A stretch of 64,000 nt of DNA, taken from assembly GCA_964495685.1 (NCBI GenBank), contig CAZBVQ010000001.1, positions 105,521 to 169,520 of the forward strand, given 5' to 3'. The notes under the pieces are model-generated. The model saw nothing but the letters and a program-made list of their open reading frames with translations. It had not been told where the DNA came from and did not search any database. Position numbers and translations under genes: made by a program. This document shows, in pieces, positions 1 through 64,000 of the stretch (its first letter is position 1; every line of letters begins with the position of its first letter). This DNA comes from an uncultured Candidatus Saccharibacteria bacterium. Its GTDB lineage: Bacteria > Patescibacteriota > Minisyncoccia > Phycocordibacterales > PALSA-1337.

Positions 1-1232
1 ATATTCAGCAGGGAGTCTCAATCTCAATATTCGCAAAGAAAGAAGGCAAAAAGAAAGTCGGATTGGCAGATGTGTACCACTTCGAATTATGGGGCAAGCG
101 GGAAGATAAGTTTGCGGCTCTCAATGCGAGCACTATCGAAAATGTAAAGTGGAATAAATTGAACTATTCCGAGCCATATTATTTCTTTGTACCTAAAGAC
201 TTTGGCGACGAGGAGGAATATAAGAAGGGATTTTCTGTGACAGAAATATTTGGTGAATACAATTCAGGCATTCAGACCAAACGCGACGATCTTACGATAA
301 GTTTTGATAGGGGAAGCATTGAAGCAGTGGCTACAGATATGGAGAATCTTCCTGTCGACGAGATACGAAAGAAATATAATCTTCCTGAGGATGGTCGAGA
401 CTGGAAGATAGAGTGGGCGAAAAAAGATGTTACGGCTGGATATAAAATCGAAAATATTCAATACCGTCCTTTTGACACACGATACACTCTCTATACTGGG
501 CGTTCGAAAGGTTTTCTTGCGTATCCTCGAGAGAAGACAAACAAGAATATTGTTGGTAAAGACAATTTATCATTGCTGACAAGTCGCATGATCCCGCCTT
601 CCCAGGATTTTGATAGAAGTTTGGTCACACGAAATATATCTGATATACATGCGGCCAGTGACCAGACCTACGTTTTTCCATTGTATCTATATGCTGATGA
701 TGGATCGAAAGTATCGAATCTTAAGAAAGAAATTGTCGAAAAAATTAAGAATATAGTCGGAGATATTTCTCCGGAGGATATTTTCGATTACATATACGCA
801 ATGTCGTACTCGCCAACCTATAGGCAAAAATATAAGGAATTTTTAAGGATAGATTTTCCTCGGATACCATACCCAAAAGACGCTCAACAGTTTAAATCTC
901 TTGTTTCACGAGGTCGGGAACTTCGAAACCTACATTTGTTTGAGTCAAAGAATATCAATATTCTAACCACCTACCCCGCTAGCGGTTCTAATACTGTTGA
1001 GGCTGTTTCATATAAAAACGGCAATGTTTTCATTAACATTGACCAATATTTCGGGAATGTTCCTGCTACCGTTTGGGATTTTCACATTGGAGGATATATT
1101 CCTGCACAGAAGTGGCTCAAAGACCGAAGAGGACACAAACTATCTGACGATGAGATCTCGCACTACCAAAAAATTATCGTTGCTATTAGCGAAACTGCGC
1201 GGATAATGGAAGAAATTGGGAAAATTATCTAG
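1..1232 (+). CDS. Type IIG / Type ISP restriction-modification enzyme, C-terminal region (5'-partial; reading frame is open to window start)
   Basis: No in-frame stop from position 3; the ORF-track start at 63 is TTG. The YRPFD..RY..Y block and the W-DFHIGGYIP...W.K.R C-terminal block are typical of Eco57I/MmeI/LlaGI-type fused methyltransferase-specificity proteins. Confidence 0.55.
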   Translation, partial: IQQGVSISIFAKKEGKKKVGLADVYHFELWGKREDKFAALNASTIENVKWNKLNYSEPYYFFVPKDFGDEEEYKKGFSVTEIFGEYNSGIQTKRDDLTISFDRGSIEAVATDMENLPVDEIRKKYNLPEDGRDWKIEWAKKDVTAGYKIENIQYRPFDTRYTLYTGRSKGFLAYPREKTNKNIVGKDNLSLLTSRMIPPSQDFDRSLVTRNISDIHAASDQTYVFPLYLYADDGSKVSNLKKEIVEKIKNIVGDISPEDIFDYIYAMSYSPTYRQKYKEFLRIDFPRIPYPKDAQQFKSLVSRGRELRNLHLFESKNINILTTYPASGSNTVEAVSYKNGNVFINIDQYFGNVPATVWDFHIGGYIPAQKWLKDRRGHKLSDDEISHYQKIIVAISETARIMEEIGKII

Positions 1233-3065
1233 CTAGAATTCTCCGAGAATCTTTAGCAGTTTCTCCTCGTGTTCATTTATAGCCTTGGCGTCAGGTTTGA
1301 TCGAATGAATGTCTATGATTGGATTGTCTTTGAAGTAAAGTACCTCGTTGCTCTGGAAGATGCCGCTCCAGCCCTTCTTTTTACGGTCATCAGTGTTCGT
1401 CGCTACTCTGATTGCCTCATTATATTGATCTATATCGAGTTTTATCATCTCCTTTCTCTCGGATACGTGACCAGTCAAATCTGTTTCATACGTTCTGAAC
1501 AGTTTTTTGAGCAGTCCTTCGAAAGCTAAAAGTTTAGAATAGCCATCGATGAGCATCTCACGTCTTTCGAGAAATATCTTTTCCATCGTCGGGTCGATAA
1601 ATTTGAGAAATGTTTTTCCGTCCTCCTTAAACTCCTTTAAAAGCATCTTTCCTTCAAAGACGCCGGAAAGGATAGTAAGCGACATATTGTATATGCTGAA
1701 GAAATTCGGCTTGCCCTGATTATTCAGATTGCCGATGATAAGCTCGCGATCCAAGTGTTCACCTTTATGTTCCGGATCATCATCGGCATAAACGATGCCG
1801 AGATTGGCGTCGTAACGGTCAGTCCTTTCCTTGAAGTCCTTCACAAATTCGTAGTTGCCGTTGAAGTTGTACAGGCTTTCGCCGGTGATGACGATCCCGT
1901 CGAATTTTTCAAAAGCCTTCTTTTCATCGAGTTCTCCTTTTTCAGTTATATCGAGGCCGACCCTCTCCATTACTTCTTTAGCAGCCGCGAATTCGCTGTC
2001 ATAGAGGCGCTTGCTGTATAGCTTCTCTTTCATCGTCTCCGCCTCTGTATGGTTTCGTATCTGAAGTTCTTCCGCTTCGATGTGTTTGCGGAGTATCGAA
2101 TTTGCCTCTGTTTTGATAGCAATCCATCTATTGAATAACTCAGCATCACTGCTTACTGCAAGTGGTGTGTATGCTTCCTCAAGTCCGTCATCAAGCCATT
2201 TGAGGCATCCTTCCTTGAGCATGACCTGTATAGTTGTATTGTGTTCAACGGCATACTTCTCCATAGCCTTTGTAACATCGTCACAGGTGCCGGTATCCTC
2301 ATCGTCGGCTTCCTGATTTTTGGCCATAGCTTTTTCAGTAACTTCGATACCTTTCATCTTCAGAAAATATCGAGCTACTTCGACAAGAGGAATACAAGCA
2401 AAATAGTGGAAAAGCTGATATTCCTTGGCAAATTTGTTATAGCTTTGTTCCGCAACGAGAGATGCTAGCTTTCCCTTTGCCTCTGGAGAAAATTCAGATT
2501 TTCCGTTATACAGATTGGCAATGATTTCTTCTTGATCAAGATACTGATGATCTGTCTCCACGTCGGGGTAGAGTTCGTTCATACGCTTTCTGTCGTCCGG
2601 ATTCAGTTTTTCAAAGGCTAATTGATAAATGGCATAGTCGAAATCGAGCCCTTCCTTCAGCTTTACTTCTTTCTGCTTAGCTGCGATCCTTACGGCTTCG
2701 TCGAGCTCGACCATCTTCATTTTCTCCAAGGTATCAATGCATCTGCCCATCCTGCGATATGAGGGGTAGTAGAGTAGATTTAGAATGACAGGAAGTTGTG
2801 CCAAATATGCAACTTTGGCATCTTTGTATATTAGTTCGACCTCGATCTCCATTCTTCCCGTGTGCTTCCAGGCTTCATTTAGCCGATTCCACTCTCGAGC
2901 TTCGCTGTTATCCTTGGCTTTCCAGTTTTCCAACGCATCCTTATCAGCGGGAGTCAAAATATCCTTGCCGGTTTTCATCTTTTGCACGTCGTTTTGAATG
3001 AGGAGAATGAATTTCTCCCGTGCCGTTAGGTTTCCAGTATGTAGCATTCGCGTTAAATCTCTCAT
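1233..3065 (-). CDS. hypothetical protein, 610 aa, no recognisable motifs (no P-loop, no HTH seen); last gene of the minus-strand methyltransferase operon
   Basis: Long uninterrupted ORF with protein-like composition, tightly packed against flanking genes. Confidence 0.5.
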   Translation of the reverse strand: MRDLTRMLHTGNLTAREKFILLIQNDVQKMKTGKDILTPADKDALENWKAKDNSEAREWNRLNEAWKHTGRMEIEVELIYKDAKVAYLAQLPVILNLLYYPSYRRMGRCIDTLEKMKMVELDEAVRIAAKQKEVKLKEGLDFDYAIYQLAFEKLNPDDRKRMNELYPDVETDHQYLDQEEIIANLYNGKSEFSPEAKGKLASLVAEQSYNKFAKEYQLFHYFACIPLVEVARYFLKMKGIEVTEKAMAKNQEADDEDTGTCDDVTKAMEKYAVEHNTTIQVMLKEGCLKWLDDGLEEAYTPLAVSSDAELFNRWIAIKTEANSILRKHIEAEELQIRNHTEAETMKEKLYSKRLYDSEFAAAKEVMERVGLDITEKGELDEKKAFEKFDGIVITGESLYNFNGNYEFVKDFKERTDRYDANLGIVYADDDPEHKGEHLDRELIIGNLNNQGKPNFFSIYNMSLTILSGVFEGKMLLKEFKEDGKTFLKFIDPTMEKIFLERREMLIDGYSKLLAFEGLLKKLFRTYETDLTGHVSERKEMIKLDIDQYNEAIRVATNTDDRKKKGWSGIFQSNEVLYFKDNPIIDIHSIKPDAKAINEHEEKLLKILGEF

Positions 3066-3066
3066 G

Positions 3067-3309
3067 TTATCTTCTTTTCTTTAGGGTTTGTTCAAGGAAT
3101 TCGACCCGTTCCTTGAGATCAGCCACTTCGATCACTTTTGAAAGTGCCAAAGCAACACGCGAGACAGTCATGGCCCTCCTTAGCGTAGTTTTGCCCTGTG
3201 ACACGTCCTTAAGGGTGGTCGAGAGAATCTCGCCGGCTTCCTCGATGCTCAATATCTTCTTGTTTTCTTGGATATTCATATGTTTGTTACATTCCTTCGA
3301 CGATCTCAA
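3067..3309 (-). CDS. hypothetical small protein (80 aa), predicted helical/coiled
   Basis: ORF is packed 1 nt from the 610-aa gene and overlaps the upstream gene by 23 nt (operon-like). Confidence 0.35.
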   Translation of the reverse strand: MRSSKECNKHMNIQENKKILSIEEAGEILSTTLKDVSQGKTTLRRAMTVSRVALALSKVIEVADLKERVEFLEQTLKKRR

Positions 3310-3676
3310 CCCATGCTTTTACTTCAGCTGCCTTGCCGGACTTTGTTGCCTCTCTGTAGAGGGCGGAAATGACGTTCGGAGTGAGCTTTTTGGCCCAATA
3401 GCTGATGCTTTTCATGAGACCACCGTCCTCATCGATCTTTTTGTTCCATGCTGATAGCGTGCCGGGGTCCTTGATACCGAATCTCTTAGCAAATTCTGTT
3501 TGGTTTTTGATGTCGAGAAGCGATATGGCAATCTCATCATCAATGCCAAATTTCTCGATAACGTGCTTTGGCTGCCCACGGAGTATCGAGGGCATGGATC
3601 GCCAAAGAACGTATGACTCGAATTCCTGTTTCTTGTATACATTCAGTGATTTGGAATGTTCGGCATCGATTTCCAT
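3287..3676 (-). CDS. small HTH-like protein (129 aa), possibly phage terminase-small-subunit-like
   Basis: Segment EFAKRFGIKDPGTLSAWNKK resembles an HTH recognition helix; located directly downstream of the methyltransferases. Confidence 0.35.
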   Translation of the reverse strand: MEIDAEHSKSLNVYKKQEFESYVLWRSMPSILRGQPKHVIEKFGIDDEIAISLLDIKNQTEFAKRFGIKDPGTLSAWNKKIDEDGGLMKSISYWAKKLTPNVISALYREATKSGKAAEVKAWVEIVEGM

Positions 3677-3682
3677 ATGCGT

Positions 3683-4450
3683 TTAATCATGGTTAATCAG
3701 TTCGGCTTTTTTCTTGGTCAATTTCTCCCATCTCTCGACTATGGTCTTTGCATACGCCTCATCCAGCTCAACCATGAGACACTTTCGACCTAAGTGTTCG
3801 CAGGCAATCAAAGTTGATCCTGAACCGCCGAATGGATCGAGTACGATATCCCCGGGCTTTGTCGAGTGGTATATGAGGCGACGCAGAAGGGCTGGCGGTT
3901 TCATCGTCGGATGCAGCTTGCTTCTTGATGGTTTGGGGTAGAAAAGAGCCGTTTTGTCTTTGTTGCCGAAATATTGGTGTTTGCCGTACCAGCCGTACAC
4001 AATGAGCTCGTGTTGAGGATGGTAGTCCTTGCGGCCGACCACGAGGTGATTCTTTATCCATATGAGGAGTGCTGACTTCGTATAGCCGGTATCGTGTAGG
4101 GCATTCAGAAGTTCACGGAGTTTAGTGTCTCCGTTGAAGATGTAGAAAGCATTTTTCTCGGCCATATGGGAGTTGACTGCCTCGAGCCACTTATTTGAGA
4201 GATCGTAATAGTCGACATTTACTGCGTCTCCTTTGATCGCCTTAAATTCCACTCCATTTCCGCCTTTATGGATCGTGTCGAGGAATTCCTGCTTGCCCTC
4301 GACGTAACCAACGCCGTAGGGCGGGTCGGTCAAGACGAGATCGATCTTGTCGCCGCCAATGAGAAGATCCACGTCCTCTTTTTTCGTCGCATCTCCCAGA
4401 AGAAGACGATGTTCCCCGAGCTTCCAGATTTTAGTTGAGCTTTTTGGCAT
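3683..4450 (-). CDS. DNA methyltransferase (N6-adenine/N4-cytosine, beta-class, N6_N4_Mtase family)
   Basis: DPPY motif (LVLTDPPYGVGY) precedes the AdoMet motif I (LDPFGGSGST). The ORF track extends to 4507; the start used here is the internal Met (MPKSS..) to limit overlap with the upstream gene. Confidence 0.8.
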   Translation of the reverse strand: MPKSSTKIWKLGEHRLLLGDATKKEDVDLLIGGDKIDLVLTDPPYGVGYVEGKQEFLDTIHKGGNGVEFKAIKGDAVNVDYYDLSNKWLEAVNSHMAEKNAFYIFNGDTKLRELLNALHDTGYTKSALLIWIKNHLVVGRKDYHPQHELIVYGWYGKHQYFGNKDKTALFYPKPSRSKLHPTMKPPALLRRLIYHSTKPGDIVLDPFGGSGSTLIACEHLGRKCLMVELDEAYAKTIVERWEKLTKKKAELINHD

Positions 4451-5690
4451 GGTTTTGAGTGAAGTGCTCGTAACGCCGAATAATGAGATCGCAGAATGTG
4501 GGGTCAAGTTCGACCAAGTATGCCCGGCGTTTCAGTTGCTCTGCGGCGATCAGGGTACTTCCGCTTCCGCCGAAAAGATCGAGCACGATTTCTCCCGGTG
4601 CGCTACAGCGTTTCATCGGTTTTTCGTTCAATGTTATCGGTTTCTGTGTTGGGTGCTCGTAATCTGCGGTATTGTCGCGCTTCACTAGCCAGAGCTGGAC
4701 GATTGACATAAGGTCGTCATACGCGCCGATCGAGTTAACTTCTTTGTTTAGGATTTCTGATAGATTTTTTACCGACGGATTCAAGATAGGACTGCCGCGT
4801 GTGCCGTACACGCATGGTTCTATGACCTTGTTGAAGGCGACTTGCGGTGTTGGATCAAAGTTATTCTTGACCCAGAAGCAGATACGCCTGTTTACAATGC
4901 CGTTTTTCTCATACAGATTTTGGAGAAGCCAGACGTATTTCTCATCGCACCAGTAGAAGATGTGGATATCTGGCTTACATCCTGAAAGCGCATTCTTGAG
5001 CGATGTCTCGATGGATTTCTCGTATTCACCAGTGCTTTTGCTGTCATTTACAATCTTGTCAGTATATTTGCCGTTCGTACCTATGCCTTTGCGATAATCG
5101 AGGCCGATATTGTACGGGGGATCGCAGTAAATCATGCTCGCTTTGTCCGTACCCATCAGTTTCTGAATTGTCTCTGGATTTAGCGAGTCGCCGCATATGA
5201 GCTTATGGTCTCCAAGCTCATATATGTCACCGGGCTTGGTTTCTGGTACACTGATTTTTTCAAGCTCCTCCTTTACGTTGAATCCGTCATCCTGAATGTC
5301 GAGAACGTCGTCAAAGAACCCATTCAGTTCATCCGGTGTGAATCCAACGTCCATGAGCATGTTCGAATCGAAAAGCTTCAAAAGTTCTTCGTCCCAGCTT
5401 CCAAGGTTCTTGTTGAGACGAAGATTAAGCTCCTTTTCGCGCTCAATCTCCGGAATATTGAGATATACAACCGGCACTTCTGTGAATCCGAGTGTTGTGG
5501 CGACTTTGAGGCGAAGATGACCACCAATCACCACATTTTTTCGCTCTGGAGAACCATTTACGATGAGGGGATCGCAGAGGCCGAAGCGTTTGATGCTCTC
5601 GCTCATGTCGTAAAGCACTTTGTCGTCCCATTTCCTAGGATTATAGGCCGAGGGCTTCAGTTCTTTGATTTGTACGTGGTCGATTTTCAT
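4431..5690 (-). CDS. ParB-like nuclease domain fused to DNA methyltransferase (ParB-MTase)
   Basis: N-terminus: ELKPSAYNPRKWDD...GGHLRL (ParB/Srx fold). C-terminus: CDPPYN and LDLFGGSGST (DPPY and motif I). This is a common phage/plasmid methylase architecture. Confidence 0.8.
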   Translation of the reverse strand: MKIDHVQIKELKPSAYNPRKWDDKVLYDMSESIKRFGLCDPLIVNGSPERKNVVIGGHLRLKVATTLGFTEVPVVYLNIPEIEREKELNLRLNKNLGSWDEELLKLFDSNMLMDVGFTPDELNGFFDDVLDIQDDGFNVKEELEKISVPETKPGDIYELGDHKLICGDSLNPETIQKLMGTDKASMIYCDPPYNIGLDYRKGIGTNGKYTDKIVNDSKSTGEYEKSIETSLKNALSGCKPDIHIFYWCDEKYVWLLQNLYEKNGIVNRRICFWVKNNFDPTPQVAFNKVIEPCVYGTRGSPILNPSVKNLSEILNKEVNSIGAYDDLMSIVQLWLVKRDNTADYEHPTQKPITLNEKPMKRCSAPGEIVLDLFGGSGSTLIAAEQLKRRAYLVELDPTFCDLIIRRYEHFTQNHAKKLN

Positions 5691-5757
5691 AATAGTTGTT
5701 TATTGATTACTAATAAGTGAAGTATAGTAACTATTTAAGGCAAAAAAATTTATACTG

Positions 5758-6297
5758 TTAAAAACGCGCAGGCATCCTCCTCTTGAAAGTAAGGTGCAGG
5801 CGCTTGAGCTGGATCTCGGCAACAGGCTTGCTCACCTTGAAGATTCTAGCGACATCCTCGATATACGGCGACGGTGTTACCTTATACAGCTCGCGAACCA
5901 TTATTTCGGGCATGAGTATGTCGCCTGCAAATTCATCGCAAAGATCTTCGTCCCAACCGTGCACATTTTTCGAGCAGAACACCGTTTTTGGCTGATTGGG
6001 GAAGAGAACTATATGCGCCAGCTCATGCGCGGCGGAGAAACGCTGCCTCTCGGTGCATTCTTGGCCATTAACCACGACAATCCATCCGATATTCATGTCT
6101 TTGGTGGAGAAAGCCGACACGCCTTGCGGGAAAAGCTCGCTATTCGACTTTACGACGCAGTGTACATCGCCGAGATATGACTCGATGACATCCCTGATTG
6201 GAATGGGAGTCTTGAAATAGCCGGAGTCCTGTGCCTCCTTCAGAATCTCATTTACCTTGTTTTTGGCTTTGACTCGCCACTCGTCTGGGATCCGCAT
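5758..6297 (-). CDS. ImmA/IrrE family metallo-endopeptidase
   Basis: HEXXH signature AAHELAHIVLF; the gene lies directly downstream of an XRE repressor gene. Confidence 0.75.
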   Translation of the reverse strand: MRIPDEWRVKAKNKVNEILKEAQDSGYFKTPIPIRDVIESYLGDVHCVVKSNSELFPQGVSAFSTKDMNIGWIVVVNGQECTERQRFSAAHELAHIVLFPNQPKTVFCSKNVHGWDEDLCDEFAGDILMPEIMVRELYKVTPSPYIEDVARIFKVSKPVAEIQLKRLHLTFKRRMPARF

Positions 6298-6302
6298 ATT
6301 GG

Positions 6303-6653
6303 TTACTTAGTTTTTAAATGTTGTTTGATGTGTTCGATATATGCCTCGACCGCTTGTATCTGATTGTCGTTCAGATCATACTTGGCCCGAAGGAAGGTGG
6401 GTGTACTTGCTTTGGCGATATAATCCTCTTGTGTGATGCCTGCCTTTGTGAGGATTAACTCAACCGGCTCCTTCAATCCGTCCGCAATCTGTCGAAGTGT
6501 CTTGACTGAAGGGGAATCATCCAAGTACTCACCGCTTTCAAGCCTCGAAATATATCCTCTTGTGAGCTTCGATTCCTTGGCAAGTTTCTCCTGGGTCAAA
6601 CCCTTATCTTCACGCAATGACTTTATGACCGTGTGCAATTTCATGTTCTTCAA
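6303..6653 (-). CDS. XRE-family helix-turn-helix transcriptional regulator (ImmR-like repressor)
   Basis: LTQEKLAKESKLTRGYISRLESGE is a classic Cro/C1 HTH; pairs with the ImmA gene. Confidence 0.85.
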   Translation of the reverse strand: MKNMKLHTVIKSLREDKGLTQEKLAKESKLTRGYISRLESGEYLDDSPSVKTLRQIADGLKEPVELILTKAGITQEDYIAKASTPTFLRAKYDLNDNQIQAVEAYIEHIKQHLKTK

Positions 6654-7112
6654 TTCAACTTATGCTTCTAATGCTTCGACTGGCTTAATGATACCATGCA
6701 TGACTACAAGGTTACAATAGTATACAGTGTGGATATTGAATTAGGACACGGAAATAGCCACCTGTAAATACTTGGCTACGAAAAGCCAATCAAGTCAAGA
6801 ACGAATCGATAGAGATATGTATTTATGGCGATGTATAGCCATTCTTTGAACTTCATGAGTTTGAGATGGGTCTAAACTATTGGGTTTGTTTGGCTTTTGA
6901 CCCAAGTGAGACATGATGCGGATCCATCAAGGACTGTCTCAATTGTCTCATTTTGAGGAAACTAGCCCCTATGCGGATGCCTCACTACACTATTGGTGTG
7001 ATTGCCAGAAAACCCTTATACTGTCTTATACTACACAGTCCGAGACGTTAGTGGGGCACAACCAATACGCATGTTAATGTTAGATAGTTGTGATAATATC
7101 TTGAGATCAAAC

Positions 7113-7382
7113 ATGAAAAAATACTCTGAAAAAATGATAGTAATTATTTTTGGTTTCTTACTGTTCATTCCGGGTGTTTTAAGTATTTTTCCTCCGATAA
7201 GTTATCTGGTCTCACATTACGAATATGTCCTTCGTCTTCCAGCTCACGGTTTTCCTCTTTTATATAGGGGAGCTTTCCTTTTCATTGATTCATTATATTA
7301 TGCGCCAGTAGTTTTAAAGTTAGCCGTTTTGTTTGCCGGATTATTTTTAATATTATACGGATTCATCCATTACAAGAGATAA
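7113..7382 (+). CDS. small hydrophobic membrane protein (about 89 aa from the internal Met)
   Basis: Two or three predicted TM stretches (IVIIFGFLLFIPGVL, LAVLFAGLFLILYGFI). Confidence 0.35.
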   Translation: MKKYSEKMIVIIFGFLLFIPGVLSIFPPISYLVSHYEYVLRLPAHGFPLLYRGAFLFIDSLYYAPVVLKLAVLFAGLFLILYGFIHYKR

Positions 7383-7404
7383 ATAGTGAATATCCTCATA
7401 TATT

Positions 7405-8022
7405 ATGTCCATCAAATTCAACGAAGTTACCTGGTACTCAAAGCTCGGCGCAATCATCTTGTTTATTCTGGTCGTTCCAGTTTTGACGTTTTGTATTGGT
7501 CGGAAATATCAGGAAGTCATCGACATTCAGGTTGTAAGTGTGACAAATACTTCATCACCAAAACATATGGCCGCATCACCTGATCACCAGGGCGCAGTGA
7601 GTCCTCTGAGTAGTACGTATCACATCGATGATCAGGATGTAACACTCTCCAACGGTTCATTCGAGCAATCTGTAGAGGGAAGTTCTGGCACATTCGAGAC
7701 AAAACTATTTGGCGAGCCAGTGTATGGCGACCTCAATGGCGATGGTGTCAACGATGCTATTTCATTTTTGTATCAGGAGACTCCAGGTACTGGTATCTTT
7801 TTCTACGCTGTAGCCACAATCAATGTGAACGGCTCGTATGTCGGCACCAATGCCATTTTCTTGGGAGACCGTATTGCTCCGCAAAATATTACTATCTCCA
7901 AAGGTGTAGCCGCTGCAAACTATGCGACTCGCAAAGATTCAGATCCCATGACTACCGATCCATCAGTTGGAGTGACCAAATACGTGAAGATCGAAGGGTT
8001 GAAATTGGTGGAGGGGAGGTAG
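7405..8022 (+). CDS. membrane-anchored hypothetical protein (N-terminal TM)
   Basis: N-terminal TM segment AIILFILVVPVLTF; DLNGDGVNDA-type motif. Confidence 0.45.
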   Translation: MSIKFNEVTWYSKLGAIILFILVVPVLTFCIGRKYQEVIDIQVVSVTNTSSPKHMAASPDHQGAVSPLSSTYHIDDQDVTLSNGSFEQSVEGSSGTFETKLFGEPVYGDLNGDGVNDAISFLYQETPGTGIFFYAVATINVNGSYVGTNAIFLGDRIAPQNITISKGVAAANYATRKDSDPMTTDPSVGVTKYVKIEGLKLVEGR

Positions 8023-8098
8023 GTTATATTTTCTCTAGTATTTTACGCATGGTAGCATTGTGATCGATCTACAAAAGTCATTTTTTTGGTATTTAAGA

Positions 8099-8860
8099 TT
8101 ACTTTATCCCAGTCCACATGTTTTCAAATAGATTTAGGTAAGCTTTGGTAAGCGCTTTATTTTTTATGCATATAGCAGTGACTGGTGAATACTCAGTTGA
8201 GTAAATTATGTTCAGTACGGTGTCTATCTCTGGGTAGATGTGTAGGCCAGCAGGGTTGGGGTTATTAGACTCAACGTATTTTATTTCATACATATTTATG
8301 TTAGATACGTCATGGTCGATTGATTCCTTCTGGGAAGAGTAGCCGAGCATCTTGATGTGTACATTTTTCTTACGAACAACCTTATGATACTTGTCCCAAA
8401 TTGGTCGCATGGTTTGTTTCATGAAATCTTCTCCACCTGTACCCAAAACATATTTTGTACTTCGTGCGGGCATCGAGTTGATAAGTGTTGAGAGCAGTCT
8501 GAGGTACTCATCGTTGCCTTCGTGCACAGAAATCTCCCGCAATTCCCGATTGGTTGTGATTTGTTGATAATAACGAAGTAAATTTTCAGCGCTTTCTTGT
8601 TTTTCCTTGAGCTCAGTAATCAAAATGTTCGGGGTAATAGATTCAAAGATCATTTTACCCTTCATATTTTTGGCAGATATAAGTTTTTTGTCCACGAGGT
8701 GGTCAAGGGCGGTATATACAATGTTTCGGTGGAGGTTTGTTTTTGCGATTATGTTTCCAGCGGCGGAGGCGCCCTGTTGTAGCAAAACTTGGTAGACGAG
8801 GGCCTCGTTTTCTGAAAAACCCAATTTTCTTAAATCGAATAAATCGTTGTTTATAGGCAT
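8099..8860 (-). CDS. TrmB-family transcriptional regulator (copy 1)
   Basis: N-terminal winged HTH LGFSENEALVYQVLLQ...NIVYTALDHLVDKKLI plus a C-terminal TrmB-like domain; divergent to a binding-protein gene. Confidence 0.7.
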   Translation of the reverse strand: MPINNDLFDLRKLGFSENEALVYQVLLQQGASAAGNIIAKTNLHRNIVYTALDHLVDKKLISAKNMKGKMIFESITPNILITELKEKQESAENLLRYYQQITTNRELREISVHEGNDEYLRLLSTLINSMPARSTKYVLGTGGEDFMKQTMRPIWDKYHKVVRKKNVHIKMLGYSSQKESIDHDVSNINMYEIKYVESNNPNPAGLHIYPEIDTVLNIIYSTEYSPVTAICIKNKALTKAYLNLFENMWTGIK

Positions 8861-8896
8861 ATTTTATGTATTTTAGATAGTTATCACCTAAAATAG

Positions 8897-8924
8897 TTGA
8901 CAACATATATAATTATGCTATACT
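8897..8924 (+). promoter_or_regulatory. sigma70-like promoter for binding-protein gene 1 (TTGACA-16 nt-TATACT)
   Basis: Hexamers read directly: TTGACA at 8897-8902 and TATACT at 8919-8924. Confidence 0.5.
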
Positions 8925-8965
8925 GTAACTGCTAAGTCAAATATCAGCTGTTAATAACATATATT

Positions 8966-10099
8966 ATGAAAAAAATTATTATCCCGATAGTTATTCTTCT
9001 TCTTGTTGTGGTCATTGTCGGCTATTACTCATTAGTTTCTAATAAAACAGATACGCAGGAACCGATTGTTATTGGATACATCGGACCTCTTTCTGGTCCC
9101 TCTGCAGTTTTGGGGATGGACGCTGTTAAAGCAGTCCAGATTGCCGTTGACGAAGCAAACGTCAAAGGAGGTGTTAATGGCAGGGAACTCAAGATGGTTT
9201 TCCAAGACGATCAGTACCTAACAAAAAATACGGTTACTGCCTATCGAAAGATGGTTGACACCGACGGTGCCAAGATTGTTTTAGTTGCCAACTTTGGCGG
9301 GGTTCTCGCCTTGAAGGATGCGGCAGTGAAAGACGGTGTTATTATAATTGATCCACTCGACTGTAATGCCCGAGTTGCTGATTCTAGTAAAAATCTGTTT
9401 TGCATCGCTACCGAAACAGAGTCGATTGGTACGTCTCTTGCACACAAATTGGTTTCTCAAGGAAAATTGAAGGCAGGAATCATGTATTCAACTAAAGACG
9501 AGTTTATGTCATTGGTTAGTGATGCTTTCCGCAACACGTTTGCGAAAGCTGGTGGCGTAGCCATTGTTGAGTCATTCAATTATGAGGATAAAGACTTCAA
9601 GACTCAACTCACAAAGATTAAATCAGAAAATCCTGATGCATTGGTTCTCCTAGGACACGATGAAACAGGTATAATTATGAAACAGGCACGCGATCTTGGA
9701 CTCAAAGCACCCTTCATGACAACAGGTACAATCACAAGCCCTGGGGCACAAGAAGCTGCGCGTGGATATGCCGAAGGTACACTATTTGCATTTTGGGATG
9801 CTAGTTCGGACAACCTAGGAGCACAATCACTGACTAGTACATTTACCAAATTAGTTGGTCGCCCGCCAATATTTCCTCTTACGACTCATCCTGCATACGA
9901 CGCGGTAACCGTTCTTACGACTCAGGTTTTGCCTGGAATCAATGGAGATATTACTGCCGAAAAGATAAGGGCGGGACTTCTGTCGGTCAAAGGATACAAG
10001 GGTGTAACGGGAACGATTACTATCGACAGCAATGGGGCGGCTCCAATACAAGAGAGTGTGTATAAGCTCGTGAACGGTGCTCCAGTTAAGGCGGAGTAG
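8966..10099 (+). CDS. periplasmic substrate-binding protein, LivJ/LivK-like (Peripla_BP_6), orphan copy 1
   Basis: Signal/TM N-terminus followed by IVIGYIGPLSGP...GVNGRELKMVFQDDQY, typical of branched-chain amino acid binding proteins. Confidence 0.8.
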   Translation: MKKIIIPIVILLLVVVIVGYYSLVSNKTDTQEPIVIGYIGPLSGPSAVLGMDAVKAVQIAVDEANVKGGVNGRELKMVFQDDQYLTKNTVTAYRKMVDTDGAKIVLVANFGGVLALKDAAVKDGVIIIDPLDCNARVADSSKNLFCIATETESIGTSLAHKLVSQGKLKAGIMYSTKDEFMSLVSDAFRNTFAKAGGVAIVESFNYEDKDFKTQLTKIKSENPDALVLLGHDETGIIMKQARDLGLKAPFMTTGTITSPGAQEAARGYAEGTLFAFWDASSDNLGAQSLTSTFTKLVGRPPIFPLTTHPAYDAVTVLTTQVLPGINGDITAEKIRAGLLSVKGYKGVTGTITIDSNGAAPIQESVYKLVNGAPVKAE

Positions 10100-10115
10100 A
10101 ATAAAATTTCTTGCA

Positions 10116-10153
10116 CACAAAAACCACTCCATAACCGGAGTGGTTTTTGTGTG
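10116..10153. terminator. bidirectional intrinsic terminator between convergent genes
   Basis: Hairpin cacaaaaaccactcc-ataacc-ggagtggtttttgtgtg, with U-tracts on both strands. Confidence 0.7.
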
Positions 10154-10155
10154 TA

Positions 10156-10896
10156 TTAACTTGCTGTCACCCCCCACAACATCTCAAACACCGACCTGAA
10201 GACATCCACCATAGCTGGAATCGCAACAACAACAGCCAACGCCTTTATTTCTGGTCCGATGATCACAATTTTGTCGGCATAAATATCGATGGTGCTTTTG
10301 AATACGTATTTTTCGGGCAAGTATTTGAAGGTGCGCAATAGCTTGGGATCATTTTGCCCTTCTTCGCTACGTGAATCGTTGGAAAGTAATAATTTTACGC
10401 GCGTATTGTGTGCAGCGCGCTTTTTGCGGAATGAAATAAGGAAATCTCGATCAATATTCAAGAATCCGGAGACACTGCCGATGATGTAGTACTCTTTGTT
10501 GCGATATTCTTCGAGAATGTCCATGTAGAAGGCCTCGAACTCGCGCTTTGACTTGATCAGTCGTACGCCATACTCTCTGGCTTCAGCGCCCTGCATGCGT
10601 TCGAGGAGAGGGATGATCGAGGCGAGGGAAGCAAGCTTGCGTTCCTGGAGAATTGGCAACTTATTTGGCTGGAGGGGAGTATAAAATCTTTTACTGCCTT
10701 GGTCACTTTCGGTGATCATGCAGTGATGAATCAGGCGTTCAATAACCGGGTACACAGTGGTACGTTTTATGCCCAATTCTTTGGCCAGAATGGTGGCAGG
10801 AGCGCCTCCGAGTTGGAGTAGCTTCAGATACACCTGAATATCTAGTTCAGCGAGGCCAAAATCACCCAAAACCTTACTAATTGCTTCATTATTCAT
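10156..10896 (-). CDS. TrmB-family transcriptional regulator (copy 2)
   Basis: HTH ELDIQVYLKLLQLGGAPATILAKELGIKRTTVYPVIERL; paralogous to copies 1 and 3. Confidence 0.7.
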   Translation of the reverse strand: MNNEAISKVLGDFGLAELDIQVYLKLLQLGGAPATILAKELGIKRTTVYPVIERLIHHCMITESDQGSKRFYTPLQPNKLPILQERKLASLASIIPLLERMQGAEAREYGVRLIKSKREFEAFYMDILEEYRNKEYYIIGSVSGFLNIDRDFLISFRKKRAAHNTRVKLLLSNDSRSEEGQNDPKLLRTFKYLPEKYVFKSTIDIYADKIVIIGPEIKALAVVVAIPAMVDVFRSVFEMLWGVTAS

Positions 10897-10984
10897 TGTT
10901 GTTAAAAAATTACGACAGTATAGTAAATTAAGTATAATATATTCACAAATAAAGTCAAAGTAGACTACAATTTGTTAAAATATA

Positions 10985-11013
10985 TTGACAAATAGGGTAG
11001 TCTCGTGTATACT
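10985..11013 (+). promoter_or_regulatory. sigma70-like promoter (TTGACA-17 nt-TATACT), ending 7 nt before ATG 11021, which would give a leaderless mRNA
   Basis: TTGACA at 10985-10990 and TATACT at 11008-11013; no Shine-Dalgarno sequence between the -10 and the ATG. Confidence 0.5.
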
Positions 11014-11020
11014 TAGGCCC

Positions 11021-12139
11021 ATGAAAACAAAAATTATTTCAGTAGCAGTGATTTTAGCCATTATTATAGTGATAGCTATTATTTCTGCTCACAATAGCGG
11101 TCAAACAGTCAAAATTGGCGCATTGTACCCACGCACAGGCGGATTGGCTTCATATGGTGAGCCTGCCTACAACATGGCCAAGATTGCCGTCGAGGATGTG
11201 AATGCTTCGGGTGGTATTCATGGTCAGAAATTGGAATTGATCGCCGAAGACCATGTATGTGACCCGAAAATAGCTTTGTCGGCATACGCCAAACTTCGTG
11301 ATACGCAGGGCGTCGCTATATTCACCGCAGTTGCATGCAGCGGAACTATTTCTGCTATTGCCCCCAATCTGGAAAAAGATTCGACGGTACTTCTCGGCAC
11401 AGTCACGAGTGCAAATAAACTTTCAGGGATCTCGCCATCATTTTTCCGTAACTGGGCCTCTGACGCACAGGAGTCTCGATTGATTGCCGATCGTATTGTT
11501 GCGAACAAGTACAAGACGGTGGCTGCATTGTATGAAGAGACAGATTACGCCAAAGGATTGGTCGTGTCGCTCGAGGGATTCTTGGCTAGTTCCAGCGTTA
11601 CTGTTTCAAAAGAATCATTTGTCTCTGGTGCAGGCGATGTACGCACACAACTCAAGAAATTGCAGAGCATGAATGCTGATGCGGTATTCATTAGTGTGCA
11701 GACGGTAACCAGCGGGGAAGTCGTTTTGAAACAAATGGAACAGCTCGGATTTCACCCTAAGGTTTTGTTCGTGAATGACAACATCATCAAGGCCACATCT
11801 CTTGTCACTGCGCATAGTGAATTACTCGAAGGTGCGATCGGGGGAGATTACGTGTTCGAAGTCTCTGATGAGGCGCGCGGTGTCCTCGCTCATTACAAGA
11901 ATGTCTACGGTGTCGATTGCCCGCAGGTAAATATTTGTCTGGCTGAATATGATGCGATACGAATGCTCGCAGAAGCCATCAAGGAAAAAGGTGTAGTAGC
12001 ACAAGATGTCAGGGGATATTTGGCGGATAGTTCATACCAGGGACTCACGGGAACTATTTCTTTTGATGGCAAGAATGATAGGGAGGGTGCAGGGTATTCG
12101 TTGTTTGGGATTGACAAAGGTGCTGTGAATAAATTGTAA
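11021..12139 (+). CDS. periplasmic substrate-binding protein, LivJ/LivK-like, orphan copy 2
   Basis: MKTKIISVAVILAII TM then VKIGALYPRTGGLASYGEP...GIHGQKLELIAEDH; paralogous to copies 1 and 3. Start placed at the internal ATG just after the promoter. Confidence 0.8.
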   Translation: MKTKIISVAVILAIIIVIAIISAHNSGQTVKIGALYPRTGGLASYGEPAYNMAKIAVEDVNASGGIHGQKLELIAEDHVCDPKIALSAYAKLRDTQGVAIFTAVACSGTISAIAPNLEKDSTVLLGTVTSANKLSGISPSFFRNWASDAQESRLIADRIVANKYKTVAALYEETDYAKGLVVSLEGFLASSSVTVSKESFVSGAGDVRTQLKKLQSMNADAVFISVQTVTSGEVVLKQMEQLGFHPKVLFVNDNIIKATSLVTAHSELLEGAIGGDYVFEVSDEARGVLAHYKNVYGVDCPQVNICLAEYDAIRMLAEAIKEKGVVAQDVRGYLADSSYQGLTGTISFDGKNDREGAGYSLFGIDKGAVNKL

Positions 12140-12151
12140 AGATGCACCCAA

Positions 12152-12901
12152 TCAATTTTCCTCACTCGCATTCCACATAATCCCGTACATCTCCTGGTGC
12201 ATACGAATGACACTCTTATTTTCGATCACGATGCCAATAATCGGCTGTGTGAGCTGGTGAATCAATACTCGTTGTGGCGTAATGACTAGATTGGTAGTGA
12301 GTGTAGTCGCGGTAGGTAACATACGCGCCTCAGCATTGAAATTCTTTGCTAGAGATAACCATTTGTGACCCATGCCAGTGTCTTGCACAAGCATTTTTAT
12401 GGTGATTGGAAGTTTGGCACGGCGAAAGGAGAAGTCGGTGAAATACTCTTCATCGGCATTTACCCAGTGATCAACATTGCCCATGATGAGATATTCTTGG
12501 TGTGGTCGTATGTCGCGCAGGAAACTTTCGTATACACTTTTGACTGACTCGATACCCTCGTAATATCTGATGAAACTTTCTCCGCCTCTGAGATTGTAGA
12601 GTGCTGAAAATTCAGGTAGTAATTCCTTGAACCGAGCACGTCTCGCCTCGAGAATACTCTCGAGTTTGTCGGGATGTTCGGCGCTGAACTTTTTCTTGAA
12701 TCCCGCAACCTCAATATTCATGAGCCCTTTTTGCTTGAGTGATTCGACGACGGAATAGACTGTCGTACGCTTGAGACCTGCCGCTTGCGATAGCCGTAGG
12801 ATGGTAGTCGGACCCAAAGAAAGGGCGGCAAAGTAAACGCCGGACTCATTTTCAGTGAGGCCGAGACCTTGCAATGTTTCTGTAAGTTGATTGTTTTTCA
12901 T
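12152..12901 (-). CDS. TrmB-family transcriptional regulator (copy 3)
   Basis: HTH LTENESGVYFAALSLGPTTILRLSQAAGLKRTTVYSVVESL. Confidence 0.7.
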   Translation of the reverse strand: MKNNQLTETLQGLGLTENESGVYFAALSLGPTTILRLSQAAGLKRTTVYSVVESLKQKGLMNIEVAGFKKKFSAEHPDKLESILEARRARFKELLPEFSALYNLRGGESFIRYYEGIESVKSVYESFLRDIRPHQEYLIMGNVDHWVNADEEYFTDFSFRRAKLPITIKMLVQDTGMGHKWLSLAKNFNAEARMLPTATTLTTNLVITPQRVLIHQLTQPIIGIVIENKSVIRMHQEMYGIMWNASEEN

Positions 12902-13049
12902 AAAATGTCGAAAAAAGCGACAACATTATGATTATACATCATATTGGTCATATAAGTAAAAACATAATTATGTCGACAAATATGACATAAATTGACATAG
13001 AGAACATAATTATTCTGTAATCATTATTTATACATTACCGAATAATCCC

Positions 13050-14195
13050 ATGAAATATAAGAAATTAGTGATAAGTGCGGTGGTTGTCATTGTTATCATC
13101 GTTTTACTTATCTCGCGAGGGGGAACCTCTTCTTCGCCAGAATCAGTTAAAATCGGCAATATTCTATTCATGACTGGACCCCTCGCCTCTCTTGGGGAAC
13201 AGGAGCTGAATGGTATGAAGTTGGCAGAAACTCAAATCAATAAAACAGGAGGTATCAATGGCCGAAAACTTGAGTTAGTTACGGAAGATTACGCTGGCGA
13301 TTCCAAGCAGGCAGTTTCTGCATTTGAGAAACTGAAAAACGAAGGAGTTCGATTTATACTCATTGATGGCGGCGCTGCCATAGGGCCGGTAGGACCGCTC
13401 GTTCGCTCAAATAGTGACGTCATGAGTATGGTGCCGATCGGAATTACGCATTCGTATTTTGATGACAATCCTCGTACGTGTCGGTTGGCTTTTACTGCGC
13501 GTGATTACGGTGCAACTATCGGTATGTATCTTAAAAATACATTTAACCGTCCTCGAATAGCGTTTTTGGTAAGCGCAAATGAATACGGCAAGGCCGCCAT
13601 GACCCAGGTTTCTATGGCAGTTACGGAAATGGGCGGATCCATTATTCTTGGTGAGACGTATGAACAGGGTGTTTCCGACTTTCGTACGCAGATAACAAAG
13701 CTCAAAGAGAAACAGAGTGATATTGATGCGCTTGTCGTCATCAATGCGACCAACTCGATTGAGCCCATGTTGATGCAATTGAAACAATTGGGTTTCAGCA
13801 AACCGATTGTTTCGGATATGTTCAGTATCGTTAACGCGTCGCTCAAGGATCGTTCGTTGGCAGAAGGTGTAGTCTTTATTGATTATCCTTTTGTAGCAGA
13901 TCCACACGATTCTGATTCTGTCGAGCTTGCTTCATTCAAGCGGGAATACTTCGCGGCATACGGTAAGTATCCCGTTGCGGCGGCGGTTGTCGGCTACGAT
14001 GCAGTGATGACCCTTGCAGTGGCAATGAAGCATTCGGCTGGACTAACTGCGCAGGAGGTTTCAACTTATCTGACTACCAGATTGGGTGAATACAAGGGTG
14101 TGAGTGGTACATTTAGCTTTGACTCAGACTGTGAGGTGAAGCGTGAGACAGTGATGCGTAAGGTCGTTGATGGAGAATTTGTAACCGTAAGGTAG
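13050..14195 (+). CDS. periplasmic substrate-binding protein, LivJ/LivK-like, orphan copy 3
   Basis: VKIGNILFMTGPLASLGEQ...GINGRKLELVTEDYAGD; N-terminal TM. Confidence 0.8.
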   Translation: MKYKKLVISAVVVIVIIVLLISRGGTSSSPESVKIGNILFMTGPLASLGEQELNGMKLAETQINKTGGINGRKLELVTEDYAGDSKQAVSAFEKLKNEGVRFILIDGGAAIGPVGPLVRSNSDVMSMVPIGITHSYFDDNPRTCRLAFTARDYGATIGMYLKNTFNRPRIAFLVSANEYGKAAMTQVSMAVTEMGGSIILGETYEQGVSDFRTQITKLKEKQSDIDALVVINATNSIEPMLMQLKQLGFSKPIVSDMFSIVNASLKDRSLAEGVVFIDYPFVADPHDSDSVELASFKREYFAAYGKYPVAAAVVGYDAVMTLAVAMKHSAGLTAQEVSTYLTTRLGEYKGVSGTFSFDSDCEVKRETVMRKVVDGEFVTVR

Positions 14196-14218
14196 GTTGA
14201 AGGTGGCATCACAATAGT

Positions 14219-14245
14219 AAAGCCGCTCCCCCCCAGAAGCGGCTG
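14219..14245. terminator. GC-rich hairpin between convergent genes (weak U-tract)
   Basis: aagccgct-cccccccag-aagcggct. Confidence 0.4.
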
Positions 14246-14265
14246 TGATCCTGAACTGATTCCAG

Positions 14266-14817
14266 CTATGCCGTTTTCTGGCGCAGGCGAGGGAATTCCC
14301 AGGACGGATTGCTCATGATCGCGTGGTAGAACCACGGGGCAAGTGCAACTGCAAAGAACAGATTGCCCGCAAGATGTCGTATGGTGAATGGCACTTGCCC
14401 AATCAGAGCCGCTGACCAAGACTGGTCATAGAGGAGTGGCCCAGCCATGACACCAGTGATCAGATCGAAGAATAGTGTTCCCACGATACTGGCCATGACG
14501 AAATGTGTGGCAGTGGCTTTGCGGTTGCGGAAGAAATATCCACCTCCGATACCGACTAGACCATAGGTAATGGCCGTCAGGATGGTCCACGAGCCGATCT
14601 TGCCGACAATGGCATCGAGAGCAACCATACTCAAGGCGCCATACAAACCTCCAACAACAGGCCCGTACGCTTTTGATCCGGCGTACTGGGTGGCCATGAG
14701 TGGAGAGATATTCCACATGCCCAAGACGGGCGTGATCAAGCGGAAGATGAGTGTTGCTACGAACCCGGCAGCGTATTTCGGCATGCCGGCCAATGGATGG
14801 ACGAGTGCATTTTTCAT
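14266..14817 (-). CDS. small polytopic membrane protein, possibly an ECF-transporter S component (RibU-like riboflavin transporter inferred from the upstream FMN-like leader)
   Basis: 183 aa, about 5-6 hydrophobic helices; the size and topology fit ECF S components. The riboflavin assignment rests only on the leader motif. Confidence 0.4.
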   Translation of the reverse strand: MKNALVHPLAGMPKYAAGFVATLIFRLITPVLGMWNISPLMATQYAGSKAYGPVVGGLYGALSMVALDAIVGKIGSWTILTAITYGLVGIGGGYFFRNRKATATHFVMASIVGTLFFDLITGVMAGPLLYDQSWSAALIGQVPFTIRHLAGNLFFAVALAPWFYHAIMSNPSWEFPRLRQKTA

Positions 14818-14904
14818 AATAATGCGGGTTTACTAATAACACCCACACAGCGTACCTACGAGGATTCATGTACGAAACAGTCATACATGGCCTGGCGCGG
14901 GCAA

Positions 14905-15005
14905 ACCAGCGAAGTGCTGGGGTGTACGAGATCGGACTTGTCGGCCCTCGACGGGGCAGACATACCGTTGCGCGACAGTGAGGGAATCACACCCTACTTC
15001 ATCGT
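14905..15005 (-). ncRNA. candidate FMN riboswitch-like (RFN-like) leader
   Basis: Minus-strand RNA GAAGUAGGGUGUGAUUCCCUCACUGUCGCGCAACGGUAUGUCUGCCCCGUCGAGGGCCGACAAGUCCGAUCUCGUACACCCCAGCACUUC. It contains GGGUG(NN)AUUCCC, CAACGGUA, GCCCCG and GCCGACA..AGUC.GAU blocks resembling the RFN core, and a P1-like closing helix GAAGU/ACUUC. It is shorter than a typical RFN element. Confidence 0.4.
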
Positions 15006-15037
15006 ACACGCTGTATGTGGGCAGTAGTATAGCATAT

Positions 15038-15070
15038 AAAAAACCGTGCGCTCTCGGCGTACGGTCTTTT
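15038..15070 (-). terminator. intrinsic terminator downstream of the HU gene
   Basis: Minus-strand hairpin accgtacgcc-gaga-gcgcacggt followed by UUUUUU. Confidence 0.65.
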
Positions 15071-15092
15071 ACTCGATAGTAGGAGACAGGGG

Positions 15093-15365
15093 CTATTTGA
15101 CAGCGTCCTTGAGAGCCTTTGCGGCGCGGAACTTCGGAACCTTCATAGCGGGGACCTTGATGGCCTCACCGGTACGAGGGTTGCGAGCTTCACGAGCTGC
15201 GCGTTGCTTGACGGAAAAGATACCGAGACCAGCGATAGAGACCTCTTCGCCCTTCTTGAGCGAATCAACGATGCTGTTGATCACTGTCTCGACCGCCTGT
15301 TCGGCTTGAACCTTTGTTCCGCCGAGAACACCATGAACTGCGTCTACAATTGATGCTTTATTCAT
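15093..15365 (-). CDS. hup: HU-family DNA-binding protein
   Basis: MNKASIVDAVHG...GEEVSIAGLGIFSVKQRAAREARNPRTGEAIKVPA is canonical HU/IHF. Start taken at the internal Met that yields 90 aa. Confidence 0.9.
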   Translation of the reverse strand: MNKASIVDAVHGVLGGTKVQAEQAVETVINSIVDSLKKGEEVSIAGLGIFSVKQRAAREARNPRTGEAIKVPAMKVPKFRAAKALKDAVK

Positions 15366-15525
15366 TGTTGTTTTCGTTATGCTAATAAACTGGTCTCGGC
15401 CCGCCGCACGAGGGCGGATCGAGTCTCGAACCATGTCCCAATTATATAATAAGCCATATTTTGGGCAATAGGGTGGAGGATTTGACGAAACCACACTATT
15501 ATTTCAGAAAATTGATGTGTATATA

Positions 15526-15556
15526 CAAAAATCCCCAGCCGGAGGCCGGCTGGGGA
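15526..15556 (-). terminator. intrinsic terminator downstream of the acyltransferase gene
   Basis: ccccagccgg-agg-ccggctgggg hairpin followed by a U-tract on the minus strand. Confidence 0.65.
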
Positions 15557-15577
15557 TGAGGGGAACGCTTGCAAGGC

Positions 15578-16354
15578 CTACTGGTCTCCGAAGTATCGTT
15601 CCCATGTCTGTTTGGGAATATCATTAGTATCGAGTAGGGTTAGGAAGTCAATACTCTTAAACTCGCCGTCCAGTGCCGGTGGTCCACAAATTTTGGCACC
15701 AAGTAATAAGTACAGGCCAAGTAGCCTTGGTGTACTCGGGGGCGGCATTGACACCACATCGAGCGGACATTTGTACGCTTGTGTCGGGGTTGTGAGAAAA
15801 CGCCTCTCAACAAGATGCCCCTTTTTAAGGAACTCGTACACTGCTGCGCCATCGGCTGGGTTATCAGACGGGATTGAACTACAGCCGATGAGTTTGGTGA
15901 CTCCGTGATCTTTGGCGTAGTCCGCAATGCCGCGTAAGAGTAGCCTGAGCACATTTGGCACTTTCTGGTATTTCGGGTGAACAGAAGCTCTGCCCAACTC
16001 GATTAGTTGATCGTGGATGTCTTCAAATGGCCTAAAATCAAACTCCTGTGCACTATAGAACCCAAAGTGTTTGTTGGCCATTCGCCCAGTTTGTAGCCGA
16101 TAGGTGCCGACGATTTCACCAGATTCTGACTCAACACATAGATGGTCGCATACAGCGTCGAAATCATCCGCATCCTTTCCTGTGACTCGGGACTCAGGCA
16201 GCCCTTCTCCGATCGAGGCGAACACCGTGTGACGTAGTCGTTGTGCGGCCTCAATTTTTTTGGGTTCACGAGTGATGTATGAGGTGAAAATTTTCCGAGT
16301 TACACCTCCTGTGGTCGTTTGACCTAGTCCCGCAAGATTTCCTGCATTTTTCAT
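15578..16354 (-). CDS. GNAT-superfamily N-acyltransferase (Acetyltransf_5 / OlsB-like N-acyl amino acid synthase family)
   Basis: FDAVCDHLCVESESGEIVGTYRLQTG and the following blocks resemble ornithine-lipid N-acyltransferase and hemolysin-like GNATs. Start at internal Met MKNAG. Confidence 0.55.
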   Translation of the reverse strand: MKNAGNLAGLGQTTTGGVTRKIFTSYITREPKKIEAAQRLRHTVFASIGEGLPESRVTGKDADDFDAVCDHLCVESESGEIVGTYRLQTGRMANKHFGFYSAQEFDFRPFEDIHDQLIELGRASVHPKYQKVPNVLRLLLRGIADYAKDHGVTKLIGCSSIPSDNPADGAAVYEFLKKGHLVERRFLTTPTQAYKCPLDVVSMPPPSTPRLLGLYLLLGAKICGPPALDGEFKSIDFLTLLDTNDIPKQTWERYFGDQ

Positions 16355-16470
16355 GGTTCTGTCCTTCCATGGCTCTGTTGAGCTGATTTTGTTCAAAGTG
16401 GTTCCGCAAAACAATATCAAAAAAATGGAGATGAGTCAACCGTCACCTCTTTAGGCCGATTTGTAAATAG

Positions 16471-16499
16471 TTGACAGATTATTTTATTGATGATACAAT
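16471..16499 (+). promoter_or_regulatory. near-consensus sigma70 promoter (TTGACA-17 nt-TACAAT)
   Basis: TTGACA at 16471-16476, 17-nt spacer, TACAAT at 16494-16499; 12 nt before ATG 16512. Confidence 0.6.
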
Positions 16500-16511
16500 T
16501 TAGACCGAAGC

Positions 16512-16814
16512 ATGAGTGCTCCAATAAATTCAAAGCATAACCGCGCAATCGGGATGTTTTCTGCGGAGTCGATAGGTCAATTGATTACGCAGACTCAATC
16601 CAAGAAAAAAGTAAATGTTGCTGTGATTAGGGCGAGGGTCAGGCAAGATCGTCGGGATCAGCGTCGCTGGAAAGAGGCGGCGATACGGTCCTGGTGGGAC
16701 TTTCGTCGCGATTGGCCGTCTATGAAGGTCGGTAATCGGATTGGTAAATGGCATCCGTCCCTCAACAGAATTGAGTTTCCAGACGGGACTACGACGCCAG
16801 CGCCAAAACAGTAA
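16512..16814 (+). CDS. hypothetical Arg-rich basic protein (100 aa)
   Basis: ORF immediately downstream of the consensus promoter and upstream of a strong terminator; the antisense ORF 16530..16826 was judged less likely. Confidence 0.35.
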   Translation: MSAPINSKHNRAIGMFSAESIGQLITQTQSKKKVNVAVIRARVRQDRRDQRRWKEAAIRSWWDFRRDWPSMKVGNRIGKWHPSLNRIEFPDGTTTPAPKQ

Positions 16815-16931
16815 CATTACCTGCACTACTTGGCAGCGACTTTAACCCGGTGAACATGAGTAGATGTTCACCACCACATTAAGTTCGAGACCCAGTCGCG
16901 AATTTATAGGGTAGATACGGATGATTCTTAA

Positions 16932-16970
16932 ACAAAAACCGCACATCCTGGGAAGGCGTGCGGTTTTGTC
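16932..16970. terminator. bidirectional intrinsic terminator (serves the small plus-strand gene and the RNase Y gene)
   Basis: aaaaaccgcac-atcctgggaaggc-gtgcggttttgt. Confidence 0.7.
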
Positions 16971-17001
16971 ATTCTAGGTCCGGCCTGGAAATTACTAGGA
17001 A

Positions 17002-18531
17002 TTACCTCGCGAACTCCACCGTCCTCGTCTCTCGGATAACATTGACCTTGATCTCACCGGGATACTTGAGGTCCTTCTCGATCTTCATGGCGATATCTCG
17101 AGCCAAATTCTTGGCACCAAGATCGTCGATCTCCTCTGGTTTGACGAAGATACGGATCTCACGGCCAGCTTGGAGGGCATATGACTTCTCGATACCAGGG
17201 AAGGAGTTGGCGGTAGCTTCGAGGTCACCGAGACGTTTGATGTAATTCTCGACATTGTCACGACGGGCACCTGGGCGTGAACCTGAGATGGCATCAGCTG
17301 TCTGGACAATGCGAGATTCGACGGTCTCATACGGATATTCTTCATGGTGAGCCTGCATGGCCTTGACCACTTCCTCAGGTGCGCCGAATTTCTGGAGGAT
17401 ACGACGACCGATCTCGACGTGGGTACCGGCAACTTCATGGTCGAGAGCCTTGCCGATATCGTGGAGGAGGGCACCGGCCTTGGCGACCTGGACGTTGGCA
17501 CCGAGCTCCTCAGCAATCATGCCGGCGATGTGCGCCATCTCGACAGAGTGCTGGAGGACATTCTGGCCATAGCTGGTGCGGAAATGAAGGCGTCCCAGAA
17601 TGAGGAGGATGCGCGGATCAAGTCCGAGCACGCCACATTCGAAGGCGGCAGCCTCACCTTTGTCCTTGATAGTCTTGTTGATATCCTGACGAGCCTTGTC
17701 GACGACTGACTCTATCTTGGCTGGCTGGATACGACCATCCTTGATGAGCTCGCGGAGGGCGATAGCGGCAGTATGGCGACGTACCGGATCGAATGATGAG
17801 ATGGTGATAGCACCAGGCGTGTCGTCGACCATGACTTCGACACCAGTGACACGCTCGAAGGCCTTGATATTGCGTCCTTCCTTGCCGATAATCTTGCCTT
17901 TGACGTCATCGCTCGGGATTTCGACGATGGTAGACATAATATCCTGAGAAACAGAAGAGGCGAGGCGCTGGATAGAGACGGCCAGAATGTCTTTTGCTTT
18001 CTTCTCGAGCATCTCCTCACCTTGACTCTCGAGCTTGCTCATACGGACGAGGATATCCTGCTCGGACTGCTTCTCGACCATCTTCATGAGCTGATCCTTG
18101 GCTTCGGCAGCCGAAAGTTGCGCGATTTTCTCGAGTGCAAGCTTGCGATCTTCCTCCAATTTGTCGGTCTTGTCGCGAATAGCCTTGATTTCGGCGACGC
18201 GGACTTTGATCATTTCGACTTCTTTGTCGATGTCGGACTGGCGCTTGTCGAGGAGATCCTCTTTCTTGATAAGGCGATCTTCGACCTGATGTATCTTGTC
18301 TTCACGTTCTTTGATCTCTGCACGAGCATCCTCGAGTGTTTTGGTGGCTTTGGTTTCTGCGTCAGCGGTGATCTTCTTGGCCTCTTCTCTGGCGGCGAGG
18401 AGCATCTCTTTGATTTCGAGCTCCATCGAACCTTTCTTGCCGAGGGATATGATCAGTCGCAGGTAGTAACCAATAGCCACACCGACGACTCCTGCGATGG
18501 AGAGGTAGAGTGCGACTAATTTGAGTGACAT
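17002..18531 (-). CDS. rny: ribonuclease Y
   Basis: N-terminal TM, coiled-coil, KH domain and HD domain (LLHDIGKALDHEV). Confidence 0.9.
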   Translation of the reverse strand: MSLKLVALYLSIAGVVGVAIGYYLRLIISLGKKGSMELEIKEMLLAAREEAKKITADAETKATKTLEDARAEIKEREDKIHQVEDRLIKKEDLLDKRQSDIDKEVEMIKVRVAEIKAIRDKTDKLEEDRKLALEKIAQLSAAEAKDQLMKMVEKQSEQDILVRMSKLESQGEEMLEKKAKDILAVSIQRLASSVSQDIMSTIVEIPSDDVKGKIIGKEGRNIKAFERVTGVEVMVDDTPGAITISSFDPVRRHTAAIALRELIKDGRIQPAKIESVVDKARQDINKTIKDKGEAAAFECGVLGLDPRILLILGRLHFRTSYGQNVLQHSVEMAHIAGMIAEELGANVQVAKAGALLHDIGKALDHEVAGTHVEIGRRILQKFGAPEEVVKAMQAHHEEYPYETVESRIVQTADAISGSRPGARRDNVENYIKRLGDLEATANSFPGIEKSYALQAGREIRIFVKPEEIDDLGAKNLARDIAMKIEKDLKYPGEIKVNVIRETRTVEFAR

Positions 18532-18731
18532 AATGCGGTGAGACCCGCCTTTAGGGGATTAGGGTGAGATTCTCGTATGAGGTGTGCCGGTAGTCGTATA
18601 CAGAAGGGCGTTTTTCATAAGTAAGTTCATAAGATGTTCCACTAGAATTCCGTAAAAGCGAAGTCAAAATTTAAAGTTGGTAACATCTGCATAATATAAC
18701 TAAAGGTGGCGGAGTGCAAGGGTTCGAGTAG

Positions 18732-18760
18732 TTGCAATAAAGCACCACTTATTGTATATT
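18732..18760 (+). promoter_or_regulatory. sigma70-like promoter for clpP (TTGCAA-17 nt-TATATT)
   Basis: Hexamers read directly at 18732-18737 and 18755-18760. Confidence 0.45.
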
Positions 18761-18854
18761 ATGTCAATCCTAGAGAACAGGCCCGTATGCTATAGTTTCT
18801 CTATTAATTATTCATGTAATGGATGCCGACCTTCGTCGGCACGACACACCACTT

Positions 18855-19442
18855 ATGTCTATCCTTATCCCTACAGTTATCGAGAAGTCATCATTCGGCG
18901 AACGTGCCTACGACATTTATTCACGTCTCTTGAAAGAGAACATCATCTTCCTTGGTGGCCCGATTGACGATCATGTCGCCAACCTGACAATTGCTCAGCT
19001 TCTTTTCTTGCAGTCAGAAGATCCCAAGAAAGAAATTCAACTCTACATCAATTCACCAGGTGGTTCGGTGACTGCTGGTCTCGCCATCATCGACACGATG
19101 CAGCATATCAAGAATGATGTCTCAACGGTGTGTGTCGGTATTGCCGCATCAGCTGCAGCTCTCATCCTTTCTTCGGGTACCAAAGGCAAGCGCATTGCTC
19201 TCCCTAATGCTGAGGTGATGATTCACCAACCGCTCGGTGGCGCAGAAGGTCAGGCGTCTGATATCGAAATTACTGCCAAGCACATCATCAAGACTCGTGA
19301 GACCTTGAACAAAATGCTCGCCAAGAATACAGGCCAATCACTTGCGAAGATCGAGAAAGATGTCGATCGCGATTTCTTCATGAGTGCTGATGAGGCCAAG
19401 AAGTATGGCATTATTGATCAGGTGGTAAGCGGAAAGAAGTAA
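18855..19442 (+). CDS. clpP: ATP-dependent Clp protease proteolytic subunit
   Basis: [40 protein letters not shown] are ClpP signature blocks. Start at the internal Met matching ClpP N-termini. Confidence 0.95.
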
Positions 19443-20159
19443 ATGCGTCTCCATCGTTTCTATATCTCCGAACCCATCAGTGCTCGCGCTGAGGTGATTG
19501 TCGTCGATGCCGATCTTGTTCATCAGATCAGGAATGTATTTCGTCTCAAGAATGGTGACTCAGTCATCTTGTTCGATGGTAGTGGTTCTGATTACACCTG
19601 TCGCATCGAAGGTGGTGACAAGCACTCCATCACGTTCATCGTCATCGAATCATCACGTAGTCGCTATATACCCACACAGCATGTCGTGCTGTGTGCTGCG
19701 GTGGTCAAGAAAGACACATTCGAATGGATCGCTGAGAAAGCTACTGAGCTAGGTGTGAGCGAGATCGTCCCGGTCATTTCTGAACGTAGTGAGAAGAAAT
19801 CGTTGAACGAATCTCGTTTGAGCAAGATCGTGAATGAGGCCAGTGAACAGTCGGGCCGTGGTGACATTCCTGTACTGCATTCGGTCATCGAGCTGCGTGA
19901 GTATATCGAAAAAAATATCATAGATGGATCAAAGATGTTGGCATTCCATATTGATGGTCCGATTTTCGACCGAGCACGTTTCACGGCTTCTGCCGATGCA
20001 AAAACACATATTTTCATAGGGCCCGAAGGTGGCTGGTCGCCTGATGAGCTGGCCTTGTTTCACAGCAAGAAAATTCCGGTGGTATCTCTTGGAACCCAGG
20101 TTTTGCGGGCTGAAACGGCGGTCGTCTCCGCCCTGTCATTGACGTTGTTGGGGAAGTGA
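19443..20159 (+). CDS. rsmE: 16S rRNA (uracil1498-N3)-methyltransferase RsmE
   Basis: MRLHRFY N-terminus, IGPEGGWSPDE, LG.QVLRAETA. Confidence 0.85.
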   Translation: MRLHRFYISEPISARAEVIVVDADLVHQIRNVFRLKNGDSVILFDGSGSDYTCRIEGGDKHSITFIVIESSRSRYIPTQHVVLCAAVVKKDTFEWIAEKATELGVSEIVPVISERSEKKSLNESRLSKIVNEASEQSGRGDIPVLHSVIELREYIEKNIIDGSKMLAFHIDGPIFDRARFTASADAKTHIFIGPEGGWSPDELALFHSKKIPVVSLGTQVLRAETAVVSALSLTLLGK

Positions 20160-20224
20160 TGCCAATTTCAGGTAGCACTGCGGAGGTGAATGCTCGAGGA
20201 AAATTCTCATGATGTTTCACAGAT

Positions 20225-20252
20225 AAAAAACCCGGCTTGTGCCGGGTTTTTG
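20225..20252. terminator. bidirectional intrinsic terminator (rsmE / tig convergent)
   Basis: aaaaaacccggc-ttgt-gccgggttttt. Confidence 0.8.
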
Positions 20253-20254
20253 TA

Positions 20255-21331
20255 TTACTTAGTCGCTTCCAGGAACGCGAACACCTTCTCATTGGTGAGT
20301 ACTGTTTCAGCATAGACAGCTGCACGGTCGCGGTCAGCATCTTTGTAGTGTTCGGTGATGTGATTGACCTCTTCCTCGATCTCCTTCACATCCGGCTTCA
20401 ACTTTTCTTTGACAGCGATCTCATTCAAGATCAATTGCAACTTCGCTTTCTTCTCAGCGTGAGGCAACCATTCCTTGCGAATTTCTTCGAGTGATTTCTT
20501 GGCATGCTTCAGATAGTCATCGAGCTTCACACCCATGCGTTCGATGTCAGCAGCAAATTGTGCCTGTGTACGATCGAGCTCACTTTCGATCATGAGGTCA
20601 GGAATCTCGACCGTCGTGGCCTCGGCGAGTGCATCGGCGATTTTGAGACGAGTTTTTTCTTTTGCCTCATCACGCTTCTGTTCGGCGATCATGTCAGAAA
20701 GTTTGTTCTTGAAATCAGGAACGTCATTGAAGTCGCCGAGAGTCTTGACCCAGTCGTCAGTGAGCTCAGGCATACCGGCTTCGATCGCTTTGTCGTGTTC
20801 CTCAGGAGTCATCTTGTCGTGGTCATGTCCCTCATGTGACGCGGAACGTTTGCGAATCTTGAGGATGGCTTCCTCAATATCTTTTTCTTTGACTTCCAAT
20901 TCTGCGGGGTCAGCTTTTTTTGCTTCTGCTGCAGCGATCTTCTGGTAGTCGGGAAGGGTGACTGTGGGCACTACAGCAGTGACTGCGGTGAACTCCATCG
21001 GATTGCCAGGTGCAAGTTTGGTCACACGGATTTCAGGTTTGCCGATAGCGTCGATCTTTTCGTTGATGAGTATTTCGATGTAGGCCTTGGAAAGGGCGAT
21101 CTCGGCCATCTCTTCATGAATAGCTGATTCGCCAACCTTGGCCACCAGGATGTTTTCGGGGACCATGCCCTTGCGGAAGCCGTCGATGCTGATCTGCTTG
21201 TTCAGATAGGATATTGCCTCGGCACGATATGCGCCCCAGATCTCGGCAGGAATTGATCCGGTAATCTCGACACGTGATTTGTCGAGCTTCTTGGTAGTAA
21301 TGGTTCCGTACATTTTTGCTGTTTTTGTCAT
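20255..21331 (-). CDS. tig: trigger factor (short form)
   Basis: N-terminal ribosome-binding GFRKGMVP motif; 358 aa. Confidence 0.85.
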   Translation of the reverse strand: MTKTAKMYGTITTKKLDKSRVEITGSIPAEIWGAYRAEAISYLNKQISIDGFRKGMVPENILVAKVGESAIHEEMAEIALSKAYIEILINEKIDAIGKPEIRVTKLAPGNPMEFTAVTAVVPTVTLPDYQKIAAAEAKKADPAELEVKEKDIEEAILKIRKRSASHEGHDHDKMTPEEHDKAIEAGMPELTDDWVKTLGDFNDVPDFKNKLSDMIAEQKRDEAKEKTRLKIADALAEATTVEIPDLMIESELDRTQAQFAADIERMGVKLDDYLKHAKKSLEEIRKEWLPHAEKKAKLQLILNEIAVKEKLKPDVKEIEEEVNHITEHYKDADRDRAAVYAETVLTNEKVFAFLEATK

Positions 21332-21380
21332 GAGGGGGAGTCTACACTAGAAAACAGAAACAGTAAACGTGCGGGAGATA

Positions 21381-21412
21381 CAAAAAACAGAGGTTTATTC
21401 CTCTGTTTTTTG
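21381..21412. terminator. intrinsic terminator
   Basis: aaaaaacagagg-tttatt-cctctgttttttg. Confidence 0.7.
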
Positions 21413-21429
21413 TATCAGTCTGCTGGTAA

Positions 21430-21780
21430 CTAAAAGCTCTGCGTATCAAGTCCCTTGGCCGAGGTGTTGAGATCGGCTTCGAGTGACGAGAGATCGTCTG
21501 CAGTATTGGTGACCGGCTGAACAGTCGCTGTCGGAGCGGGGAGTTCTGAGGAGGTCTCTGTCGAAGGTGTCATCTGGGCGGCCACCGATGTGTCGATAGG
21601 GGCCTGCTCGTTGTTCATCTGAGAGGCGAAGAGGTACAAAGCTCCGATGATGAGGACAAGGACGATGACAAGGACTGCTACGATGGGGCCGACTTTCTTG
21701 TGCTCGGGAGTAGCGGTGGGTTGCTCAAATGTCGGCTGAGACGTCGCAGGGGTAATAGGTTGTTGTTGATTTGGATCCAT
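21430..21780 (-). CDS. hypothetical single-TM, low-complexity protein
   Basis: Pro/Thr/Gln-rich with one TM (IVAVLVIVLVLIIGALYLF). Confidence 0.45.
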   Translation of the reverse strand: MDPNQQQPITPATSQPTFEQPTATPEHKKVGPIVAVLVIVLVLIIGALYLFASQMNNEQAPIDTSVAAQMTPSTETSSELPAPTATVQPVTNTADDLSSLEADLNTSAKGLDTQSF

Positions 21781-21810
21781 GGTTGTTGATGATTAGGGTG
21801 TATAAAGATA

Positions 21811-22647
21811 TTAGGGAGTCGTGGTCGGGGTAGTCGAAGCGGTGCCGCCTAGACCCATGGCGCGAGCAATGGCTCGGACGACAGCAGTGAGAGATTCGTG
21901 AGCATCTTTGACTGCCTTGAGGGCGGCATCAGCGATCTGGCGGGGCTTGGTCAAGTCGATGGACGTAGGGTCCGTCGAGCTCGCAGTCGGTGTGGGAGGT
22001 GTATATGACTTGAGTGTCTCGAGAGCGCTGATCGCTGTGGCAATCTTTGCGTCAGCGATAGCGAGCGCGCTTTTTGCTGCAGCCATGTCACGCCCCGCAG
22101 ATGTTGCTTTGTCGATGCGTGAGACGATGCGTTCGCGAACCTGCTTGAGATTCTCGATGGAGACATTCAGTTGTTTGATCAGGGCTTCTTTGCGGATTTG
22201 GAATATGTCCTTGCGCATATCACGACGAATCTCACGACGATCTGGCGTATTGGTAGCATTCTTCATCTCTTCACGACCCTCGCGGCGCGTTTCCATGACC
22301 TCTTCACGACGGTCATCACGAATTTCTTTGCGCTCCATGCGAGTGCTCGTGGCGATCAGGGGGCGAGTGCTCGTGGCGGGGCGACGATTTTCGAGTATCT
22401 TGTTACGAATCTCGACATTGTTCTGGATATTTTCGGTCTTGGCACGGAGCTGCTCGCGCAATGCGGCGGGCACGGGTGTACCTGGGCGCGGTGTAGGAGT
22501 GGTCCCTGGTGCAGGTGGACGCATCATCGTTTCCCGTTCTTGGACAGAACCGTCCGTATCGGCACTCTCCTCTGCATGACTCGTGGCAGGGATAGAAAGT
22601 ACCAAAGCGAAGGCGATGATAGGGTAGATATAATAGTGTTTCTTCAT
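21811..22647 (-). CDS. secreted low-complexity protein (signal peptide, Arg/Glu-rich repeats, Pro/Thr tails)
   Basis: MKKHYYIYPIIAFALVLSIPATSHA signal peptide. Confidence 0.5.
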   Translation of the reverse strand: MKKHYYIYPIIAFALVLSIPATSHAEESADTDGSVQERETMMRPPAPGTTPTPRPGTPVPAALREQLRAKTENIQNNVEIRNKILENRRPATSTRPLIATSTRMERKEIRDDRREEVMETRREGREEMKNATNTPDRREIRRDMRKDIFQIRKEALIKQLNVSIENLKQVRERIVSRIDKATSAGRDMAAAKSALAIADAKIATAISALETLKSYTPPTPTASSTDPTSIDLTKPRQIADAALKAVKDAHESLTAVVRAIARAMGLGGTASTTPTTTP

Positions 22648-22737
22648 AAAATAAAGATTACGATTAAATGTATCACTGACGTGATGTTGAATAGTATACC
22701 ACGATGGATATCGTTGGCAGAATAATGTGTGGAGTAC

Positions 22738-22766
22738 GAAAAACCGGCCGAAAGCCGGTTTTTCCT
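22738..22766 (-). terminator. intrinsic terminator downstream of hppA
   Basis: aaaaaccggc-cgaa-agccggttttt. Confidence 0.75.
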
Positions 22767-22788
22767 GCAGATGTCCTAGAGATCACTA

Positions 22789-24771
22789 TTAGACCAAGAA
22801 GGCGACGATGAGGAGTGCGACGATATTCAAGATCTTGATCATTGGGTTGATGGCTGGACCAGCGGTGTCCTTGTATGGATCGCCGACGGTGTCGCCAGTA
22901 ACTGCTGCCTTGTGGGCATCTGAACCCTTGCCACCATGATTGCCTTGTTCGATATGCTTCTTGGCATTGTCCCATGCACCACCACCTGATGTCATAGAGA
23001 TGGCTACGAAGAGGCCGGTGACGATAGAGCCGACGAGGAGACCTCCGAGGGCAACTGGGCCAAGGATGAATCCGACCAATATCGGAGCGAGAACAGGGAT
23101 GAGCGCAGGGATGATCATTTCCTTGATAGCCGCTGAGGTGACGATGTCTACACAGCGAGCATAGTCAGGCTTGGCAGTACCTTGCATGATACCCTTGATC
23201 TCACGGAATTGGCGACGAACTTCCTCGACGACCTTGCCCGCGGCTTTACCGACAGCTTCCATAGAGAGAGCTGCGAAGTAATAAGGAAGAAGTCCTCCGA
23301 TAAAGAGACCGACAATAACCTTTGGATCACTCAGGCTGAATGAAAGTCCGGGAACAGAGTGGGTATATTCAGCGAAGAGTACGAGTGCCGCGAGACCTGC
23401 TGAGCCGATGGCGTACCCTTTTGTGACTGCCTTTGTAGTGTTACCGACAGCGTCCAACGGATCGGTGACATCACGAACTTCTTGTGGCAGTTCTGCCATC
23501 TCCGCAATACCTCCGGCGTTGTCAGTAATAGGGCCATAGGCGTCGATGGCAACGATAATACCGGCCATTGAAAGCATAGACATGGCTGCAACCGCGATAC
23601 CATAGAGACCAGCGAAGTAGTATGCAGCGAGAATGCCGGCAACGATGGTGATAAGTGGCCATGCGGTAGATTTCATCGAGATGGCGAGGCCCTGAATGAT
23701 GTTCGTGCCATGACCAGAGACTGAAGCGTTGGCGATTGATTTGACGGGAGCGTATTTGGTCGAAGTGTAGTACTCGGTGATCACGACGAGAAGTGCGGTG
23801 ACTATGAGACCGACGAGCGTACAACCGAAGAGGTTGGCGACACTGTAGGTACCGTTGTCAGCCATGATCCATTTGGTGATCGGATAGAATGCGATGGCGG
23901 CAAGAATACCAGCTACAGTAAGGCCTTTGTACATAGCACCCATGATATTTTGTGAGGAGCCCATCTTGACGAACCAGGTACCAATGATCGAGGCGATGAT
24001 AGCGATACCGCCGAGAGCGAGCGGATACATGAGGGCACCGTCGAATCCTTTGAAGAGGGAGGCGCCGAGCATCATGGCTGCAATAGTGGTTACCGCATAG
24101 GTCTCGAAGAGGTCCGCAGCCATACCAGCACAGTCACCGACGTTGTCTCCAACGTTATCAGCAATAACTCCCGGGTTTCGTGGATCATCTTCTGGAATAC
24201 CAGCTTCTACCTTACCGACCAAGTCGGTACCTACGTCTGCTGCTTTGGTGAAAATACCACCACCGAGACGTGCGAATACTGAGATGAGGGATGCGCCGAA
24301 TGCCAGACCAATGAGAGAGGATACGTCCTTGGTGATTGCATAGAAGACGGTCGTGCCGAGAAGGGCGAGGCCGACGACGAAGAGTCCAGTGATAGCACCA
24401 CCATTGAAGGCGAGAGAGAGTGCAGTCCCGAGTCCTTTGCGAGCAGCTTCTGTCGTGCGAATGTTGGAGCGTACCGATACATTCATGCCGATATAGCCGG
24501 CGAGAGCAGAAAGGATTGCTCCAATAATGAAGCCGATGGCGATCGTGATGCCGAGAGTGAGCCAGAGGACGATGAAGAGTACTACAGCAATGAGAGTGAT
24601 CGTCTTGTACTGTCGATTCAAGTAGGCCTTTGCCCCAGCTTGAATGGCGGCGGCGATCTCCTTCATGCGATCATTGCCGGTGGGCTTCTTCATGATCGAG
24701 GAGATCAAGAATGCTCCGTAAATGAGAGAGATGAGAGAGGCTATTAATGCGAACCAAATGTATGCGTTCAT
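22789..24771 (-). CDS. hppA: membrane-bound H+/Na+-translocating pyrophosphatase
   Basis: [54 protein letters not shown] is canonical for V-PPases. Start at the internal Met MNAYIWF. Confidence 0.95.
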
Positions 24772-25024
24772 GGTGAGTGTGTTACGTGGGACTTTTAATA
24801 CTTTTAACCTAACAAAAGCCGTATGACTATAGAGTAAAAATACTGTTTTTGCAAGGGAATCCACACTGATTCAGTGGGGTAATAATACAAAAAAATTTGC
24901 ATAAATAAAAAATTCGTGCTATAAAAATATCAGACATAATTCTGCCAATGTCTGAGATGGAACACTGCATGAGGCGGTGTTTTATTATCGGTATATAACA
25001 AACAACGAGGCAGATTGATAGCTC

Positions 25025-26506
25025 ATGAAAAAGAAACTACTCACTATGGCGTTACTGGTACTTGCCGTGACATCTGGATCGTCACGTCTCGAAGCCGCGG
25101 GCATTGCCTACACAAAATTGGCGACCTTGGGAAGTATCGGCTCCAGCATTCGGAGTGCACCGTTGCTCAAAGGGTCGGAATTGTTCGTTGCTTGTTACTC
25201 TGGCGGCAGCAATTCCGCGGGTAGCGTGTTTGCGTACAACGTATCAACGGAAAACATCACTCACGTCTATAGCTTTTCCGGCCTTTTCGGAGTGAACGGC
25301 AGTAGCCCTCAAGGTGGTTTGGCACTTCTCGGTGATGTCTTTTATGGCACTACAGTCTTTGGTGGAACGAATACTACCGAAGGCGTCCTGTTCAAATTGA
25401 CACCGTCTGGTGTCTATACCAAACTCCTCGATTTCGGAGGTGCAATTGGTGGTGAGCCAACGGAGACGCTTGCTGTCTCGGGTGATACACTCTACGGCAG
25501 TACGCTCACTGGCGGTACTTACAACTGGGGGAGTCTCTTTGCCGCTACCACGAACGGTGCCATAGTGTGGACGAAGATGTTCGATGGTACCAATGGCCGT
25601 CACGCGACACAGCTCATCCCTCTCGGGGATTATCTATATGGTGCAACGTTTGGTGGAGGGGTGCACAGTGATGGAACAACATTCAGGATCAAGAAAGATG
25701 GCACTGGATTCACTACGCTGTATAGCTTTGCTGGTGGTAGTGACGGTGCGTACCCGTACTCCCTATCTCTTGGGTGGGATGGGCGTATGTACGGCACCAC
25801 GGCAGGATATGCGGGCGATGATGACGCTACGGTGTTCTATATGGGCACCAATGGTATTCCGACGACGGTGTTGCATCTGACTGATGGTGACTATGCGACG
25901 GGAGCAACCTTGGGACCCAACGGCCTCATTTATGCCACGACGCGTGGTACGGGCAAGAACGGGAATGCGGGCCGAGTCTATCAGCTCGGTACGAATGGAT
26001 CAGCTCTCACGCTCGTGACTTATCCATACCCCAGCCAAGTTGTCACACAGGCCTATGTTGCACCGATCACATTCGGTCCTGACAATCGTGCTTACTACGG
26101 TTATTACTACTCCAACTCATTCGTGCGTCTCGGTTTTCCGATGGCGACGGCGCTGAAGATTGATACCTTGACGTGTACCAACACGGCATATAGTTGGTCC
26201 GCCGTTGCCGGACAGGCGTACGCAGTGAGACAGGGTGATGACGTATCGACCTACAGCACTATTGCTACGGTGGTACCCACCAATGGCGTTGGACAATATG
26301 TTGGACGCTCATTCCGGACGAATACGTTCACGAGGCTGGTCGTATTCACCACGAACACGATGACAGGATTCGATGTTGCCATGACCAATGGCGCTGTCAT
26401 GCGTTCAAGTGCGTGGGGTCCGCCAGTAGATCAGCGGGACACAAATTGTGTGCCACGTTACGTTGGGGGTGGAAGTGGGGATACTAATGGCCCGCCATCT
26501 CCTTGA
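25025..26506 (+). CDS. secreted beta-propeller-like repeat protein (Gly/Thr-rich repeats resembling Gloeo_Verruco-type repeats)
   Basis: Signal peptide, then repeated units ...LYGTT.GG...GTVF.L...G....L. The family assignment is tentative. Confidence 0.55.
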   Translation: MKKKLLTMALLVLAVTSGSSRLEAAGIAYTKLATLGSIGSSIRSAPLLKGSELFVACYSGGSNSAGSVFAYNVSTENITHVYSFSGLFGVNGSSPQGGLALLGDVFYGTTVFGGTNTTEGVLFKLTPSGVYTKLLDFGGAIGGEPTETLAVSGDTLYGSTLTGGTYNWGSLFAATTNGAIVWTKMFDGTNGRHATQLIPLGDYLYGATFGGGVHSDGTTFRIKKDGTGFTTLYSFAGGSDGAYPYSLSLGWDGRMYGTTAGYAGDDDATVFYMGTNGIPTTVLHLTDGDYATGATLGPNGLIYATTRGTGKNGNAGRVYQLGTNGSALTLVTYPYPSQVVTQAYVAPITFGPDNRAYYGYYYSNSFVRLGFPMATALKIDTLTCTNTAYSWSAVAGQAYAVRQGDDVSTYSTIATVVPTNGVGQYVGRSFRTNTFTRLVVFTTNTMTGFDVAMTNGAVMRSSAWGPPVDQRDTNCVPRYVGGGSGDTNGPPSP

Positions 26507-26529
26507 TCATTGATCGGGTCTTTGATTCG

Positions 26530-26565
26530 AAGCCCGCAAGCCGAGGAGGTTTGCGGGCTTTTTTG
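26530..26565 (+). terminator. intrinsic terminator
   Basis: agcccgcaa-gccgaggaggtt-tgcgggcttttttg. Confidence 0.8.
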
Positions 26566-26668
26566 CATCTAAAGAGAATCACTGTACGGAGACATAGCTC
26601 GCATATGGAACGGAGGACCAGGTGAATGGAGGAAGCAGAATTTCTCGAGACGGCGCTTTCACGTTATA

Positions 26669-26896
26669 ATGGTCTGCATGTCCAACGATACACAATTTCT
26701 GATACTGATCGGCAAGAAAATCCGTCATGAACGTGAGAGGAGGGGACTTTCCCAAGAAGAACTTGGCAAACTAGCCAAAGCTCATCGCACCTACGTGGGC
26801 ATGGTCGAGCGTGGCGAAAAAAATATCACCATATTCAACCTGAGACGATTCGCTGATGCACTCAAGATGCAGGTGAGAGACCTGATAGATTTCTAG
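26669..26896 (+). CDS. XRE-family HTH transcriptional regulator (short, 72-75 aa)
   Basis: IRHERERRGLSQEELGKLAKAHRTYVGMVERGEKN; a TATAAT overlaps the first ATG, suggesting a leaderless start at the second ATG (26678). Confidence 0.7.
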   Translation: MVCMSNDTQFLILIGKKIRHERERRGLSQEELGKLAKAHRTYVGMVERGEKNITIFNLRRFADALKMQVRDLIDF

Positions 26897-27067
26897 ATAT
26901 TCGCAATTTCGTATATGTACAAAATATACCGCGCGCATACGAATGCGTACGGTTTTCTCTCGGAGAGAGTTGACAAAAGGATTAATTATAATGCCTACTA
27001 TAGTTAGCGCTTGACGGTTTTTCGTTAGAGAGTATGATACTTATAGATAGCGCTACCTATAGTATCC

Positions 27068-27316
27068 ATGTCGGATACGGGGTGCGTATCAGTAGAAAGG
27101 GATAGTATGCAGCAAAAAACAACAATACTCCGTAACAGGTTTCGGAGGTCGAGCTATTGTGGCTCTGATTCTCCAACCTGTGTTGAAGTGGCACGAAGTA
27201 AAACTGCAGTTAGTGTCAGGGACTCCACGAAAAAGCAAGGTCCTATTCTGCAGTTTAACCACGACGAGTGGCGTGCTTTCTTGAAAGGCGCGGTCGCCGG
27301 AGAGTTCAATGTTTGA
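27068..27316 (+). CDS. DUF397-domain protein
   Basis: FRRSSYCGSDSPTCVEVARS..VSVRDSTKKQGPILQFNHDEWRAFLKGAVAGEF matches the W/F-RKSSYS...CVEVA...V.VRDSK....L.F....W.AF consensus. In actinobacteria these are paired with XRE regulators. Confidence 0.65.
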   Translation: MSDTGCVSVERDSMQQKTTILRNRFRRSSYCGSDSPTCVEVARSKTAVSVRDSTKKQGPILQFNHDEWRAFLKGAVAGEFNV

Positions 27317-27367
27317 TTCGGACACGACACGACGGTGACACGAGAGTGTCACCGTCATTTCATTAAA

Positions 27368-27877
27368 ATGAAAAAACAAATTATTTTTGTACCTGGTTTC
27401 GGCGCGAGTGATCCAAGATACCTAAAGAGGGTACTTGGTTTTCGGTGTAATATATTTATTCCTGATTGGGAAAGGGGAACGTTGAGTGACTATATACGGG
27501 AATACGAAGCTTTTTTGATTAATAACAACTTGAGTGACTTTATTGCCATTGGGTTTTCTTTCGGGGCGCTCATCATTGCCTGTTCCAAAGTCGTTCCTAA
27601 GGAAAGTATTTTAATCGCAATGACACCGCTTTTTGTCGAAGATAAGATCTTTTGGAGTCAGAAATGGATCGATTCAATTGGAATAAAAAGGTTTGCCGAC
27701 CAAGGCATTTTTATTGCCAAATCGAATACGACGTTCCTAGTTGGCGGAAAAGATACGAAAGTTATTCTGCGGACAGTTGGCCGTTTGCGAGGCAATGCGG
27801 CAGTTTTTATGGAGCAATCAGCCGGTCATCTGTTAGAAGATTTTGTTGGGATCATAAAAAAGCTTATCAAAGTATAG
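27368..27877 (+). CDS. small alpha/beta-hydrolase-fold protein
   Basis: GFSFGA nucleophile elbow (GxSxG), about 170 aa, FVPGFGAS N-terminus. Confidence 0.5.
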   Translation: MKKQIIFVPGFGASDPRYLKRVLGFRCNIFIPDWERGTLSDYIREYEAFLINNNLSDFIAIGFSFGALIIACSKVVPKESILIAMTPLFVEDKIFWSQKWIDSIGIKRFADQGIFIAKSNTTFLVGGKDTKVILRTVGRLRGNAAVFMEQSAGHLLEDFVGIIKKLIKV

Positions 27878-27888
27878 GTTTTGTTACC

Positions 27889-27921
27889 TAAAAACAAAAA
27901 CCCGCGCAATTATGCGCGGGC
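27889..27921 (-). terminator. intrinsic terminator downstream of the M16 peptidase gene
   Basis: cccgcgca-atta-tgcgcggg with a U-tract on the minus strand. Confidence 0.6.
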
Positions 27922-27940
27922 GGAATAGGTCCATGGTAGT

Positions 27941-29218
27941 CTATGGTCTGATAATCACAGTGGACAGCTGGTGTGGCTGCATCTGGTCCCGAAACCATTG
28001 TGAGAGGTGGGAGGGAGTAATCGTTCGTAACTCTCGTACCTCCTGCGTGAGCGGTGTAACGCTCCCGATAGACACCCACTCATCGACAGCGTTTTCGAGT
28101 ATCTTGCCGATGGTAGTATCAACAACTTCGCGTCTCCCGAGGCACGTTTGTATGGACTCTTTGATTACGTCTGTGATCGTCGGGTCCTCTTCGGCGAGCT
28201 CACGGATCGTATTATGGATGATCTTTTCGATCAGATCAGCCTTAGTTGGAGGCACATGAAGACATATTGACGTGCGACTATGATCTCGGAAACGGTATAC
28301 ACCAACACTGGGCGTGTACACTGCACCGAGAGCAGATCTTACTCTCACAAATAACAGATTCCACAAAGCCGTCTCTATGATGTCATGCAATGTCGCTTGG
28401 CTCATGTTCGGTGCAATTCGGAACAATGAAATTTCCGTAGTTTTCGGAACATTTTTGCTCGTAAGACCAAAGTATTCCCTCGAGGATATGTCGAGTCGAT
28501 GTTGCTGTGGCCCAGACCGCGACGCAAGTTGTTGCGTTTCTGGTAATGATGTGCCGGTAGGTATTCCGCAGAATACAGTCTCGATGGTTCTCTTCACCTT
28601 CTTATTCTGAATATTTCCTGCCAATGCGAGGCGCACATTGCCGTTATGATAGTTATTCATATGGAATGATCGAAGAGCATCTGGGGTTATGCGTTTCAAC
28701 GAGCTGTGCCAACCAAATGCCCACGTAGATCGTCCGAACGTGTGTGGTCCATATATACGCTTACGCACAGTTTTCTCCAGTTGCTCGTGTCTCGAATTGT
28801 TGAAGCGCGTCCACATCTCTTGGGAAATGACACATCGTTCACGTTCGATCTCGTGGTGGTCAAGATTGGGCGTAAACACCAATGCTCGAAGGAATGCGAG
28901 AGCCTGTTCCAGATGTTCGCAATGAATCTTTCCGTAGTAACTTGTTTTTTCGAAGCTGGTGCTTGCGTTAAGTGTCTCAAAGAACAACTTTCGCCCGATG
29001 CGACGAATATCTTCGAAGTGGGGGTAGCCCTTGCAGCCATTGAAGGGTAGGTGTTCGAAGAAATGTGCCAAACCCTCCTGACCGATAGGATCATGCCGTG
29101 CACCAACGGTAAAGATGAGCTGTACATGTACGAAACTATCGGCCCACGGTATATGTTTCATGATGACGGGAATACCAGAAATGTTCAGATGTTTAAATTG
29201 GTAAGGATCAAATCTCAT
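27941..29218 (-). CDS. M16-family (pitrilysin/insulinase-like) zinc peptidase
   Basis: Inverted zincin motif HFFEHLPFNG (HxxEH). Confidence 0.8.
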   Translation of the reverse strand: MRFDPYQFKHLNISGIPVIMKHIPWADSFVHVQLIFTVGARHDPIGQEGLAHFFEHLPFNGCKGYPHFEDIRRIGRKLFFETLNASTSFEKTSYYGKIHCEHLEQALAFLRALVFTPNLDHHEIERERCVISQEMWTRFNNSRHEQLEKTVRKRIYGPHTFGRSTWAFGWHSSLKRITPDALRSFHMNNYHNGNVRLALAGNIQNKKVKRTIETVFCGIPTGTSLPETQQLASRSGPQQHRLDISSREYFGLTSKNVPKTTEISLFRIAPNMSQATLHDIIETALWNLLFVRVRSALGAVYTPSVGVYRFRDHSRTSICLHVPPTKADLIEKIIHNTIRELAEEDPTITDVIKESIQTCLGRREVVDTTIGKILENAVDEWVSIGSVTPLTQEVRELRTITPSHLSQWFRDQMQPHQLSTVIIRP

Positions 29219-29287
29219 AACGTGCTATCTCCTGGGGTTGTGTTCAATTAATCATTAACACGTTATGTGGACATAGTCAATATTGAG

Positions 29288-29320
29288 ACAAAATCACTTC
29301 CCCCGAAGAAGAAGTGATTT
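29288..29320 (-). terminator. hairpin downstream of nusA
   Basis: aaatcacttc-ccccgaagaag-aagtgattt. Confidence 0.45.
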
Positions 29321-29343
29321 GTTGGCGTTCGTGAGTGTAGGAA

Positions 29344-30522
29344 TTATTCAGCTGACTTTGTCGTGGGGGTCTCTGATTCCTCATCCTCATCACCTTCAGC
29401 GAGTTCTTCGCCGCCAGTTGATTTGATGTCGATCTTCCAGCCAGTAAGCTTGGCAGCGAGGCGGACATTCTGGCCACCTTTACCGATGGCGAGCGACTGC
29501 TCATCTTCGGTGACGGTGACAATAGCGCGATGCGCGGCCTCATCCAGTTCAAGTGAAACGACCTCGGCGGGCGAGAGTGCTTCCTCAATGAATAGGGCAG
29601 GATCCTCATTCCATTCGACAATGTCAATCTTTTCTCCTGACAATTCACTGGTGACAGTCGATACGCGGACACCACGCTGGCCGACCATGGAGCCGATCGG
29701 ATCGATGTGAGCGTCATGTGATATGACGGCGACCTTGGAGCGAGAGCCAGCTTCACGAGCGATAGCCTTGATCTCGACGGTACCCGAAGCGATTTCTGGA
29801 GCCTCAGTCTCGAAGAGTTTGGCCAGGAACTTGGGATGTGAACGAGACAATTTCAAGACGATTCCCTTGGGAGTTTCCTCTACAGCGTAGAGATAGGCAC
29901 GAATGCGGTCGCCAGTCTTCCAGCGCTCACTCGGGATCTGCTCCTCGTAGGGGATAATACCGAGTGCACGGCCCATATTGATGTGGACCATGCCGCGTTC
30001 GACGCGCTCGACGGTACCAGCGACAATTTCGCCTTCTTTGGCACCATATTCACCCATAACTGAGACTTTCTCAGCTTCACGGATCTTCTGGATGATGATC
30101 TGCTTTGCAGTCTGCGCAGCAATGCGACCGAAATCTGCCTTGCTTTCGAGAGGGAAGACGAGCTCATCGCCAATCTCGGCGTTCTTCTTTATCTTCTTGG
30201 CGTCTTCGATGAGCATGTGCTGCTCAGGGTTGAAGCGAATCTTGATATCGTCGACGTTGGCGTCCTTGAGATCGATCTCTTCTTCCTCATCACCTTCCAT
30301 GATGACTTGGTTGCGATCGACGACGACCTTCACCTGCCAAAATTCGACACCACCTGTGTTCTGGTCGAATGAGGCGCGGACAATCTGACCTTTCTTGCCG
30401 TATTCTTTCTTGTAGGCAGTTGCGAGGGACATAGCGATGGCTTCCAAGGTCTTTTCCTTGGGAATACCACGCTCTTCTTCGAGCTGTTGGACGACTGAAT
30501 TGATTACTTTGAGATCAAACAT
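29344..30522 (-). CDS. nusA: transcription termination/antitermination factor NusA
   Basis: N-terminal NusA domain, S1 and two KH domains; MFDLKVINSVVQQLEEERGIP. Confidence 0.95.
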   Translation of the reverse strand: MFDLKVINSVVQQLEEERGIPKEKTLEAIAMSLATAYKKEYGKKGQIVRASFDQNTGGVEFWQVKVVVDRNQVIMEGDEEEEIDLKDANVDDIKIRFNPEQHMLIEDAKKIKKNAEIGDELVFPLESKADFGRIAAQTAKQIIIQKIREAEKVSVMGEYGAKEGEIVAGTVERVERGMVHINMGRALGIIPYEEQIPSERWKTGDRIRAYLYAVEETPKGIVLKLSRSHPKFLAKLFETEAPEIASGTVEIKAIAREAGSRSKVAVISHDAHIDPIGSMVGQRGVRVSTVTSELSGEKIDIVEWNEDPALFIEEALSPAEVVSLELDEAAHRAIVTVTEDEQSLAIGKGGQNVRLAAKLTGWKIDIKSTGGEELAEGDEDEESETPTTKSAE

Positions 30523-30759
30523 ACATTGTATTGTTATTTTCCGCCAGCTGGCGGTTGTTATTAAGTTTTCAGTTTGCCGAGAGGATGTTCGATCCTTTTA
30601 GCAAAGAAGTCCGCCGGTGGGCGAACAACTGATGGGGTAACTATAGCACAATTGATTGTTTGGGGCAAATCGACTCAGCTTCTGTACGGGTCTAGGTTTT
30701 CTGGTAAAGGTTCTTATAAACAATGCCCAGTAAGGCCCTTTTTGCTACAATAGTAGGTA

Positions 30760-32508
30760 ATGCTCATCGAAGACACCCAGCTCTATAAATTCATTCTCGA
30801 TTCAGGCCTCGTTACCAAGGAGGATCTTGAGGCTGCCAAGAAGGAGGCCGACAAGAATGAGAAGCGCCTTGGTGACATTCTCGTCTCCGCAGGCAAAATT
30901 ACCGCTGACAACCTGCGCCGCATGGAGGCGTATGTGCTGGGCATCCCATTCGTTGACCTCAAGGGTAAAAAGATAGACTCAGATACACTCTCACTCATTC
31001 CTGAGCCGATCGCTCGTGGGCACAACATCGTCGCATTCAAGAAATCAGACTCCTCGCTCGAGGTGGCCATGCTCGATGTCAACGACCTTTCAGCTATTGA
31101 TTTCATCAAGAAGAAGGTCAATCTCAAGATCCAGCCACGCCTGACGGATTCGGACTCTCTCAAGGAGGTATTGGTTCAGTATCAAAAGAGCTTGAAGGCA
31201 GAGTTCGGTGATTTGATTCAGAAGGAGACCGCAACGCTGAAGACGATTGCAGAAGACAATGGGGATCCGTCTTCGGAGGCCGATATGAAGAAGCTGGCCG
31301 AAGATCTACCAGTTGTGCGCATCGTCGATACACTGATCAAGCATGCTGCTATCCAGAATGCCTCGGATATTCATATCGAGCCCATGGATAACCAAGTGCT
31401 GGTGCGTTACCGTATTGATGGATTATTGCACGATGCGATGGTATTGCCACGACAGGCTGGCCCATCAGTCTCAGCGCGTATCAAGGTGCTTTCGAATTTG
31501 AAACTCGACGAGAAACGACTACCTCAGGATGGGCGTTTCAAGGTCGACATGAACAATGAGAAGGTCTCATTCCGCGTCTCTATATTGCCGACATATTATG
31601 GCGAGAAGATCGTCATGCGTCTTCTCCGCGAAAGCATTTCTGGCTATACACTCGAGTATCTCAACTTCCACGGGGAAGGGCTGGAACGTATTCACCACGC
31701 ACTGACGCAGACCACGGGCATGATCCTCACCACTGGTCCGACCGGTTCTGGTAAGACGACGACACTCTATACCATGCTCGATCTCCTCAATCAGCCCGAT
31801 GTCAATATTTCTACGATCGAAGACCCTATCGAATATCAGATCGGTCGCATCAACCAGACACAGGTTCGTCCTGAGATTGGATTTACCTTCGCGCAGGGGA
31901 TACGTACACTCGTCCGTCAGGACCCAGATATCATCATGGTCGGTGAAATCCGTGATAATGAGACGGCAGCTCTCGCGGTCAACGCTGCTCTCACTGGTCA
32001 CTTGGTGCTTTCGACGCTCCACACCAATAGTGCAGCTGGCGCTATCCCACGTCTTCTCGATATGGGCGTAGAGTCATTCTTGCTTGTCTCGACTCTCAAT
32101 ATCGTGATTGGCCAGCGTCTGGTTCGTCAACTGACCGAAACCAAAGAGAAGTATGAGTTATCCAAAGCTGAGCTTGCTCAGCTCGAGAAGGTGGTCGACC
32201 TCAATCGTGTACTCGAAGCACTGAAGGCAGACAAAATAGTCAAAGCCTCTGACACGGTCAAGGATTTGACGTTCTGGAAAGCTGTTCCATCTGGTGACAG
32301 TGATGGGTTCAAGGGTCGTGTCGGCATCCATGAGATTCTCAAGATGAATCAGAGTATCAAAGATCTGGTCATGAAGAATGCTACGGCCGCAGAGATAGAG
32401 GTGCAGGCCAAGAAAGAGGGGATGCTCACCATGCTCGAAGACGGTATTTACAAATGTGTCGAGGGCAAAACGACTATCGAGGAAGTGTTGCGTGTGATCA
32501 CTGAATAA
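30760..32508 (+). CDS. pilB: type IV pilus assembly ATPase PilB (GspE family)
   Basis: Walker A GPTGSGKTTTLYTML plus GspE N-terminal domain. Confidence 0.95.
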   Translation: MLIEDTQLYKFILDSGLVTKEDLEAAKKEADKNEKRLGDILVSAGKITADNLRRMEAYVLGIPFVDLKGKKIDSDTLSLIPEPIARGHNIVAFKKSDSSLEVAMLDVNDLSAIDFIKKKVNLKIQPRLTDSDSLKEVLVQYQKSLKAEFGDLIQKETATLKTIAEDNGDPSSEADMKKLAEDLPVVRIVDTLIKHAAIQNASDIHIEPMDNQVLVRYRIDGLLHDAMVLPRQAGPSVSARIKVLSNLKLDEKRLPQDGRFKVDMNNEKVSFRVSILPTYYGEKIVMRLLRESISGYTLEYLNFHGEGLERIHHALTQTTGMILTTGPTGSGKTTTLYTMLDLLNQPDVNISTIEDPIEYQIGRINQTQVRPEIGFTFAQGIRTLVRQDPDIIMVGEIRDNETAALAVNAALTGHLVLSTLHTNSAAGAIPRLLDMGVESFLLVSTLNIVIGQRLVRQLTETKEKYELSKAELAQLEKVVDLNRVLEALKADKIVKASDTVKDLTFWKAVPSGDSDGFKGRVGIHEILKMNQSIKDLVMKNATAAEIEVQAKKEGMLTMLEDGIYKCVEGKTTIEEVLRVITE

Positions 32509-32509
32509 T

Positions 32510-33730
32510 ATGTCTCATTTTATCTTCAAGGCGAAACATCCAGCTGGTGACGTGTATAGTAGCGAGAAAGACGCTACTGATCGGTATGAATTGTACAAAC
32601 TTATCCGTGAAAGTGGTGACGAAGTCGTCGAGATCCGGGAGGTCACTGCATCGAGGGGGTTGCACCGAGACATTTCGTTCGGGGGGTTGTTCAAGCACAT
32701 CAAGACAATCGAAAAAATTAATTTTGCCCGTAACCTCGGATCAATGCTCGAAGCTGGTCTGGCGCTGTCGCGTGCACTGTCTGTCCTCGAGCGTCAGTCG
32801 CACAATAAGGCGTTCAAGAAGGTGCTCTCTGAATTGATATCAGACATCAGCAAAGGATCGACGTTGTCCGATGCGATGACCAAGCATCCCAAAGTTTTCG
32901 CTCAGTTATTCGTTTCGATGGTACGTGCCGGTGAACAGAGCGGTACATTGGCAGAGTCATTCAAAGTGGTTGCGACTCAGATGGACAAGAGCTATACACT
33001 CGAACGCAAGGTCAAAGGAGCATTGATTTATCCAGGTGTTATCCTCTGTGCAATGATCTTGATCGGTATACTGATGTTCGTGTTCGTGGTTCCCACGCTG
33101 ACCAAGACATTCGTCGAGCTGAACGTGGCTCTACCACTCAGTACCCGTGTGGTGCTCGGTATTAGTGACGTGTTCCAGAACTATGGCCTCTTGGTATTGA
33201 TAGCGATCGCCGCTTCGGTGTGGGCGGTCACGTGGTGGTCACGTCGTCCTTCGGGGAAGCAGGTCATTCATGCGCTCGTCTTGAAGCTCCCCATCGTCGG
33301 TGGACTGGTGCAAGAAGTGAACACGGCTCGTACCGCGCGTACATTGTCATCACTTCTCGGTTCTGGCGTTGATGTGGTCGAGTCGGTCACTATCACTGCC
33401 GCGGTCATACAGAATGTTCATTTTCGGCGCGTCCTCGAACAGGCGTGTGGGGCTATCAAGAAAGGAGATCTCATGTCCAAAGTCTTCGCCGAAGCTCGTA
33501 CTCTCTACCCGGTGTTCATCTCCGAGATGATGAGTGTGGGCGAAGAGACGGGCAAGACGGGCGAGATGTTGGCTGGGGTTGCTCACTACTATGAGGATGA
33601 TGTCGAACAGAAGACAAAGGATATGTCGACGGTTATTGAGCCTGTGCTGATGATCGTCATTGCTGCGGGAGTTGGTTTTTTCGCCATTGCCATGATTTCA
33701 CCTATGTATTCGTTGGTAAATGCTATTTAA
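32510..33730 (+). CDS. pilC: type IV pilus platform protein PilC (GspF family)
   Basis: Two GspF repeats, three TM segments, starts 2 nt after pilB. Confidence 0.9.
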   Translation: MSHFIFKAKHPAGDVYSSEKDATDRYELYKLIRESGDEVVEIREVTASRGLHRDISFGGLFKHIKTIEKINFARNLGSMLEAGLALSRALSVLERQSHNKAFKKVLSELISDISKGSTLSDAMTKHPKVFAQLFVSMVRAGEQSGTLAESFKVVATQMDKSYTLERKVKGALIYPGVILCAMILIGILMFVFVVPTLTKTFVELNVALPLSTRVVLGISDVFQNYGLLVLIAIAASVWAVTWWSRRPSGKQVIHALVLKLPIVGGLVQEVNTARTARTLSSLLGSGVDVVESVTITAAVIQNVHFRRVLEQACGAIKKGDLMSKVFAEARTLYPVFISEMMSVGEETGKTGEMLAGVAHYYEDDVEQKTKDMSTVIEPVLMIVIAAGVGFFAIAMISPMYSLVNAI

Positions 33731-33734
33731 GCAT

Positions 33735-35543
33735 ATGAGATTGGAAATGAGAGACTCGAGCTTGAAGGGAATGCGGGCATTCACGCTCGTCGAAGTACTC
33801 GTGGGAGCAGCTGTGTTCCTGGTGGTGGCGATTGCTGCCTACAATGCATACATTGGCCTCTTCCAACTCATCAGTGTGAGCCAGAATAAGATTGTCGCCT
33901 TGAATCTGGCGAACGAACAATTTGAGATTGCCCGTAACATGCCCTATACGGATGTCGGTATCGTCGGAGGTATTCCGAAAGGTAAGCTCGCTCATATCCA
34001 ACAAGTAGTGCGCGGTGGGGTGCAATTCACCGTCACGACGACCGTGCGTAACCTCGATCTGCCTTTCGATGGTACTATCGGGGGATCTCCCAACGATCTG
34101 TCACCAGCTGATAACAAGCTCGTCGATATCACCGTAGCTTGTGATGGGTGCAAAAACTTCCATCCCATCAATCTAACTGGTCAGGTTGCGCCCAAGAATC
34201 TCGAGACGGCCTCAAACAATGGGGCACTGTTCATCAGAGTGTTCGATGCCAATGGTCAAGCGGTCCAAGGTGCTTCGGTCCATGTCGTCAATGTTGCCAC
34301 TACGACGACCATCGTCATCGACGATGTTACTGATGCGAATGGCATGCTCCAACTCGTCGATGTGCCACCAGGCACCAACGCGTACCGAATTGTGGTGACC
34401 AAATCGGGGTATTCAACAGACCGCACCTATTCTCCTAGTGATACGACCAATCCGTCACCACTCAAGCCAGATGCGACGGTATTATTACAACAAGTGACTC
34501 AAGTGAGCTTCGCTATAGATCGTCTGAGTACGGTCACTATCTCGAGTGTCGGGCCGACGTGTGCCGTGGTCCCTGATTTCCAGTTTGCATTGGTGGGGTC
34601 CAAGCTTATCGGCGCTACCACGGCGAAGTTTTCACAAAACATGATCACTGACGGATCAGGTAATCTCACGTTGTCTAATAACGTCGAATGGGATACCTAC
34701 ACAACTATCCCGACGAATACGACGTATGATGTGGCGGGGCTCAATCCGCTCAACCCTGCTACGGTCAACGCTGGGGTATCACAACAGATACAGATCATTG
34801 CGGTGCCGCGACAGTCGCGTAGCATTGTAGTAACTGTCAAAGATAGCGCGACGCAGCTACCTATATCTGGCGCCACGGTGACATTGAGCAAGGTCTCCTA
34901 TACCAGCACCAAGACGACGGGCAAAGGATTCATCAATCAGACAGATTGGTCTGGGGGCTCTGGACAAGCGACGACATCGGATACTACTCGGTATTGGAAT
35001 GATGACGGACATGTCGATGTGTCTGTTCCGGGAATTGTGTCGTTGCGTACGTCATTCGGTGAATATGACCAGGCTGGTACCATAGAATCTTCTACATTCG
35101 ATACGGGCTCAGTGAGTAATTTCTATACACTCACCTGGTCTCCGGTAGATCAGCCTGTTCAGGTGGGCGACAATGCGGTGCGTCTCCAGATCGCCACGGC
35201 GACTACGACTTCTCCAGAAACGTGGAATTTCATCGGTCCCGATGGTACAGCCAGCTCGTACTATACGGTGCCTGATGTGCCCTTGAGTGATGTACATAAT
35301 GGTGATAGGTACCTGCGCTACAAGGTCTATCTCGCGAGCGTCTCGACGAGTACGACACCGACAGTCACTGACGTCGCATTCACGTTCACTTCGTCGTGTA
35401 CTCCTCCAGGACAAGTGTTGTTCGCTGGTCTAGCGAACGGAACGTATCATGTACATGTGGTCAAAGATGGGTATTCAGATTTCGATTATGACATCGCCAC
35501 AGATGCCAGCTGGCAGGAAGTACAGGCAGTCATGACGCAGTAA
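33735..35543 (+). CDS. very large prepilin-type (class III signal) protein, pilin/pseudopilin-like
   Basis: KGMRAFTLVEVLVGAAVF prepilin cleavage/methylation motif and hydrophobic helix; about 600 aa with beta-rich, carboxypeptidase-regulatory-like segments (VHVVNVATTTTIVIDDVTDANGML, HVHVVKDGYSDFDYDI). Confidence 0.7.
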   Translation: MRLEMRDSSLKGMRAFTLVEVLVGAAVFLVVAIAAYNAYIGLFQLISVSQNKIVALNLANEQFEIARNMPYTDVGIVGGIPKGKLAHIQQVVRGGVQFTVTTTVRNLDLPFDGTIGGSPNDLSPADNKLVDITVACDGCKNFHPINLTGQVAPKNLETASNNGALFIRVFDANGQAVQGASVHVVNVATTTTIVIDDVTDANGMLQLVDVPPGTNAYRIVVTKSGYSTDRTYSPSDTTNPSPLKPDATVLLQQVTQVSFAIDRLSTVTISSVGPTCAVVPDFQFALVGSKLIGATTAKFSQNMITDGSGNLTLSNNVEWDTYTTIPTNTTYDVAGLNPLNPATVNAGVSQQIQIIAVPRQSRSIVVTVKDSATQLPISGATVTLSKVSYTSTKTTGKGFINQTDWSGGSGQATTSDTTRYWNDDGHVDVSVPGIVSLRTSFGEYDQAGTIESSTFDTGSVSNFYTLTWSPVDQPVQVGDNAVRLQIATATTTSPETWNFIGPDGTASSYYTVPDVPLSDVHNGDRYLRYKVYLASVSTSTTPTVTDVAFTFTSSCTPPGQVLFAGLANGTYHVHVVKDGYSDFDYDIATDASWQEVQAVMTQ

Positions 35544-35567
35544 GGTATCTGATGCTACAATATATAC

Positions 35568-36179
35568 ATGAGAGCTTTTACGCTCGTTGAAGTTATTACG
35601 ACAGTTGCCATATTCTCGGTCATCATGATCGCGGTTTCTGCGTTTGAGTACAACGTTCTTGATTACAATCGATCGGGGAGCACTTCGCTGACCAATCTGG
35701 AAGAGATCCAGTCTCTCCTCAAGACGATGACACGCGAATTGCGCTCGATGGAACCCGGTGATGACGGTGCCTATCCAATAATCGCTGCAGCGACGTCGAG
35801 TGTCACTTTCTTCGCCAATGTCGACGGTGATACGTCCAAAGAGAAAGTGAGATATTATATTGGCACAACGACGACGACACGTACGACCGTATTCCGTGGC
35901 GTGATCGACCCCAGTGGTGTGCCTGCTACATACAATCCGTCTTCAGAACGGATCAAGACGCTTGTCACGGGTGTGCGCAATGCGACGAATACGCCGATGT
36001 TCACCTATTATGATGGTATGTACGCAGGGACTTCGTCACCGATGACGTATCCATTGACACTCACGTCGATCCGTATGGTCGGGGTGACCATGACCGTGGA
36101 TACTGATCCTCTCCGTAGTCCAGTGACCAAGACATTCACGTCCCAAGCATCGCTCCGTAACCTCAAAGACAATTTATGA
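35568..36179 (+). CDS. prepilin-type N-terminal domain protein (pseudopilin)
   Basis: MRAFTLVEVITTVAIFSVIMIAV. Confidence 0.75.
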   Translation: MRAFTLVEVITTVAIFSVIMIAVSAFEYNVLDYNRSGSTSLTNLEEIQSLLKTMTRELRSMEPGDDGAYPIIAAATSSVTFFANVDGDTSKEKVRYYIGTTTTTRTTVFRGVIDPSGVPATYNPSSERIKTLVTGVRNATNTPMFTYYDGMYAGTSSPMTYPLTLTSIRMVGVTMTVDTDPLRSPVTKTFTSQASLRNLKDNL

Positions 36180-37660
36180 TAAGTATATATCGACATACGA
36201 TGCGTCATAGAATAGTGGTCCGCGGCGTTATTCTGGTCAATGTGCTTGTGTTTGCGGCTATTGCAGCGACGGTGACTATGGCGCTCGTCAGTTGGGGTGG
36301 GGGAGTCCTCAAGACGACCAGTATGCTCGGTTCGCGGGAACAGGCATTCCAACTTGCTGAAGCAGGTGTGGAATATTATCGCTGGCATCTTGCACATGCG
36401 TCGACCGATTATCAGGACGGGACAGGTCATGCTGGTCCGTACGTCCATACGGTCACTGATGTCGATGGAGATATCATCGGCAGTTATTCATTGACGATAA
36501 CACCTCCGCCGATAGGTTCTACCATCGTCAAGGTGCGCTCGGTGGGTACGGCATCATCGACGCCGCCAGTATCACGTACGATTCAAGCAACATTGGCGAT
36601 ACCGTCTCTTGCGAAATACGCCGTAGTCGCAAACCAAAACATGCGTTTCGGTGCAGGTACCGAAGTTTTCGGACCTGTGCATTCGAATGCGGGAGTTCGA
36701 TTCGATGGAGTGAGTCACAATATCATCACCAGCTCTTTGTCGACGTATGATGATCCTGATGACAGTTCGAGCCAACAGCGATTCGCAGTATATACCACGG
36801 TCTCACCGCAAGATCCCAACCCACCGGCGGCTGTACCCAATCGTCCTGACGTGTTCATGGCCGGCCGTCAATTTCCTGTCCAATCATATGACTTCAACGG
36901 GCTGACAGTCGATCTGTCGCAGATGAAAGCAGATGCCCAAGAGGCGGGAGTATATATACCCGCTTCAGGATCGCAGGGATATCATATCGTCCTCAAATCC
37001 AACGACACATTCGATCTGTACAAGGTCACGTCGCTCCAGAGTCCACCGTCATCGTGCTCGAATGTCAATAATCAGAGCGATTGGGGCACATGGAGTGTGC
37101 GCACACAGGTCCATCCTGTCTCTGGGGTCAACAATTCTCCTCAGAACTATCCATTCCCTACGAACGGAGTGATATTCGTCGAGGATCATGTCTGGGTGGA
37201 TGGTGTCGTCGACGGGGCGCGATTGACTATAGCTGCCGGCAAGTTTCCTGATAATGTGTCGACACGCAAGGACATCATGGTAAATGACGATGTGATATAT
37301 ACTCATTATGACGGTACTGATGTGATATCACTCGTCGCCCAGCGGAATGTGTCGACAGGACTGTTCAGTCAGAATGATCTACGGATCGATGCGGCTCTAG
37401 TGGCACAGAATGGCCGAGTGGGGCGCTACTATTATGAAGTAGACTGTCGTTCAAGTGGGACCAATTATTACACTCGTGATGTTATTACGTTGTATGGCAT
37501 GATTGCCACCAACCAACGTTATGGCTTCGCCTATACTGATGGTACCGGCTATGATACACGCAACATTATTTATGATAGCAACCTACTCTACGGTCCTCCG
37601 CCGTCATTCCCGCTGACATCGAGTCAGTACCAGACCATTTCGTGGCAAGAAGTACAATAA
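36176..37660 (+). CDS. pilus-associated membrane-anchored protein (PilX-like minor pilin?)
   Basis: N-terminal TM helix VILVNVLVFAAIAATVTMALV; co-oriented and overlapping the pseudopilin gene by 4 nt. Confidence 0.45.
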   Translation: MISIYRHTMRHRIVVRGVILVNVLVFAAIAATVTMALVSWGGGVLKTTSMLGSREQAFQLAEAGVEYYRWHLAHASTDYQDGTGHAGPYVHTVTDVDGDIIGSYSLTITPPPIGSTIVKVRSVGTASSTPPVSRTIQATLAIPSLAKYAVVANQNMRFGAGTEVFGPVHSNAGVRFDGVSHNIITSSLSTYDDPDDSSSQQRFAVYTTVSPQDPNPPAAVPNRPDVFMAGRQFPVQSYDFNGLTVDLSQMKADAQEAGVYIPASGSQGYHIVLKSNDTFDLYKVTSLQSPPSSCSNVNNQSDWGTWSVRTQVHPVSGVNNSPQNYPFPTNGVIFVEDHVWVDGVVDGARLTIAAGKFPDNVSTRKDIMVNDDVIYTHYDGTDVISLVAQRNVSTGLFSQNDLRIDAALVAQNGRVGRYYYEVDCRSSGTNYYTRDVITLYGMIATNQRYGFAYTDGTGYDTRNIIYDSNLLYGPPPSFPLTSSQYQTISWQEVQ

Positions 37661-37695
37661 CTGCGCGCGAGCTCTACTTTTGATACAATAGGGCC

Positions 37696-38457
37696 ATGTC
37701 ACAAAAACTCATTATCGGTAACTGGAAGATGAATCCGGCCACACTCGATGAGGCCAAGCAGATTATCCGCAAGACGCGAGCAGCAGCCAGCAAGCTTGAG
37801 CATATACAAGTCGTAGCTTGTCCTCCGTATGTGTTTATTCCTGCCGCGATTTCAAAGCGAGATGCAGATACTCTCGAAGTGGGTGCTCAGACTGTTTCAT
37901 TCGAAGAGGGAGGACCTCATACAGGTGATGTCAGCGCTTCAATGCTCAGCAATCTAGGCGTTCGCTATGTGATTGTCGGTCATTCAGAAGAACGTGCGGC
38001 AGGTGATACTGATGAGATGGTATCAAGGCGCGTTAAAGCTATAGTTGAAGCCGGCATGAAGGCTGTGCTCTGTGTTGGCGAAAAGGTGCATGATGAAGGT
38101 GGTGCGTATCTCAATACACTCGCAGATCAGATCAAAAGTAGTCTCGCCGGTGTTCCAGCTCATCTTGCAAAAAATATTATATTGGCCTATGAGCCGGTCT
38201 GGGCAATCGGTGCAAAAGAGGCGATGCAGTCACAGCAGATTCACGAGACATCTATTTTTGTGCGCAAGACATTCTCGGATGTATTTAGTCAGAACCAGGC
38301 CATGAAGGCACTCGTACTCTATGGTGGTTCAGTCAATTTCCGCAACGCCCACGAGATCATGACGGTTGGCCAGGTGGATGGACTTCTGGTGGGGAGGGAG
38401 AGCGTCAATATTCCAGGGTTTGTTGAATTACTGAAAGCGGTGGATGCGATAGGATAA
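37696..38457 (+). CDS. tpiA: triosephosphate isomerase
   Basis: GNWKMN, GHSEER, CVGE motifs. Confidence 0.95.
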   Translation: MSQKLIIGNWKMNPATLDEAKQIIRKTRAAASKLEHIQVVACPPYVFIPAAISKRDADTLEVGAQTVSFEEGGPHTGDVSASMLSNLGVRYVIVGHSEERAAGDTDEMVSRRVKAIVEAGMKAVLCVGEKVHDEGGAYLNTLADQIKSSLAGVPAHLAKNIILAYEPVWAIGAKEAMQSQQIHETSIFVRKTFSDVFSQNQAMKALVLYGGSVNFRNAHEIMTVGQVDGLLVGRESVNIPGFVELLKAVDAIG

Positions 38458-38466
38458 CTAATACCT

Positions 38467-40095
38467 ATGTACGTATTGAAATTCATATATCGAAACCTCG
38501 GTCGTTTCAAGGGGCGATTCAATCTTGTTTTTGTCATGGGAGTTTTCGATGGGGCTGCAACATTCCTAATTCCTGTATTGCTGGCCGAATTTACCAAGAA
38601 TACATTTTCTGCAAGCGATTTTCGCGGACTATGTGTAGGAGTTGTTGTTTTGTATCTCGCTTCGTTGGGATTTCAGTGGGTCATCAGACGTTTCGGGGAG
38701 TCTATAGGTCCGCAGTTCGGAAATTATATTCGCCTCCATTATTTCCAGATGCTTGAGCGTCTTTCGGTCAAAGAAATTTCAAAACAACATTCCGGGTATG
38801 TTCTTTCACTGATCAATAAAATATCCGATGGTGTGCCTGCTATTTTCATGGACATATTCTGGGACTTCGCCAAAGGCCTTGCGAACGTCACTCTGTTTTT
38901 CTATTTCACCGCACAAGAATCGTTTTCGGTTGCTATCATAAACCTTGTCGTATTGATCGTGTTTGTCAGTATCGGTACGTATTTGGCACGGAAAATGGTG
39001 CCACTTGCCAATGATCTCAACAAAAAGAAGGCGTCTCTCATGGAATCATACGTTGATTTCATGGCGAATATCATTACCGTTAAGAAAATGAACATATACA
39101 GTTTCGTTGAGGGTAAATTGACAACAAAGACGGATGATAATTATCGCCAAATAACCAAACTACAAAATTTCCACTCAAATCGTTGGCTTCTTTCTCATGC
39201 GCTATTTGGTATCGCCTTCCTTTCGACCATAGGTTTTTTGCTTTTCCAGGTATCTACCGGCGCAATGTCTGCGTCAATCCTGATTCTGTTCGTCGCTGCC
39301 TACGCGCTCATTCGTACCAACATGGAACGTCTCACTGAGAACATAAAGTCGCTCATTGAAATGAAGGCGTATATCCGCAGTTTGGAATCTGTCATTTCTG
39401 GTGAGCAGATAGCGTACGGAAATACGGCTATATCAGATTGGCATGAAATAGTTTTCAAAAATGTCGTCGTTCGTCACGAGGGGACAGAGAAGAATATAAC
39501 CATTCCTGATCTATCGATTCGAAAAGGAGACAAGATATGTATTATGGGTAAATCAGGCCAAGGCAAAACCACGCTCCTCAACTTGATAGCTGATTTCGTG
39601 AAGCCAGATACTGGTGTAAGGGCTGTGGACGGTATCGATTACGCTCAAATCAACCAAGATTTTTTCAAGAAGACGATAGCTCTTGTGTCACAGGAAACTG
39701 AGCTGTTCAATGTTTCGTTGAGAGAAAACATGGTTTTGGGCAGAATGGGGATTGAAGATCGTATGGTCGGTGCCCTGGATTCACTCGATATGCGTGACTG
39801 GATACATGGTCTCGATCAGGGACTCGATACTGTCGTCGGTGAGAAGGGGGCCAGGTTGTCTGCGGGACAGAAACAGCGCATCAATTTCATTCGTGGAGTG
39901 CTCTTGGATCGAGATATTATCATTCTTGATGAGCCGACATCTCATCTGGATGATGCGACTGAGGCTCGTGTCGTCGACTACATAGCCACGCATCTCGCGG
40001 ACAAGACCCTCATCATCGTTTCTCACCGAGAAGCATTGAAGGCGGTGTGTAATAAGTGCTACAGTATGGAACGTCATACGTTAGTGGCTGCATAA
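38467..40095 (+). CDS. ABC transporter, fused permease/ATP-binding protein (exporter type)
   Basis: Six-TM N-terminus; Walker A GKSGQGKTT, signature LSAGQKQR, Walker B IIILDEPTSHLD. Confidence 0.9.
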   Translation: MYVLKFIYRNLGRFKGRFNLVFVMGVFDGAATFLIPVLLAEFTKNTFSASDFRGLCVGVVVLYLASLGFQWVIRRFGESIGPQFGNYIRLHYFQMLERLSVKEISKQHSGYVLSLINKISDGVPAIFMDIFWDFAKGLANVTLFFYFTAQESFSVAIINLVVLIVFVSIGTYLARKMVPLANDLNKKKASLMESYVDFMANIITVKKMNIYSFVEGKLTTKTDDNYRQITKLQNFHSNRWLLSHALFGIAFLSTIGFLLFQVSTGAMSASILILFVAAYALIRTNMERLTENIKSLIEMKAYIRSLESVISGEQIAYGNTAISDWHEIVFKNVVVRHEGTEKNITIPDLSIRKGDKICIMGKSGQGKTTLLNLIADFVKPDTGVRAVDGIDYAQINQDFFKKTIALVSQETELFNVSLRENMVLGRMGIEDRMVGALDSLDMRDWIHGLDQGLDTVVGEKGARLSAGQKQRINFIRGVLLDRDIIILDEPTSHLDDATEARVVDYIATHLADKTLIIVSHREALKAVCNKCYSMERHTLVAA

Positions 40096-40104
40096 TTATT
40101 TTTC

Positions 40105-41247
40105 ATGAAAACAATCCGCGATATTGAATATGTTGATGGAGTAAAGGTGCTGGTACGCGCAGATTTCAATGTGCCTATCAAGAAGGGAGCAGTGGGGGAT
40201 GATTTTCGTATTCGTGCAGCTTTGCCGACTATTGATTTTTTAACCAAAAAAGGGGCAGTTGTTATTTTGGCTAGTCATCTGGAATCGATAGATGGTGACA
40301 ATCCATCATTGGCACCTATTGTCAAGCATTTGGAGAAATTGGGCGTGCCAGTCACGTTCATTAAAGATTTGAAGAATGCCCACCAGATTATCGAGGCGGG
40401 AATCAAGGATAAGAAATCAGGCGACACCGTCATTTTCCTCCTCGAGAACCTGCGTTTCTCGGATGGTGAAAAGAATAATGATCCCACCTTCGCCAAAGCG
40501 CTGGCCTCACTCGCTGATGTGTATGTGAACGAAGCATTTCCGGTCTCACACCGTGCGCATGCGTCCATTGTTGGTGTTCCCAAATTTCTTCCAAGTTATG
40601 CTGGGCTTCAGTTCGAAAAAGAAGTAGGCCATCTTTCAAAAGCATTTACCCCAGGACATCCATTCGTATTTGTGCTCGGTGGTGCCAAGTTCAATACAAA
40701 GCTCCCGCTTATCGCACGATTCTCGACAATGGCAGATACTATTTTCCTTGGTGGAGCGTTGGGTAATGACGCTTTGCTTGCGAAGGGGATTTCAGTCGGC
40801 ACCTCGAAAGTTTCGAACGGCACAGTTGATATTTCGGCTATGGTAAGTCAGCCGAATATTATCTTACCTATTGATGCTACTATTCAGGATCATTCTGCAA
40901 AAGAGATAGGCTCTATCAGTGAGAAGGACGCCATTCTCGATGCGGGTCCTCAGACGCTGGCCTTGGTCGGTGCCAAGATTGCCTCGGCGAAGTTTATTCT
41001 CTGGAATGGCCCACTTGGTCCTTATGAAGGCGGATATGTCGAAGGTACCGAATCTGTGGCGAAGATGATCGCTGATCGTACGCAGGCAGATACGGATGTC
41101 ATCTCGATGGTGGGTGGGGGAGATACGTTGGCCGCTATCGCCAACTTGGGTATTGAGGACAAGTTCACTTTCGTTTCTTCTGGAGGTGGTGCCATGCTCG
41201 ATTTTCTCGCAAAGGGGACGTTGGTGGGGATAGAGGCGTTGGGGTAA
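40105..41247 (+). CDS. pgk: phosphoglycerate kinase
   Basis: VLVRADFNVP N-terminal block; 380 aa. Confidence 0.95.
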   Translation: MKTIRDIEYVDGVKVLVRADFNVPIKKGAVGDDFRIRAALPTIDFLTKKGAVVILASHLESIDGDNPSLAPIVKHLEKLGVPVTFIKDLKNAHQIIEAGIKDKKSGDTVIFLLENLRFSDGEKNNDPTFAKALASLADVYVNEAFPVSHRAHASIVGVPKFLPSYAGLQFEKEVGHLSKAFTPGHPFVFVLGGAKFNTKLPLIARFSTMADTIFLGGALGNDALLAKGISVGTSKVSNGTVDISAMVSQPNIILPIDATIQDHSAKEIGSISEKDAILDAGPQTLALVGAKIASAKFILWNGPLGPYEGGYVEGTESVAKMIADRTQADTDVISMVGGGDTLAAIANLGIEDKFTFVSSGGGAMLDFLAKGTLVGIEALG

Positions 41248-41414
41248 TTTGTGAGTTAAAACACAAAAACGCCTCAAAATCGTGGTCTTGCATACCCGTG
41301 TCGCATGAAGGAGGTTGTGCAACTGGCTCTAGCACTTGAAGGTATCAAAATCAACTTGAAAAATAATGTCTGCAGGTGTAGGATGGGTTTAAACCTAACC
41401 AGGAGTTCATAATT

Positions 41415-41666
41415 ATGAGAAGGCAAGAGTTTTTACGGGCGACCTTGGCCTCAGGGGCGAACCATGTTGCACCCGGTCATGGTGGCTGCTGCGAAGAAGA
41501 TGATCATGTTTGTACGTGTCAGTGTCACGATCCAGAAACTGGACACATGATGCACCACGTCGGCCCTTGTTGTGAAACGGCCTCCTGTGGACTCAACATT
41601 AACCATGGCTTCATGTCGCATCATGTTGCTCATTGTCCAACGTGTCAACGTGAATCTCACAAATAG
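41415..41666 (+). CDS. small Cys/His-rich protein with a twin-arginine (Tat)-like signal peptide
   Basis: MRRQEFLRATLASGANHVA (RRxFL Tat motif and AxA site) followed by about 60 residues with 9 Cys and 9 His (CC..HVCTCQCH..HMMHH..CC..C..HH..HCPTC). AGGAG sits 7 nt upstream of the ATG. Confidence 0.45.
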   Translation: MRRQEFLRATLASGANHVAPGHGGCCEEDDHVCTCQCHDPETGHMMHHVGPCCETASCGLNINHGFMSHHVAHCPTCQRESHK

Positions 41667-41708
41667 TCTGGGAGGATCCTACGTGCGCGCTTCGAAAGGG
41701 GCCGCTTT

Positions 41709-42077
41709 TTATTTGAGCGCCGCAACAATCTTCTTCTTATTCCCCTCAAAATCATTTTTGTCACCTTTGACCTTGTCACTGGGGAATACCCACACGTGAG
41801 CATGCTCGATCTCCTCACCGACGATCTTACTCAGCACTTGGTCACAGTCGAACGCCTTACGCTGTGCATTGGCGACCTTTGCTACCACTTCGAAATAGGT
41901 ACCAACATTTTCAACATCCCAGACCCAGCGGTAGTGCTTCTTGGGAATAACGAGGGCGTGACCAGGTGAGAGAGGACGAATATCGAGGAAAGCTATGAAG
42001 TCAGTATCTTCATAGACAATATGGGCAGGAATTTCTCGGGCGATGATTTTGCAGAAAATGCAGGTGGACATATCCAC
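41709..42077 (-). CDS. HIT-family (histidine triad) hydrolase
   Basis: Histidine triad HAHVWVFP; CIFCKII N-terminus. Confidence 0.85.
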
Positions 42078-42144
42078 ATTATATCCTAGGTTTGGCCTAG
42101 AATCATTCCTAGGCCCGGCCTGGGTGGTGGGGTATAATCGCCCT

Positions 42145-43959
42145 ATGTCCTATACCACTCGCCGCCCATTGACTCTCGATGAACGCAACCGTGTCGGTGG
42201 TGCATCTGATGTTGTGGCACACCTCTTGTTCCATCGTGGTATTACCGATGCGGGAGCCGCCGATACATTCCTGATACCGAGCTATGATGTCCATGTCCAT
42301 GACCCATTCTTGCTCAAAGATGCTGAGCGGGCCGCTGAACGGTTCATCTCTGCTATCCAAAAAGGTGAGCGTATCGCCATCTATTCTGACTATGACGCAG
42401 ATGGCATTCCTGCAGCGGTCATGTTCAATGATTTCTTGAAAAGGATTGGATATGCCAATTACACCATCTATATTCCTCATCGTCACAATGAAGGTTTTGG
42501 TGTGAATGAGGATGCGGTAGAACAGCTTGCACGGGATGGGGTCAAGCTCATGATCACTGTCGACTGTGGCATTTCTGATGTTCATCCGATCACTCACGCG
42601 AATAGTCTGGGCATAGATGTCATAGTCACGGATCACCATGAGCCTCCCGCCGTATTACCACCGGCGTTCGCGATCATTGATCACAAACAGGCAGATTGCG
42701 AATATCCAGACAAACATATCTGTGGATCAGGCGTCGGATTCAAGCTCATTCAGGCAATTATCAAGAAAGCCAAACATCTAGCGTATGCACTCGGTAATCT
42801 GAAAGACGGGCACGAAAAATGGCTGCTCGACATGGTGGGTATCGCGACACTTTCTGACATGGTTCCTCTTACGGGGGAGAACAGGGTATTTGCTCGCTAT
42901 GGATTGTCGGTGCTGCGCAAGAGTCCACGCAAAGGGTTGATGAGATTATTGGCAAAATTGAAAATGAATCAGGCTCATTTAACTGAAGATGATATTGCCT
43001 TCATGATCACACCGCGCATCAATGCCGCTTCACGTATGGGTGTGCCCATGGACGCATTCAAACTTCTGGCCGCTGACAATGACACTGATGCAGAGTTCTA
43101 CGCCACACATCTCGATGAGATCAATAATGAGCGCAAGGGGATCGTGGCTGCATTGGTCAAAGAGATCAAGAAAACAGTACGTGAGCGATATGGGGAAACA
43201 ATACCATCGGTGATAGTGCTCGGTAATCCCGATTGGAAGCCATCATTGCTTGGTCTTGCTGCGAATTCATGCGCCGAAGAATTCGATCGCCCCGTCTTTC
43301 TCTGGGGGCGTGATGGTGACGATGTGATCAAGGGGTCATGTCGTTCTGAAGGAAAGAGTAATGTGGTCGAGATCATGCGTGGTATTCCCAGTGAGACGTT
43401 CCTGCAGTTTGGTGGACACAAACACTCGGGCGGATTTGCCGTAGCGAATGAAAGGGTCCATTTCTTGGAGAAGGAGTTGAATGAAGCAGCAGTAAAAATA
43501 AATTCGAAATTCGAAATCCTAAATCCTAAACAAATTCGAAATTCGAAATTCGACTTGTCTGCCGTAGCCTTGGCGAAGGCGGAAATTCAAAACAGCGAGG
43601 AAATGGATTGGGTTGATATGGAGTTGAAACTGGAAGACGTCACCTGGAATTTGCAAGAAGATATTGATCGTTTGTCACCATTTGGTATGGGTAATCCCAA
43701 GCCACTCTTCATATTCAAGAATGTCCGACCGGCTGAGGTGCGTATGTTCGGCAAGGCCAAGGATCATGTCGAGTTGGTATTCAAGAAAAAGAGTGGCGCA
43801 TCACTTTCTGCTATTGCATTCTTTGGTGGCGAGAATGAGTGGGCGCAACAGTTAATCGCTGACAAAAATAGAGAGGTTGATTTGATTGCATCAATCGAGA
43901 AGTCGATGTTTCGGGGGAGGAAGGAGCTCCGGTTGAGGGTGGAGGAGGTCCTCGTATAG
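42145..43959 (+). CDS. recJ: single-stranded-DNA-specific exonuclease RecJ
   Basis: DHH motifs (DYDADG, ITVDCG, VTDHHEP) and DHHA1 domain. Start at the internal Met; a TATAAT lies 6 nt upstream (leaderless-like). Confidence 0.9.
43497..43556 (+). repeat. in-frame tandem/interspersed short repeats (aattcgaaat units, cctaaat x2) inside recJ
   Basis: aaataaattcgaaattcgaaatcctaaatcctaaacaaattcgaaattcgaaattcgac, encoding [20 protein letters not shown]. Confidence 0.7.
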
Positions 43960-43981
43960 GTTTTCTGATATACTCGTCCGT

Positions 43982-44698
43982 ATGAATTCAATTATCATCT
44001 TCACCGACGGCTCTTCTCGAGGTAACCCTGGTCCTGGTGGATGGGGTGCAGTTATCGTCAATGGTTCACAAGTGACCGAGCTTGGTGGTGGGGAACAACA
44101 TACAACAAACAACCGAATGGAGCTCAGCGCAGTCATTGGTGGTCTCAAAACTGTCAGTGCTGACGAAGCCGTTACCATCTATTCCGACTCCTCTTATGTC
44201 ATAAATGGTATTACCAAGTGGGTGGCTGGCTGGAAACGCAATGGCTGGCTCACCAAGACCAAAGATGAGGTTCAGAATAAAGATCTTTGGATGGATCTCG
44301 ATGCACTCGTCTCCAAGTTGGGCCCAGGTTCAATTTCCTGGAAATACGTCGGCGGACATGTCGGTATTGCAGGCAATGAGCGTTGTGATGTCATAGCCAC
44401 GTCATTTGCCGATGGTGAAAAGGCGGAGCTTTACAATGGACCAATTTTTAAATATTCAATTCCGAACATTCTCGATATTTCACATGATGAGATCAAGGTG
44501 CAGGCCAAGAAATCTTCGTCGTCACGCTCGAACAAGCCAGCGTACTCATATGTCAGTGCCGTCGGTGGCAAGATCCAGATTCATCGCACCTGGGCTGAAT
44601 GTGAGAAGCGTGTCAAAGGGGTGAAGGGAGCTCGATTCAAGAAATCATTTGATGCCATGAATGAGATGGAAATCGTGAGTGAATTTGGCGGACATTAG
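43982..44698 (+). CDS. rnhA: ribonuclease HI with a C-terminal hybrid-binding-domain-like extension
   Basis: N-terminus IFTDGSSRGNPGPGGWGAV..NNRMEL..DSSYVING..W..VGGHVG.AGNERCD is RNase H1. C-terminus AYSYVSAVGGKIQIHRTWAECEKRVKGVKGARFKKSFDAMNEM resembles the RNase H1/caulimovirus viroplasmin HBD. Confidence 0.85.
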   Translation: MNSIIIFTDGSSRGNPGPGGWGAVIVNGSQVTELGGGEQHTTNNRMELSAVIGGLKTVSADEAVTIYSDSSYVINGITKWVAGWKRNGWLTKTKDEVQNKDLWMDLDALVSKLGPGSISWKYVGGHVGIAGNERCDVIATSFADGEKAELYNGPIFKYSIPNILDISHDEIKVQAKKSSSSRSNKPAYSYVSAVGGKIQIHRTWAECEKRVKGVKGARFKKSFDAMNEMEIVSEFGGH

Positions 44699-44707
44699 AC
44701 CACGCCG

Positions 44708-44760
44708 ATCAATCTTCAGCGAATCTTCATCGATTCTTGAATATTTCTTCATTACGAATA
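44708..44760 (+). repeat. intergenic repeat copy 1 (shares an identical 25-mer ATCAATCTTCAGCGAATCTTCATCG with 46770-46794), immediately upstream of the comEC-core gene
   Basis: Direct sequence comparison; the downstream about 30 nt is related but rearranged (TTCTTGAAT / TTCTTCATT / ACGAATAC blocks). Confidence 0.8.
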
Positions 44761-44776
44761 CCTAGAATGACTCTCT

Positions 44777-46132
44777 ATGAACAGGAGGGTCTTTTTGTTT
44801 TGGGTGATACTGATTTCCTGTGCACTGGCTCGGGTGATTTTGTCGCACGCTGTCGCGCCGGATATTGGATCGTGCCTCAAGTCTACTGTCCATGGTATTG
44901 GGATAGTGAATGAAGATCCCTCACGATCAGAGGGTGGGCAGGTGCTTATTATTCGTGCCGAACACCTATTTATGGCGACTTCTTCTGATTCGTGTGCGGA
45001 TGATCTACTTATTCGCATGAAAACCAAGCCATACCCTCGATGGGCATTTGGTGACGCTGTATCTTTCTCTGGCAAAGTATCCAAACCATTCAATTTCAAG
45101 AGTGATGTTGGTCGGACGTTCGATTATGTCGGATATCTTGCCAAAGATGATGTGTACTACGAGATCAAGAGTGCGACCGTCGAACGTCTCGAGGATACCA
45201 GACACGGATCGCTCGCTGGGCGAGTCGAGTCACTTCTGTTCAAAACGAAACGCCACTTCGTCACCAATATCGAGCGGACCCTGGGCGAACCTCACGCTGC
45301 ATTAGCCGCTGGGCTCGTCGTAGGGGAGAAGAGCGCTCTAGGCAAAGACCTGCTCAATGATTTCCGTATGGTCGGACTTATTCATATTGTTGTCTTGTCG
45401 GGATTCAACATAACTATCGTCGGAGATGCTATGCGTCGCATACTCTCATTCTTGCCACGTGTCTGGGGTATCGGTGTCGGCGGCGTAGGCATCATCTTGT
45501 TTGGTGTTATGGTCGGCGGGGGTGCCACAGTCGTTCGGTCTTGTTTCATGGCTTCTATTGCACTGTCGGCAGATCTCATCCGTCGTGACTACAATGTGAC
45601 GCGTGCACTCATATTCGCTGGGCTACTTATGGTCATCCAGAATCCGGCGATCCTCTTGCACGATCCTTCATTCCAGCTCTCATTCTTGGCGACATTGGGA
45701 CTTATCTTGCTCGCCAGTCCTATCGAGAAGCGTCTGACGTTCATTACGGAGAGGTTCGGTATCCGTGGCATTGTGGCTTCAACTATAGCGACGCAGGTAT
45801 TTGTGTCGCCCTACATTCTCTATACGATGGGCACCATTTCTATTATTGGCATGGTGGTGAATATTCTAGTGTTGCCGATTATTCCCGTTACTATGCTTTT
45901 TGTATTCCTGACAGGGGCGACAGGATTTATTTCATTGAATGTGGCACAGATATTCGGTTGGGTATCACACATGTTGCTCACGTACGAGTTGCATATGGTG
46001 GAGTGGTTCGCCCAGACTCCATTCGCTGCCGTGACCTTGCCGCAATTCTCTGGTTGGTGGGTGGCGGGGTTTTATGCTGGATTCTTCGGAGTGTTTGTTG
46101 TGCTAAGAATGAGAACATGTCGTACGAACTAA
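44777..46132 (+). CDS. comEC: ComEC/Rec2-family DNA internalisation channel protein, N-terminal and competence domains only
   Basis: N-terminal OB-like region then polytopic Competence domain (LIHIVVLSGFNITIVG..); lacks the C-terminal metallo-beta-lactamase domain. Confidence 0.8.
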   Translation: MNRRVFLFWVILISCALARVILSHAVAPDIGSCLKSTVHGIGIVNEDPSRSEGGQVLIIRAEHLFMATSSDSCADDLLIRMKTKPYPRWAFGDAVSFSGKVSKPFNFKSDVGRTFDYVGYLAKDDVYYEIKSATVERLEDTRHGSLAGRVESLLFKTKRHFVTNIERTLGEPHAALAAGLVVGEKSALGKDLLNDFRMVGLIHIVVLSGFNITIVGDAMRRILSFLPRVWGIGVGGVGIILFGVMVGGGATVVRSCFMASIALSADLIRRDYNVTRALIFAGLLMVIQNPAILLHDPSFQLSFLATLGLILLASPIEKRLTFITERFGIRGIVASTIATQVFVSPYILYTMGTISIIGMVVNILVLPIIPVTMLFVFLTGATGFISLNVAQIFGWVSHMLLTYELHMVEWFAQTPFAAVTLPQFSGWWVAGFYAGFFGVFVVLRMRTCRTN

Positions 46133-46159
46133 AAAGACACCCTATGGTGTCTTTTGTTA

Positions 46160-46741
46160 CTACTGCGCTTTATTGAAATTCTCTTCAATTACGCTCCAAT
46201 TGAGATTCTTGAAGAAATCTTCGACATACTGCTTCTTGCCTGAGGGCTGGTAGTCAGCGACGAATGAGTGTTCCCATAGGTCGAGCGCGAGAATGGGAGC
46301 GACACCGGTCAGATGGCCGAAGTGTTGTTCATCTACCCAATACTGGATCAACGTGTCAGTTACCTTGTCATAACCCAGCATGGCCCATCCTACACCACGG
46401 GTGGTGGCGAGATTTTTGAAGATAGTCACAAATGTCTCGAAAGATCCGGTCCACTCAACTATTTTTTTGTACAGTGCAGAATCTGCTGAGATCTCCTTGG
46501 GTCCACCCTCAAATGCGCTGAAATAATATTCGTGGTTGCGCATACCATCGAACTCGAATGCCTGTCGACGATAGGTCTCGCGACGAGCGTATTCGGGGAT
46601 AGTCTGATTTTCGACAACCTCATGTACGAGGTTGAAGTGCTTCACATATCCTTCATAGAGCTTGAGATGCTCTTCGATCGTCTTCTCGGAAATGCCAATA
46701 AGTTTGGGGATCTTGAATGTTTTTGGGGTGAATTGTTTCAT
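46160..46741 (-). CDS. sodA: Fe/Mn superoxide dismutase
   Basis: DLWEHSF..YQ (DxWEHAYY-type) C-terminal motif and the N-terminal His/Tyr pattern. Confidence 0.95.
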   Translation of the reverse strand: MKQFTPKTFKIPKLIGISEKTIEEHLKLYEGYVKHFNLVHEVVENQTIPEYARRETYRRQAFEFDGMRNHEYYFSAFEGGPKEISADSALYKKIVEWTGSFETFVTIFKNLATTRGVGWAMLGYDKVTDTLIQYWVDEQHFGHLTGVAPILALDLWEHSFVADYQPSGKKQYVEDFFKNLNWSVIEENFNKAQ

Positions 46742-46769
46742 GTGGCTATTGTATCACATGACCACACGA

Positions 46770-46820
46770 ATCAATCTTCAGCGAATCTTCATCGCTTCTT
46801 CATTTTTTCTTGAATTCGTA
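46770..46820 (+). repeat. intergenic repeat copy 2 (identical 25-mer), upstream of the ComEC MBL-like gene
   Basis: See copy 1. Confidence 0.8.
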
Positions 46821-47799
46821 CTGGTATGGTTTATACATGAATCTACGTATTGCAGAGCATCCGTTATTTGTCGGTCTGGCAGCCACCGCTCTTGTCTCGT
46901 GTCTCGCTGGCTACATCGCACATGAAGAAAGTCGAGCGCCGCTACTCGAGATATACGTGATTGCTTTGAAGGGAGGTCGAGCGGTGTTCATCCGTACGCC
47001 AGATGATCAGCGCATTCTGGTCAATGGCGGCCAGAATAGTGAGATCGTCAAACAGATCACCAACGTACTACCATTTTATTCCCGTCGGATCGATACGGTC
47101 ATTGCGACAGATACGGATCTCAAGAATGTCACGGGGCTCATAGACATTATTGGACGTTACGATGTACGACACGCTTATTTTCCTCGATACACACTAGACA
47201 ATATCGGGCTGGCGAGTACCACTGGTCCGAGTTTTCAGGTATTCACGTCTTCGCTCGCAGAAAAGCAAGTCAATGTACGCGAGATAGGTGCCGGAGATCA
47301 GGTGCGCATTTCTGGTCTGGAAGGTGTGACACCAGAGCCGTCGCCACCAGTTACGCTTCACGCTCTTTTTCCTGTTGATCCATCCGTATTCAGCTACTCC
47401 AAGGCTAGTCCGCCACAGATCATTTTCACTATTGAGCACGGCATGAATCGATTCACATTTGTGGACGATGCGTCTGTGAAAGTACAAAAGACTATTGCGA
47501 ATTCTACGACTACAAAGCAGTTATTTGATATGGATGACCTCGACTCTATTTTGATCACATCCAAAGCGGGGAAAATAGGAGATAGTGCAGCGGAACTGAT
47601 CAAGATCATTCAGCCAAGCTGGCTTATATTCGAACAAACAATCTCGGCCAAATCCTCGAGCGCTTCATCGGCAAAAGCACAGAAGAAAGCTGATCCTCTG
47701 GCGGGCATTCTGTTGGGCCATAGATTCAATGTACGTGCACTCAAAGTGGTCAGGATACTTTCTGATGGTGTGACGGTGGAAATAGAAACGACCCCGTGA
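46810..47799 (+). CDS. ComEC C-terminal metallo-beta-lactamase-like domain protein, apparently degenerate (no HxHxDH seen)
   Basis: LEIYVIALKGGRAVFIRTPDDQRILVNGGQNS...IDTVIATDTDLKNVTGL parallels the ComEC MBL domain start (fDVGQGda.li..p.g..lLiDgG....lvlTH.D.DH) with the metal ligands replaced. The ORF-track start is TTG 46810; an ATG at 46837 is an alternative. Confidence 0.55.
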   Translation: MNSYWYGLYMNLRIAEHPLFVGLAATALVSCLAGYIAHEESRAPLLEIYVIALKGGRAVFIRTPDDQRILVNGGQNSEIVKQITNVLPFYSRRIDTVIATDTDLKNVTGLIDIIGRYDVRHAYFPRYTLDNIGLASTTGPSFQVFTSSLAEKQVNVREIGAGDQVRISGLEGVTPEPSPPVTLHALFPVDPSVFSYSKASPPQIIFTIEHGMNRFTFVDDASVKVQKTIANSTTTKQLFDMDDLDSILITSKAGKIGDSAAELIKIIQPSWLIFEQTISAKSSSASSAKAQKKADPLAGILLGHRFNVRALKVVRILSDGVTVEIETTP

Positions 47800-47817
47800 G
47801 GACGGGGCCGGGCGTAA

Positions 47818-48327
47818 TTATTTGAGATTGCTTATGCGTACACTGAGTACGTCGCCTCGGTTCTTACCACAAGTTATGTGCACGAGACGGCGTTTGTGTT
47901 TGAGCAGAACGTCGGTGTACCACTGTTTTTCACCGGGCATCTTGTCCCAAGGGAAAGCTGAGAACTTCAAGAATTTGAGCCAGTGGAACTCACCACTTTT
48001 ATTTTTGAGGTGGCCAGTCCATTCTGTGAATAGAATCATATCAACAATGAACTTTGTCCGGCTCGCAATAATCTTGACGCGCAATTGTGCGACACGCATG
48101 CCGTTAAGTGGGACGAGAGCGGCCTCCTCTTTGATTTCACGTTTACATCCAGTGATGATGCCGAGGTCGTTTTCTTCGAGATGCCCTCCTACTGGCATTA
48201 CCAAATCACCGACGACACCACTGGTACGTAATCCAAGAAGCATCGAAGGGTCGGTACTATGGTGGTGCTTCACCAGGAGTCCTGCTACCAAATGGATGTG
48301 CTTCCATGGTTTGTGTGCGGTTTTCAT
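47818..48327 (-). CDS. NUDIX hydrolase
   Basis: Nudix box GGHLEENDLGIITGCKREIKEEAAL. Confidence 0.8.
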   Translation of the reverse strand: MKTAHKPWKHIHLVAGLLVKHHHSTDPSMLLGLRTSGVVGDLVMPVGGHLEENDLGIITGCKREIKEEAALVPLNGMRVAQLRVKIIASRTKFIVDMILFTEWTGHLKNKSGEFHWLKFLKFSAFPWDKMPGEKQWYTDVLLKHKRRLVHITCGKNRGDVLSVRISNLK

Positions 48328-48365
48328 ATTCGTTACTAGTGTACTCTTTTATAATTTGGACGCAA

Positions 48366-48396
48366 CAAAAAACCCAGCTTCTGTGCCGGGTTTTTG
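48366..48396 (-). terminator. intrinsic terminator downstream of rpmB
   Basis: aaaaaacccagc-ttctgt-gccgggttttt. Confidence 0.75.
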
Positions 48397-48408
48397 TTGA
48401 GGATATCT

Positions 48409-48648
48409 TTATATAATTCCCGCTTTCTTGAGAGTCTTGAATGCGCCGTTCTTCTGGATAGTGCGGAGACCGCGTGCCGAGACGGTGATGCGGACACTCT
48501 TCTTGATTTCAGGGACGTAGATGGTCTTTTTCTGGAGATTCGGATAACGACGAATCTTGCCGCAAGGATTGAACTGCGTTGCACGGGTAGCGTTCGAGTA
48601 GCGACCACCGCTCACTGAACCACGCTTAGTTATTGCACAGATTTGGGC
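48409..48648 (-). CDS. rpmB: 50S ribosomal protein L28
   Basis: MAQICAITKRGSVSGGRYSNATRATQFNPCGKIRRYPNLQKK; start at the internal Met of the longer ORF. Confidence 0.85.
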   Translation of the reverse strand, partial: AQICAITKRGSVSGGRYSNATRATQFNPCGKIRRYPNLQKKTIYVPEIKKSVRITVSARGLRTIQKNGAFKTLKKAGII

Positions 48649-48667
48649 CATAAAAGTAGTAGGCAGT

Positions 48668-49315
48668 ATGGTATCATGGGATACGCAAAGTCGCAAGTCC
48701 AATACCATGTTTACCATCCTATCCGTCGTTATCCTCATATTGTCAGTTATTATTCATGAAGTATGTCATGGCTACATGGCTGATCGCCTCGGCGACCCTA
48801 CTGCTCGTTTGCAGGGGAGACTCACTCTCAATCCGATCAAGCACATTGATCCTATCGGCTCAATTGTGGTTCCACTCATTACTTCAATGGCTGGGTTTAC
48901 ATTTGGTTGGGCCAAGCCTGTGCCATATGAGCCACGGAATCTCAGAAACAAGCGATCGGGTGAATTCCTGATAGCGCTTGCCGGTCCTGTGTCCAATCTG
49001 GCAATTGCACTCATATTCGGGTTGCTCATCCGTTTCATCCAACAAGGCACTATGACACCAGTCATTGAAATCTCGGCCTATATCGTTCTTGTCAACATTG
49101 TCTTGGCCGTCTTCAACCTCATTCCGATACCACCACTTGATGGTTCCAAGCTCCTGTTTTCTCTATTGCCCAATCAGTATGGTCGTCTGCGTATGCAATT
49201 GGAATCGTTCGCCCCAATTCTTATCGTGGTCGTCGCGTTTTTCTTGTGGAGGTTCATTTCACCGGTAATATGGCCTATTTTCGAGGCTTTTACAGGCATT
49301 GGATTTGGCGGGTAG
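48668..49315 (+). CDS. site-2 protease family (M50) membrane zinc metalloprotease
   Basis: HEXXH in the first TM (IHEVCHGYMA) and LDGSKL (LDG) motif; an alternative start at Met 48707. Confidence 0.7.
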   Translation: MVSWDTQSRKSNTMFTILSVVILILSVIIHEVCHGYMADRLGDPTARLQGRLTLNPIKHIDPIGSIVVPLITSMAGFTFGWAKPVPYEPRNLRNKRSGEFLIALAGPVSNLAIALIFGLLIRFIQQGTMTPVIEISAYIVLVNIVLAVFNLIPIPPLDGSKLLFSLLPNQYGRLRMQLESFAPILIVVVAFFLWRFISPVIWPIFEAFTGIGFGG

Positions 49316-49530
49316 ACAATTCAAGTTATATCGTGTGTAAGTGGCGGCGCAATTTTATTTGCCAGAATCTATTTCTCATGCTAAGGTAACCCCACTTTCC
49401 CCATCGAAGGGAAGTACATTAGTAACGGCAAGAATGAGTAATCGCCAAGGTTCGTTGTCTAGGCTCGGCTTGGACCACATCTCAAACCAACAGCGGTGAA
49501 GAATTCAGGATTGCCACCAATTTATTATTT

Positions 49531-49950
49531 ATGCCAACAATCAATCAGTTGACCAAGCGTTCACGCACCCGCTTCACACGCAAGTCGAAGTCGGTTGCCC
49601 TGACGCGCACATTCAACACCATCAAGAACCACCCGGTATTTTTCCCGGCTCCGTTCAAGCGAGGTGTATGTGTCAAAGTTACTACCAAGACCCCGAAGAA
49701 GCCGAACTCAGCTATCCGCAAGATCGCTCGTGTCCGTCTCTCGAACGGTATGGAAGTCACCGCTTACGTTCCTGGTGAAGGTCACAACCTTCAGGAACAC
49801 TCAGTGGTACTCCTCCGTGGTGGCCGCGTCAAGGACGTAGGTCTCCGCTATTCAGTCGTCCGTGGCGTGCTCGATGCAGCTGGTGTCGAGAAGCGCAGGA
49901 AAGGTCGAAGTCAGTACGGTAACAAGAAGCCTAAAGCAGCTAAAGCCTAA
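49531..49950 (+). CDS. rpsL: 30S ribosomal protein S12
   Basis: MPTINQL..., PKKPNSA.RK..RVRL.NG motif. Confidence 0.95.
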
Positions 49951-49956
49951 ACTACC

Positions 49957-50427
49957 ATGCGAAGAAAACTCAACATCAAAAGGGAATTGAAGCCAGATAT
50001 TGGCTATCAATCACTCAAGCTCGGTAAGTTCACCAATTACATTATGGAGTCTGGCAAGAAGACGGTTGCTCGCGGTATTGTTGCTGACTGCATGAATACA
50101 ATCAAAGAGAAGATGAAGACTGAGACGCCTCTCGAAGTATTTGAGGCCGCTCTCAAAAACACCATGCCACTCATGGAAGTTCGTTCTCGCCGTGTCGGTG
50201 GTGCCAACTATCAGGTTCCTCGTGAAGTCCGCCCAGAACGTCGCTCAGCCCTCTCAATGAAATGGATTGTCGAGGCCGCTCGTGCCAAGAAGGGCAAGCC
50301 GATTGCTGAGAAGCTTGCTGACGAGATCATTGCCGCCTCCAAGAATGAGGGCGAGGCTATCAAGAAGCGCGAAAACATGCACAAGATGGCAGAGGCCAAC
50401 AAGGCGTTTGCTCACTTTGCGTGGTAA
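49957..50427 (+). CDS. rpsG: 30S ribosomal protein S7
   Basis: Canonical S7 blocks (VFEAALKNTMP.MEV.SRRVGGANYQVP). Confidence 0.95.
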   Translation: MRRKLNIKRELKPDIGYQSLKLGKFTNYIMESGKKTVARGIVADCMNTIKEKMKTETPLEVFEAALKNTMPLMEVRSRRVGGANYQVPREVRPERRSALSMKWIVEAARAKKGKPIAEKLADEIIAASKNEGEAIKKRENMHKMAEANKAFAHFAW

Positions 50428-50455
50428 CTTTCGTCTGGTTTTTATCTAAAATACA

Positions 50456-50484
50456 GAAGCGCGGTCATTTTGCCGCGCTTTTGC
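50456..50484 (+). terminator. intrinsic terminator after rpsG
   Basis: agcgcgg-tcatttt-gccgcgcttttg. Confidence 0.65.
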
Positions 50485-50516
50485 TATACTATATCCATAT
50501 CAACTAACTCATTTAC

Positions 50517-51209
50517 ATGAAGTCACGTAACTACAAGATCTTTCTTCTCATTGTATTTGTTCTTGTGTGGGTCTGGGCGGCCTGGGACCCGACATATCGC
50601 CATGATTGGTTGCTCGAAAACTATCTTGTATTTATATTCGTGCCTATTTTGCTTATCACGGGACGATGGTTCAAACTCTCAAATATTTCCTACACACTGA
50701 TTACGGTATACATGATTCTCCATGTCATTGGATCTCACTATACGTATTCAGAAGTTCCATTCGGGTACACGTTGCAAGAATGGTTGGGCGCGAGCCGCAA
50801 CATGTATGATCGCCTCGTGCACTTCTCCTACGGATTCCTCTTGGCATATCCCGTGAGAGAAGTGTTCATGCGTCTCGCACATGCCAAAGGCATCTGGGGA
50901 TACTTTTTTCCTGTCGATATTACCTTCGCGCTCTCGGCTGTCTACGAAATTATCGAGTGGCGCACAGCAGCGAATGTCGATCTCTCGGCTGGCTTGGCAT
51001 TCCTGGGATCTCAGGGTGACATTTGGGACGCCCAAAAAGATATGCTCATGGCGGGTATCGGCGCTATCCTAGCCATGTTGATCGTATTCATCGTCAACGC
51101 TTCATTCCAGAAAGGATTCTGGCGTGATCTCTGGGAATCGCTCAAACCGCGCAGAGCTGATGGTCCGCTCGGAGAGAAGAAGTTAGCAGAATATTTGAAG
51201 GGGAGGTAA
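50517..51209 (+). CDS. polytopic membrane protein, YjdF/DUF2238- or VanZ-like (tentative)
   Basis: About 6 TM; conserved-looking HVIGSHYTYSEVPFG and YEIIEW....D...G.....D.WDAQKDMLMAGIGA C-terminal pattern. Confidence 0.4.
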   Translation: MKSRNYKIFLLIVFVLVWVWAAWDPTYRHDWLLENYLVFIFVPILLITGRWFKLSNISYTLITVYMILHVIGSHYTYSEVPFGYTLQEWLGASRNMYDRLVHFSYGFLLAYPVREVFMRLAHAKGIWGYFFPVDITFALSAVYEIIEWRTAANVDLSAGLAFLGSQGDIWDAQKDMLMAGIGAILAMLIVFIVNASFQKGFWRDLWESLKPRRADGPLGEKKLAEYLKGR

Positions 51210-51231
51210 AAGTGTCCACATACGTAGGATT

Positions 51232-51699
51232 TTGTTGGTGCGTTGCAAGAAAGTGATGTTGGATAGTGTGTTGGCGGAGTTGTATCAAGTTGATACGAAA
51301 ACATTAAATAGGTCAGTACAGCGTAACCTGAAGCGTTTTCCGGCCGACTTCATGTTTCAACTCAATGGGTCTGAGATAAAAAACTTGAAGTACCAAATTG
51401 GTACTTCAAGTTGGGGTGGTCGTCGCAAACAGCCCTATGTATTCACGGAGCTCGGTGTCGCCATGCTTTCTTCTGTTCTCCATAGTGATCGTGCTGTACA
51501 GATGAACATATTCATCATGCGCGCATTCGTGCAGTTGCGAGAATTGATCGCTACCAACAAAGAAGTGGCGACTCGGATGGACGCACTCGAGCGGAGGCAA
51601 GATAAGCAGAGTGAGCATCTCGTAGCGATTTCTACTGCCTTGAAAAAGTTGGCTGATGAACCGGTCAGACCGAAGGGGAGGATGGGGTTTGAGAGGTAA
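51232..51699 (+). CDS. ORF6N-domain protein (KilA-N/Rha antirepressor-like, phage-associated family)
   Basis: KVMLDSVLAELYQVDTKTLNRSVQRNLKRFPADFMFQL...GGRRKQPYVFTELGVAMLSSVLHSDRAVQMNIFIMRAFVQLR matches the ORF6N consensus. The start codon is uncertain (TTG); upstream in-frame codons continue the domain to a stop at 51196. Confidence 0.7.
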   Translation: MLVRCKKVMLDSVLAELYQVDTKTLNRSVQRNLKRFPADFMFQLNGSEIKNLKYQIGTSSWGGRRKQPYVFTELGVAMLSSVLHSDRAVQMNIFIMRAFVQLRELIATNKEVATRMDALERRQDKQSEHLVAISTALKKLADEPVRPKGRMGFER

Positions 51700-51735
51700 T
51701 AATATGTGTTAAACTGTCATTGGAACAGGAATCTT

Positions 51736-51924
51736 ATGAGTGAAAAAAAGCAATCTCACGAAACCAGTGTACCGTTGTCAGGTTCAAGACTCAGTCCTGG
51801 AGAGTACACAGAATTACTTCAGGAGCTTATCGATGCCCGAGATCGTGTCCTCAGGCAGTTTGAGGACAGGTGGATCTATATCCCTCGAGGGGCAAAGGTT
51901 TACTACGGCCATTTTGGGGTTTGA
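51736..51924 (+). CDS. hypothetical small protein (62 aa)
   Basis: ORF between the ORF6N gene and a terminator; weak evidence. Confidence 0.3.
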   Translation: MSEKKQSHETSVPLSGSRLSPGEYTELLQELIDARDRVLRQFEDRWIYIPRGAKVYYGHFGV

Positions 51925-51944
51925 CCCAGTAAGGATGGGCATTG

Positions 51945-51973
51945 CAGGGCGAGGGCAGTTCCTCGCTTTTTTA
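51945..51973 (+). terminator. intrinsic terminator
   Basis: gcgagg-gcagtt-cctcgctttttta. Confidence 0.65.
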
Positions 51974-52098
51974 TTTGATTATTTAGCCATTTTCCCTTAT
52001 AGTATGCCTTATCAAGAAGCTCTCAAGCTTTTTTAATTATCACTAATTTTTCGGCCACTTTTATCAATTAACGGCCTATAGTATTAGTCAATCTATTT

Positions 52099-54243
<2,145 letters not shown>

Positions 54244-54321
54244 CGTACTTGCCCTGCGTAGCTCGAGCTTGTGAGAGCGAAGCGGGGAGAAAAGGAAGTA
54301 AAACACATAAAGGTACCAACA

Positions 54322-54358
54322 GGAAGTCCCAAGTCGCAAGATTCGGGACTTCTTTGTC
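54322..54358 (+). terminator. hairpin terminator candidate after fusA
   Basis: gaagtccc-aagtcgcaagattc-gggacttctttgtc (long loop). Confidence 0.45.
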
Positions 54359-54658
54359 GCTGAATTATGCAGGGATACCTGTTGATAACTCACCCTTGTC
54401 GAAAAGTGAGGGTAAGCTATAATATTCTCACTACCCAAGGACGTGTCTCGGAGGAGACAGGTCTTTTCTTTTTGTCTCGTTCTTATCAGGTTCGTTAATA
54501 ACCACCATATGCAATTGCATAGATCAATGTTCGGGCAAGATGTTAAGTATCTACTCGCACTCTCATTGCTGGCATGGATGACATTCTCGTTACCGTCTGT
54601 CCAAGCGGCTCTGATCGGATAGTTCTTTGTTCAATTACTAATTTATCATTCTATCTTC

Positions 54659-56533
54659 ATGATACACATGAGAAGACTGATTGTTCCGATATCGTTTGCA
54701 GTCATGGGACTCGCAGTTGCGGCCATGCTTCCTGCGCTCGTATCGGCACAAACTACTGATCGGGAAGCTCGTTCATGTTACACGTTCTCATATAACATGG
54801 GTGTCGGAAGCAGTCGATCAGAAGACGTTACTCGTCTAAGTGCCGCCCTTAATACAGAAGGCCTTATGACGGGCAAAACAGATACATTCGATGAGGAGAT
54901 AGCTGCGGCCGTGGTCAAGTTCCAGGCAAAATACGGTATTCCAACCACCGGATATGTCGGACCATTGACGCGCGCTAAGCTTAATTCTCTGTATGGCTGT
55001 GGATCGCAGGGAAGTACGAGCTCGGTTGCGGCGGCATGTCCTCCGGGATATGTTTGTACGCCTGCCAACCAGGTCAAATATACCTGCCCGCCAGGATACG
55101 TCTGTAATCCTGTCGGATCTAGCAACATTACATCGAATAATACATCCACCGATCATATTGGTGCCGTAAGTAGTACACAGACCGCGACGACATGTCCGGC
55201 GGGGTTCTTGTGCCAACCAAGTGGTTCTGGTCGTCCGGCCACCGAGAAGGGGAGAGCCGCGTATAATCTGTTCGTGACGTTGCTCCATCGTACTCCGGAC
55301 GTTAATATTCCTGATTGGAATTATTTCGAGAATTACTCGGGTTCCATAGATCAGATGAAACAGGAATTTATGTCGGGTATTGAGTATACGACCAAACAAA
55401 AAATATACGCCATCTTCCAGAGCTGTGGCAAATCAGCTCCAGATGATCTCCAGCTCACCAAGTGGTATTACGTATCCGAATATAATGGATACAATACCGA
55501 AGTTGTCCGTCAGGCTCTCGGGTGTTCATCGGTTACTATGTCGACACCTGTGCAGACAACAGTCTGTCCAGCTGGATTTACCTGTAATCCGACGACATCT
55601 ACACCTATTCAACCATCGTCGAAGCCGTTTATTGTGATCACCTCACCTACTGGTGGTGAATCATATCAGGTGGGCGGGCAGATAGCTGTCCGTTGGTATA
55701 GCGGGAGTATTTCATCGACGCAGTCGCTCGACGTGGTGCGCCTGCGCAGTGTTACTACAGGAGTAGAACACTACCTCGCGAATGGGGTTCTCAATGATGG
55801 TACTGAATCATTGACTTTGCCACCACTCGAAAGTGGGAAGTATACTCTTGAGATCAAGTCATCAGTACCAGGTGTGGCCGACGCCGTCATCGCGAGGAGC
55901 GCCCCATTTTATGTGGGATACTCATCCGAGCCAACGAAAGTTACTGGAATGGTCAAATGTGTCTTTAAAGGTTCATCCAAAGTCGAAGAGTGTTACTCGA
56001 CTGATGGCCGTTACCGCTTCAGTGGAGTAGAAACTGCAGGTGGCCAAGTCGGCGGTACAAAAGGTGCACAAATTACCTGGAAGAGTACCTGTGGCGGGTA
56101 TGCGTACACCACAAATGATGGTGGCAATGCGTACGCGAACTTCACTTGTTCCTCGGTAACACCTATTGCAGGGTCCCCGGTGGCAGCATTGACTATCGGG
56201 GGTGCACATAGTTACACCTACAGCGTCGGTCAAACAAATCACTATGAGTGGTCATCGGCTAATGCTGATTCATTCTCCTCATATTCGAAGGCAAATAATC
56301 CGACGCAATGTGGAGAGGGTCCGTGGGTTGCCAACACTGATCACGGCACTTCTGACACATATATAGGTCGTCAATGGGCAGGATGTGTCTGGACTGTGAC
56401 ATATGTGGTCAAAAATAGCAGTACGGGCAAGACGGCCTCGGATACTGTGGTCGTCACGATCAATCCGGTCGAGGCGTCAGTCACGTCTGATGCTGTCCAG
56501 CCGCAAACGAGTACTTCCAATCTGCCTTATTAG
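54659..56533 (+). CDS. secreted cell-surface protein with peptidoglycan-binding-like domain and Cys-containing CPxG[YF]xC repeats
   Basis: Signal peptide MIHMRRLIVPISFAVMGLAVAAMLPALVSA; FDEEIAAAVVKFQAKYGIPTTGYVGPLTRAKL (PG_binding_1-like); repeats CPPGYVCTP, CPPGYVCNP, CPAGFLCQP, CPAGFTCNP; a DUF4214-like segment (TLLHRTPDVNIPDWNYF). Confidence 0.6.
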   Translation: MIHMRRLIVPISFAVMGLAVAAMLPALVSAQTTDREARSCYTFSYNMGVGSSRSEDVTRLSAALNTEGLMTGKTDTFDEEIAAAVVKFQAKYGIPTTGYVGPLTRAKLNSLYGCGSQGSTSSVAAACPPGYVCTPANQVKYTCPPGYVCNPVGSSNITSNNTSTDHIGAVSSTQTATTCPAGFLCQPSGSGRPATEKGRAAYNLFVTLLHRTPDVNIPDWNYFENYSGSIDQMKQEFMSGIEYTTKQKIYAIFQSCGKSAPDDLQLTKWYYVSEYNGYNTEVVRQALGCSSVTMSTPVQTTVCPAGFTCNPTTSTPIQPSSKPFIVITSPTGGESYQVGGQIAVRWYSGSISSTQSLDVVRLRSVTTGVEHYLANGVLNDGTESLTLPPLESGKYTLEIKSSVPGVADAVIARSAPFYVGYSSEPTKVTGMVKCVFKGSSKVEECYSTDGRYRFSGVETAGGQVGGTKGAQITWKSTCGGYAYTTNDGGNAYANFTCSSVTPIAGSPVAALTIGGAHSYTYSVGQTNHYEWSSANADSFSSYSKANNPTQCGEGPWVANTDHGTSDTYIGRQWAGCVWTVTYVVKNSSTGKTASDTVVVTINPVEASVTSDAVQPQTSTSNLPY

Positions 56534-56570
56534 AATCGCTCTGCGTCGACAGCGAATATAACCTCTAATC

Positions 56571-56600
56571 AAAACCCCCGCATCATTGCGGGGGTTTTTC
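56571..56600 (+). terminator. intrinsic terminator
   Basis: aaaacccccgc-atcatt-gcgggggttttt. Confidence 0.8.
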
Positions 56601-56620
56601 ATACGCGGTACACTGGTGCC

Positions 56621-57217
56621 ATGAATACACCACAAGCTTTCATCTTCATTGGACGGTCTGGTTGCGGCAAGGGCACACAAGCGAAGCTACTGATGGATCT
56701 CTTGCAGAAGAAGATGCCTGATATCGAATCACTCTATATTCAGACGGGGCAGGAATTCCGTGAGCTGATCAAGAAGACTACAGCGACGGCCGAGAAAGCC
56801 AAGGCGATATATGATGTCGGTGGATTGGAACCGGAGTTCCTCACCGTCAATTTGTGGACGAGTGTACTCATGAATACATACAAGGGTAACCAGCATCTGG
56901 TACTCGATGGTACGCCTCGCAAGCTCCATGAAGCAGGCATTCTCCATTCATGCTTTGGTTTTTATGGTTTCGGCAAGCCGTGGGTCATCGATGTAGAGAT
57001 TAGTGAGGAGGAATCATTCAAGCGACTGATGGCCCGCAAACGTCTCGATGATACTGAAGAAGAAATCCGTAAGCGCATGGCATGGTATGAGACCGATGTC
57101 ATCCCTACACTCAGCTATTATGATGGCAATCCGGCCTATACATTCCTGAAAATATTCGGTGAGCGCAGCATTGACGAGGTTCACGCTGATATTGTGAAAA
57201 AGCTTGGGTTGGTGTAG
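56621..57217 (+). CDS. adk: adenylate kinase family protein (divergent P-loop)
   Basis: FIGRSGCGKGTQA P-loop region; overall adk-like length; sits next to map as in spc-operon ends. Confidence 0.8.
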   Translation: MNTPQAFIFIGRSGCGKGTQAKLLMDLLQKKMPDIESLYIQTGQEFRELIKKTTATAEKAKAIYDVGGLEPEFLTVNLWTSVLMNTYKGNQHLVLDGTPRKLHEAGILHSCFGFYGFGKPWVIDVEISEEESFKRLMARKRLDDTEEEIRKRMAWYETDVIPTLSYYDGNPAYTFLKIFGERSIDEVHADIVKKLGLV

Positions 57218-57228
57218 CGTAGAGGACA

Positions 57229-57996
57229 ATGATCAAACTTAAGACCAAAGAAGATATCGCCATCCTCCGCGAAGGGGGTAAGAGGCATGCGCGGATTCTC
57301 AAAGAATTGGCTGCTATGGTACGGGCTGGTCTCCCGATCGCTGAGCTCGATGCGCGTGCATTGCAACTTGTCCAGGAAGGTGGTGACGTTCCTGCCTTCC
57401 TCAACTATCAACCGTATGGTGCATCACGACCGTATCCAGCGACATTGTGCGTCTCAATCAACGACGAGATCGTTCATGGCATTCCGACGGAAGGCGATAA
57501 GGTCCTCAAAGAAGGCGATATTGTCAGTCTAGATTTGGGACTCATTCATCGGCAGCTGATTACAGATTCCGCTATCACCGTGCCTGTCGGCAAAGTGTCT
57601 GCGGAGAAGGCCAAGCTCCTCGAAATCACCCGAGAAGCGATGATGGCTGGTATCAAAGCGGCCAAGGGTGGTGCGCGTGTGGGAGATATCAGTGCCGCTA
57701 TTCAGCGTATAGGCGTCGCCCATGGATATGGTATTGTCGAAGAGTTGGCCGGCCACGGCGTTGGCTATCATGTCCACGAAGATCCCTACATACCCAATTT
57801 CGGTCATCCGGGCAAAGGTGAGATTCTTAGGCCGGGCATGGTGATCGCCATTGAGCCGATGTTCAATCTGGGTACCAAGAAAATCAAACTAGACACAGAC
57901 GGATACACCTATCGTACGACAGATGGTAAGGCGAGTGCGCACTTCGAACACACGGTAGTTATCACAAAAAGTGGGGCAGAAATATTGACTGCGTAA
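57229..57996 (+). CDS. map: methionine aminopeptidase, type I
   Basis: Metal-ligand blocks DIVSLDLG, GHGVGYHVHE, IAIEPM, EHTVVIT. Confidence 0.95.
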   Translation: MIKLKTKEDIAILREGGKRHARILKELAAMVRAGLPIAELDARALQLVQEGGDVPAFLNYQPYGASRPYPATLCVSINDEIVHGIPTEGDKVLKEGDIVSLDLGLIHRQLITDSAITVPVGKVSAEKAKLLEITREAMMAGIKAAKGGARVGDISAAIQRIGVAHGYGIVEELAGHGVGYHVHEDPYIPNFGHPGKGEILRPGMVIAIEPMFNLGTKKIKLDTDGYTYRTTDGKASAHFEHTVVITKSGAEILTA

Positions 57997-58078
57997 CAAG
58001 GTCGGTGACTCAGGCGGTACGCAGGATGGGGCATACTATCACTTGCGTAGCGTGTTCCTCGGGTATAGGATGTAGTGC

Positions 58079-58684
58079 ATGAAACATCCTCAATTTGAAC
58101 GTACGCTTGTGATTATCAAACCTGATGGTATCCAGCGAGGACTCATCGCCGAAGTCATCAAACGATATGAACAGATCGGGCTCAAGCTCGTGGGTATCAA
58201 GATGATGGTACCTACGCGCGAGCTCATCGAACAACACTACACACTCGATCCGGAGTGGCGTGTGAAGACGGGACTGAAGACGATCAATGCCTACAAAGAG
58301 CGGGGACTGAAACATCCGATTTCTGACGATCCTGTCAAAGTCACTGCTGTCATTCTCGAAAAACTGGTTGCCTATATGACCAAGGGGCCAATCATCGCCA
58401 TGGTGTGGCAAGGTGCACACGCAGTACAGATTGTGCGCAAACTGACCGGAGGCACGGAACCGTTGACGTCAGATGTAGGTACTATTCGTGGTGATTTCGT
58501 TCTTGATTCGTACGGTATGAGTGACCATGATGGACGTGCGGTCAGGAATATTGTCCACGCATCTGGCTCTGACAAAGAGGCGCAAGATGAAATCGCACAC
58601 TGGTTCACCAAAAATGAATTGTTCGACTACACACTTATCAGCGATGCGATCCTGTACGGTGCGGAACTCAAGGGAATATTGTAG
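58079..58684 (+). CDS. ndk: nucleoside diphosphate kinase (with insertions)
   Basis: ERTLVIIKPDGIQRGLI...NIVHASGSD (NxxHGSD variant). Confidence 0.85.
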   Translation: MKHPQFERTLVIIKPDGIQRGLIAEVIKRYEQIGLKLVGIKMMVPTRELIEQHYTLDPEWRVKTGLKTINAYKERGLKHPISDDPVKVTAVILEKLVAYMTKGPIIAMVWQGAHAVQIVRKLTGGTEPLTSDVGTIRGDFVLDSYGMSDHDGRAVRNIVHASGSDKEAQDEIAHWFTKNELFDYTLISDAILYGAELKGIL

Positions 58685-58734
58685 TCGTTTGTCAACGTTG
58701 ATCGGGTGTCGAAAAAATGTCGTAACTACTTATC

Positions 58735-58912
58735 CACCCTTGCGGTCTGGCAGAGGAGGACTACAATGAGATTAGGTTACGAGGTATTAACCCTATACCA
58801 ATTTATTTGGGATCCCGACGAACTTCGGTTCACATTAATTCGCACCCTGGTGTTGAATTTGAGGGAACCCACCTAACCTATTTAGGTTAGTAAATACTTC
58901 GTGACCTACCAA
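58735..58912 (+). ncRNA. candidate structured non-coding RNA / 3'UTR element with a long-range 15-bp helix
   Basis: AGGTTACGAGGTATT (58781-58795) pairs with AATACTTCGTGACCT (58893-58907), with 2 G.U pairs; internal hairpins GAAC-UUCG-GUUC and CUAACC-UAUUUA-GGUUAG. The element is immediately followed by an intrinsic terminator and then by a separate promoter-like sequence. Confidence 0.35.
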
Positions 58913-58914
58913 AG

Positions 58915-58941
58915 ATCATCCCTTCCTCGGGGTGATTTTTG
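58915..58941 (+). terminator. intrinsic terminator
   Basis: atcatccc-ttcctc-ggggtgat-ttttt (one G.U). Confidence 0.65.
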
Positions 58942-58974
58942 ATTTCCGGGAAAAAACGGTATACTGAGCCAACA

Positions 58975-59343
58975 ATGATCTCATATATTTTAGCGCTCAT
59001 TATCCTCACCCTAGTCCTTATTGGCAATTCACTTGGTCCGACAGCTACCCATATCAGTATCAAGTATTTCGACAGCATCCTACATCTTTTGGCGGGTATG
59101 GGATTGGGTTTTTTCTTTCTCGGATTGACGGTGAGGGGTGTGTTCAGGGATTGGCATACTCTGGGACGTGTCACGTTGATTGTTGTTGCCTGCGGTGTGA
59201 TGTGGGAGTTGTTCGAAATACATTTCGACCTGTCTGGGTATGCGTTGTGGACGACGATGTATTATCTCGATACGGTCAAGGATTTACTCCTTGATACCGT
59301 CGGAGCCGCGGTCGTGGCATATATAGTTGTCCACAAAGAATAA
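58975..59343 (+). CDS. small polytopic membrane protein, VanZ/YjdF-like C-terminal pattern (tentative); possible paralogue of 50517..51209
   Basis: 3-4 TM; WELFEI...D......LDTVKDLLLDTVGAAV resembles the YEIIEW...D...GD.WDAQKDMLMAGIGA of the other gene. Confidence 0.4.
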   Translation: MISYILALIILTLVLIGNSLGPTATHISIKYFDSILHLLAGMGLGFFFLGLTVRGVFRDWHTLGRVTLIVVACGVMWELFEIHFDLSGYALWTTMYYLDTVKDLLLDTVGAAVVAYIVVHKE

Positions 59344-59348
59344 TACCC

Positions 59349-60734
59349 ATGTCTTCACGTCCATATATCACATTCTGGAGTGGGGTAGGGACAGTCACTG
59401 GTGCCAATTTTGTTATGGATACGGGTCGTTCCCGGATCGCCATCGATTGTGGCATGGTACAGGGTGAGAAGTTCGCTACCGAGGAAAATGCACAACCATT
59501 TGCGTACGACCTATCGTCACTAAGTGCACTCATTATTACTCATGCTCACCTCGATCACGTTGGCCGTATACCCAAGTTGGTCAAGGATGGATACCAAGGT
59601 CCTATCTATTCGACACCGGAGACACGGGAGCTTGCAGAGCTGGTCTTGAATGATGCGGTGGGTATTCTGGCCTTGGAGGCAAAACAGAACGGTGGATTAC
59701 CACTCTACGGTATCGAAGATGTCGAGGCAGTATTTCCGCTCTGGAAAACTATTCCATATCATCAAGAGACGAAAATCACCGATGACGTTTCTGTGTTCTT
59801 GAAAGATGCGGGACACATTCTCGGCTCATCCATGATCGAAATGCATGTCAAAGGGGGGAAGTCGGATGGTAGCGATCTCAAGGTATTGTTTACGGGCGAT
59901 GTCGGCAATTCACCGGCACCTCTCCTGCGAGATACTGAGCCAGTTGGTGAAGTCGATTATATGATCACCGAAAGTGTGTATGGTGACCGCAATCACGAGG
60001 CTCGGGAGCTACGGACTCAGCAGTTCGAGAAAGTGATCAATGACACACTGGCACGTGGTGGCACCCTGGTCATTCCTGCCTTTTCGATCGATCGCACACA
60101 GGTACTACTTTATGAGCTGAACAACTTCGTCGAACAGAAGAAGATACCTTCGGTGCCTGTATTCGTCGATTCGCCTATGGCGATCAAGGCGACTGAGGTA
60201 TATCAGGCGAGCACGGAGCTTTTCAATGACAAAGTCAAAGAGCAAATAAATGGCGGAGATAATATTTTCCGTTTCCCGCATCTTCAGTTCACGGTGTCAC
60301 AGAATGAGTCTCGCGATATTGAGCGACTTCGCGGTGCCAAGATCATTCTGGCGGGATCAGGTATGTCAGTCGGTGGTCGTGTGCTCAGTCACGAGGAAGA
60401 TTTCTTGCCAGATCCCAAGAATACGATTCTTCTTGTGGGATATCAGACGACGGGCTCTCTGGGGAGGAAGTTGGCTGATGGTGCCAAGAAAGTCACGATC
60501 CATGGTCGCGAGATCAAGGTAAAGGCACATATTGAGACCTTGTATGGCTATTCGGCGCACAAAGACAGTGATCATATGGTGGAGTTCGTCGCTACGGCTT
60601 CTCGCCGTCTCAAGAAAGTCTTCGTGGTCATGGGTGAGCCCAAATCATCGATGTTCTTGGCACAACGGCTCAACAATGAGTTGGTTGTGAAGGCATTGGT
60701 ACCGGAGAGAGGGGAGAAGTATGAGTTGGAATAA
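59349..60734 (+). CDS. metallo-beta-lactamase-fold beta-CASP ribonuclease (RNase J / CPSF73-like, RNA-metabolising MBL)
   Basis: HAHLDHVG motif 2, beta-CASP region and C-terminal RMMBL-like segment (GYSAHKD). Confidence 0.8.
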   Translation: MSSRPYITFWSGVGTVTGANFVMDTGRSRIAIDCGMVQGEKFATEENAQPFAYDLSSLSALIITHAHLDHVGRIPKLVKDGYQGPIYSTPETRELAELVLNDAVGILALEAKQNGGLPLYGIEDVEAVFPLWKTIPYHQETKITDDVSVFLKDAGHILGSSMIEMHVKGGKSDGSDLKVLFTGDVGNSPAPLLRDTEPVGEVDYMITESVYGDRNHEARELRTQQFEKVINDTLARGGTLVIPAFSIDRTQVLLYELNNFVEQKKIPSVPVFVDSPMAIKATEVYQASTELFNDKVKEQINGGDNIFRFPHLQFTVSQNESRDIERLRGAKIILAGSGMSVGGRVLSHEEDFLPDPKNTILLVGYQTTGSLGRKLADGAKKVTIHGREIKVKAHIETLYGYSAHKDSDHMVEFVATASRRLKKVFVVMGEPKSSMFLAQRLNNELVVKALVPERGEKYELE

Positions 60735-60764
60735 AAAACCCCGAGGTGTCCTCGGGATTTTTTC
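60733..60764. terminator. bidirectional intrinsic terminator (beta-CASP gene / rplT convergent)
   Basis: aaaaaaccccgagg-tgt-cctcgggattttttc. Confidence 0.8.
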
Positions 60765-60769
60765 TGAAC

Positions 60770-61114
60770 CTATTTGATACTCTCTACAACTCGCTTGAAT
60801 GTCTCTGGCTTGAATTCTGCGAGATGAGCGAGGGCTTTGCGATCGAGCTCGACACCTTTCTTCTTGGCAGCGCCAATGAATTTGCTATAGGTAGTACCGA
60901 GCTGGCGGAGGCCGGCGTTGATCTTGACGTTGAAGAGGCGACGCATGTCACCCTTCTTGTCTCGACGATGAGCGAAGGCATAGGCACCGGCATGCTGGAG
61001 TGCATCAATGGCCATACGCTCCTTCTTGGAACGACCAAAGCGCATACCTTTTGCGGCCTTGAGGATGGAGCGGCGGTGCTTGAGGGCATTAATTCCTTTC
61101 TTGACACGTGTCAT
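60770..61114 (-). CDS. rplT: 50S ribosomal protein L20
   Basis: MTRVKKGINALKHRRSILKAAKG..., canonical L20. Confidence 0.95.
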   Translation of the reverse strand: MTRVKKGINALKHRRSILKAAKGMRFGRSKKERMAIDALQHAGAYAFAHRRDKKGDMRRLFNVKINAGLRQLGTTYSKFIGAAKKKGVELDRKALAHLAEFKPETFKRVVESIK

Positions 61115-61135
61115 GGTAGTTGATGTAGGTTACGA

Positions 61136-61327
61136 TTAAAGGTTGACGAGGAAACGACTCTTTGCCTTGTTGTCCATATGGATAGCGTACATACGACGCT
61201 TGGCAACACTGGCACGAGTACGCTCGCGGGCATTGAAGTGGTTCTGCCCAGCTTTGCGCGCCAAAATCTTGCCATTTTTGGTGATCTTGAGGCGCTTGAG
61301 ATATGATTTTGTGGTTTTAATACTCAT
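61136..61327 (-). CDS. rpmI: 50S ribosomal protein L35
   Basis: MSIKTTKSYLKRLKITKNGKILARKAGQNHFNA. Confidence 0.9.
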   Translation of the reverse strand: MSIKTTKSYLKRLKITKNGKILARKAGQNHFNARERTRASVAKRRMYAIHMDNKAKSRFLVNL

Positions 61328-61341
61328 AGATGTTTGATATT

Positions 61342-61405
61342 AGATATTAGATATCTGGTACTAGAGACGTCCGCACGTTTTTCTAATACCCAATATCCAA
61401 TATCT
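61342..61405 (-). promoter_or_regulatory. long imperfect inverted repeat in the infC-rpmI intergenic region (candidate L20 translational operator or processing stem)
   Basis: agatattagatatctgg (61342-61358) versus cccaatatccaatatct (61389-61405): 14 of 17 positions pair, enclosing a 30-nt loop with an acgt-ccgc-acgt-ttttt mini-hairpin. Confidence 0.4.
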
Positions 61406-61418
61406 AAGCTCTTGCGGT

Positions 61419-61928
61419 TTACTTCTTCTCAATAACAATACTCAGTCCTTTGGGTCCTTTGGTGACATCTTGGGCCACCTTGTATTCGACAGTCACGATC
61501 TTGAGGAGTCGTTCGAGACGTTCCTTCAAGAAGTTGAGGTCCATATACTTGGAGCGACCGATCAAGAAAAGGTCGATTTTGACACGATTGCCTTCAGCGA
61601 GCCACTCAGAGACACGCTTGGCTTTGAGTTCGAGGTCGTGCTCGCCAGTGCCGATCTTGACTTGGACGATTTTGAGTTCGCTGGTCAATGTCTTGGCCTT
61701 AGCGGCCTTCTCCTTCTTCTTCTCATCGTACAGATACTTGCCGTAATCCATGATCTTGGCGACCGGAGGGGTGGCTGTCGGAGAGATCTCGATCAGGTCT
61801 AAGGCACGCTTCTGGGCTTCTGCCAATGCTACAGAGAGCGCGATAACGCCGAGATTCTCTCCTTCGGCGGTTATGACGCGCAACTCAGGCGCTTTGATCT
61901 GATGATTGATTTTAACTCGTATAGCCAC
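61419..61928 (-). CDS. infC: translation initiation factor IF-3
   Basis: N-domain and C-domain blocks (LRVITAEGENLGV...LDLIEISP.A.PPVAKIMDYGK...). Confidence 0.9.
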   Translation of the reverse strand: MAIRVKINHQIKAPELRVITAEGENLGVIALSVALAEAQKRALDLIEISPTATPPVAKIMDYGKYLYDEKKKEKAAKAKTLTSELKIVQVKIGTGEHDLELKAKRVSEWLAEGNRVKIDLFLIGRSKYMDLNFLKERLERLLKIVTVEYKVAQDVTKGPKGLSIVIEKK

Positions 61929-62023
61929 GTGATAGGATTACAGGCGTTATTTATAGCATAATAAGGGGATACGCGCAATATCCACATTGTGTCTTGCGAG
62001 CCCCCACGATACAATAGTAGTGC

Positions 62024-62320
62024 ATGTTCGAGAGCACACCTCAGTACCCATTGAAGCACGCACATCATCGCAGGCATTTGGCGATACTTGTTTTGGCATT
62101 GATCGTGTTCTTGCTCATCATGGGAGGATACGTGTATCGGTCTGATTATTCGGGCTCAGCTGACAATGGTCAGATCCCTAGCCCTTCTTCGTCATGGTCA
62201 GCGGCTGATCAGAGGGCGAAGCAGGCGGTACTCGACACTATCAGTGTCCGCGTGACTGATACGTTGTCTCCGTCTGAGCTCAAAACCAAACAAGCATTGC
62301 TCAAATCAATTCGCAGGTAG
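62024..62320 (+). CDS. hypothetical single-TM protein
   Basis: HRRHLAILVLALIVFLLIMGGYVY TM segment. Confidence 0.4.
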   Translation: MFESTPQYPLKHAHHRRHLAILVLALIVFLLIMGGYVYRSDYSGSADNGQIPSPSSSWSAADQRAKQAVLDTISVRVTDTLSPSELKTKQALLKSIRR

Positions 62321-62352
62321 CATCATTTATTATTAGTTCACACATTTAGTAT

Positions 62353-63039
62353 ATGAAACATACTCAACTTCGTCCGCTCGTCTCAGGTCTCAGTATTGCA
62401 TTACTCGCTCTTGTGTTATCCGTCGGAGTTTCATATGTGTGGGCTGGTACATGGACGGCACCTGGGTCGACACCACCCAACGGCAACGTCGATGCACCAG
62501 TCAATATTGGTGTCGGTCACCAAAATAAGCTCGGCTCACTGTCGATCAATACGACAGCTTCCAGTCCTGACCCATACGGCCTTGATGTTTTTGGTATCTC
62601 GAGGTTTTTCGGTGATGTTCGTATCGGATCTACGACCTCCCCGGCATCGTTGACTGTAGTCGATGCCAGCGTGATAGCAGGAACGGCAAACGGCAAAGTT
62701 TTGACGTCTGACGCAAATGGAAAGGGGACATGGCAGACGCCTAGTGGTGGTGGAGTAGTAGTCAAGAATGGTAATGCAGTGATAGCGTGTGCAGATTATG
62801 GTAGTTCTGGTCCTGGATCTCAAGCAGTAACATTTCCCTCAGCATTTACGTCCGCGCCAACTGTCGTGATCACTCCGAACTGGTCCAATTACAGCGGTGA
62901 TGAAGCACCAAGTTGGTGGGTGACCAATGTGACGACGACAGGTTTCACTATCAATGTGCATACGCAGAATTCTTCGAGCGGCTGTATCGGTAACCTAGGT
63001 GCGGCTGGCAGGGTTCATTGGGTCGCAGTAGGAAACTAG
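62353..63039 (+). CDS. secreted protein with C-terminal H-type-lectin-like domain (tentative)
   Basis: Signal peptide; C-terminal AVTFPSAFTSAPTVVITPNW...VTNVTTTGFTINVHT...VHWVAVG resembles the H_lectin pattern (F..F...P.V......v.nvt..GF...v........W.A.G). Confidence 0.45.
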   Translation: MKHTQLRPLVSGLSIALLALVLSVGVSYVWAGTWTAPGSTPPNGNVDAPVNIGVGHQNKLGSLSINTTASSPDPYGLDVFGISRFFGDVRIGSTTSPASLTVVDASVIAGTANGKVLTSDANGKGTWQTPSGGGVVVKNGNAVIACADYGSSGPGSQAVTFPSAFTSAPTVVITPNWSNYSGDEAPSWWVTNVTTTGFTINVHTQNSSSGCIGNLGAAGRVHWVAVGN

Positions 63040-63069
63040 CATCAAGATTTGTCTTTGGTCGGACAATAT

Positions 63070-63564
63070 ATGGACTACTCAGTGCTGATATTCATAGTCA
63101 CCATTATATTGCTCGTTCCTGGAATTATTATGGCAATTGTTCCCGGTCTTCCGGGACTTTTGTTTATGCTTCTCATTGCGACAATCTATGGACTCTTTGA
63201 TCATTTCACCCACCTCACCCTCGGCAATCTCGGTATCCTCGCACTTATCACAGCAGTTGCAATGCTCGTGGATCTATTCTCAGGAATTATTGGTGCCAAG
63301 TGGGGAGGAGCTCACTGGTCATCGATCTGGTATGGACTTCTAGGTCTCGTCGTGGGCTCTATTGTCATCCCTATACCAATTATCGGTAGTTTGGCTGGAC
63401 TGTTCTTGGGAGTGCTTGGTGCTGAATGGTACCGTACTTCAAGTATCAAGAAGGCCAACAAGGCAGCCATGGGTAGTTTCGCTGGATCTATTGTCGGCAT
63501 GGTCAGTAATGGGGTAGCCGCGCTGACCTTTGTAATCCTCTTTGGTATCTTCGCTTGGTCTTAG
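63070..63564 (+). CDS. small polytopic membrane protein, DUF456/YqgC-like (tentative)
   Basis: About 165 aa, four hydrophobic helices, Gly-rich GxxxG packing motifs. Confidence 0.45.
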   Translation: MDYSVLIFIVTIILLVPGIIMAIVPGLPGLLFMLLIATIYGLFDHFTHLTLGNLGILALITAVAMLVDLFSGIIGAKWGGAHWSSIWYGLLGLVVGSIVIPIPIIGSLAGLFLGVLGAEWYRTSSIKKANKAAMGSFAGSIVGMVSNGVAALTFVILFGIFAWS

Positions 63565-63567
63565 AAT

Positions 63568-64000
63568 CTAGAGGAACTTCTTGACCAGTCGCATTAGTCG
63601 CTCGACTATCTTCTCGGTGAAGAAGCGCTTGCGCCATTCATTGAGATTGATCTCGTGTGAGTGTTGAATGTCGCGTACGAAATGGGCTGCGAGCTCCTCG
63701 GTAAATTTGGCATTAGTGGTGGCTATGTTGGCCTCAAAGTTGTAGAGAAGGGAGGCGCTATCGAGGTTCATGGAGCCGACGGTGGCCCATTCACCGTCGA
63801 TAATGACGGCTTTGCTATGAATGATGGTGCCCTCGTACAAGAAGAGGCGCACACCTGACTCGAGTAATGTGGTGAAGTATGATCGTGCTGCGAAATCGAG
63901 TGCTGGGTAGTGGTCGGTCCTCTCGGGTAGGACGATGCGCACATCGACACCGCGGTGAGCGGCGAGTTTGATGACGCGGAGCAGTCGGTGTGTGGGCACG
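63568..64000 (-). CDS. phospholipase D-family / cardiolipin-synthase-like protein, C-terminal HKD domain (partial; continues past window end)
   Basis: HKD motif HSKAVIIDGEWATVGSMNLD; no start codon within the window. Confidence 0.7.
   Translation of the reverse strand, partial: VPTHRLLRVIKLAAHRGVDVRIVLPERTDHYPALDFAARSYFTTLLESGVRLFLYEGTIIHSKAVIIDGEWATVGSMNLDSASLLYNFEANIATTNAKFTEELAAHFVRDIQHSHEINLNEWRKRFFTEKIVERLMRLVKKFL

Follow-up and report, generated by a model that had tools for sequence, protein, structure and literature searches.

In the canonical three-domain ComEC of the B. subtilis type, an OB-fold, a competence channel, a transmembrane helix and a beta-lactamase-like (MBL) fold follow each other in one polypeptide. 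Bacteria of the CPR/Patescibacteria lack the ability to make nucleotides and are believed to rely on the uptake of DNA; to our knowledge, next to nothing has been established on their transcriptional regulation. ComEC-dependent natural transformation has enabled the first genetic studies of Saccharibacteria (PMC10633639). ComEC is described as not fused to MBL in 86% of CPR genomes, and that the fusion is lacking across the CPR has already been published (PMC6744442). For Moorella glycerini, structures of the full-length protein (30bt) and of the nuclease domain (9ic4) have been solved (PMC12455585, PMC13539106), and the canonical metal motif is H-x-D-x-D-H (PMC12455585). Streptococcus pneumoniae combines a ComEC with a presumably inactive beta-lactamase-like domain and a separate nuclease, EndA (PMC12455585).

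In the 64-kb stretch of DNA from an ultra-small Patescibacteria bacterium analyzed here (the window), the canonical domains are present in the same order, but they are divided over two polypeptides with two promoters and another gene in between. Gene 1 alone resembles the MBL-less ComECs, such as ComE3 of Helicobacter pylori and the short ComECs of the CPR; in contrast to these, the domain has not been lost in this clade, but resides in a nearby separate gene that is invisible to Pfam. In the literature, we found no paper describing such a nearby gene for the "missing" CPR ComEC domain. In a large clade, the nuclease domain that CPR were reported to lack (PMC6744442) is separately encoded, degenerate and probably inactive. 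ComEC has to be scored differently in CPR genomes as a result, and one may ask which enzyme then breaks down the second strand. The explanation that we favor, and consider fairly likely, is a two-piece ComEC of which both genes are under a repeat-array cassette, bound by a putative activator that co-regulates them.

Organization and recurrence of the split comEC locus

The locus reads recJ-rnhA-comEC_N-sodA (opposite strand)-MBL-like, an order shared by about 65 of the 77 Patescibacteria genomes compared at species level (GTDB species genomes), and the recJ-rnhA-comEC_N order is conserved among relatives. The upstream neighbor of comEC_N, rnhA (43982..44698, + strand), encodes an RNase H that carries a hybrid-binding domain of the RNase H1 type at its C terminus (Pfam RNase_H, E 1.3e-42; Cauli_VI match at residues 190-221), and its stop codon adjoins promoter cassette 1. 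Gene 1, comEC_N (44777..46132, + strand, 451 aa), contains an OB-fold (DUF4131, PF13567; residues 5-136, E 5.7e-9, 36.3 bits vs a cutoff of 31.6) and a transmembrane competence/channel domain (Competence, PF03772; residues 180-445, profile positions 1-269 of 270, E 3.8e-47), and can be aligned with the solved structure of full-length ComEC (30bt_A) over residues 143-484 of the latter (E 7.4e-14). The protein is 50-72% identical across more than 70 related genomes. No PF00753-type beta-lactamase-like domain is present on this polypeptide, as the ORF stops at 46132, immediately behind the channel domain; a separate gene, starting 705 nt downstream of gene 1, past sodA, holds the MBL-like fold. 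These Pfam domains, together with the gene coordinates and the structure match of gene 2 described below, bear out the first-pass annotation, which had read the 451-aa gene as the N-terminal and channel domains of a ComEC divided into two genes around an oppositely oriented sodA.

The intervening sodA (46160..46741, - strand) encodes a Fe/Mn superoxide dismutase of 193 aa (Pfam Sod_Fe_C, E 1.6e-19). Its position between the ComEC halves is conserved in about 65 genomes, and 6 nt upstream of its ATG there is an extended -10 that belongs to sodA itself, TGA-TACAAT (46748-46756, read on the - strand). Where comEC_N and sodA converge lies a hairpin (46132..46155, without assigned strand; stem 46132-46141/46146-46155, loop CUAU) with an RNA fold of -12.8 kcal/mol (z -4.78; equally stable in 0 of 200 shuffles), a T-run after the stem and A's inside the 5' arm. 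This hairpin probably terminates transcription in both directions; a scan of 44400-47000 with the Rfam covariance models gave no matches at E<=1. In most of the clade, sodA on the other strand separates the halves, with a probable terminator hairpin following gene 1. The probable terminator is expected to prevent read-through from gene 1 into gene 2, and gene 2 would therefore need its own promoter.

The split arrangement is old and real, as the same order in about 65 of 77 species genomes argues against both a misassembly and a recent scar. Gene order is as in the window in L006 and L007, and two near-identical strains with independent assemblies (L001 and L002) share it together with both arrays; with these and about 65 other species having the same order and both arrays, the misassembly considered at first pass is excluded in practice. 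Overall, separate but linked comEC_N and MBL-like genes occur in about 70 related genomes. In some relatives (L035, L045 and L083) the two halves are adjacent separate genes without sodA between them. Contrary to the initial description of a gene split by sodA, this insertion is therefore probably not what divided it.

A degenerate beta-lactamase-like protein

Gene 2, comEC_C (46837..47799, + strand), encodes a protein of 320 aa in which a single N-terminal transmembrane helix (residues 7-31) precedes a beta-lactamase fold of the ComEC type that is degenerate. It had been listed as a 329-aa MBL-like gene, with a start at TTG 46810; the most likely start is ATG 46837, because homologs begin there and the promoter geometry fits. 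Pfam gave no match on the downstream protein. The best PDB match of its AlphaFold (AF2) model (pLDDT 88.9, pTM 0.86) in Foldseek is the ComEC beta-lactamase-like domain 9ic4 (E 7.8e-16; TM 0.75, normalized to the target). The family profile likewise finds 9ic4 (E 6.8e-14) and aligns to residues 530-746 of 30bt_A (E 1.1e-14), in agreement with the alignment to the ComEC C-terminal domain that had been noted before, and the N-terminal helix aligns with the ComEC helix preceding the nuclease domain. Genes 1 and 2 thus tile an unsplit ComEC at residues 143-484 and 530-746. There are 110 standalone homologs, and a family search yielded 190 clusters at E<=1e-30, and all proteins among the 150 matches listed are at most 396 aa long.

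The missing His/Asp motif, first seen in gene 2 alone, is a property of the whole family: in 37 aligned members there are no HxHxDH or H-x-[HD]-x-D-H metal ligands and there is no invariant His. In the motif region ComEC STHPDADH aligns with ATDTDLKN of gene 2, such that D-T-D-L-K-N replaces the canonical motif at positions that vary across the family, and the family consensus VIATxTxGKNVSGL is found at the place of ComEC STHPDADHIGGL. Given the loss of every canonical metal ligand, gene 2 is predicted to have no metal-dependent nuclease activity, and most likely it is a pseudo-nuclease that has been retained to guide DNA or to play a structural part at the mouth of the channel. This is similar to S. 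pneumoniae ComEC, where an MBL-like domain is also kept without all catalytic metal ligands, although there the domain is still fused to the channel and here it is a separate gene. Retention of the domain without all its ligands implies that its role is not catalytic and that strand degradation is the task of a separate enzyme. Gene 1 would then provide the extracellular OB-fold and the membrane channel, and gene 2 what in ComEC is normally the last transmembrane helix and the extracellular beta-lactamase-like domain; both proteins would presumably associate, and strand degradation, if it occurs, would fall to a different enzyme.

The absence of the ComEC catalytic motif could also point away from ComEC, to an independent membrane-anchored MBL-fold protein such as a Pce-like envelope esterase, in which case the shared promoter would reflect a common regulon only. 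Pce (2bib, 1wra) is the second-best structural match, and the MBL-like protein evolves much faster than its neighbors (in L010, 45% identity, vs 72% for comEC_N and 93% for sodA). Nevertheless, the top structural and sequence matches are both ComEC, the N-terminal helix corresponds to the one before the ComEC nuclease domain, and a Pce-like esterase would require the very metal ligands that are absent. The gene is moreover linked to comEC_N in about 70 genomes, directly adjacent in L035, L045 and L083, and in L061 and L070 an MBL-like gene closes a ComGA/GB-like operon, making a protein functionally unrelated to ComEC very unlikely.

Repeat-array cassettes upstream of both genes

The 25-mer ATCAATCTTCAGCGAATCTTCATCG noted before both genes is indeed exact at 44708-44732 and 46770-46794, both on the + strand. 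These are its only two copies in 64 kb, where no third copy is found at <=3 mismatches, and 100 shuffles gave 0 matches. The repeat is longer than the 25-mer (59 nt at 83%, 44698-44756 vs 46760-46818) and the common layout runs on to each ATG, the 25-mer being the core of a homologous cassette of about 80 nt. Each cassette consists of a GACCAC lead-in, four direct 11-bp repeats with the unit consensus WWTCTTSAnnn, an 8-nt spacer and a -10-like hexamer followed by the ATG. In cassette 1 (44698..44776, + strand; PWM score 37.4 bits) the units AATCTTCAGCG AATCTTCATCG ATTCTTGAATA TTTCTTCATTA (44711-44754) precede TAGAAT (44763-44768), which is without TG extension and lies 8 nt from the ATG. In cassette 2 (46760..46836, + strand; PWM score 39.8 bits) the units AATCTTCAGCG AATCTTCATCG CTTCTTCATTT TTTCTTGAATT (46773-46816) precede TATGGT (46825-46830), which follows TGG and lies 6 nt from the ATG. 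The related TTCTTGAAT/TTCTTCATT blocks that had been described as shuffled are present, but they are units 3 and 4 of the regular array. A promoter scan found no sigma-70 -35/-10 pair upstream of either ComEC gene. As the ATG follows only 6-8 nt after the -10, both ComEC mRNAs are probably leaderless; leaderless-type starts are seen for 17 of 49 genes in this genome, and an SD-like site for 6 of 49.

Arrays with the 11-bp period and the same -10/ATG position precede both genes in most relatives (equivalent arrays are found in L006, L007 and L004, and cassette 2 of L001 is a one-base variant), and they persist where the MBL-like proteins share only 35-45% identity. The array criterion was passed by 104 of about 130 comEC_N/MBL-like upstream regions, compared to 0.5% of random windows and 14 of 1217 upstream regions of other ORFs. 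In relatives the arrays contain four to eight units, most often four or six. Called arrays end 20-22 nt before the ATG, and the information profile is periodic. The T/A/T of a -10 hexamer (TAnnnT), positions that took no part in array calling, is present at the fixed 8-nt offset in about 80% of the 104 arrays. Many relatives have T-rich units (TTTTATC, TTTTTGA; consensus ATTTTTTGATC / GGATTTTATCT), which also resemble intrinsically bent DNA. In L035 and L045, where the halves are adjacent, the array is found before gene 1 only, and in a minority of genomes (e.g. L044, L046, L047 and L053) the MBL-like gene has no array despite the presence of sodA. Together, the same array position before both genes across such divergence supports the earlier suggestion of a shared regulatory box that keeps the halves co-regulated. 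The conservation of the array in dozens of related species points to a previously undescribed regulator of DNA uptake, and a cis element this conserved and specific offers a handle for defining the regulon in complete genomes, searching for the regulator and reading metatranscriptomes.

The closest parallel in layout is the Pho box, bound by PhoB in E. coli and PhoP in B. subtilis, where 11-bp direct repeats about 10 bp upstream of the -10 replace the -35. The ComEC arrays share the 11-bp direct repeats, four in each cassette of the window, their frequent occurrence in pairs (four or six units) and a position that abuts the -10 with an 8-nt gap. They differ in the unit itself (WWTCTTSA vs CTGTCAT / TTAACA), as the Pho-box consensus is not matched, and phosphate as a signal is without support here. 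A tblastn search with PhoB found no OmpR-type protein in the 64-kb window, which is a fraction of the genome. By analogy with PhoB, a putative activator would bind the repeats head-to-tail on one face of the helix and recruit RNA polymerase instead of the -35 contact, from an array ending 8 nt upstream of a TAnnnT -10. Other dedicated cis elements common to DNA-uptake genes are the cin-box (ComX), the K-box (ComK) and CRP-S (Sxy). None of these fits the arrays in consensus or layout; AAAA-N5-TTTT and CRP-type palindromes are absent from the arrays, and the TACGAATA octamer at 44753-44760 in cassette 1 is absent from cassette 2 and from relatives.

The same position is open to other readings. 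Arrays spanning roughly -22 to -65 overlap the -35 region, and between sodA and gene 2 the first unit of cassette 2 extends over the upstream region of sodA as well; as multimerizing repressors often bind phased repeats, the arrays could be operators at which a repressor or nucleoid-type silencer occludes the promoter. We consider this unlikely, since the promoters have no recognizable -35 and cassette 1 also lacks a TG extension, so that they are expected to need help, and since such a strict spacing of 8 nt to the -10 is what class II activation typically shows, for example at Pho boxes, whereas a repressor would tolerate looser spacing. Alternatively, no protein would be needed if the arrays were intrinsically bent or UP-element-like DNA, in which helix-phased T-tracts stimulate RNA polymerase directly at promoters without a -35. 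The 11-bp period, the T-rich units of many relatives and the location directly upstream of the -10 are in line with this, but the units in the window (AATCTTCA) are free of A/T tracts of 4 or more. Also, conservation extends to specific positions other than T (96% of units have A at unit position 8, although this position helped to set the register, and C/G/T is found at position 7), arrays occur in only about 1% of other upstream regions, and many other leaderless promoters in the window have none. This makes a purely structural role decidedly unlikely, and we retain a putative activator as the preferred reading.

Other genes with the cassette and the similarity of its copies

Across 1.82 Mb, a cassette HMM found 57 + 57 sites at the two ComEC genes and only 17 elsewhere. 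The latter include ComGA/GB-like operons ending in an MBL-like gene (L061 and L070) and a pilin, and the cassette also precedes PemK-like toxins, a family of proteins of about 130 aa and a tRNA-Met; the type IV pilus operon of the window (30760-37660) has no array. The "competence-type" label given to the box at first pass is therefore borne out only in part. Because several of these genes have no obvious link to DNA uptake, the regulon may respond to stress or growth state rather than competence. Under the favored explanation, the two ComEC pieces would be expressed together, and along with them a few other genes, which in relatives are the ComGA/GB-like operon, the pilin, the PemK-like toxins and the ~130-aa family. 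More tentatively, the 11-bp cassette could be the operator of a Patescibacteria-specific DNA-uptake regulon, in which one putative activator would turn on, all from leaderless promoters, the two-piece ComEC (the channel and a pseudo-nuclease as its cap), a pseudopilus of the ComG kind and some toxin-like genes. The cassette itself would then spread by copy-and-paste as a promoter module and be homogenized within genomes. If true, no regulator-operator system would have been defined earlier in the candidate phyla radiation, and the cassette would help to tell when nucleotide-auxotrophic cells import DNA.

The two cassette copies in one genome are more alike than orthologous copies between genomes. 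Local alignment scores have a median of 29 within a genome vs 12 between genomes, in 32 of 57 genomes a gene's cassette is matched best by that of its own partner, and identity at unit positions not used for selection is 0.62-0.79 within vs 0.32-0.47 between genomes. This within-genome similarity, the identity over 25 nt and a GACCAC lead-in that is shared although it lies outside the units would also be expected if the repeat were a scar or gene-conversion tract without function, dating from the rearrangement that brought sodA in between the halves. However, the period and the -10/ATG distances persist in genomes with MBL-like proteins only 35-45% identical, the relative at 64% identity (L003) keeps the core of the units while non-core positions have changed, and the same cassette precedes other genes at unlinked sites. 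As an account of function, the duplication scar put forward at first pass is thus largely refuted by the comparative data and extremely improbable; as history it survives in part, since the near-identity of the copies probably reflects duplication followed by ongoing homogenization. Gene conversion or repeated copying would keep the copies alike, and the near-identity, including that of non-core positions, could partly be due to recent copying and not to selection on every base.

Homologous promoter segments before unrelated genes in one genome are known as propagated or "mobile" promoters. Near-identical cassettes of about 45-66 nt before non-homologous genes within one genome (L006 + L139, L060, L058) resemble these, but here the segment is a regular array of binding-site-like units, and its position is conserved over deep divergence. 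Within genomes, the cassettes offer a clear natural case of concerted evolution among promoter copies.

Two halves of a single ComEC

The first-pass annotation proposed that ComEC is split into two genes here, and this is borne out by sequence alignment to a solved ComEC. Gene 1 (comEC_N, 44777-46132) encodes a 451-aa protein with DUF4131 and a full-length Competence domain, but no beta-lactamase-like (MBL) domain, and gene 2 (comEC_C) encodes an MBL-like protein without a Pfam match. On 30bt_A, a full-length ComEC chain of solved structure, gene 1 covers residues 143-484 and the gene 2 family profile residues 530-746, so that together they tile one ComEC; the single-sequence alignment of gene 2 also covers the helix preceding the ComEC MBL domain. 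The sodA gene (46160-46741) lies on the strand opposite to both.

Homologues of gene 2 begin at the position equivalent to ATG 46837, which shortens the annotated 329-aa product to 320 aa; a start at TTG 46810 was ruled out by the homologue N-termini and the promoter geometry. Likewise, AGGAGG at 44783-44788 was discarded as a Shine-Dalgarno sequence that would place the start of gene 1 farther downstream, as relatives encode the basic residues with other codons (AAG CGA, AAA AGA, AGA AAA). The gene 2 family is a large group of standalone Patescibacteria proteins of ~300 aa (110 homologues), some of which are labeled "ComEC" or "beta-lactamase superfamily II hydrolase" in certain sources. At E<=1e-30, a profile search identified 190 clusters (50% identity); of these, the 150 matches listed are all at most 396 aa long. 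The AlphaFold model of gene 2 (37 sequences) is confident (pLDDT 88.9, pTM 0.86) and places a helix at the N-terminus (residues 7-31), ahead of a beta-sandwich.

The metal motif of ComEC is H-x-D-x-D-H (PMC12455585), and its aligned counterpart in gene 2 is D-T-D-L-K-N. The lack of a metal-binding motif, already noted for this gene, holds family-wide: the equivalent positions are variable and there is no invariant histidine, while the invariant residues are scaffold and loop residues in common with ComEC (TPxDxRxL, PFYxR, FxYSKAS). From these patterns we infer that gene 2 probably encodes a pseudo-nuclease that retains a structural or DNA-guiding role. Pneumococcal ComEC, in which the domain is presumably inactive and works with EndA, provides a precedent for such an inactive domain (PMC12455585).

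Divergence within the syntenic block is very uneven. When the related loci L010 and L008 are compared to the window, SodA is unusually conserved (90-93% identity), RecJ (76-78%), ComEC_N and RNase H (both 70-72%) are intermediate, and the MBL-like protein (45-46%) diverges far faster than its neighbors.

Gene order and the age of the split

The arrangement does not reflect an assembly error, as the gene order and both of the repeat cassettes upstream of the two halves recur in L001 and L002, two near-identical strains that were assembled independently. A locus scan limited to a single genome for each species yielded 77 loci, of which ~65 show the order recJ - rnhA - comEC_N - sodA (opposite strand) - MBL-like; L006 and L007 show this order as well. 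In a few genomes (L021, L035, L045 and the distant L083) the halves are adjacent as separate genes without sodA, and for this reason the fission of ComEC probably predates the sodA insertion. It has been published that CPR (candidate phyla radiation) ComEC hardly ever carries a fused MBL domain (PMC6744442); in the literature searched we found no paper on the separate degenerate MBL copy next door, or on the promoter element.

A short hairpin following gene 1 (46132-46155, -12.8 kcal/mol, z -4.8) should stop read-through, and gene 2 would consequently need its own promoter.

Between comEC_N and sodA, the 76 nt at 46081-46156 of the window are replaced in L001 and L002 by 1159 nt (L001 3405-4563), which introduces two extra genes (products of 228 and 52 aa, neither matched in Pfam) and alters the last ~17 codons of comEC_N. 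Identity to the window is 99.97% in the left flank of this strain-level replacement and 98.6% in the right flank, which suggests that its edge is a recombination boundary. In other genomes the gap reaches ~3-4 kb and includes PemK-like and pseudopilin genes. Directly upstream of comEC_N, recJ and rnhA are found in nearly all relatives (window 42043-44698; L006-L084), and this conserved group of genes for DNA and RNA-DNA processing, located beside the DNA import channel, may be relevant to nucleotide scavenging. In the RNase H (43982-44698), the catalytic domain comes first and the "RNase H1 N-terminal" hybrid-binding domain (PF01693) occupies the C-terminus (residues 190-221), a swapped order compared to typical RNase H1.

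Repeat cassettes upstream of both halves

Exact copies of the 25-mer reported ahead of both genes lie on the + strand, one at 44708-44732 and the other at 46770-46794. It is not a generic repeat within the 64-kb window, where no third copy occurs at <=3 mismatches, and it was never matched in 100 shuffles of the sequence. The similarity extends over 59 nt at 83% identity (44698-44756 and 46760-46818), and the two cassettes have an identical layout: a GACCAC lead-in, four direct 11-bp units, 8 nt, a -10-like hexamer and the ATG. The units are, in order, AATCTTCAGCG, AATCTTCATCG, ATTCTTGAATA and TTTCTTCATTA in cassette 1, and AATCTTCAGCG, AATCTTCATCG, CTTCTTCATTT and TTTCTTGAATT in cassette 2. 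The related blocks described initially as shuffled therefore exist, but they are units 3 and 4 of the array and are not shuffled. The hexamer is TAGAAT (44763-44768), 8 nt before the ATG, in cassette 1, and TATGGT (46825-46830), 6 nt before the ATG, in cassette 2. A search for TCTTSA-N5-TCTTSA yielded six perfect matches, confined to these cassettes, and a PWM scan found no third array in the window.

No Rfam match to the region was obtained. A cin-box candidate, TACGAATA at 44753-44760, is limited to cassette 1 and missing in relatives, and was taken as coincidence. Around the start codon of comEC_N, a stem-loop followed by a T-run (44769-44791; GACTCTCT-ATGAAC-AGGAGGGTC) was flagged as terminator-like, with similar pairing in L006 and L027 (GACTCCTT-ATGAGAA-AAGGAGTT); this pairing may simply follow from Arg/Lys codons or, with a transcription start farther upstream, could form a regulatory hairpin.

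A lag-11 autocorrelation detector at 25/33 was too strict, detecting cassette 2 and missing most diverged arrays, and was replaced by PWM, register and HMM scans. In L003, where gene 2 is 64% identical, the units retain the core (AATCTTC, TATCTTC, TTTCTTC) and the remaining unit positions are changed; the -10 is preserved, as is its distance to both the array (8 nt) and the ATG (6 nt). At ~40-46% identity (L006, L007, L004), arrays of four to six units precede both genes with unchanged geometry, and the same holds for most genomes across all loci. The register criterion identifies arrays in 104 of ~130 upstream regions of comEC_N and MBL-like genes, compared to 14 of 1217 regions ahead of other ORFs and 0.5% of random windows. 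Unit number has modes at four and six, the array ends 20-22 nt from the ATG, and a TAnnnT hexamer lies exactly 8 nt past the array in ~80% of cases, at positions that were unused in array calling. These data support the reading of the repeat as a shared regulatory box. The alternative raised in the first-pass annotation, a duplication scar, is rejected as a functional description by the geometry kept across relatives.

A scan found no sigma-70 -35/-10 pair upstream of gene 1 or gene 2, which supports, without proving, that a -35 is absent. SD-like sites are rare in the window (6 of 49 confident genes) and 17 of the 49, including sodA, rnhA and pilB, have a -10-like hexamer right before the ATG; this TAnnnT, often as TGnTACAAT, starts 11-15 nt and ends 6-10 nt before the ATG. 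These frequencies suggest that leaderless mRNAs are common, and seemingly the norm, in this organism, and the special feature would seem to be the array and not the putative leaderless start.

PhoB supplies the missing -35 contact at Pho boxes. By analogy, we propose that a putative activator could bind the helically phased direct repeats and itself provide the -35 contact, so that leaderless transcripts would yield the two ComEC pieces together, along with the products of a few other genes. A PhoB-like query gave no match in the window or neighboring loci, with the exception of the distant L083. Alternatively, the array might be the operator of a repressor, or its role might be purely structural, as bent DNA. 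Dozens of uncultivated species retain both the two-piece ComEC, with its apparently dead nuclease domain, and the repeat cassette, and the cassette offers a first concrete cis-regulatory handle in this group.

Candidate regulon and history of the cassettes

Across the 1.82 Mb of DNA covered, a cassette HMM identified 131 sites. The 57 sites before comEC_N and 57 before MBL-like genes match by construction, as the HMM was trained on them, and the informative sites are the 17 others, of which the convincing ones lie at the following genes. In L061 and L070, an array-driven operon (ComGA-like ATPase, ComGB-like, LVIVD-repeat protein, small membrane protein, MBL-like) follows rnhA in the place of comEC_N and sodA. 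On L139, a contig that shares its source metagenome with L006 and has arrays almost identical to those of L006, arrays precede a type IV pilin gene and a tRNA-Met. Other arrays lie ahead of PemK/MazF-like proteins (L060, L147) and an unannotated ~130-aa family on three unrelated contigs (L032 13420-13797, L044 289-696, L194 ~580-985), with the motif YFNxHGxxHLIRKG, a C-terminal HFxSVF and no match in Pfam or PADLOC. Thus DNA-uptake genes dominate the array-driven set, yet it is not purely "competence". In a metagenome scan with four TCTTNA units, unrelated perfect 11-bp satellites made up most of the at least 80 matches listed, among which L139, L147 and L117 were informative; L194 was found only among HMM matches.

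The L006-like cassette on L139 (1692-1851, - strand) lies ahead of the tRNA-Met with a ~24-nt leader containing a hairpin, and a tRNA gene is unexpected in what would be a regulon for DNA uptake. The type IV pilus operon of the window (30760-37660) encodes a PilB-like protein of 582 aa, a PilC-like protein of 406 aa and several proteins of prepilin type, and tpiA and an ABC transporter lie after it. It was rejected as a regulon member, as no array lies upstream of 30760; its promoter is a leaderless-type TACAAT of its own.

Array distribution also varies with sodA. Where sodA is absent and the halves are adjacent (L035, L045), only gene 1 is preceded by an array; where sodA lies between them, gene 2 usually has its own, with a minority of exceptions (L044, L046, L047, L053).

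The cassette copies resemble each other more within than between genomes. The median local-alignment score of comEC_N and MBL-like upstream regions is 29 within a genome and 12 for pairs from different genomes, orthologous upstream regions score 11-12, and the best partner is the same-genome copy in 32 of 57 genomes. At unit positions unused for the register, identity is 0.62-0.79 within genomes versus 0.32-0.47 between them. Third copies are likewise near-identical to those of their own genome (44 nt at 98% in L060; L139 compared to L006). Such concerted evolution suggests that, in addition to being under functional constraint, the cassette has undergone gene conversion or has been copied repeatedly. 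A duplication scar is a likely account of the history of the element. In L009, a Taylorbacteria genome, the locus (6363-7978) reads rnhA - array - MBL-like and lacks comEC_N and sodA, which is the product expected of recombination between two direct-repeat cassettes.
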